Below, piece by piece: positions 1 to 35,540 of a stretch of DNA of 35,540 nt (position 1 is the first letter of the stretch; each line of letters begins with the position of its first letter). A program made the position numbers and the translations under genes. The stretch is taken from positions 1 to 35,540 of IMG/VR virus record IMGVR_UViG_3300031758_000261; one strand, given 5' to 3'. The DNA is from a virus (Duplodnaviria > Caudoviricetes). Under the pieces are notes generated by a model that was not told where the DNA came from, did not search any database, and saw only the letters and a list, made by a program, of their open reading frames with translations.

Positions 1-294
1 GAAAGTGAGGAATATATTCTTAATACTTTAAAGGGTGTTATTGGTAAAGAAGATAAATATAGAGCAGATTTAGCTTCAATTCTATCAACTCGTATTGTTA
101 ATTATAGTTTGTTCTATAGTAAGACTTCTAAAATAGAAAAATCATATATTGATCGTTTGGCTTATTTGATGAATGAAGATATATTTGCTATGGATTTGAA
201 ATATAAAATTGTAAAATCAATTTATAATGGTAATCCAAGTTCATTCAAGACATTGATGTTAAATAAAACTTTAATTAAATTCTTAAGCAAATAA
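1..294 (+). CDS. C-terminal part of a protein truncated by the window edge; function unknown
   Basis: Frame 1 is open from base 1 (ESEEYILNTLKGVIGKEDKYRADLASILSTRIVNYSLFYS...) to TAA at 292-294; the track start at 109 is an internal TTG. Confidence 0.75.
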   Translation, partial: ESEEYILNTLKGVIGKEDKYRADLASILSTRIVNYSLFYSKTSKIEKSYIDRLAYLMNEDIFAMDLKYKIVKSIYNGNPSSFKTLMLNKTLIKFLSK

Positions 295-296
295 TT

Positions 297-1394
297 ATGA
301 ATATAGGTAAATTAACACTTGATAATAAATATCTCCGTATTAATGGTTGGGAAAAGGTAGCTGGTATTATACCTGAATCATATAAACAACGGTATTTAGC
401 TTTATGTGAAAAAAGTAAAGATAATAAAATTGAAAATAAAACAACTGTTTATTCAACTCCATTATCTGAGTTACCACCATATAAACTAAAAAATTATATT
501 GAGGAGAATAAACTAAACATTAAAACAGCTAGAAAATTTGATAAATTAGACGCTGTTATTATTAGTGATTTATTAATTAAAGATAGTTATCTAGATCTTA
601 AAACATATGTTTGGGATTCAAAAGCTAATAAAAGTTATTATACTCCTAAACTACCTGATAACATATATTTAATCCCAGCTGATTTTATCATAGGTAATAC
701 TAAATTTTTAAAATACAGAAACCAAACAACTCAGTATGGTCAAAGTAATGATATTCTTGTAAATCGTAAAAAAGAACCATTTACTCATTATATTGTACTT
801 GATAAAGATTTAAATAACTGGATTAAAATTGATCCTAATTTTGAAACCATTAAACAATACTCACTTATTTCAGGCCATATTATAACCAACCATCATGGTA
901 ATACTAAGGCATGTAAGAATATTGATTTCTTTTTAAACTTAATTGATAACATTGAAAAATATAACTTAAAAGTTATTTTTGATACATCAGTTAATAATGA
1001 AATCAACCAAGGTGTAGTGATTGACTTTGATATGTATCAAACACTTTATAATATGCTTAATAGTGCTGATGTTGAGAATTGGGAAATGGCTAGAGAGATA
1101 ACAGCTAATTGTGAGTATGAGACATCAAAACCATATCTAATGCATCTATATTGTAGTTTTAGTCAATTAAGAAAATCAAATGGTTCTGCTAACTATCAAT
1201 TCTTAAAAAAGAAACTAAATAAAGATGTTGAATTAGTTGGTTATGGTAAAACAAGTGGCCCATCATTTACTGCTATAACAAAACACTTAGTAACCAAACA
1301 TCCAAATCATACTCAAACGTTTTTAGATTGTTTTAAATATCAAGTTAATATGTTTATTGGAAAAGATGTGATTAAAGAAATAGCATCTTACTAA
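297..1394 (+). CDS. Hypothetical protein (365 aa)
   Basis: Long ORF starting 2 nt after the upstream stop; no motif recognised. Confidence 0.8.
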   Translation: MNIGKLTLDNKYLRINGWEKVAGIIPESYKQRYLALCEKSKDNKIENKTTVYSTPLSELPPYKLKNYIEENKLNIKTARKFDKLDAVIISDLLIKDSYLDLKTYVWDSKANKSYYTPKLPDNIYLIPADFIIGNTKFLKYRNQTTQYGQSNDILVNRKKEPFTHYIVLDKDLNNWIKIDPNFETIKQYSLISGHIITNHHGNTKACKNIDFFLNLIDNIEKYNLKVIFDTSVNNEINQGVVIDFDMYQTLYNMLNSADVENWEMAREITANCEYETSKPYLMHLYCSFSQLRKSNGSANYQFLKKKLNKDVELVGYGKTSGPSFTAITKHLVTKHPNHTQTFLDCFKYQVNMFIGKDVIKEIASY

Positions 1395-1401
1395 TATTTA
1401 T
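1393..1401 (+). promoter_or_regulatory. ATATTTAT putative phage late-promoter motif
   Basis: AATATTTAT ending 15 nt before ATG 1417; the same motif recurs upstream of many structural genes. Confidence 0.6.
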
Positions 1402-1416
1402 TACTAAATAACATTA

Positions 1417-1890
1417 ATGGCAAAAGTAGTACTCCTAAGTTGTACCAAATCTAAATTAGACAAACCTGCCCCTGCACAAGAGTTGTATTCTCCTTCTCCA
1501 ATGTTTCAAAAAACATTAAAGTATGGACAGTCACTTAAACCAGATAAAATGTTTATTCTTTCTGCTAAACATCATTTAGTACCTATGACTAAAGAGTTAG
1601 CACCATATGATATGACTCTTAAAGATATGTCTAAGGATGAGAAGGAAGCATGGGCTGAAGAAACAGTAAAACAAATGAAGTCCCAAGGTTTAAACCCACA
1701 AAAAGACAAATTTGTATTCCTTACTGGTAGCGAATATATGAAGCCGTTATTCAAATATATCCCGGAAACAAATGTTGAAAAACCAATGGATGGTAAACGT
1801 ATGGGTGAACGTTTGAAGTGGTTAAACAGCCAAATTAGTGAAGTATTTACTCGATTAAAAAAACTTATATATGAAGTACTCAAAAAGTAA
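1417..1890 (+). CDS. DUF6884-like protein
   Basis: VVLLSCTKSK...PAPAQELY.SPMF...FILSAKHHLV...PYD.TL...FLTG.EY...GER pattern typical of DUF6884 proteins (recognised by eye). Confidence 0.7.
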   Translation: MAKVVLLSCTKSKLDKPAPAQELYSPSPMFQKTLKYGQSLKPDKMFILSAKHHLVPMTKELAPYDMTLKDMSKDEKEAWAEETVKQMKSQGLNPQKDKFVFLTGSEYMKPLFKYIPETNVEKPMDGKRMGERLKWLNSQISEVFTRLKKLIYEVLKK

Positions 1891-2113
1891 CATCAACGAA
1901 TATATCCAGTTATATTTAAATGATTTGGAAGATTATGGAGATGGTAGTGATAATGTAATAATGTCAGAATCAGTTTTAAATGATTTTAAAATGTTATTAA
2001 CTGAATCAAAAGAACAAGATGTAACGTTATTATTAAAAGAAGCTATACATAACTCTCGACCTGTGAACCGTTTAGTATATAAACATTTCCTAGAATATTT
2101 AGAAAGTATTTAA
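1871..2113 (+). CDS. Small hypothetical protein, possibly head-associated
   Basis: 80-aa ORF overlapping the upstream stop; contains LTE and LKE motifs resembling prohead-protease sites. Confidence 0.65.
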   Translation: MKYSKSNINEYIQLYLNDLEDYGDGSDNVIMSESVLNDFKMLLTESKEQDVTLLLKEAIHNSRPVNRLVYKHFLEYLESI

Positions 2114-2121
2114 TCCACTTG

Positions 2122-2153
2122 TTTGGCTTTGTAGGAAAAAGATGTTATATTTA
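2122..2153 (+). promoter_or_regulatory. Bacteroidota-type sigma promoter (-33 TTTG / -7 TAnnTTT)
   Basis: TTTG at 2122-2125, 20-nt spacer, TATATTTA at 2146-2153; one mismatch from the Bacteroidetes consensus TTTG-N19-21-TAnnTTTG; ATG at 2172. Confidence 0.6.
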
Positions 2154-2171
2154 GGTATAAATTAAAACATT

Positions 2172-2429
2172 ATGGAAGAAGTAAAAAAGTATCAGTTAGA
2201 CCCAACATTAGAAACCAAAAAGTACACATCAACAGATGGTACAGTTCGTTACATGAAAGATGGAAAACTACATAACTGGGAAGGACCAGCTGTAATTCAT
2301 CCAAATGGTAAAAAAGAATATTATATTAATGGTTTCCAACATGATAAAGACAGTCACCATAAAGCAAAACGTGATGGGGTTGGATTGCCTTGGTTTAAGA
2401 GTAGTGTAGGTAAAGGATCACGATCTTAA
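2172..2429 (+). CDS. Small protein with a DGKLHxxxGPA-type beta-hairpin unit
   Basis: DGKLHNWEGPAVIHPNGKKEYYING motif, common in phage and giant-virus repeat proteins. Confidence 0.75.
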   Translation: MEEVKKYQLDPTLETKKYTSTDGTVRYMKDGKLHNWEGPAVIHPNGKKEYYINGFQHDKDSHHKAKRDGVGLPWFKSSVGKGSRS

Positions 2430-2476
2430 TTTTTTTTTTGATATGTATAATAAAACATACTAACATATTTAATACT

Positions 2477-2983
2477 ATGAATAAAGAATTCCTTAAAATG
2501 CAAAAAATAGCTGGTTTAATTACTGAGAGTCAATACTTAAAGTTATTAGAAGATCAACCAGAAGAAAAAAACTATTTAGACTCAGATAGAAAATCATCTA
2601 TACCAAATTTAGGAACTACTGAGATATATGCAGCAGTACCAGAAGATGAATTATATAAAATAGAAAATTTTCCATCTATGCCTAATGCTGTAGATGTATA
2701 TTTTGATACCCCAGAAATGGCTGATATGCTTAAAAATAATGATTTTAAAAAGATTATAAATAAAATAGGATCTCATTATAAAAGCACTTGGAAGGATTTA
2801 AACTTAAATTTAACTCCTTTTCATTATATAAATTTTGATGGAAATTTTTCAACCCCATTAGATATAGCATATGCCCAAGTAGCAGGTGATTCAGGATTAA
2901 CTTTTGTAGATACTTTAAATAGATTTAGTACTGGGTATAAAACAGAAGAAGAATGGGGAATTGAAAGTTGGAAAAAACTTTAA
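2477..2983 (+). CDS. Hypothetical protein with an N-terminal scaffold-mimic leader; candidate internal head protein
   Basis: Likely start ATG 2477 (track start 2438 is TTG); begins MNKEFLKMQKIAGLITE; preceded by the variant motif ATATGTAT at 2441-2448. Confidence 0.75.
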   Translation: MNKEFLKMQKIAGLITESQYLKLLEDQPEEKNYLDSDRKSSIPNLGTTEIYAAVPEDELYKIENFPSMPNAVDVYFDTPEMADMLKNNDFKKIINKIGSHYKSTWKDLNLNLTPFHYINFDGNFSTPLDIAYAQVAGDSGLTFVDTLNRFSTGYKTEEEWGIESWKKL

Positions 2984-3007
2984 CTTTTAAAAAAAATACT
3001 TCAAATT

Positions 3008-3032
3008 AGGCTTGCGCTTGCAAGCCTTTTTT
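3008..3032 (+). terminator. Rho-independent terminator
   Basis: AGGCTTGC-GCTT-GCAAGCCT 8-bp stem followed by a T-run. Confidence 0.85.
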
Positions 3033-3040
3033 ATTATATT
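3011..3040 (+). promoter_or_regulatory. Possible host-sigma-type promoter overlapping the terminator
   Basis: CTTG at 3011-3014, 20-nt spacer, TATATT at 3035-3040, same geometry as the 2122 promoter; ATG at 3047. Confidence 0.35.
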
Positions 3041-3046
3041 ACTAAT

Positions 3047-3577
3047 ATGAAAATAGGTTTTTGTGGAACAATGAGTGTAGGCAAATCTACACTAGTACAT
3101 GCTTTAAAAGAATTACCTGAATTTAAAGATTATTTCTTTGCTACTGAACGTAGTAAATACTTACGTGATTTAGGTATTCCATTAAACACTGATAGTACAT
3201 TAAAAGGTCAAACAATATTCTTAGCTGAACGTTGTTCTGAACTAATGAGAGAAAATGTTATTACTGATAGAACAGTAATTGATGTTATGGCATTTGCTCA
3301 ATGTGCTAAATCAATTAGTGTTGTAGATAAAGGTGCTTTTGCTAATTATGCTGCTCCATTTATTTGGGAATATGATTATGTTTTCTATGTTTCTCCTATA
3401 GGAGTTAAAATTGAAGATAACGGTGTTAGGGAAACAGATGCTTATTATCGTGATAGAATTGATAGTACTATTAAACATGTTATTAAAGATAATTTATTTA
3501 ACATAAAAAACTTTGGCATCATTTCAGGTACTACAGAACAAAGAATTGAACAGATTAAAGGTTACTTAGGGTTTTGA
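3047..3577 (+). CDS. P-loop nucleoside/nucleotide kinase-like protein (AAA_28/NadR-type)
   Basis: N-terminal Walker A GTMSVGKST, ITDRT.ID motif, YDYVFYV..., EDNGVR lid. Confidence 0.75.
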   Translation: MKIGFCGTMSVGKSTLVHALKELPEFKDYFFATERSKYLRDLGIPLNTDSTLKGQTIFLAERCSELMRENVITDRTVIDVMAFAQCAKSISVVDKGAFANYAAPFIWEYDYVFYVSPIGVKIEDNGVRETDAYYRDRIDSTIKHVIKDNLFNIKNFGIISGTTEQRIEQIKGYLGF

Positions 3578-3609
3578 TATTTATACCCAAACCAAAAATC
3601 TTACACATA

Positions 3610-4509
3610 ATGAAAATCTCTGAATTAAAAAACCAAATAGAAGAATTTATAGTTGAAGTATTAAGCGAAGGTGAAGCAGTAGCATGGGGGCCAAGTAATA
3701 AAAATCAAGCCAAACAAAATATTGAAAAATCTAAGCTTGGAGCTGATGCAAAAAAAGAAGCAAAAAAAGAAATAGATGACAACCCATCAGGTATGATATC
3801 AAATGTTCCAACAAATGAATCAGAAGAAGCACTTATGGAAATGGCTTCATTCTATAAAGTAAAAGATAAAGCAGGTTTCAAATCAGCTTTAGCTAAATAT
3901 AAAGATGCTAAAGGTGATAAATTTGATAAAGGTGCTTTAGGAAAATTATTATCAACATTAGACAAAGATGGTGAAGTGGATTTAAAAGCATTATCTAAAG
4001 AAACAGGTAAGGATATAGCCACTTATAACAACCCACAAACACGTGGTGCTTTAGAAAAAGAAGGTGGTGAATTTACTGATTATCTTGAAGCTGGAAAAGG
4101 TGAAAAAGCACCAAAAGAAAAAGCTGAAGATAAGCCAAAAGCTGAACCTAAAAAAGCAGAGAAAAAAGCAGAGCCTAAAAAAGAAAAACCTGCTCCTAAA
4201 AAAGAAGAACCTAAGAAAGCTGAAAAAGAAGAAGATGAAGACGACTCAACAGATGAAAAAGCGCCATCAGAAGCAGAATTAAAGAAAATAGATAAAGAAT
4301 TTAAAACTGACAAATTTGCTAAAAAATTATCACCTGAAGAACAAGAAAAATTAGACAAATTAGAATCAGGCATTAAGAAAAAATTAGCAAACCCAACCAA
4401 AGATAATATTGCTATTGTTAAACAACTCATCAACAAACCAGAAATTAAGAAGTTGTTTAAAGACGGTGGTAAGGATCTTAAAGCATTAGTATCTGATATT
4501 ATTGCTTAA
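3610..4509 (+). CDS. Lys/Glu-rich protein, candidate internal head protein
   Basis: Likely start ATG 3610 (MKISELKNQIEEFIVEVLSE); ATATTTAT at 3577-3584; low-complexity EPKK repeats; LSE and LME sites. Confidence 0.75.
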   Translation: MKISELKNQIEEFIVEVLSEGEAVAWGPSNKNQAKQNIEKSKLGADAKKEAKKEIDDNPSGMISNVPTNESEEALMEMASFYKVKDKAGFKSALAKYKDAKGDKFDKGALGKLLSTLDKDGEVDLKALSKETGKDIATYNNPQTRGALEKEGGEFTDYLEAGKGEKAPKEKAEDKPKAEPKKAEKKAEPKKEKPAPKKEEPKKAEKEEDEDDSTDEKAPSEAELKKIDKEFKTDKFAKKLSPEEQEKLDKLESGIKKKLANPTKDNIAIVKQLINKPEIKKLFKDGGKDLKALVSDIIA

Positions 4510-4533
4510 TATTACCCTTAATAAGGGACAGTT

Positions 4534-6105
4534 ATGAGTCAAGACCTAAAACAAATAATACGAGATGAATATTTGAAGTGCGCCCAAGATCCGGCGCACT
4601 TCATGAAGAAATACTGCCATATTCAACATCCAACTCGTGGTAGAATCATATTCAACTTATACCCATTCCAAGAAAAAGTACTACGATTATGGAGAGATCA
4701 TCCATATGATATAGTACTTAAATCCCGCCAGTTAGGTATCTCAACTTTAGTAGCCGGTTACTCATTGTGGTTAATGTTATTTCAAAAAGACAAAAATGTT
4801 CTTTGTATAGCTACTAAACAAGAAACAGCTAAAAACATGGTAACAAAAGTTAAATTCATGTTTGAAAACTTACCTTCTTGGTTAAAAGTACCCGCTGAAG
4901 AAAACAATAAATTAACATTACGACTAAGTAATGGTTCTCAAGTTAAAGCAGTTTCAGCAGCTGGTGATGCAGGTCGATCAGAAGCAGTATCACTTCTAAT
5001 TATAGATGAGGCAGCGTTTATTGAAGGTATAGCTGAAATATGGGCTTCAGCTCAACAAACCTTAGCAACTGGTGGTGGAGCAATTGTATTGTCTACTCCA
5101 TATGGTACTGGTAATTGGTTCCATCAAACATGGGTTAGAGCAGAAGCACAACAAAATGACTTCTTACCTATTAAACTCCCATGGTATGTTCATCCTGAAC
5201 GTGATGATTATTGGAGAAAAAAACAAGATGAATTATTAGGAGATCCACGATTAGCAGCACAAGAATGTGATTGTGACTTTAATACTTCAGGTGATACTGT
5301 GTTCTATAGTGAACAACTAGACTTTATTTTCGCAACTTCTCTTAAAGATCCCTTGGAAAAACGTGGCATAGACCATAACTTATGGATATGGGAGTTGCCA
5401 GATTATACACGCAGTTACATGGTAGTTGCTGATGTAGCTCGTGGAGATGGTAAAGACTTTTCAACGTTTCATGTGATAGATACTGAATTAAATACACAAG
5501 TAGCTGAATATAAAAGTCAAATTTCACCAAAAGAATTTGGTTATTTACTAGTAAGCATAGCCACAGAATACAATGACGCTTTGTTAGTTGTTGAAAATGC
5601 TAATATAGGATGGTCAACCCTTGACTCAATTATTGAAAGAGGATACAGAAATTTATACTATTCTCCAAAAAGTGAGACATTAAATGCTGAAACTTACCTA
5701 GAAAGAACAGATGATCCATCAAGAATGACACCAGGTTTTACAATGTCTATGAGAACTCGTCCGTTAGTTGTAAATAAGTTTAGAGAATATGTTGGAGACA
5801 AAAGTGTTGTTATACAATCTAAGCGTCTCCTTGAAGAAATGAAAGTGTTTATATGGAGAAACGGTCGACCTGAAGCACAATCTGGTTATAATGATGACTT
5901 GGTTATGAGTTTCGCAATCGGAATGTATGTTCGTGACACTGCTTTAAAATATAAAACACAAGGTTTAGATTTAACTCGTGCTACTTTAAGTAATATGGCT
6001 ACTGTTCGTCCAAATCCACAAGGTAATTTCACTAGAAACGGTGTTCCTAACCCATACCAAATGAATATTGGTGGACAAGACGAAAATATAAGCTGGTTAC
6101 TATAA
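4534..6105 (+). CDS. terL: Terminase large subunit (T4 gp17-like)
   Basis: LKSRQLGIS Walker A region, LLIIDEAAF Walker B, STPYG motif III, ADVARGDGKDFS and DDLVMS nuclease acidic motifs. Confidence 0.95.
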   Translation: MSQDLKQIIRDEYLKCAQDPAHFMKKYCHIQHPTRGRIIFNLYPFQEKVLRLWRDHPYDIVLKSRQLGISTLVAGYSLWLMLFQKDKNVLCIATKQETAKNMVTKVKFMFENLPSWLKVPAEENNKLTLRLSNGSQVKAVSAAGDAGRSEAVSLLIIDEAAFIEGIAEIWASAQQTLATGGGAIVLSTPYGTGNWFHQTWVRAEAQQNDFLPIKLPWYVHPERDDYWRKKQDELLGDPRLAAQECDCDFNTSGDTVFYSEQLDFIFATSLKDPLEKRGIDHNLWIWELPDYTRSYMVVADVARGDGKDFSTFHVIDTELNTQVAEYKSQISPKEFGYLLVSIATEYNDALLVVENANIGWSTLDSIIERGYRNLYYSPKSETLNAETYLERTDDPSRMTPGFTMSMRTRPLVVNKFREYVGDKSVVIQSKRLLEEMKVFIWRNGRPEAQSGYNDDLVMSFAIGMYVRDTALKYKTQGLDLTRATLSNMATVRPNPQGNFTRNGVPNPYQMNIGGQDENISWLL

Positions 6106-6130
6106 TATTTATTATATATAATTCAATTAA

Positions 6131-8020
6131 ATGGCTGATACAAGTGTTTTTTCAAGATTAAGGAAATTATTCTCAACAGATGTAATAATTCGTAACGCTG
6201 GTGGCAATCAGCTCAAAGTAATGGATGTAAATAGCATCCAAGCAACAGGTGAGTTCCAAACTAATGCTTTAGTAGATAGATTTAATCGTATCTATTCTAG
6301 CAATAGCACATCACTTTTTGGAGCTCAATTAAATCTTAACTGGAGATATCTTCGCACCCAAGTATATTCAGACTATGATGCAATGGATACAGATGCTATT
6401 GTGGCTTCTGCTCTTGACATCATAGCTGATGAATGTACTCTCAAGAATGACATGGGTGAGGTGCTCCAAATTAGAAGCTCAAATGAAGATACACAGAAAA
6501 TTCTCTATAATTTATTCTATGATGTATTAAATATTGAGTTTAATTTATGGTCTTGGATTCGCCAAATGTGTAAGTATGGTGACTTCTTTTTAAAACTGGA
6601 AATTGCGGAGAAATTTGGGGTTTATAATGTTATCCCATACACTGCTTATCATATTATGAGAGAAGAACATTATGACCCTAAAAACCCAGCTGAAGTAAGA
6701 TACAGATTTAGCCCAGATGGTTTCTCAGGTGGTGCTACAGGTTTTTATGGTGTAACAGGTCAAGGTACTTATAGTACTAATAAAAATGATTCATCAATTT
6801 ATTTTGATAATTATGAAATGGCTCACTTTAGATTAATTACTGATGTGAATTATCTTCCATATGGTCGTTCTTATCTAGAACCCGCTCGTAAATTATTTAA
6901 ACAATATATTTTGATGGAAGATGCTATGTTAATCCATCGTATTGTTCGTGCTCCTGAAAAGAGAATTTTTTATATTAATGTGGGTTCTATTCCACCAAAT
7001 GAGGTAGAAAACTTCATGCAGAAGACTATTACTCAAATGAAGAGAACTCCATTTATGGATCCAAATACTGGTGAATATAATTTAAAATATAATCTACAAA
7101 ACTCATTAGAAGATTTCTTTATTCCTGTTAGAGGAAATGATCAAACAACTCGAATTGAACCAACTAAAGGTTTAGATTATACAGCGATTGAAGATGTAGT
7201 TTACTTAAGAGATAAGCTATTTGCTGCTTTAAAGGTACCTAAAGCATTTATGGGTTATGAAAAAGACTTAACTGGTAAAGCAACATTAGCAGCTGAAGAT
7301 ATTCGTTTTGCTCGCACAATTGATCGCATTCAAAGAATTATACTCTCAGAACTAAATAAAATTGCCTTAGTTCACTTATATACTCAAGGCTACAGAAATG
7401 AATCATTAACTAATTTTGAATTATCATTAACTACTCCTTCTATCATCTATGATCAAGAAAGAATAGCATTAATGAAGGAAAAAGTTGATTTAGCTAAAAA
7501 TATTATTGACGGTAAATTATTACCTACAGATTGGATCTATGACAATGTATTCCACTTAAGTCAAGATCAGTTTGATGAATATAGAGATTTAATTGCTGAA
7601 GACCAAAAACGTACTTTCAGATTCAAACAAATAGAAAATGAAGGTAATGACCCACTTGAGTCAGGTAAGTCATATGGTACACCTCATGATTTAGCTGCTT
7701 TATATGGTTCTGGAAGGAATGGTATTGGTGTTCCTGATGGTTATGATAAAGATGAAACTTTAGGTAGACCAAAAGAAAAAGCATCTATTGCTGGTACACA
7801 ACAAAGTACTTTAGGTAAAGATAGATTAGGTAATATTGGCATGAAAAAAGGAGATGCAACAGGTGAAGATGGATCTTTAAAGAATAATTTTAAAGGTGGA
7901 TCACCTTTAGCTTTAGAGACTAAAGATAAAAATAAAACTTTATTAGAATCTTTAGATAAAAAATTATCACTTAAAAAAGAAGAATCTTCATTATTAGATG
8001 AATCTCAAATACGAGAGTAA
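6131..8020 (+). CDS. Portal protein (T4 gp20-like)
   Basis: YGRSYLE.ARK...LMEDAMLIHRIVRAPEKRIFYINVG.IPP and EDFFIPVRG, LFAALKVPK motifs; directly follows terminase; ATATTTAT at 6105-6112. Confidence 0.93.
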   Translation: MADTSVFSRLRKLFSTDVIIRNAGGNQLKVMDVNSIQATGEFQTNALVDRFNRIYSSNSTSLFGAQLNLNWRYLRTQVYSDYDAMDTDAIVASALDIIADECTLKNDMGEVLQIRSSNEDTQKILYNLFYDVLNIEFNLWSWIRQMCKYGDFFLKLEIAEKFGVYNVIPYTAYHIMREEHYDPKNPAEVRYRFSPDGFSGGATGFYGVTGQGTYSTNKNDSSIYFDNYEMAHFRLITDVNYLPYGRSYLEPARKLFKQYILMEDAMLIHRIVRAPEKRIFYINVGSIPPNEVENFMQKTITQMKRTPFMDPNTGEYNLKYNLQNSLEDFFIPVRGNDQTTRIEPTKGLDYTAIEDVVYLRDKLFAALKVPKAFMGYEKDLTGKATLAAEDIRFARTIDRIQRIILSELNKIALVHLYTQGYRNESLTNFELSLTTPSIIYDQERIALMKEKVDLAKNIIDGKLLPTDWIYDNVFHLSQDQFDEYRDLIAEDQKRTFRFKQIENEGNDPLESGKSYGTPHDLAALYGSGRNGIGVPDGYDKDETLGRPKEKASIAGTQQSTLGKDRLGNIGMKKGDATGEDGSLKNNFKGGSPLALETKDKNKTLLESLDKKLSLKKEESSLLDESQIRE

Positions 8021-8060
8021 TATTCCCATATATATTTATAATTAAAATATTTACCCTGGA

Positions 8061-8918
8061 ATGACTATAAAACATTCAAAGTATAAAAATACTGGTATCC
8101 TTTTTGAATTATTAGTAAGACAAATTACCGCTGATACATTATCAGGCGCTGAATCACCAGCAACTAGTATTCTAAAAAAATATTTTGGTAAAACAGAATT
8201 AGGGAAAGAGTATAAATTATACGAGAGCTTTTTTAGACACACTAATACTAGTGAAGCTAAAGCTGATATGGTTATCAGCACACTTATAGAAAGTTCTAAA
8301 CAATTAAATCGTTCTGTTTTAAAAAGACAAAAGTACAATTTGATTAAAGAAATCAAAAATCACTATGATTTAGAGGAATTCTTTAAAACTAAATTACCAA
8401 ACTATAAAGCACAAGCTGCTTTATTTACACTTTTAGAAGTTTACAACAGTGAAAATCTGTCTAACCCTAACCAGATTATAGAAAATAAAACAGTTCTATT
8501 AGAATATCTTGTTAAGTCTCCTATTAATAAGAAAGAAGTTAAAGAAAATATCTTAGAAGAATTTAGACATCAAGATAAAGACATTCGAGTACTAGCATAC
8601 AGAGTATTATTAGAAAAATTCAATGATAAGTATGCTGATCTAAACCCACATCAGAAATCAGTATTAAAAGAATTCATCAATAGTGTTGATAATACACCTA
8701 AATTAAGAGAGTTCTATAATACTAAAATAAATGAAATCAAAAACACTTTATTAACTTTAAATAAAAAAGTTACTAATAAAGCTATCCAGATAAAAGTAAA
8801 TGAGGTTGTGAATATTTTACCTAACTTAGGTAAAACAGATAAAGTTAACGATGATCATTTAATTAATCTTCTTCAACACTATCAATTAGTTGAAGAGTTA
8901 GAATCAGTAAATGGATAA
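8061..8918 (+). CDS. Hypothetical helical protein in the head module
   Basis: 285-aa ORF between portal and protease; ATATTTAT at 8032-8039. Confidence 0.75.
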   Translation: MTIKHSKYKNTGILFELLVRQITADTLSGAESPATSILKKYFGKTELGKEYKLYESFFRHTNTSEAKADMVISTLIESSKQLNRSVLKRQKYNLIKEIKNHYDLEEFFKTKLPNYKAQAALFTLLEVYNSENLSNPNQIIENKTVLLEYLVKSPINKKEVKENILEEFRHQDKDIRVLAYRVLLEKFNDKYADLNPHQKSVLKEFINSVDNTPKLREFYNTKINEIKNTLLTLNKKVTNKAIQIKVNEVVNILPNLGKTDKVNDDHLINLLQHYQLVEELESVNG

Positions 8919-9411
8919 GAAAGAAAAAATAAAAGAACTCATTCAGAACCGATTAAAAGAAATGAGCGCCACTGGTACTGGTGCTTCTTTTACTGCTGGG
9001 ACTGGTGCTAACTATGCTACACCTTATGCTTTTAATCCAAATAAAAAAGCTAAAGGCGCTAAAAATATTTACTACTACAAACTTGGTTTTAAACCTGTTG
9101 ATCAAAAAGCTTTAAATAAAAAAGCTAAAGGTATTGAAGTAAAACATTTATGGGAAGAAGAAGAACCTAAATTTGACATTGAAGGTTTTGTTAATAGTTT
9201 AGGTGTTGATGATGAAACAAAACAATATATAGCAGGGCGATTAGGAGATTTTGATCTAATAGCAGATAAGCTAAAAGAACTTATTAAACTAATCCAGGAA
9301 GCTAAAAAAGAAACTATTAATAGCTATAGAGAATCACCAGAGAAAAAATCGGTATATGGTACTGATTTAGCTATTTCGATACTTGATAGAGCAATAAAAT
9401 TATTTACATAA
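8911..9411 (+). CDS. Hypothetical head-module protein
   Basis: Overlaps the upstream stop; N-terminal helix ending LKE, then a Gly/Thr/Ala stretch (SATGTGASFTAGTGANYATPYAF). Confidence 0.75.
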   Translation: MDKKEKIKELIQNRLKEMSATGTGASFTAGTGANYATPYAFNPNKKAKGAKNIYYYKLGFKPVDQKALNKKAKGIEVKHLWEEEEPKFDIEGFVNSLGVDDETKQYIAGRLGDFDLIADKLKELIKLIQEAKKETINSYRESPEKKSVYGTDLAISILDRAIKLFT

Positions 9412-9412
9412 C

Positions 9413-10645
9413 ATGAGAAATACATTACAAGAACAATATAACCTTATTAAAGAAGGTAAAGGTAATAAACAGCAGTTCTTTAAATCTGCTCGCCAATTAT
9501 TCCCTGACCTTATCACCCCAATTAATACTTACGATGATACAGTGCGTATTCTCAAAAACAGAAGTATTATCGCTGAGGGCATTGGTGGTGTAGTAACTAA
9601 AGGTAAAACGCCTGATTGGCATGCTATCTTTAAAGAAAATATTACTGAAGCTGCTAAAGAAGCTAAAGCTGAAGAAAAAGAAACCACTAAAGAAGTAACT
9701 GACATGGCTACTCGTGGTTATGATTATAAAGATTATAAAAATATTGATAATATTTATGGTGAAGCTTTCTTAAAAGGATTCTATACTGAAATGGGTGATC
9801 CTAAAAATGAGGGTAAAACAGTTGAAGAATTAAGACAAATTGTAGCTAAAAACATGGCTAAAGATTGTTTACATTATACTAAAGAAGGTCAATTTGGTCT
9901 TAAAGGTGTAGGTTACACAACTGAAGCACCAGGTTTAGGCACTCCAAAAGAACCAAAAGGTAAACATAAATCATCAGGTTATGGTGATTTAAAAGAATCA
10001 GTATTACGCTCTCAAATTTACTTATTAGTAAAAGAAGTATTAAGTGAAGCTAAAGCTAAATTTAATGTTGGTGATATAGTTACCTACAAAGGAGAAGAAT
10101 ATAAAATAACACGCTTTATTGATGATAGAATTTATATAAAATCTATTATACATGGCGGTCGAGGAGAATCATGGGTAACAGCTTCAGATTTACAAAAAGC
10201 AGCATTAACTGAAGAAAAGAGTAAAAGCGATTTAAAAGTTATTTTAAATAATTTAAAAAAAGCTTTAGCTATTGCTGAAAAAGAAATAAAAATAGTAGAT
10301 AAAAATGGTAAAGCTTTTAAAGAATTTGAAAAAACAATTGCTGGTAAAAAAAGAGAAATTGAAGCTGTAGAAAGAGAAATTAAAGCTTTAGAAAAAAAAT
10401 CATTAACTGAAGATAATGGGTATGAAATGGGAGAAGGAGATATTGTAAAATATAAAAAAGAGTATGCTAAAAGTGATACTCATTTTATGATAACAAAAGA
10501 TCTAGGTGATACAGTTGTAATGAGAAAAGTAGATGCTCAAGGAGAACCAGTAGGTCCATTTATTCCACAAGTTGGTAAAGTACAACTTGAACCTGTTGAT
10601 ATTGAATTTAAACAAGGATTAGAAACAGGCGATTTAGACTCATAA
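9413..10645 (+). CDS. Multi-segment head-module protein with two SH3/KOW-like units
   Basis: Many I/L-x-E sites (IKE, IAE, ITE, LKE, LSE, LTE twice); KFNVGDIVTYKG and GEGDIVKYK units. Confidence 0.75.
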   Translation: MRNTLQEQYNLIKEGKGNKQQFFKSARQLFPDLITPINTYDDTVRILKNRSIIAEGIGGVVTKGKTPDWHAIFKENITEAAKEAKAEEKETTKEVTDMATRGYDYKDYKNIDNIYGEAFLKGFYTEMGDPKNEGKTVEELRQIVAKNMAKDCLHYTKEGQFGLKGVGYTTEAPGLGTPKEPKGKHKSSGYGDLKESVLRSQIYLLVKEVLSEAKAKFNVGDIVTYKGEEYKITRFIDDRIYIKSIIHGGRGESWVTASDLQKAALTEEKSKSDLKVILNNLKKALAIAEKEIKIVDKNGKAFKEFEKTIAGKKREIEAVEREIKALEKKSLTEDNGYEMGEGDIVKYKKEYAKSDTHFMITKDLGDTVVMRKVDAQGEPVGPFIPQVGKVQLEPVDIEFKQGLETGDLDS

Positions 10646-10647
10646 CT

Positions 10648-11253
10648 ATGAAACAGATACTTATTGAAACCCAAACCTTTACAGCTAAACCTGTTAAACT
10701 AATTGAAGGAAAATCTTCAACTGGTAACCCTTTAGTTGAAGGAATATTAGCCACAGCCGAAGTAAAAAATGGTAATGGTCGTTATTACTCAAGAGATTTA
10801 TGGGATAGAGAAATTGATAAGTACATGGATAATGTTAAACATAATAGAGCATTAGGTGAATTAGACCACCCTGATTCTTCTATTATTAACCTAAAAAACG
10901 TCTCTCATAACATCAAAAAAATATGGTGGAATGGAGATCATGTAATGGGTGCTATAGAAATTCTACCAACACCTTCAGGTAATATATTAGCTGCTTTATT
11001 TCAAAATGGTATACCTGTAGGTGTATCATCTCGTGGTATGGGCTCATTAAAACAAATGGGTGAGCTAATGGAAGTACAAGACGACTTTGAATTATTATGT
11101 TGGGATTTTGTATCAACCCCCTCCAATCCAGGCTCATATATGAAGGAAGTAGCATTAAATGAGGGTAAAACTGTTAATAATAACCAATACTATAAAGTAA
11201 ATTCTATTATCACAGACATACTTTGTGCTAATGGAACTTGCCCAATATATTAA
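10648..11253 (+). CDS. Prohead core protease (T4 gp21-like)
   Basis: NGNGRYY, ALGELDHP, VSH (catalytic His), GVSSRGMGS (catalytic Ser), DFVSTPS motifs. Confidence 0.93.
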   Translation: MKQILIETQTFTAKPVKLIEGKSSTGNPLVEGILATAEVKNGNGRYYSRDLWDREIDKYMDNVKHNRALGELDHPDSSIINLKNVSHNIKKIWWNGDHVMGAIEILPTPSGNILAALFQNGIPVGVSSRGMGSLKQMGELMEVQDDFELLCWDFVSTPSNPGSYMKEVALNEGKTVNNNQYYKVNSIITDILCANGTCPIY

Positions 11254-11281
11254 CCCCTCTTAAAATAGAATTTTAAGACTG

Positions 11282-11311
11282 ATGCCTCACAAAAGTGAGG
11301 CATTTCTTTTT
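11282..11311 (+). terminator. Rho-independent terminator
   Basis: ATGCCTCAC-AAAA-GTGAGGCAT 9-bp stem followed by TTCTTTTT; another 9-bp hairpin lies at 11258-11278. Confidence 0.85.
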
Positions 11312-11451
11312 CAATAAAGTGTGTTTTTAGTAGATCCATATATATGTATATGCAAATATGCTACCCTTTCCCCTTATGTAGCATTAATTAGTTAATAAAT
11401 CTATTACGTTTCCTATTAAACGTATTTCCAAAACAAAATTATTTGAGGACA

Positions 11452-12585
11452 ATGAACAGAGAAATGCTAAAAGAATGCATTGCTGATGCTAAAACCATCC
11501 GAGAAACAGCAATTGCAAGCGCAAAATTAGCTCTCGAAGAAGCTTTCACTCCCCAACTCACAGCTATGTTTGCTGAAAGATTAAACGAGCTTGAGTTAGA
11601 AGAAGAAGTAACTGAAGAGAGTGTGAATGAAATGTACAGCACAGAAGAAGGATTAGAAGAAGATTTTAATCTTGAAGAAATTCTTGCTGAGTTAGAAATG
11701 ACTGATGAAGGTGCTGAAATGGAAGAAGAAGGCATGTATAAAGAAGGATTAGATGAAGATCTAATGCTTGAAGAAATGTCTGACGAAGAAATTGAAACAC
11801 TTGTTATGCAAGTCATTGATGACATGATCGCATCTGGTAAGCTTATGCCTGGTGAAGGCGAAGAAGAAGGTGAAGAAGGTGAAGAAGAAGAAATGGAAGA
11901 CATGGAAGACATGGAAGGTGAAGAAATTGATGAAGACATCAATCTTGAAGAACTTCTTTCTGAAATGGATTCTGAACCAGCAGTAAATGAAGACGCAATG
12001 GCTGTTGGAGATGCTACAACTCCTGAAGCTCTTGTAGCAATGGGTTTAGCTGGTGCTTTAGTAGGAGGTACAGCTTGGAGTTCTTTAGATAAAGAACAAA
12101 AACAAAAGTTAACAGCTAATGTTAAAGCTAATTTTAATGCCGCTGGTGAAACTGTTAAAGCTTTCTTTAGAAATCTAAGCAAAGGCAAAATTTCAACTAA
12201 AGAAACAGAAGAACCAATGGAAAAAGCTACAACTACTGAAATGGAAGAAACTATCGCTGAACTCCGCAAAGAACTCAACGAAGTTAATCTATTAAACGCT
12301 AAGCTTCTTTACACCAACAAAATCTTCAAAGCTAAGAATCTTACCGAATCAGAAAAAATCAAGGTTTTAAACACGTTTGACAAAGCAGAAACTGTTAAAG
12401 AAGTGAAACTTGTATTTGAAACTTTAACTGAATCTTTTAAAGCTACTACAGCTAAAAAGAACACAATTAAGGAATCATTAGGATCAGCTTCTAAAACAAT
12501 TTCAACTGCTACCCCTAAACAACCAATTATTGAGAGCAATGAAGCATTTGCGCGTATGCAAAGACTTGCAGGTCTCAAAAAGTAA
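11452..12585 (+). CDS. Prohead scaffolding/core protein (T4 gp22-like position)
   Basis: Very acidic coiled-coil protein between protease and capsid, with many L/I-x-E sites; likely start ATG 11452; C-terminus FARMQRLAGLKK. Confidence 0.85.
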   Translation: MNREMLKECIADAKTIRETAIASAKLALEEAFTPQLTAMFAERLNELELEEEVTEESVNEMYSTEEGLEEDFNLEEILAELEMTDEGAEMEEEGMYKEGLDEDLMLEEMSDEEIETLVMQVIDDMIASGKLMPGEGEEEGEEGEEEEMEDMEDMEGEEIDEDINLEELLSEMDSEPAVNEDAMAVGDATTPEALVAMGLAGALVGGTAWSSLDKEQKQKLTANVKANFNAAGETVKAFFRNLSKGKISTKETEEPMEKATTTEMEETIAELRKELNEVNLLNAKLLYTNKIFKAKNLTESEKIKVLNTFDKAETVKEVKLVFETLTESFKATTAKKNTIKESLGSASKTISTATPKQPIIESNEAFARMQRLAGLKK

Positions 12586-12622
12586 AAATTAACATTAACA
12601 AAAACAAATTTTTTTAAAAATT

Positions 12623-14278
12623 ATGGAAACAATTCAACAATTAGTTGAGTCTGCCAACCCATGGAGATCACTTCAGAGTGATGCAGCTAAATTAGCTCGC
12701 AAATGGGAAAAAACCGGCCTCTTAGAAGGTCTTGGTGAAGACATCAACAAAAACAACATGGCTTTGATGTTGGAAAACCAAGCAAAGCAATTAGTAGTAG
12801 AAACTTCACAAACTGGTACTCAGTCTTCTTTTAGCTCTGGTACAAATGGTGAAAACTGGGCTGGTATCGCATTACCATTAGTACGTAAGGTATTTGGTCA
12901 AATCGCAGCGAAAGAATTTGTTAGCGTTCAACCAATGAACTTACCTTCTGGTCTTGTATTCTTCCTTGACTTCCAATATGGCACTGCTAAGAACCCATTC
13001 ACTTTAGGTGGTTCTATGTATGGTAACCGTAACGCGAGTGATCCAAACACTCCATTCTCAACCACAGCTGCTGCTGGTGGTTTATATGGTGCTGGTCGTT
13101 TCACATACTCTACTAACCAGTTCTCAGCTTCATTAACTTCAGGTTCTGCTGCAGCTACTACAGCTGTATTCTCTCAAGCTAATTGGTCTGATGTGAACTA
13201 TGATTCAGATTTCTCAGCTTCAGCCGCAGCTAATACTTTATGGAAAGTAAGTGTTACAGCTAGTTTATTATCTAACGCTGACTTAGATGGAGCTCGTGGT
13301 TTCTTAGTTAGTGCTTCTGCTAATCAAAAAGATGTTTATAACTACGCTCAATTTACTGCTGTTAGTGGAACAACTATCACATTCATTGTTAGTGGTTCAG
13401 CACTTCCAACTGGTCCAGTAGTTGCTTTGTATAACAAGAAGACTGCTGATAATGCTCGTGGTGATTTCGAAGATGGTGCTACTTATGCTATCCCAAACGC
13501 TGCTAGTGCATCTGCGATTTCTATCCCAGAAATTAACATCAGCATGCAATCTCAAGCTATCACAGCTAAGACTAAAAAGTTAAAGGCTGTATGGACTCCT
13601 GAATTTGCTCAAGACTTGAATGCGTACCAAAACTTGGATGCTGAAGCTGAATTGACTAATATCATGAGTGAGTACATCTCATTGGAAATCGACCTTGAAA
13701 TCCTTGATATGTTAATTGAAAATGTTCCTTCAATTAACACTGAGTATTGGAGTGCTGTTAATAACCAGTCTATCACTGCTCCAAACTTAACCTTCACAAA
13801 CTTAGGTTTCTACAACTCTCAAGGCCAATGGTTCCAAACTCTTGGTACTAAAATCCAAAAAATCAGCAACCGTATTCACCAATTAACCCTTCGTGGTGGT
13901 GCTAACTTCATGGTAGTTTCTCCAACTGTAGCTACAATTATCGAATCTATTCCTGGATTCGCTTCTAATAGCAATGGTGATGCTGCTGACATGGAATATG
14001 CATTTGGTGTACAGAAAGCTGGTCAATTCAACAGCCGTTACACTGTTTATAAGAATCCTTACATGACTGAAAACACTATCTTAGTTGGTTTCCGTGGTAA
14101 GCAATTCTTGGAAGCAGGTGCTGTGTTTGCTCCTTACATTCCATTGATCATGACACCTCTTATCTACGATCCAACTACCTTCACTCCACGTAAAGGTCTA
14201 TTGACTCGTTACGCTAAGAAGATGTTACGCCCTGAATTCTATGGTAAAGTTTATATTAATGGTTTGAACACCCTCTAA
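12623..14278 (+). CDS. Major capsid protein (T4 gp23-like)
   Basis: KWEKTGLLEG, LENQA, LPLVRKVF, VSVQPM..PSGLVF, AKTKKLKAVWTPEFAQDL.AY..LDAEAEL, YIPL, PRKGLLTRYA motifs. Confidence 0.96.
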   Translation: METIQQLVESANPWRSLQSDAAKLARKWEKTGLLEGLGEDINKNNMALMLENQAKQLVVETSQTGTQSSFSSGTNGENWAGIALPLVRKVFGQIAAKEFVSVQPMNLPSGLVFFLDFQYGTAKNPFTLGGSMYGNRNASDPNTPFSTTAAAGGLYGAGRFTYSTNQFSASLTSGSAAATTAVFSQANWSDVNYDSDFSASAAANTLWKVSVTASLLSNADLDGARGFLVSASANQKDVYNYAQFTAVSGTTITFIVSGSALPTGPVVALYNKKTADNARGDFEDGATYAIPNAASASAISIPEINISMQSQAITAKTKKLKAVWTPEFAQDLNAYQNLDAEAELTNIMSEYISLEIDLEILDMLIENVPSINTEYWSAVNNQSITAPNLTFTNLGFYNSQGQWFQTLGTKIQKISNRIHQLTLRGGANFMVVSPTVATIIESIPGFASNSNGDAADMEYAFGVQKAGQFNSRYTVYKNPYMTENTILVGFRGKQFLEAGAVFAPYIPLIMTPLIYDPTTFTPRKGLLTRYAKKMLRPEFYGKVYINGLNTL

Positions 14279-14301
14279 AATAAACTAAATAACTAACAAT
14301 T

Positions 14302-14327
14302 AAGCCTTGCGAAAGCAGGGCTTTTTT
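14302..14327 (+). terminator. Rho-independent terminator after the capsid gene
   Basis: AAGCCTTGC-GAAA-GCAGGGCTT stem with GNRA loop and a T-run. Confidence 0.9.
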
Positions 14328-14360
14328 GTTCTACTTTAATATTTATCAATAAATAAAAAT

Positions 14361-15056
14361 ATGACTGACTTTAACCGAAGTGAAGAGGCTAAACAGATTT
14401 TTAAAGAAAAACGTAAGCCTAAAAATCCAATTACATTTAAACTCACATTAAATGAAGAGCAAAAGTTAGCAAAGCAAGTCATTTTAGATAGCCCTGTAAC
14501 ACTATTAAGAGGTATGGCGGGTAGTGGTAAAACACTAGTAGCATGTCAAGTTGCTTTAGATTTAGTATTTAAAAAAGACGCTGAAAGAATCATTATTACT
14601 AGACCTACAGTTGCTAAAGAAGAAATAGGTTTTTTACCTGGTGATTTAAAAGAAAAAATGGATCCATGGTTGGCTCCTATTTATGCTAATCTTTACATGC
14701 TGTATGATAAAGTAAAGATAGATAAAATGATTCAAGATAATCAAATTGAAATTGTACCATTTGCCTTTATGCGAGGTAGAACATTCCCTGATGCTGTAGT
14801 AATTGTAGATGAATGTCAAAACATTACTCATGGTCAAACAGAAATGATTTTAGGTCGTTTAGGTAAAGGTGGTAAAATGATTTTTTGTGGAGACATTACT
14901 CAAACTGACTTAAAAAATAGAAAAGATAGTGGTATTGGATTCTTTACTCGTATGGAAGAAAACATTAAAGGTGTAAAAATCTTTACTTTAAAAACAAATC
15001 ATCGACATGAGATTGTAGAACCTATCCTTAAACTATACTCAGACTATAGGGATTAA
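14361..15056 (+). CDS. phoH: PhoH-family ATPase
   Basis: GMAGSGKT Walker A, ITRP, GFLPGDL.EK, MRGRTF, DECQN, GD..Q.D, HRH motifs. Confidence 0.95.
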   Translation: MTDFNRSEEAKQIFKEKRKPKNPITFKLTLNEEQKLAKQVILDSPVTLLRGMAGSGKTLVACQVALDLVFKKDAERIIITRPTVAKEEIGFLPGDLKEKMDPWLAPIYANLYMLYDKVKIDKMIQDNQIEIVPFAFMRGRTFPDAVVIVDECQNITHGQTEMILGRLGKGGKMIFCGDITQTDLKNRKDSGIGFFTRMEENIKGVKIFTLKTNHRHEIVEPILKLYSDYRD

Positions 15057-15078
15057 TATTTATAATCAAAATCTATTC

Positions 15079-15564
15079 ATGGCTGATTTAAAAATAACTT
15101 TACAAGAATCCATCACCCTGCCTAACAGAAATGTAGAAACCCTACATAATACTGCTATCATATCAGGTGTTAATCAAATCTTAAGAAGAACAGATACTAT
15201 AGCTACAGATTTTAGTGGCTCTGGTATTGAAATTTTAAAATTTGTTGATAGTGAAGAACAACAAACTGCTGGATCTTTTGTTAAAACTGATGTAAAGTAT
15301 TTAAGGATTACTAACCTAGATACTACAAACTCAGCTTTAATTTATTTAGTAGACACTAATGAGGAATTTGTTATTTTTAAATTAGAGGCTAAAAAATCAC
15401 TCATGTTTGGAAATGTAGATTTTAATGCTTCCCAAAATGGTGATTATGTAGTAGAAGGAGTATGGGACCCTGATTATTACTCAGACTTTGTTTACTATGA
15501 TACAATAAAAGCTAAAGCAGAAAATTCACCTGTATTACTTGAATACTTTGTAGCTTCTGCTTAA
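15079..15564 (+). CDS. Hypothetical beta-rich virion protein
   Basis: 161-aa ORF with ATATTTAT at 15056-15063; structural-gene context. Confidence 0.7.
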   Translation: MADLKITLQESITLPNRNVETLHNTAIISGVNQILRRTDTIATDFSGSGIEILKFVDSEEQQTAGSFVKTDVKYLRITNLDTTNSALIYLVDTNEEFVIFKLEAKKSLMFGNVDFNASQNGDYVVEGVWDPDYYSDFVYYDTIKAKAENSPVLLEYFVASA

Positions 15565-15595
15565 TTAATAACATATTTATAAATAAAACATAACA

Positions 15596-16918
15596 ATGGC
15601 ATTAACATATAGAGGACAACTTGATCGCCCCTTAACCGCTGAAGAAATTGATGGTAATTTCGCGTATTTTACAGGCTCACATGGTATAACAGGATCTATA
15701 GGAATTTCAGGTAGTATTATACCTGCGGTTGGAGTAGGTGAAACTACTTCATCTTTTTCTTTAGGTTCACCAACAGCCGCTTGGAAAGATATTTATGTAT
15801 CTGAAGGATCCATTAAATTTGTAAAATCAGGATCAGAAGAAGTAGTACTTTCAGCTAAAGATGGTGGTATCCAAGTTAACGGTGGTCCCACCATATCAGC
15901 AGATGGTATTAATGGACAATTCTTTACTTCTAAAAGTTTAGATACTAATATTACAGTTAAAGACAGTAATAACAGTCTATTAATGGGTCCAATTGATGTT
16001 GAAGAAGATAAAGAAATTGTTGTTGAAGAAGATTCTGATTTAACAATTTTTGGAGATATTGAAGTTACAGATGTAGCTAATGCTGAAAATTCTGTATTTG
16101 CTATTAGTGCTTCATACTCTAGTGAAGCTATTAGTGCCTCTTACGCATCAAGTGCTTCATATGCTGATAATACTACTAGTTCTTCATATGCTTTAACAGC
16201 TAGTTATGCTTTAAACGCTACAGCAACTTCAACTTTCCCATATTCAGGTAGTGCTGTTATAACAGGATCATTAATTGTAAATGATGGTGCTAGAAATATT
16301 GTAGATACATCAAACTATAGTTTATATGATAGTAATAATAGGATATCTTTAAATTGGGATGAAAGAAGAATTTATAGTAGTGATGAAGCTAAATCAGTAG
16401 CAGCAGAAGATAGAATTCTTCATGATTCTAATAATGCTACATCAGTTGATTGGGAAAATAGAACATTGAATTATTCTAATGAAAATGCAGCTATTGACTA
16501 CAGTAACACAGCATCACTTACTCTAACAAATGCTAGCACTTTTGGATCTATTCTTATTACAAGTAGCTTAGTGAACATAGATGCTTCTAATTCATTTAGA
16601 ATAAGAACTTCAAATGCTACTAATATTACTGGATCTATCTCAGCTGGAGGTTCAACTTTAACTATAGGAAAATATAGTACATTTGAAACTGATCCCGCTG
16701 GTGGTTTAACTTTAAAATCCCAAGATGTAACTATAACAGGATCAATAACCTTAAACTCAAATAGAGGCTTATATAGTTTTACATCAGCTAGTGATCTTAA
16801 TACAGGCTCAGTTCCAGGTGGTAACCCTGGCACATTAGTAGCATTCTCCCAAAATGGAGCTAACTTCTTTATATATGTGTTTATAGGAGGTGCTTGGAGA
16901 TCTGCTTCACTTTCTTAA
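15596..16918 (+). CDS. Fibre/decoration-like protein
   Basis: N-terminal PLT.EEIDGNF anchor-type motif, Ser/Thr/Gly-rich, ASYA repeats, C-terminal GAWRSASLS; ATATTTAT at 15573-15580. Confidence 0.75.
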   Translation: MALTYRGQLDRPLTAEEIDGNFAYFTGSHGITGSIGISGSIIPAVGVGETTSSFSLGSPTAAWKDIYVSEGSIKFVKSGSEEVVLSAKDGGIQVNGGPTISADGINGQFFTSKSLDTNITVKDSNNSLLMGPIDVEEDKEIVVEEDSDLTIFGDIEVTDVANAENSVFAISASYSSEAISASYASSASYADNTTSSSYALTASYALNATATSTFPYSGSAVITGSLIVNDGARNIVDTSNYSLYDSNNRISLNWDERRIYSSDEAKSVAAEDRILHDSNNATSVDWENRTLNYSNENAAIDYSNTASLTLTNASTFGSILITSSLVNIDASNSFRIRTSNATNITGSISAGGSTLTIGKYSTFETDPAGGLTLKSQDVTITGSITLNSNRGLYSFTSASDLNTGSVPGGNPGTLVAFSQNGANFFIYVFIGGAWRSASLS

Positions 16919-18111
16919 TAATAAAAAATATAATAATAAAAATACAATGAGTAGAGTAAGAGTAAATACTATAAACCCATTTTCGGGACAAAATATAACA
17001 CTTGGAGGCCACGCTATTCCTTCAGGTAGTGATAAAACATTAGGATCAGAAAACAATCCTTGGAGTGGACTATACATTTCAGGAGAAACTATATATTTCT
17101 TAGCTTCTCCAACTTCAAGTTTTAGTGGTTCATTAATGTTGGCCCAAATAAAAGCAGGAGGTGAATCAACTGTTGGAAGTTTTGGTGGAGACATTATTCC
17201 AAGAGGTCAAATCTTTATAGAAGACACCCTTCCAAATTTAAGAGGATCATTTAGTGTTGGTAGACAGAACCAAGCTTTAGGAACAGCTTCTTTAGCTAAT
17301 GGTCGCCGTAATACAGCTTCAGGTCAATTTTCTCACGCTGAAGGAAGTGGATCCATAGCCTCAGGTGTTGCTTCCCATACTGAAGGATTTTTAACAACCG
17401 CTTTAGGTAATTATTCTCATGCTGAAGGAAGATCCACAACAGCCTTAGGTCAATATTCTCACACTGAAGGTTTAAGTACTTTAGCTTTTGGTCAATATTC
17501 TCACGCTGAAGGTGATGACACATATGCTTTAGGTTCATATTCTCACGCTGAAGGTCAATTTACAACTGCCAGTGGAGTAGCATCTCATGCTGGAGGTTAC
17601 AGCACTATAACTATAGGTAATTATTCAACCACTACAGGATATTTTACAACAGCTTCTGGTGTTGGATCTTATGCTGGAGGTAGAAATACTAAAGCTTTAG
17701 GTGATTACCAAACAGTAGTAGGTGAATATAATACTAATGGTGACACAACAAGTCATTTTATTGTAGGAGGTGGAACAAGTACTGGATCTCTTAAAGATGC
17801 TTTTAAAGTAACTCATAGTTCATCTATAGTAGTAGCTACTCAAACTGCTGCCCCATCATGGACTGGTACTGAAGGTGAAATGGTTCCTTTTGTAAGCGGT
17901 AGTGTATATCGTTTATACGCTTGGCTTGGTGGTGCTTGGAGATCATCTTCATTTGCTTAATAATAAAAATAATAAAAAACAAAACATAAACATAATGAGT
18001 AGAGTAAGAGTAAATACTATAAACCCATTTTCGGGACAAAACCTAACCTTTGGAGGAAATGCTATCCCCTCAGGTAGTGATAAAACATTAGGATCAGAAA
18101 ACAATGCTTGG
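16889..18111 (+). repeat. Direct repeat of about 175-181 nt spanning gene junctions (16889-17063 and 17931-18111)
   Basis: Includes a 48-nt identical block (16946-16993 = 17994-18041) and the identical block CAGGTAGTGATAAAACATTAGGATCAGAAAACAAT. Confidence 0.9.
16947..17960 (+). CDS. Fibre/adhesin with YadA-head-like 14-aa SHAEG repeats (paralog 1)
   Basis: Likely start ATG 16947 (MSRVRVNTINPFSG); 7 SH[AT][EG]G repeats. Confidence 0.8.
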   Translation: MSRVRVNTINPFSGQNITLGGHAIPSGSDKTLGSENNPWSGLYISGETIYFLASPTSSFSGSLMLAQIKAGGESTVGSFGGDIIPRGQIFIEDTLPNLRGSFSVGRQNQALGTASLANGRRNTASGQFSHAEGSGSIASGVASHTEGFLTTALGNYSHAEGRSTTALGQYSHTEGLSTLAFGQYSHAEGDDTYALGSYSHAEGQFTTASGVASHAGGYSTITIGNYSTTTGYFTTASGVGSYAGGRNTKALGDYQTVVGEYNTNGDTTSHFIVGGGTSTGSLKDAFKVTHSSSIVVATQTAAPSWTGTEGEMVPFVSGSVYRLYAWLGGAWRSSSFA

Positions 18112-19323
18112 GGCGAATTGTATGTCTCAACAGGATCCGTGAACTTTGTAGGATCTAGTTTCACAACTGTAGCCTCTATAAAAGCAGGGGGTGAGACAGG
18201 TGTCAATGCTGCTATCCCATCTGGCCAAGTATTTATAGATACTGTTGGTACAACACCAGGCAGCACATTGCGAGGTTCTTTCAGTATAGGTAGAGCCAAT
18301 AGAGCTTTAGGAACTGCTTCTTTAGCTGTTGGTCTACAAAATACAGCTTCAGGTAATTATTCATTAGCTCAAGGTATAAATACTAAAGCTTTAGGTGCTA
18401 ATTCTCACGCTGAAGGTAATTTTACATTAGCAACTAATACAGGTGCTCACGCTGAAGGAAACTACACTACAGCCTCAGGTTATGCTTCACACGCTGAAGG
18501 TAGTAATACTGTTGCTTCAGGAACAAATTCTCATGCTGAAGGAAGTAATACAATAGCTTCTAATGTTAATGCTCACGCTGAAGGTAATTATACAATAGCA
18601 TTTGGTTATGCTTCACATGCCGAAGGTGACCAAACATTAGCAGGTGGTGAATGGTCACATGCTGAAGGTCAAGCCACTACAGCTTCAGGTAATTATTCTC
18701 ATGCTGAAGGTACTACTACTAAAGCTTTAGGTCAATCTTCTCATGCTGAAGGTAATGGAGCAGTAGCTTCAGGTAATTATTCTCATGCTGAAGGAAATAG
18801 TTTAGCTTCAGGTAATGCTTCTCATGCTGAAGGTCAATTCACTACAGCTTCAGGTTATTTTGCTCACTCAGAAGGTTATTATACCCTAGCTTCAGGCCAA
18901 TACTCTCACGCTGAAGGTCAAGCCACTACAGCTTCAGGTACTAATTCTCACGCTGAAGGTCAATTAACTATAGCTTCAGGTCCATATTCTCACGCTGAAG
19001 GATATGCTACTAAAGCTTTAGGTCAATCTTCTCATGCTGAAGGAAATGCTACTATAGCATCAGGGTCATTCCAAACTGTAGTAGGTCAATATAATGCTCA
19101 TAATAACACTACTTCAGTATTTGTTGTAGGAGCTGGAACTGGTGATGGAGCTAGAAAAGACGGATTCTCAGTAGAATTAGATGGCGGAGTTGCCCATATT
19201 GTCCTACCAACAAATACTTTCAACCCATCTAATCCAAAAACAGGATCTATGTACTTCAATCTAAGTACAAATATGATAAATATTTATAATGGTACAACTT
19301 GGAGAACAGCTTCATTTGGTTAA
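17995..19323 (+). CDS. Fibre/adhesin with YadA-head-like 14-aa SHAEG repeats (paralog 2)
   Basis: Likely start ATG 17995 (MSRVRVNTINPFSG); 16 [SA]H[AS]EG repeats (about 42-nt DNA period, roughly 18400-19065). Confidence 0.8.
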   Translation: MSRVRVNTINPFSGQNLTFGGNAIPSGSDKTLGSENNAWGELYVSTGSVNFVGSSFTTVASIKAGGETGVNAAIPSGQVFIDTVGTTPGSTLRGSFSIGRANRALGTASLAVGLQNTASGNYSLAQGINTKALGANSHAEGNFTLATNTGAHAEGNYTTASGYASHAEGSNTVASGTNSHAEGSNTIASNVNAHAEGNYTIAFGYASHAEGDQTLAGGEWSHAEGQATTASGNYSHAEGTTTKALGQSSHAEGNGAVASGNYSHAEGNSLASGNASHAEGQFTTASGYFAHSEGYYTLASGQYSHAEGQATTASGTNSHAEGQLTIASGPYSHAEGYATKALGQSSHAEGNATIASGSFQTVVGQYNAHNNTTSVFVVGAGTGDGARKDGFSVELDGGVAHIVLPTNTFNPSNPKTGSMYFNLSTNMINIYNGTTWRTASFG

Positions 19324-19347
19324 AAATTAAAAATAAATATAACAATA

Positions 19348-19380
19348 AGAAGACCCAACTTAGGGTCTTCTGTTTTCTCT
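19348..19380 (+). terminator. Rho-independent terminator
   Basis: AGAAGACCC-AACTTA-GGGTCTTCT 9-bp stem followed by GTTTTCTCT. Confidence 0.75.
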
Positions 19381-19405
19381 TAATATTTATAAACAAACTC
19401 TATTC

Positions 19406-20569
19406 ATGGCTAATATTCCTATTTATCCTGGTAGTTCATCATTTTCTCCTGGTTTAACCCCATTTGGATTTTATGATTTTGATTTTCAATTTCAAGAAGA
19501 CGCTGATAGACTAGTCACATATTGTGCTAGAAGATTAGGATATCCTTTAACAGATATTGAATTACAGGATTTAAACTTTTACGCTGCTTTTGAAGATGCT
19601 ATCACTACTTATGGTAATGAGATATATTCATTTCAAATAAGAGATAATTATTTGTCTTTAGAAGGAGCATCTACTTTAACAAGTGTTAATGATGCTATTA
19701 TTACTCCTAATATGGGAACAATAATTAAGCTATCACAACAGTACGCTGCTGAAGCAGGAGCAGGAGGTAATATAACCTATTACAGTGGGGCATTAGCTTT
19801 AACACCAGGTAAACAAACTTACAATTTAAAAGAATGGGCTATAAGCCAAAGTATATCAGGTGGAATAGAAATTAAAACTGTATTTTATCAAGATCTACCC
19901 GCTATAAACCAAATGTATGCTCCGTTTGGAGGCTTTGCGGGATTAGGTGGTTTACCCGCAGCAGGTATCTATGGTGGCATGTATGGTGGAGGATATGGAG
20001 GTGGTTATTTAATGATGCCTGTAGCATATGATGCTGGGGTAATTCAAGGATTAGAATTAAGTAATCAAATTCGTCTATCAAACTACACATTTGAAATCAT
20101 AAATAACAACATAAAAATATTTCCTATACCAACAGATAATGATGTTAGACAAGGATTTTTATGGTTTGAATACATTAAAATAGAAGATAGATATGCTGAC
20201 AGTATTACCCAAACAGGTGGTGATAAAGTAACAAATGTATCAAATGCTCCATACGGCTACCCAGTTTACTCTCAAATAAATGCTGTTGGTAAGTCATGGA
20301 TATTTGATTACGCCTTAGCACTTTGTAAAGAAATGTTAGGGTATGTTCGAGGTAAATACGGAACTATTCCTATACCAGGCCGAGAAGTAACTTTAAACCA
20401 AGCCGACCTCTTATCAGCTGCTACAGCTGAAAAATTAGCTTTAGTTGAAAGATTAAGAGTATACTTAGATGAGACTTCTAAAAAATCATTACTTGAAAGA
20501 AGAGCTCAAGAAAGTGACTTTAGAAGACAAGAAATCAATAATGTACCAATGGTAATATACATAGGATAA
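19406..20569 (+). CDS. Neck/head-completion protein (T4 gp13-like)
   Basis: LVTYCARRLGYPL.DIEL N-terminal motif and WI.DYALALCKEMLG.VRGKY..IPIPG..VTLN...L C-terminal motif; ATATTTAT at 19383-19390. Confidence 0.75.
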   Translation: MANIPIYPGSSSFSPGLTPFGFYDFDFQFQEDADRLVTYCARRLGYPLTDIELQDLNFYAAFEDAITTYGNEIYSFQIRDNYLSLEGASTLTSVNDAIITPNMGTIIKLSQQYAAEAGAGGNITYYSGALALTPGKQTYNLKEWAISQSISGGIEIKTVFYQDLPAINQMYAPFGGFAGLGGLPAAGIYGGMYGGGYGGGYLMMPVAYDAGVIQGLELSNQIRLSNYTFEIINNNIKIFPIPTDNDVRQGFLWFEYIKIEDRYADSITQTGGDKVTNVSNAPYGYPVYSQINAVGKSWIFDYALALCKEMLGYVRGKYGTIPIPGREVTLNQADLLSAATAEKLALVERLRVYLDETSKKSLLERRAQESDFRRQEINNVPMVIYIG

Positions 20570-21078
20570 TGGCACTATTTGGAGGCAGTAGAGATGTGAG
20601 TATATTCAGGCATGTCAACCGAGAGTTGCTAGGGAATGTTATTACTCAACAATGTGCTTTATATAAATTTTCCTTAGAAGAAACTACTGTCAACATGTAT
20701 GGTGAAGCCTCTGGAGGTAAATTTTTACAAGGACCGTATCTGTTTAATTCTTTAATTACAGTTGATGACAATACATCTCCTGTAAGTGAATTAGGTGTTG
20801 ACTTTAATTGGGGTATAACAGTAGCATTTTTAAGAGATGATTTAGTAGCAGCTGATGTCCATCCTGAAGTAGGAGACATAATTCTATATCAAGAAAGCTA
20901 TTTTGAAGTAGACAATACTAATGAAACCCAATATTTTGTAGGTAAAAACCCTGACTTCCCATATGAATCTAACCCTTTAAATCCTGGGTTAGACAATTTT
21001 GGTTATAATGTAAGTGTCATCTGCTCAGCCCATTATACACCTGCAGATAAATTTAATATAATCAAACAAAGATTATGA
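20569..21078 (+). CDS. Neck/head-closure protein (T4 gp14-like)
   Basis: Coupled to the gp13-like gene (TAATG); N.YGE motif and PEVGDIILY...YFEV. Confidence 0.65.
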   Translation: MALFGGSRDVSIFRHVNRELLGNVITQQCALYKFSLEETTVNMYGEASGGKFLQGPYLFNSLITVDDNTSPVSELGVDFNWGITVAFLRDDLVAADVHPEVGDIILYQESYFEVDNTNETQYFVGKNPDFPYESNPLNPGLDNFGYNVSVICSAHYTPADKFNIIKQRL

Positions 21079-22340
21079 TAAATAAAAGAAAACCTACACC
21101 TAAAACTCAAAAAGAGATTTTATTATCTCAACAAGAGCCATACATACCACCAGCTGGTGCCCCTGGTTTTTCTCCTAGAGGAAATCCTAATGATTTTGGT
21201 AATCCTAGTAGAGCAGATCAAACTTCTTTTAGAGACGATCCAACTAAACCATACTCCATTGGTATACAAGATATAGATGAAGCAGTAATGTATTATATCC
21301 AGAATGATATTCAACCTTTTGTAATACAAAATGAAGAAAGATTACCTGTACCTTTAGTTTATGGCTCACCTGAAAAATGGAAATCATTTCAAAAAGATGG
21401 TTATTATAGAGATCTAAATGGTCGCATAATGGCTCCTTTAATGATGATTAAAAGAAACACTATTGATAAAATTAGATCTATAAATAACAAATTAGATGCT
21501 AATAATCCTCATAATGTAGCTGTTATAGGTCAGAGATACAGTAAAAAAAATGAGTATAGTAAATTTAATATTCTAAATGATATTAAACCAAACAAAACAT
21601 ACTATACTACAGTAGTTCCAGATCATTTATCTATAACTTATGATTGTGTTTTATTTACCTACTATAACGATCAGCTAGCAAAATTAATTGAAATGATGGA
21701 GTATGCCTCTGATTCATATTGGGGTAATCCTGAACGTTTCCAATTTAAAGTGAACATTAATTCATTCTCAACTGTATCTGAACTATCAGATAATGCTGAA
21801 CGTATAGTAAGAGCTACTTTTACCCTTAATTTATTTGGATATATAATACCTGATATACCTCAAAGAGATTTAAATGCTGTTCGCAAATTTTCAGAAACAA
21901 CCAAAGTAAGTTTTGGTTTAGAAACAACTAGTGGTGATCTTGAAGATTTTGTTATTAACACTCGCCAAACCTCAAAACAAGGTACAGGAATAGCAAATGT
22001 ATTTGATTCTCAAAATATTGTAAATAATACAACTATTATAGCAGGTGATATAGGAATAATATCTGAATACTTGAGTGCTAATAAACAAGTTGCAGGTACA
22101 TATGTTAATTCAACTACTATAACCTTCCCACATCAATGGTTAGTAGCTCCAACCCCACTACAACCTACAAACTCAAGCCAATTTATGTTTTTTGTAAATG
22201 GCCAACTAATAGAACCTTCAGCTATAACTTCATTTACTGAAGGATTCAATATAAGTACTTTAGTTATTAACCCTACTGCTTTAGGATTTAGTTTTATCTC
22301 AACTGATGAAATAACAGGAATAGGAAAATTTAGTGTATAA
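21075..22340 (+). CDS. Tail terminator/sheath-stabiliser-like protein (T4 gp15-like) with C-terminal extension
   Basis: PVPLVYGSPEKW, P.M.I.R, VP..L.ITY and F.L.L.GYI motifs; follows the neck genes. Confidence 0.55.
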   Translation: MINKRKPTPKTQKEILLSQQEPYIPPAGAPGFSPRGNPNDFGNPSRADQTSFRDDPTKPYSIGIQDIDEAVMYYIQNDIQPFVIQNEERLPVPLVYGSPEKWKSFQKDGYYRDLNGRIMAPLMMIKRNTIDKIRSINNKLDANNPHNVAVIGQRYSKKNEYSKFNILNDIKPNKTYYTTVVPDHLSITYDCVLFTYYNDQLAKLIEMMEYASDSYWGNPERFQFKVNINSFSTVSELSDNAERIVRATFTLNLFGYIIPDIPQRDLNAVRKFSETTKVSFGLETTSGDLEDFVINTRQTSKQGTGIANVFDSQNIVNNTTIIAGDIGIISEYLSANKQVAGTYVNSTTITFPHQWLVAPTPLQPTNSSQFMFFVNGQLIEPSAITSFTEGFNISTLVINPTALGFSFISTDEITGIGKFSV

Positions 22341-22747
22341 TGAGTATAATTAGAAAAGAACAATTAGCTGGATCATTTGCTACCCTAGGTTCAAACGCCT
22401 TCATAGGTAATCAAACAATAACTGGTTCTGTTTTTTCTACAGGTAGTCTTTGGAATATAACAACTACTGAATTTCAAGTTGTTAGTAATCCTGCTTATTT
22501 TACTAATGATTTCTTTTTATTAAAGAATCAATTTAATGAATTTAAAATAGGAACTACAAACAATGATGTTGGTTTTACACTATCATCTTCTGTTGTTTCA
22601 CCATTTATAATAAATAACATAAACAAAAATATACTTACTCTTACTAATAGTGGAGCATTATATCTTACAACACAATCATCATTTCCTACCTCACCTCCAA
22701 TTGGTGGATTAGCTTTTTCAGGAAGTGATTTCTTTGTATCACTATAA
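22340..22747 (+). CDS. Short fibre-module protein
   Basis: Contains SFATLGSNAFIGNQTITGS, shared with the 26389 protein. Confidence 0.7.
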   Translation: MSIIRKEQLAGSFATLGSNAFIGNQTITGSVFSTGSLWNITTTEFQVVSNPAYFTNDFFLLKNQFNEFKIGTTNNDVGFTLSSSVVSPFIINNINKNILTLTNSGALYLTTQSSFPTSPPIGGLAFSGSDFFVSL

Positions 22748-22784
22748 TATTTATAAACAAACATTTAAAATAAAAACATAACAG

Positions 22785-23855
22785 ATGGCATCTTGGAAAA
22801 AAGTCTTAGTCTCCGGTTCAGCAGGTGAATTTTCTACTGTGACCGCTAGTATTGGCTTAACAGTAGGTACTAACCAAACTATTAGTACTACACAAGCAAT
22901 TTTAACAGGTTCATTTACTGGATCATTTAGAGGTGATGGATCAGGATTAACTGGAGTATCAGCAGATTTCCCAATTACTTCTACTCCTGGTTTAACAAAC
23001 ACTGATAAAATATTTGTTAATACTGGATCAAGTGGTTATATTACATACGGTGATTTATTAACAGATTTAGCAGGTACTAATTTAACAGTAGAAGGAGGTG
23101 CTACCCCAGACTCATTAACATTAGCCTCAGATATTAGCGGAATAAACAGTATTGCTGTTGCTGCTACAGTTACAGCTAATGGTAGCCCAATTGGTTTTAT
23201 TGGTAATATAACAGGTTCAAACGTTATAGGTACAGTTGAATCATCATCATATGCTTTATCTTCTTCATTTAGTACAACTGCTTCTTACGCTCTAAATGCT
23301 GGTGGAGGAATATTAAACATTTCAGGATCTGATGGCAACAATACTTCTATTAATTTAAGTACTGAAGCTTTAATTGTAAGCGGCACAGCAAATCAAATCT
23401 CAGTTACTGTTAATAATGCTAATAATTTATTAACAATTGGTTTACCAAACAATGTAACTATACCAGGAAATTTAAGTGTATCAGGTACTACAACCACAGT
23501 AAGCGCTAGTAGCCTCTTAGTAACAGATAAATTTATTGTATTATCATCAGGATCTGCTGCTAAAAATGATGGTGGTCTTATTATTCAAAGTTCAACTTCA
23601 CCTGCTAACACAGGATCAGGATATGGTTTTATTTTAGATGGAACACCTGATGCTCCTAGATGGGGTGTTACTTCATCACTTAGCCCAACAGCTACTAACG
23701 CTACTACACCTGATGAATACATGGTGACAGCTAAAACAGTTGCGGGAACATATACCGCTGGTTCAACAGCTCCAACATATGGTGGTGCTAACGCTGCTGG
23801 TAATGGTAACATGATAATTGATGGTAATGGTGATATTTGGATTTACGTATTCTAA
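22785..23855 (+). CDS. Fibre-like protein (MASWKKV family, copy 1)
   Basis: Ser/Thr/Gly-rich; GSFTGSF and ASYA motifs; ATATTTAT at 22747-22754. Confidence 0.75.
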   Translation: MASWKKVLVSGSAGEFSTVTASIGLTVGTNQTISTTQAILTGSFTGSFRGDGSGLTGVSADFPITSTPGLTNTDKIFVNTGSSGYITYGDLLTDLAGTNLTVEGGATPDSLTLASDISGINSIAVAATVTANGSPIGFIGNITGSNVIGTVESSSYALSSSFSTTASYALNAGGGILNISGSDGNNTSINLSTEALIVSGTANQISVTVNNANNLLTIGLPNNVTIPGNLSVSGTTTTVSASSLLVTDKFIVLSSGSAAKNDGGLIIQSSTSPANTGSGYGFILDGTPDAPRWGVTSSLSPTATNATTPDEYMVTAKTVAGTYTAGSTAPTYGGANAAGNGNMIIDGNGDIWIYVF

Positions 23856-23875
23856 TTAATATAAAAAAACAAGTT

Positions 23876-24055
23876 ATGAGTTTATTAGATATAATTAATA
23901 AAAATAAAGGTGAAGATACTACTAATAATTTAACTAAAGAAGAATTAGAATTTTTATTAGTATCCTTAAAGAAAACAACATTTACTGGAGAGCATCTTGA
24001 GATGCTCTTCAATATTGTTATAAAATTACAAAATCAATATCAAAAATATAATTAG
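23876..24055 (+). CDS. Small helical protein (59 aa)
   Basis: Likely start ATG 23876 after an A-rich leader; LTKEELEFLL...KLQNQY. Confidence 0.65.
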   Translation: MSLLDIINKNKGEDTTNNLTKEELEFLLVSLKKTTFTGEHLEMLFNIVIKLQNQYQKYN

Positions 24056-24067
24056 TTATACTTTTGA

Positions 24068-24124
24068 TTTTTTGTTGGCCCTAACGGGAAGTGGAATTAA
24101 TATTTAATTACCTACCACAAAAAA
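24068..24124 (+). ncRNA. Candidate cis-regulatory RNA three-way junction
   Basis: P1 TTTTTTG(T)TGG/CCACAAAAAA, P2 CCC-TAAC-GGG, P3 GGAATTAA-TAT-TTAATT(A)CC; ends 9 nt before ATG 24134. Confidence 0.5.
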
Positions 24125-24133
24125 GAACATATT

Positions 24134-25483
24134 ATGCCAAGTTGGAAAAAAGTCATTACATCAGGAAGCAATGCTGCTCTCAATTCTTTAACAGTTAGTA
24201 ATACTATAACAGGTAGTATATCTGGTAGTTTAACAGGGAATGCTACTAGAGTAACTATAAGTACAATAACTGGTACAGCAGATGTTCCTATAGTTTTAGT
24301 ATCACCACCACCTGGCGGGATTTCTTCAGACAATCTTTTGTGTGTATCAGCAACCCCTCGATTATCATTTAATCCCTTAACTAGACTAATAAACGCTACA
24401 TCATCTTGGGCTCAGTCTTCTTCATTTGTAACAGGATCTATATTCACAAATACTAATCCTGCTTTATCATCATCATATGCTTTAAGCAGTAGTAACGCCT
24501 TATCAAGTTCTAGAGCGGTAACTGCTTCATATGCTTTAACAGCAACAACAGCTGATAGTGCAACAACTGCTGGTAGTGCAACAACCGCTGATACAGCTAA
24601 TGCTATAGCTGATCCCCTTAGACAAGATTTAACTATTGATGGAACTTTTATAGTTAATAACAGTACATATGATGTTTTAAATACATCCAAAACCTTACTT
24701 TATGATTCTGCTAGCGGAGCTTCTTCCCTCAATTGGGATAGCAGACAACTCTTTTACCCAGATGGTTCCACAGTAGCTATAGATTATTCTAATACAGAGG
24801 ATTATCTTTATATTCAAAATTTTAATAATGATGGAAAAATAATTATTTCATCTAGTAATACGATAACCCTTAATGGCGGAAATGGATCAGTAAATATATA
24901 TCGTCCATATATTTTTGTTCCAACAGGTAGTTTAAAATCTGATGCTGATAATTATCTTTTAACAAATACTGTAAATGGAAATGTTGGTAGTGTTCCATTT
25001 CAATCTTTTTCAAAAATAATTGGTAAAAACACTTCTCCAACAACTATTTCTGGTACAGGCGATCAAATTTCAATTTCTTCCTCTTTAACAGCAGGTATAG
25101 TAGAAACAGGGAGTATAATCCGTGTGACTACAAGAATTATTAAAACCTCAGCTGCAGGTGCTACAACAGCATCTATTTATTATGAATCTCCTTCATCACT
25201 CCCTAACTCCATATTGTTAGGACAGTATATTATACCTACAGGTAATGTTTACGCTCAAATGCAACGTGATTTGATAGTTCAAAATAATGGTACTACTACT
25301 ATGTTTAATGCTAGCTCATCTGCTTTAACAGATGTAACTAGTTCAAATGCTGGTTTTACAGCAAGAAACATAAATTGGGGATTTTTTGGAGATGGAGGAA
25401 CACGAAATATTAGTGTTTATCTCTCTAACCTAAACTCAGGTGATAGTGGTTACGCTGCTTCTTTATTAATAGAAAAATTATAA
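24134..25483 (+). CDS. Fibre-like protein (MPSWKKV family, copy 2)
   Basis: N-terminus similar to the 22785 protein; SLNWD.R...AIDYSNT module shared with the 15596 protein. Confidence 0.75.
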   Translation: MPSWKKVITSGSNAALNSLTVSNTITGSISGSLTGNATRVTISTITGTADVPIVLVSPPPGGISSDNLLCVSATPRLSFNPLTRLINATSSWAQSSSFVTGSIFTNTNPALSSSYALSSSNALSSSRAVTASYALTATTADSATTAGSATTADTANAIADPLRQDLTIDGTFIVNNSTYDVLNTSKTLLYDSASGASSLNWDSRQLFYPDGSTVAIDYSNTEDYLYIQNFNNDGKIIISSSNTITLNGGNGSVNIYRPYIFVPTGSLKSDADNYLLTNTVNGNVGSVPFQSFSKIIGKNTSPTTISGTGDQISISSSLTAGIVETGSIIRVTTRIIKTSAAGATTASIYYESPSSLPNSILLGQYIIPTGNVYAQMQRDLIVQNNGTTTMFNASSSALTDVTSSNAGFTARNINWGFFGDGGTRNISVYLSNLNSGDSGYAASLLIEKL

Positions 25484-25486
25484 TTA

Positions 25487-25810
25487 ATGCAACAAAGAGT
25501 ACCATTTAAATGGGGTAATGCTAATTTTGCTTGGGAAACAAATCCTTTTCCAAATCAAAGTAAAAACCCATTCACTTGGGATGATTGTGCTTTGATAATT
25601 GAAGTAGTAGAATCTTTATTAGGAGGTAAATCTTCTGAAGACATATGGAAAGATAAACAGAAAAAGAAACGATTTATAAAATTGCTTTGCAAAATTGAAG
25701 GCAAAGAATATAAAGAAACTAAAGAAGTAATAGATCGTAAAATACGTATATCAGACATAGCCTTAGTAGCTAAGGAAGTTCTAGGCATAAACATTAAAGT
25801 TGATTTATAA
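25487..25810 (+). CDS. Hypothetical protein
   Basis: 107-aa ORF with a Trp-rich N-terminus; coupled to the next gene (TAATG). Confidence 0.7.
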   Translation: MQQRVPFKWGNANFAWETNPFPNQSKNPFTWDDCALIIEVVESLLGGKSSEDIWKDKQKKKRFIKLLCKIEGKEYKETKEVIDRKIRISDIALVAKEVLGINIKVDL

Positions 25811-26373
25811 TGTATAAACTATTTACAGATAAACCTGAAGTATTTGAATGTAATATTAAATTAGAAGGTGCTTCATTAAAAAACAGCCAAGCTCGTTTAA
25901 TCATTGAGACAGAAGATATTAATCTTTTATTCAATGGTTCCATCACCTCAGATGGTAAGTGTACTATTCCTATTAAAAAACTAAAAGGTCTTTTAGAAAG
26001 TAATACAGAAGGTCAAATTAAGCTTGAGGTCATCGCAGAGGATACTTATTTTACTCCATGGAAATCAAGTTTTCAAGTTGAAGCATCTAAAAAATTAACT
26101 GTGGAAGTTAAATCACAAGACGCTGAACTTATAATGGAAAATGCTCCTAAAATTCAAGTTAGTGGTATTAAAGAAGAAAATATTGATCCTATAACAGAAC
26201 ATGTAATTAAGTTAGTTAGAATGTTAATTAAAGAAGACATTAATGTTAAAAACTTAACTATTAAAAAAGATAAAGTAAATAACATTGTAGCTACTTACTT
26301 ACAAGAAAATAAAATTGAACAAAACCAAGTTCAAGAAATTATAGACGGGATTGTTTCAAAACTCCCAAAATAA
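25810..26373 (+). CDS. Hypothetical protein (beta-rich N-terminus, helical C-terminus)
   Basis: 187-aa ORF; the C-terminal half has IME, IKE, ITE and LQE motifs. Confidence 0.7.
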   Translation: MYKLFTDKPEVFECNIKLEGASLKNSQARLIIETEDINLLFNGSITSDGKCTIPIKKLKGLLESNTEGQIKLEVIAEDTYFTPWKSSFQVEASKKLTVEVKSQDAELIMENAPKIQVSGIKEENIDPITEHVIKLVRMLIKEDINVKNLTIKKDKVNNIVATYLQENKIEQNQVQEIIDGIVSKLPK

Positions 26374-26388
26374 AAAATTTAATAAGTT

Positions 26389-29300
26389 ATGGCTGGACCC
26401 TTTGACTTAACAGGTCAAAATATAGAGAATACATACCAACGAGTTTTACAAACACCAGATGGTGCTACTTTCTATGATGGTACAGGTTCTTTAGTCACAT
26501 TACCTAGTGCTGATGTCTCTGGATTAGTAACTACTTCAAGTTTTAATGCATTTACTGCTAGTATAAACACATTTACATCATCCTATAATACAGGATCGTT
26601 TAGTGGAAGTTTTACTGGTAGTCTCAATGGTACTGCGTCTTATTACCAAGAAACAGATCCTGTCTTTGTAGCAAAATCTGCTTCATTAGCAACAACTGGT
26701 TCAAATATCTTTATAGGTAATCAAACTGTAACAGGTAGTTTATTTACAACTGGTTCTAATACATTAGTTGGAAACACCATACTATCAGGAACTTTACAAA
26801 TACAAGGTGAATATCCTCCATCAGCTGGATCCGCATCTGTTTCTGTTGTAGGTAATGTAGACTTAAATGGATTTTTAAGATTTGATCCTGTTACTTCTAA
26901 TATAGATAATTCTATATCTGCCTCATATATCTATGTTTCTGGTTCTACACAAGACTTATATTTTAGTCAAAATGGAGCAGGGTATTCAAATGTAACACGT
27001 TTACGCTGGTTAGAAGGTAATTTATACACTGGGTTATTACATGGTGGAGCATTATCTCAAGTAAATTCAAACATATATAGAGTAGCAAGTGGAAGTGGTA
27101 TAATTGTTAATCTAAACGCATCATTAAATGATGATCCTTACCCTACAATACAATTTTTAGAATGGGGTAATTTAACTAAGACTATTGATGCTTTAAGTGC
27201 TTCTTTTGATCAACAATTTATAGCAATAAGTTCAAGCAACCAGATACATGCTCAAGGTACTCCATATTTTAATGGAGAAGTAGATACATACATACCAATA
27301 GGTATTGTTTTACATCAAAATCGTTCAACAATAAATGGTGTAAAAACTCAACCATCATTAGCATATGGTTGGAAACAAAGATCAAATGTATTCATATCTG
27401 CTTTTGGTCCTCTAAAACTATCAGGTCACGCTTTATTAACAAGTTCATCTCGTGGATTAACAGTTGGAAGTGGAACATCATTTGCTGATGGAGCCAATTA
27501 CCCAACAGACCCAGAAAATCCATCTTATGTAACTGACCCAGGAACAAATGTATCTAAAATATTCAGATATAGACAATCAGGATCTAATTGGGTATATGAT
27601 ACAAATGGTGGAATTGGATATACTGTAATAAATCCAACTCAATATTCACTTAACGGTACTTTAACAAGTGTAGCTAATAATAGCTGGTCAATTCAAAGAG
27701 TATTTTGGTATCCAAACTCAGTATCTAAAGCCATAGTAGTTTATTATGGTAATGCAGTATATTCAACTGAATCAGAGGCTATCGCTAATATAAACATTGA
27801 AACATTTACTGAAGCACCTAACACAGCAGCAAATGCTATTTATTTAGGGGCTATAGTAATTAAAGGAGATGGTACATTTGCAGTAGCTGCTGATTTTACT
27901 ATATTACCTGGAGGTTTATTTAGAGGTGTAGGTGGTGGTGGAGGTGGTGGTGGTGGGGGTACAACAACTCCTGGTGGTTCAAATACTCAAATCCAATACA
28001 ATAATAATGGAGTTTTTGGGGGAGTACCTAACTTAACTTGGGACGGAACAACTCTACATGCAACTGGATCTTTCACAGGCTCATTTACAGGTTCTTTATT
28101 AGGAACAGCTTCATATGCTACTACAGCTTCATACGCTTTAAATGGTGGAGTAACCCGATTACTAGCAGGACCAAACATTACCTTATCACCTACAAATGGT
28201 TTAGGACAAGTAACTATCACCTCAACAGGTGGTGGAGGAGTATATGGTAATACAGCAACAGGTTCTTATGGTAGTTTTTATGATACAACTACACAAACAA
28301 ATCCTGTAGCTAATGTTCTTCACTCAATGTCTATTAATACAACAGACATTTCAAATGGAGTATCTATCTCAGGCTCAACTAATCCTTTTAACACATATAT
28401 TAAAACTGAAAACATTGGTGTTTATGACATACAATTCTCAGCTCAACTTGAAAAAACTAGTACAGGAAATACAAGTATAGCATATATTTGGTTAAGAAAA
28501 AATGGAGTTGATTTAGCAGAAACAAATACAATAGTTGAACTATCTCAAAATGGTAAAGGTGTAGCAGCATGGAATTGGTTTGTTAATTCTGCCGCTAACG
28601 ATTATTACCAGATAATGTGGGCAGCAGATAGAACAGATGTTCAATTAGCAGCTACAACACCTGCTTTAGGCCCTGCTGTTCCTTCATTAATTGTAACTGT
28701 GAACAGAGTAGATCAATTTTTAAGCAATACAGGATCATTTACTGGATCATTTACCGGATCATTACTTGGAACAGCATCTACTGCTTCGTATTACCAAGAA
28801 ACAGATCCTGTATTTACATCTAAATCTGCTAGTTTAGCTACTACAGGTTCAAATAATTTTATAGGTAATCAAACTATAACAGGCTCTCTTATTCACGGAT
28901 TAGCGGGGAATATAGCAACAGGAGAATATTCACACGCTGAAGGAAGTATTACTAAAGCAATAGGAGACTACTCACACACCGAAGGAGATAATACCCAAGC
29001 AAAAGGAAATTATTCACACGCTGAAGGTCAAGAAACAATTACACTTGCTTCAGCGGAGTATTCTCACGCAGAGGGATATGGAACAATAGCATCGGCTAAA
29101 TGGCAACACATACAAGGCCAATGGAATGCTACGTCATCAGTTGAATCAGCTTTTATTGTAGGTAACGGATCCGATAACGATAATAGAAGCAATCTTATAC
29201 ATGCTGCAGGAAATGAAGTACAGATATCTGGTAGTTTACTAGCTACTTCTTTTACAGGATCATTACTTGGAACAGCTAGTTGGGCTGAAAGTGCTTCTCA

Positions 29301-29541
29301 AGCTTTATTTGCTTTAACATATCCTTATAATTCAACCTCATCAATTTTAGGGAATGGATCATCAACTTCCTTTAATATTAATCATGGATTTAATACAAGA
29401 AATCTTCATATAACAGTATATGATAGTGCATCAGGTGATATAGTTTATCCTGATTTAAAACATGTAAATACTAATACATCAAGCATCACATTTGCAAATC
29501 CTCCTTCTTCAAGTCAATATGTAGTTTACATTTCACAATAA
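26389..29541 (+). CDS. Large mosaic fibre-like protein (1050 aa)
   Basis: Internal duplication (TASYYQETDPVF..KSASLATTGSN.FIGNQT.TGSL twice), poly-Gly hinge, PGGSNTQIQYN module, 4 SH[AT]EG repeats, C-terminal FNINHGFNTRNLHITVY module. Confidence 0.8.
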   Translation: MAGPFDLTGQNIENTYQRVLQTPDGATFYDGTGSLVTLPSADVSGLVTTSSFNAFTASINTFTSSYNTGSFSGSFTGSLNGTASYYQETDPVFVAKSASLATTGSNIFIGNQTVTGSLFTTGSNTLVGNTILSGTLQIQGEYPPSAGSASVSVVGNVDLNGFLRFDPVTSNIDNSISASYIYVSGSTQDLYFSQNGAGYSNVTRLRWLEGNLYTGLLHGGALSQVNSNIYRVASGSGIIVNLNASLNDDPYPTIQFLEWGNLTKTIDALSASFDQQFIAISSSNQIHAQGTPYFNGEVDTYIPIGIVLHQNRSTINGVKTQPSLAYGWKQRSNVFISAFGPLKLSGHALLTSSSRGLTVGSGTSFADGANYPTDPENPSYVTDPGTNVSKIFRYRQSGSNWVYDTNGGIGYTVINPTQYSLNGTLTSVANNSWSIQRVFWYPNSVSKAIVVYYGNAVYSTESEAIANINIETFTEAPNTAANAIYLGAIVIKGDGTFAVAADFTILPGGLFRGVGGGGGGGGGGTTTPGGSNTQIQYNNNGVFGGVPNLTWDGTTLHATGSFTGSFTGSLLGTASYATTASYALNGGVTRLLAGPNITLSPTNGLGQVTITSTGGGGVYGNTATGSYGSFYDTTTQTNPVANVLHSMSINTTDISNGVSISGSTNPFNTYIKTENIGVYDIQFSAQLEKTSTGNTSIAYIWLRKNGVDLAETNTIVELSQNGKGVAAWNWFVNSAANDYYQIMWAADRTDVQLAATTPALGPAVPSLIVTVNRVDQFLSNTGSFTGSFTGSLLGTASTASYYQETDPVFTSKSASLATTGSNNFIGNQTITGSLIHGLAGNIATGEYSHAEGSITKAIGDYSHTEGDNTQAKGNYSHAEGQETITLASAEYSHAEGYGTIASAKWQHIQGQWNATSSVESAFIVGNGSDNDNRSNLIHAAGNEVQISGSLLATSFTGSLLGTASWAESASQALFALTYPYNSTSSILGNGSSTSFNINHGFNTRNLHITVYDSASGDIVYPDLKHVNTNTSSITFANPPSSSQYVVYISQ

Positions 29542-29575
29542 CATACTTTTTAATATTTATAACTAAATGTAGTTA

Positions 29576-31675
29576 ATGGCAAATGTTTACCAAAGTCAAT
29601 ATGCGAAGATTGCTATAAAAGCACTTAATTCTGACAGTGCTTCTTACGCTTTAACAGCTTCGTATGCTATGAATGGTGGTGGTGGAGGAGGAACACCTGG
29701 AGGATCAAACACTACAGTTCAATTTAATGATGCTGGAGCATTTAGCGGATCAGGCACTTTTACATTTGATAAAACTACTAATACTGTTAATATAACAGGA
29801 AGTGCTATTCTTTCAGGAAGTGTATTTATGCCTGGATTAACTAGTAGCACTGCCCCTCAAGTATTAGTTTATGATGATGTATTAGGTCAAGTTTATTATA
29901 CAGCCTCAGCTGCTTTTGGAGGTGTAGGTAGTTCACCTGGAGGACCAAGTACCGCTATTCAATTTAATGATAATGGAAATTTTAATGGAAGTAGTAGTTT
30001 TACTTTTAATGGAGTTGATACTGCTCAATTAACAGGCTCAATGTTTGTAAGTGGAGCAATCTCTGCTTCTTTTGGACCTAGTACTGTTGGATTTTTTGGT
30101 ACAGCAAGTTGGGCACAAAGTGCTTCAAGAGCTGTAACATCTTCATATCCTATTGATTTAACTGGAAGTACATTATTTTCTCGAGGTCCTGTCGCTGGAA
30201 TACCATCTATACCTACAGCTAATAATAGTATATTTTTTGGTGATGGTGCTGGTTTTGTCTCACCAAATGCTTCTCAATCAAACTTTTTAGGTTATAGAGC
30301 AGGTTATATTGCTACAAATGCTAATAACTCAAATTTTATAGGTTATAGTGCTGGGGAAAGAGCAGCTAGTGCTAATAATTCAAACTTTTTAGGTTTTAAT
30401 GCTGGAAATAACGCCTCATTAGCCTCTCAATCAAACTTTTTAGGTTATGGTGCAGGTAATAATTCTACATATGCTAGTGATTCAAATTTTATTGGATATT
30501 CATCTGGTTTAACCTCAACTAGAGCTAATAACTCAAACTTTTTAGGTTTTAGTGCTGGTCAAAGTGCTACAAATGCTTCTCAGTCTAACTTTTTAGGACG
30601 AACTGCTGGAACATCAGCTACAAATGCTGCTTTTTCAAATTTTATGGGATTTGAAGCTGGTAATAGTTCTACAGATGCTAATAACTCAAATTTTATAGGT
30701 AATGGTGCTGGGGCTTTAGCTACAAACGCTTCCCATTCAAACTTTTTAGGGTACAGAGCAGGTCGCTCAGCTATAAATGCTCCTTTTTCAACCTTAATAG
30801 GTTATCAAGTTGGATACAATAATGTTTTTCTTCCTGGGACTAGTATAGGTTCTAACAATATTATTATTGGGACAAACATTACATTACCATATTCTGCTTC
30901 TAATTCTATTAACTTAGGAGGAATAATATTTGCTACTGGTTCCTATTCAACTACTACTGGTGCTCCATTTTCTGGTTCTGCAGCTGGTAGAGTTGGTATT
31001 AATATATACCCACCTTCTTATAATTTACATGTATCAGGTACAGTAGCATTCCCAAATTTAACAGATTCAAACACTGCTACTAATGTAGTATTAATAGATA
31101 GTAGTGGCCAGTTATTCTATACAGCTTCAAGTGCTATTGGTGGTGGAAGTGGAACTCCAACATCCCCCGGCGGACTAAACACTCAAATTCAATTTAATAG
31201 TGGAAGTACTTTTAGTGGAAGTGGAAACTTTACATTTGATTATGTCACTAACGCTATTCAATTAACCGGATCATCCTTAATAACAGGATCATTAATTGTA
31301 ACAGGTTCAACATCAGTATTAGGTACTTCCTCTATTAATGGTATAGTTTTAATAGGTACTTCATCTGCTCAAGCCTTATACACTACAGCTAGAATAACAA
31401 CTGTAGCTGGTATTAATACTATTTATTCTTTACCAACAGCCTCATATGATGGAGCATTTTTTGACTACACATTAATATCAGGAACAAATGCTAGAGCAGG
31501 ACAAATAATGTCTATTTGGAGTGGCAGTGAAATAAAATACACAGAAACAACAACAACAGATATAGGATCAACCTCCAATTTTATATTCTCAGTAGCATTA
31601 ACAGCAGGTTCTGCTTCATTACAAGTAACAGGATCTACAGGAGCAGTAATAAAAACAATAATAAAAGGTATATAA
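29576..31675 (+). CDS. Mosaic fibre/adhesin protein with 17-aa SNF[LIM]G..AG repeats
   Basis: 10 SNF[LIM]G repeats (about 30275-30790) and three PGG..T..QFN modules; ATATTTAT at 29553-29560. Confidence 0.8.
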   Translation: MANVYQSQYAKIAIKALNSDSASYALTASYAMNGGGGGGTPGGSNTTVQFNDAGAFSGSGTFTFDKTTNTVNITGSAILSGSVFMPGLTSSTAPQVLVYDDVLGQVYYTASAAFGGVGSSPGGPSTAIQFNDNGNFNGSSSFTFNGVDTAQLTGSMFVSGAISASFGPSTVGFFGTASWAQSASRAVTSSYPIDLTGSTLFSRGPVAGIPSIPTANNSIFFGDGAGFVSPNASQSNFLGYRAGYIATNANNSNFIGYSAGERAASANNSNFLGFNAGNNASLASQSNFLGYGAGNNSTYASDSNFIGYSSGLTSTRANNSNFLGFSAGQSATNASQSNFLGRTAGTSATNAAFSNFMGFEAGNSSTDANNSNFIGNGAGALATNASHSNFLGYRAGRSAINAPFSTLIGYQVGYNNVFLPGTSIGSNNIIIGTNITLPYSASNSINLGGIIFATGSYSTTTGAPFSGSAAGRVGINIYPPSYNLHVSGTVAFPNLTDSNTATNVVLIDSSGQLFYTASSAIGGGSGTPTSPGGLNTQIQFNSGSTFSGSGNFTFDYVTNAIQLTGSSLITGSLIVTGSTSVLGTSSINGIVLIGTSSAQALYTTARITTVAGINTIYSLPTASYDGAFFDYTLISGTNARAGQIMSIWSGSEIKYTETTTTDIGSTSNFIFSVALTAGSASLQVTGSTGAVIKTIIKGI

Positions 31676-31679
31676 TAAA

Positions 31680-32420
31680 ATGAGTATTTCAATAAGTGGT
31701 AAAATAGTTACAAATGGATTAGTTATTCATCTAGACGCTTTAAATCCAAAGTCATATCCTGGAAGTGGTACTACTTGGTATGATTTAACCTCTTATAATA
31801 ACACAGGTAGTTTGTTTAATAATCCAACTATAGTAAACGGATATATTTCTTGTAGCGGTTATGATAATACTGAAAGAGTAGTTATTAATGATATTGATGA
31901 AATAGGATCTACAACAGAATATGTTACTGTTGATATGTGGGCTAGACTTAAAAATCCACCCAATATAGAGGGCACTACTGGAATGTTCTGTGGATTCGGA
32001 TCAGCATATAGTGTACAATTAAGACCAGTAGATGATGCTTTAGGTTTCACTAGTGGAACTAATGATATATATGGAATTGACACTGTCACTGAATTAGGGT
32101 TAGTAGATAATTGGAAACATTATTGTTTTGTAATGATAGATCAATTACATTATCCTTTATTAACTTTAGATGATCAAAAAATTTATATTAATGGTCAATC
32201 TCAAGCTTTAAGCCAACAAGTTGGTACTACAAGTACTCCATATTTTTCTTTTAGTAGTCCATTTTCTTCACTTTCTCTTCCTGGAAGGACATACACTGGT
32301 GGTAATACTCTTTTATTAAATATGGATATAGCTTTAGTAAAAATTTATAATCGCCAACTAACACAAGCAGAAGTAACCCAAAACTTCAATGCACATAAAG
32401 GAAGATTTAATATTTATTGA
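31680..32420 (+). CDS. LamG/concanavalin A-like lectin-fold protein
   Basis: IVTNGLV.HLDA.N..SYPGSGTTWYDL start, WKHYCFV, KIYING, KIYNR.LT.AEV.QNFNA.KGRF end. Confidence 0.8.
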   Translation: MSISISGKIVTNGLVIHLDALNPKSYPGSGTTWYDLTSYNNTGSLFNNPTIVNGYISCSGYDNTERVVINDIDEIGSTTEYVTVDMWARLKNPPNIEGTTGMFCGFGSAYSVQLRPVDDALGFTSGTNDIYGIDTVTELGLVDNWKHYCFVMIDQLHYPLLTLDDQKIYINGQSQALSQQVGTTSTPYFSFSSPFSSLSLPGRTYTGGNTLLLNMDIALVKIYNRQLTQAEVTQNFNAHKGRFNIY

Positions 32421-32424
32421 TAAC

Positions 32425-32448
32425 AAATCTTGGATAGGGAAAAGATTT
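32425..32448 (+). promoter_or_regulatory. Leader hairpin with a purine-rich loop
   Basis: AAATCTT-GGATAGGGAA-AAGATTT between ATATTTAT (32410-32417) and ATG 32454. Confidence 0.45.
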
Positions 32449-32453
32449 AAAGT

Positions 32454-33614
32454 ATGGCAAATGAATTTGTAATAAAAAATGGATATTTCTCTCAAGGAAA
32501 TTCCAATGTGACAGGATCATTACGAGTATCTAGTTCTATAGGTGTTGTAGGATCAGGTTCAGATGTACTATCAGTATATGGCTCTCAAGGTAATTTACTA
32601 GTAGTGACAGATAGTATGTCTGGTTCTTTATTTACTATATCAGACATTTCAGGTTATCCCATTTTAGATGTTACTTCTGATTATTATACAAGTTCAGTTT
32701 TTTTACCTACTTTAACAAATTTATCTCAAGTTAACGCTGTTGTTATTGATACAGCTAGCGGTCAATTATATTATTTGCCTACAAGTTCTATTGGAGGCGG
32801 AGGAACACCAGGCGGATCAAATAAACAAATTCAATTTAATGCTGATGGAGCATTTAGTGGTTCTTCAAATTTTACATTTGATAGTTCTTCTAATGCTTTA
32901 ACTTTAACTGGTTCTTTAAATACAAGTGGTAGTACAATAATAAATGGTAGTGATTTAACCACTCAACCCTTTTCTTCTCTCACTAGTATTCCAACTCAAA
33001 TAGCAGGTAATGCGGGTATTAGAGGAAATTTATATGTTTACCCTAAATCAGGTGCTACTACCTCTAGTATAGTTTTTGGAGGTGGGGGATATTCATCTTG
33101 GACTTTACAATCATTAGCATATAATTATTTTCAAATTCGTTCTACACCAAATGAAGGAGAAACACCTGGCCCACCAACCACACTAATGCATTTCTCATCA
33201 GGAAGTAATGGTGAGTTTAGAATTGGTGTTTTAAATGAAACCCCAGAATATACTTTTGATATTAGCGGCAGTGCTCGTGTTACTGGATCTTTTTATTTAC
33301 CTGGTTTAATAACATCATCTCAGTTAAACGTTGTAGTAATAGATACAGCTAGTGGTCAATTATACTATACTGCTTCATCAGCTATAGGAGGAGGTGGTAC
33401 TTCAACTTCATCATTTTTAGGAAATGGATTATCATCATCATTTAATATCAACCACGGTTTTAATACAAGAAATCTTCATATTACAGTTTATGAAAGCAGT
33501 TCAAATGGTGAAACAGTATACCCAGATATAAGAAGAATAAATGAGAATACAGCAAGTATCATATTTGCAAATCCACCATCAACAGATCAATATATAGTTT
33601 ATATATCACAATAA
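32454..33614 (+). CDS. Mosaic fibre-like protein
   Basis: Two VVIDTASGQLYY modules, a PGGSNKQIQFN module, and a C-terminal module highly similar to that of the 26389 protein. Confidence 0.8.
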   Translation: MANEFVIKNGYFSQGNSNVTGSLRVSSSIGVVGSGSDVLSVYGSQGNLLVVTDSMSGSLFTISDISGYPILDVTSDYYTSSVFLPTLTNLSQVNAVVIDTASGQLYYLPTSSIGGGGTPGGSNKQIQFNADGAFSGSSNFTFDSSSNALTLTGSLNTSGSTIINGSDLTTQPFSSLTSIPTQIAGNAGIRGNLYVYPKSGATTSSIVFGGGGYSSWTLQSLAYNYFQIRSTPNEGETPGPPTTLMHFSSGSNGEFRIGVLNETPEYTFDISGSARVTGSFYLPGLITSSQLNVVVIDTASGQLYYTASSAIGGGGTSTSSFLGNGLSSSFNINHGFNTRNLHITVYESSSNGETVYPDIRRINENTASIIFANPPSTDQYIVYISQ

Positions 33615-33757
33615 TGCCACAATTTTTAACTGACATACAGTTTGTAGCTACAAGTTCTATTGAAACCCCAGAAAGTGGTTTTGTAACTTTATACTTAAAA
33701 ACAGATGGATATATGTATGTAAAACTTTCTAACGGAACTGAATATAAATTAGGATAA
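33614..33757 (+). CDS. 47-aa stand-alone N-terminal docking-like module (not in the ORF track)
   Basis: TAATG-coupled; MPQFLTDIQFVATSSIETPESGFVTLYLKTDGYMYVKLSNGTEYKLG aligns with the N-termini of the next two genes. Confidence 0.75.
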   Translation: MPQFLTDIQFVATSSIETPESGFVTLYLKTDGYMYVKLSNGTEYKLG

Positions 33758-33763
33758 TTTGTT

Positions 33764-34852
33764 ATGAGTCAAATATTAAAAAGTTTATCTTTCCAAACCC
33801 AATCATCCACTCCAGGTACACCTTCCTCAGGATTTGGGGCATTATATGCTAGTGGTAGTACAGGATTCTTTTTTAAAAACAGTGCTGGTACAAACTACCC
33901 ACTTGAACCTCAAGCATCTGGTCCTGGTTATATCATAATAAATGAATATACAGGTTCAAATCCTGGAGGAGGAACTTTAACTTATACTTGGTTTAATAAT
34001 AATCCAAATATAAAATATATTCAAGTTATTTGTGTAGGTGCTGGAGGTGGTGGTGGTGGTAATGGCAGAAGCGCAACAACTCAAAACTTACTTGGAGGAG
34101 CAGGAGGAGGAGGTGGAGCCATAGCTTGGGGATTTTTTGATTCAGCATCATTAACTCAATCTAGTTACACTATTAGTGTTGGAGCTGGAGGAGCAGGTGG
34201 AAGTGGTGGTTCTGGCATTACAGGTGGTGCTGGAAGAGCAGGTGAGTATACAACTTTTGGTGGGAATATGGTGAGTGCTAGTGGTGGAAGAGGTGGAGAT
34301 ACCGGAGGTAATTTAGCTGTAGCTACTATATTTGGTGGAGCAGGAGGATTAGCCACAGATTGTAGACCTGGCCCTGGATTTGCTATTCCTGGAGGAAATG
34401 GTGCTAATACTAGTCGTACAGTAAATGCTGGAACACCTACATCTATTTTTTCAACTCCTTTATCTCCTTCTGGTTCAGCTGGAGGAGGAGGAGGTTCAGG
34501 ATATAGTAGTACACTTAATTTAGGATTATCTGGTTCTTTAGGTGCTAGTGGATTTCAATGGAATACTTTAATTTCTAATAATTCAACATCTGCTAACTCA
34601 GGATCAAATAATTTAGTAACAGCTACTGTTTTATTGCAATTTACTAGTAGTGTATTCACAACAACATATGGTTTAGGTGGAGGAGGAAATGGTCCTATTT
34701 CAGCTTCAGCTGTTAGTGTAGCTGGAGGAAATGGAGGGCTTTTTGGAGCAGGAGGAGGAGGATCCAGTGGTATTGTTACATCTTCAATCACAGCAGCCCA
34801 ACCAGGAGGAAGTGGATCCTCAGGTTTATGTTTAATAGCGGAATATTATTAA
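33764..34852 (+). CDS. Glycine-rich virion protein
   Basis: YIQVICVGAGGGGGG...GGGGG...YTISVGAGG pattern and GLCLIAEYY end, typical of phage Gly-rich fibre domains. Confidence 0.8.
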   Translation: MSQILKSLSFQTQSSTPGTPSSGFGALYASGSTGFFFKNSAGTNYPLEPQASGPGYIIINEYTGSNPGGGTLTYTWFNNNPNIKYIQVICVGAGGGGGGNGRSATTQNLLGGAGGGGGAIAWGFFDSASLTQSSYTISVGAGGAGGSGGSGITGGAGRAGEYTTFGGNMVSASGGRGGDTGGNLAVATIFGGAGGLATDCRPGPGFAIPGGNGANTSRTVNAGTPTSIFSTPLSPSGSAGGGGGSGYSSTLNLGLSGSLGASGFQWNTLISNNSTSANSGSNNLVTATVLLQFTSSVFTTTYGLGGGGNGPISASAVSVAGGNGGLFGAGGGGSSGIVTSSITAAQPGGSGSSGLCLIAEYY

Positions 34853-34875
34853 TATTTATTAATAAAATATTAGTT

Positions 34876-35540
34876 GTGAAAATTCTTAACACACTTTTAG
34901 CTGTTACTCATTCAACAGATCCTACACCATCATCTGGGTTTGGAAGTATATATGCTAGTGGAAGTTTAATTTACTTAACCAGTTCTATAGGTATTGTTAA
35001 TTTAACTAATGCTATCACAGCAAATGGATCTAGTAGTTTTACTGTATACACTAGCTCAGGAACTTACACTTACCCTACAGGCTCAGGTATACAATATATA
35101 AAAGTAGTATGCGCTGGTGGTGGAGGTGGTGGTGGTGGTGGGCGATTAGGTGTAGCTAACTCCAACAGAGCTGGAGGAGGAGGAGGAGCGGGTGGTAATA
35201 TAAACATAGCTTATTTTTCTTCATCTTCATTAACAACAGGTAGTTATACTGTAACTGTAGGAGCAGGAGGAAGTGGAGGAGCAGGAAGGTCTGGATCTAT
35301 TACTTTTACAGGCGGAGATGGAAATGTTGGAGCAGACAGTACATTCGCCTCAGGTTCAACAGTTCTTTTAAGAGGTGTAGGTGGCCCATTTGGTACAGGT
35401 GGATCCACAACCCCTGGCCTTGCAGGTACTAATGTAGCTCCTACATCCCCTACAGTCCCTAACCCATACCCTCCCTTTTATTATTCAGGAGTTAATGGAG
35501 CTGCGGGATCAACAACTACAGGTGCTAGCGCAGGTAGTGC
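34876..35540 (+). CDS. Glycine-rich virion protein, paralog of 33764 (truncated by the window end; not in the ORF track)
   Basis: GTG start 16 nt after ATATTTAT (34852-34859); MKILNTLLAVTHSTDPTPSSGFGSIYASGS...YIKVVCAGGGGGGGGG...YTVTVGAGG; open to the window end. Confidence 0.8.
   Translation, partial: MKILNTLLAVTHSTDPTPSSGFGSIYASGSLIYLTSSIGIVNLTNAITANGSSSFTVYTSSGTYTYPTGSGIQYIKVVCAGGGGGGGGGRLGVANSNRAGGGGGAGGNINIAYFSSSSLTTGSYTVTVGAGGSGGAGRSGSITFTGGDGNVGADSTFASGSTVLLRGVGGPFGTGGSTTPGLAGTNVAPTSPTVPNPYPPFYYSGVNGAAGSTTTGASAGS

Follow-up and report, generated by a model that had tools for sequence, protein, structure and literature searches.

The DNA analysed here (the window, 35,540 nucleotides in length) is a 35.5-kb virus record, labelled G000, and corresponds to a fragment of a phage with a T4-like head. 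Family matches place a terminase at 4534 and a T4-type portal at 6131. Further along, the plus strand encodes a prohead protease of the T4 gp21 type (Peptidase S77; 10648..11253; PF03420, E 7e-29; phrog_207), a 377-aa protein (11452..12585) and a major capsid protein (MCP) of the Gp23 family (12623..14278; PF07068). The nearest cultured relative is the 160-kb Flavobacterium phage immuto, the MCP of which is 55% identical to that of the window, followed by Mel-JY01 (49%), LR756508 (45%) and RM378 (35%). Two relatives are complete (161-163 kb), and relatives encode GroEL and GroES (immuto gp197 and gp198). From immuto alone, we infer that the host belongs to the Bacteroidota. At least half of the sampled sequence words were found in 13 runs, five with freshwater or lake labels (one of which may be the source) and eight labelled fungus metagenome. 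The head module of Mel-JY01 includes a gene annotated as ribosomal protein S21 (L218:22183-22410). A conserved 285-aa gene located 3' of the portal (8061-8918) has 18 [ILV]xE sites, which account for 69% of its Glu residues, and its product is likely a second degradable core protein; ORF 25810-26373 is comparably rich in such sites (5.3 per 100 aa).

The ORF under study (2477-2983, plus strand) starts with an ATG at 2477 and encodes 168 aa with the N-terminus MNKEFLKMQKIAGLITESQYLKLLE. Its first 17 residues (M1-E17; 2477..2527), MNKEFLKMQKIAGLITE, hereafter the leader or tag, align with the stretch NEAFARMQRLAGLKK at the end of the protein preceding the capsid gene, namely the 377-aa product mentioned above, which has the C-terminus IIESNEAFARMQRLAGLKK. 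In an ungapped BLOSUM62 comparison, the last 15 residues of that protein and residues 2-16 of the ORF score 37, the next best score being 18. This value was reached in none of 1000 proteome shuffles (maximum 36), nor in any of 200 shuffles when the C- and N-termini of the 33 ORFs were compared all against all (maximum 34). The match is beyond chance, and the earlier note was right in seeing a resemblance between the N-terminus of the ORF and the extreme C-terminus of the scaffold. The pattern [RK]MQx[LI]AG[LI] has only two matches in the six frames of the window, the leader and the scaffold tail, and the looser [LI]AG[LI] returns the same two only. The note had further placed an I-x-E site next to both peptides, and such sites are indeed present (ITE17 and LLE25 in the ORF, IIE361 in the scaffold); its scaffold coordinate needs correction, as 12547 falls on the F of FARMQ and IIE lies at 12526-12534.

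The leader is predicted to form a helix (residues 3-11) followed by a loop ending in ITE. It is continued by a linker, SQYLKLLE (2528..2551, plus strand), that ends in LLE25, a second predicted protease site. In the model of a homolog, P0002 (82% identical), two helices span residues 3-11 and 17-40 with ITE at the junction between them. No PDB sequence was matched by the tag profile or by the scaffold profile. When the first 25 residues were compared by tblastn to 50,697 phage records (E<=10), four immuto records only were recovered, in a search that a 10-residue signal could escape.

The 377-aa protein, encoded on the plus strand, is presumed to be the head scaffold because of its position between the S77 protease and Gp23 genes, its acidity, its predicted helices and its dense [ILV]xE sites (24 in total, or 6.4 per 100 aa, with 18 kept in at least 70% of 37 rows); it has no Pfam, PHROG or PDB match, and its helices are modelled with low confidence (mean pLDDT 64). 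Its homolog in immuto, gp067 (L214:30627-31868; 54% in the best segment), is annotated as a "DNA polymerase phi-like protein". The tail, IIE-SNEAFARMQRLAGLKK (12526..12585, plus strand), is the counterpart of the leader. The motif forms the C-terminal end of 43 of 44 complete related scaffolds, and in close relatives the predicted cut site E361 precedes the tail in 37/37 rows. Tails resembling the motif also occur in Mel-JY01 (VERMKKLAGIVK), LR756508 (KSRMQKLADIS) and RM378 (LERIKRLAGL), three phages with MCP identities of 35-49%, which indicates that the tail is an old scaffold feature. It is modelled as one helix (364-372; pLDDT about 60) after a disordered stretch, the coat-binding domain of P22 being a helix-turn-helix. 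In four of five uncultured records (not G004), the scaffold tail is itself recovered by the leader profile, with 10-13 bits.

A hypervariable insert was observed in the scaffold (11992-12225 of the window, residues about 181-258); the stretch compared among 37 relatives varies from 24 to 139 aa in length. It often consists of a Gly/Ala-rich hydrophobic helix and then basic residues, and is flanked by conserved x-N/K-E and T-x-E sites; conceivably, the protease sets it free as a passenger peptide. A relationship between this insert and tagged cargo was considered and dropped, since no convincing similarity was found (2 weak matches at E 0.005-0.007).

Searches with ORF 2477-2983 returned proteins having little in common beyond the leader. 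A DNA pattern scan yielded 122 loci, of about 170 stretches estimated in the collection, and a scaffold search 56 loci. Together, scan loci, whole records and immuto gave 153 distinct motif contexts, which are N-terminal in 116 cases, C-terminal in 31 and otherwise placed in 6. Cargoes that are complete and at least 40 aa long number 90 and fall into 57 families (single-linkage, E<=1e-3). A profile built from 94 leaders matches 1,723 of 1.84 billion cluster representatives (50% identity) at E<=1e-3; among the best 150 of these, the motif copies are N-terminal in 145 cases, internal in 9 and C-terminal in 3, and 125 cargoes group into 73 families. Four larger records have 5 to 7 leader-profile matches each, and immuto carries the leader on gp083 and gp230 and the tail on gp067. 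The expectation that the motif would occur beyond this ORF and the scaffold, on diverse proteins beside I/L-x-E, is borne out by these 90 cargoes in 57 families, and a motif of structural genes is enriched upstream of tagged genes (see below). Tags also occur at both ends of proteins of 805-969 aa, and internal and C-terminal copies were found elsewhere. In a set of proteins of 805-1005 aa (L201:6104-8518, L188:9995-12790, P0167, P0169 and P0174), the tag is N-terminal and most have a second copy at or near the C-terminus; these large tagged proteins are candidates for Alt-like or DNA-ejection proteins. No match to the leader profile was found in Mel-JY01, LR756508 or RM378 despite their kept scaffold tail, in a weak search run without positive control.

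T4 gp21 cleaves after L/I-X-E, according to the part of PMC9026906 available, and the cut sites of T4 Alt include ITE-6 and LTE-619 (available part of PMC5694885). In the MCP, [ILV]xE occurs at E9 and E60 in 94/94 rows and at E35 in 93/94, and the match to mature T4 gp23* starts at profile position 68, just past E60; the MCP propeptide is predicted to end at VVE60 (about 12623-12802). That an [ILV]xE site is kept just before the start of the gp23* match makes a T4-like specificity plausible, and the S77 protease of the window is presumed to cut the tag. The motif is followed by ITE in 111/116 cases of the pattern set and by [ILV]xE in 141/145 of the profile set, counts with some circularity, ITE having been part of both the DNA pattern and the profile. 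In whole-record scans made without the ITE requirement, 15 of 17 N-terminal tags are directly followed by [ILV]xE, 5 of these 17 being the matches that led to the records in question and the two exceptions being large proteins. A second [ILV]xE at +4 to +18 was found for 77 of the 116 tags vs 141 of 790 control windows (18%). No virion proteome of immuto was found in the literature, as judged by titles or the opening of abstracts.

The leader itself appears to be exchangeable. Three further leader patterns were recognised in related genomes, of the types K-S-E-L-K-Q-L-I-K-E-E, F-D-L-K-K-F-L-x-E and K-L-x-x-L-L-x-E, and were formulated from inspection as regular expressions. Among 31 untagged homologs of tagged cargoes, 5 carry variants of the same tag; of the remaining 26, 11 bear one of these other patterns vs 31 of 748 background ORFs. 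One homolog pair, 57% identical over 168 aa, bears different leaders, and the four dissimilar leaders all terminate in hydrophobic-x-Glu. No other observation speaks as strongly as this swapping for leaders that are separable modules sharing one function. The idea of an N-terminal tag is right as far as 116 of the 153 contexts go; it has to be widened, since copies are also internal and C-terminal and the tag is one of at least four interchangeable leaders. By eye, two other ORFs of the window, 3610-4509 (MKISELKNQIEEFIVEVLSE) and 8911-9411 (MDKKEKIKELIQNRLKE), start with helices like those of the second leader family, and the window may hold further tagged proteins there. In LR756508 (L219, a 484-kb phage), many genes near the head module (140-190 kb) begin with a leader of the K-L-R-x-I-I-x-E-E type.

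In the window, the tagged ORF occupies a variable slot bordered on the left by a conserved 85-aa gene (2172..2429) and on the right by a thymidylate-kinase-like gene (3047..3577; phrog_2107), both on the plus strand. The gene next to the 85-aa gene was compared in 28 distinct cases: it bears the tag in 15 (11 by pattern, in 6 families, and 4 with an MQKMA variant recognised by eye), is the kinase in 8 and some other gene in 5. An empty slot was seen in run X12, with a joint 2416-3028. In two RNA runs, contigs are confined to the neighbouring genes and to the leader portion of other genes. On the plus strand, 36 bases 5' of the start codon, lies ATATGTATA (2441..2449), a candidate late-promoter motif. 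Its general form, [AC]TAT[GT]TATA, occurs 5' of 64 among the 116 tagged genes, compared with 118 among 795 ORFs from four related genomes, the former count being inflated by related genes from one slot, and it also precedes terminase, portal, neck and tail genes in G001. By its enrichment and position, the motif would act as a promoter and the tagged genes would be expressed late. The shared N-terminus might then be a by-product of a mobile cassette made of late promoter and translation start, the peptide having no targeting role. Such a passive origin would account for the high DNA identity between tags (0.71-0.72), for an upstream motif that travels with the tag and for the RNA-library contigs of another run that agree with the window over exactly 2469-2526 (the leader) and differ from it on either side; we nevertheless regard it as very unlikely, since internal and C-terminal copies cannot aid translation start, the peptide matches the C-terminus of the scaffold, a second [ILV]xE follows far above chance and four dissimilar leaders share the same kind of end.

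The DNA of the tags also bears on their origin. The earlier note had viewed the leader as a graft from the phage's own scaffold. Over 8 records, tag and scaffold are 0.57 identical in DNA within the same genome and 0.57 across genomes (15 and 105 pairs), whereas tags compared to one another reach the 0.71-0.72 given above; fresh grafting from each phage's own scaffold is ruled out by these values, and tags being no nearer to their own scaffold than to others points to an old, separate tag lineage. Most likely, a single ancient event derived the tag from a scaffold tail, and promoter plus leader now pass from one cargo gene to another as a cassette. Co-variation of tag and scaffold is suggestive in the single case of immuto. 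Conservation by codon position in the tag (0.83/0.92/0.71) was discarded as evidence, this being circular as the search pattern had fixed those positions.

The cargo body of the ORF (2552..2983, plus strand) belongs to no Pfam or PHROG family. The model of its homolog P0002 shows a compact domain (pLDDT 81) with no Foldseek match at E<=0.001 and no usable Atlas match; the best comparison to structures involves the N-terminal helices only (VIA, Z 4.4), and the absence of structural matches does not imply a new fold. Compared to P0002, its closest homolog, the window allele has two in-frame deletions of 19 and 10 aa within 2552-2750, which remove most of a DUF6576 segment (19 residues) and a conserved Cys pair. 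An assembly artefact is ruled out as their source by an independent contig that is identical to the window over 2379-3124, with no difference. The window allele may be a degenerate cargo.

Tagged cargoes are acidic in 82/90 cases (pattern set) and 101/125 (profile set) vs 367/601 background ORFs, with a median net charge of -0.08 to -0.11 per residue vs -0.02 in the background. A Pfam scan of 130 of the best 150 tagged proteins gave a match at E<=1e-3 for 5, with 1 above the curated cut-off, and no enzyme family was found among these 130. Membrane-like helices are not clearly enriched in cargo (14/125 vs 56/601). Relative to expectation, [ILV]xE is most frequent in the linker (observed/expected 2.3), followed by scaffolds (1.6), background ORFs (1.25) and cargo bodies (0.78-0.84). 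A specific shortfall of cut sites in cargo bodies is ruled out by the control spacing [ILV]xxE, which is equally low there (0.78), so that cut-site avoidance is only a hint. Brought into the prohead by the tag, these proteins could be accessory acidic components of the core, like T4 gp67 and gp68, that tune head size or assembly, then remain in the head or exit from it, and are not directed at the host. Their strong acidity and the lack of enzyme families in the set scanned would fit such a role, and internal and C-terminal tag copies look like multi-point docking; yet core proteins such as the scaffold are rich in cut sites and the cargo bodies are not, the one cargo modelled is a compact domain, and quick turnover in a single slot suits a host arms race better than a structural function. 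This explanation is rather unlikely.

Overall, these data suggest, with a probability of ca. 0.68, that the 17-residue leader is a docking tag by which proteins would be loaded into the prohead and that it would be clipped off by the gp21-type protease, as the capsid-targeting sequence (CTS) of T4 is. The reading draws directly on the match to the scaffold, the spread over unrelated cargoes, the free position, the exchange of leaders, the protease motif and the upstream motif, from which we infer late expression, docking, packaging, cleavage and cargo retention in the head. Tagged genes would be made late from an upstream motif of the structural-gene type, and the leader helix would dock where the scaffold tail docks in the prohead. 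Proteins bearing the leader would be built into the head, the S77 protease would cut after ITE17 or the following L-x-E (LLE25) and the freed cargo would stay in the head. The docking partner would be the capsid protein (propeptide or inner face) or, with nearly the same probability, the scaffold core. By analogy with P22, the product of 12623..14278 is the candidate binding partner; the available part of PMC7411985 describes the T4 CTS as interacting with the core and not with the shell, so that binding of the leader to the capsid face is an analogy and not a result.

Short terminal helices can also serve as degrons or chaperone tags, and the helix could bind a partner outside the head lattice, such as the prohead protease, the portal, the phage GroEL-like chaperonin or, as a degron, a host protease. 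The presence of GroEL and GroES in relatives speaks for such a partner. In both scaffold and cargo, however, a site of the head-protease type separates the motif from the chain on the correct side, an arrangement sensible mainly inside the prohead, and scaffold C-termini of P22 are known coat binders (available part of 10.1101/2022.12.13.520362). All in all, a partner outside the head lattice seems distinctly improbable.

The docking-tag reading can be extended, tentatively, to a multi-address packaging code, in which several interchangeable short helices, including a natural copy of the scaffold tail that works at either end or inside, would load fast-changing, uncharacterised proteins of more than 1000 clusters into the head for injection, which the earlier note had likewise proposed, into Bacteroidota hosts. 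Were this extension correct, sequence would directly reveal the counter-defence proteins that are injected and act early. If the docking-tag reading itself holds, the origin of a capsid-targeting signal would be the scaffold's own docking tail, and the tag would help to locate where the scaffold contacts shell or core in T4-type heads. It would also provide a sequence rule predicting internal virion proteins in a large and mostly uncultured clade of water phages, as well as a short cleavable packaging tag for a Flavobacterium phage. The tag is carried by 1,723 protein clusters, with almost no annotation among the 130 proteins scanned, and immuto, which is in culture, has both the scaffold tail and two tagged genes.

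Among known systems, encapsulin targeting peptides resemble the tag in that short peptides direct dedicated cargo into a shell of the HK97 fold, as the portions of the literature available describe them. A non-viral encapsulin shell was not found here as partner, the shell gene being a phage Gp23 gene with terminase, portal and protease adjoining. Encapsulin targeting peptides occur at either terminus, and the encapsulin shell is a cellular compartment without scaffold or protease step. P22 is not known to have a prohead protease. Its scaffold coat-binding domain is likewise a conserved element at the extreme C-terminus, as is the tail here (43/44 scaffolds, and three distant phages). In engineered P22 fusions to truncated scaffold (SP141-303 and SP238/239-303), a C-terminal scaffold element takes protein into the procapsid (available part of PMC9962691). 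Those fusions are engineered, comprise 65-160 residues and sit at the C-terminus of the cargo, whereas the candidate described here is a natural element of about 14 residues, usually found at the N-terminus, and its removal by cleavage is predicted. The capsid-targeting signal of P1 DarB and the propeptides of the ejection proteins of SPN3US and phiKZ are, like the tag, N-terminal signals on internal head proteins, as far as the accessible text of the reports goes. According to the same sources, the N-terminal 15 residues of SPN3US gp53 and gp54, which come with cleavage motifs, are identical, a further likeness to the tag, whereas the P1 Dar proteins lack a consensus, and the propeptides of giant phages are mostly longer than 100 residues and cut at A/S-X-E, with no scaffold mimicry reported in those portions of text.

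The closest parallel is the T4 CTS, found on IPI, IPII, IPIII and Alt as propeptides removed by gp21. In both cases the phage has a gp20/gp21/gp23-type head, and variable proteins with no relationship to one another share a short N-terminal propeptide that terminates in an L/I-X-E site. On account of two features seen at the sequence level, the shared propeptide and the L/I-X-E site together with a gp21-type protease, the tag would work like the T4 CTS, which carries foreign proteins into heads (available part of PMC9026906). T4 Alt is also cut C-terminally, as the large doubly tagged proteins described here would be (available part of PMC5694885). The T4 CTS has been shown experimentally, whereas the tag is known from sequence alone. 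Unlike the T4 CTS, the tag matches a scaffold C-terminus, comprises 17-25 residues, is also internal and C-terminal, and is one of at least four interchangeable leaders borne by acidic cargoes, CTS-bearing internal proteins of the T4 type being described as basic in the text available. Scaffold mimicry by the T4 CTS is not reported in the available parts of PMC9958956, PMC3012670, PMC7411985, PMC9024508, PMC5694885, PMC9026906 and PMC9962691, and no description of the motif was found in a literature search that had most subscription journals and all supplements outside its reach. What sets the candidate apart from the T4 CTS would be the scaffold mimicry, the free position, the several interchangeable leaders and the acidic cargo. 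The suggestion of an undescribed system is to be narrowed accordingly: the kind is already known from the T4 CTS, and the new part is the mimicry of the scaffold.
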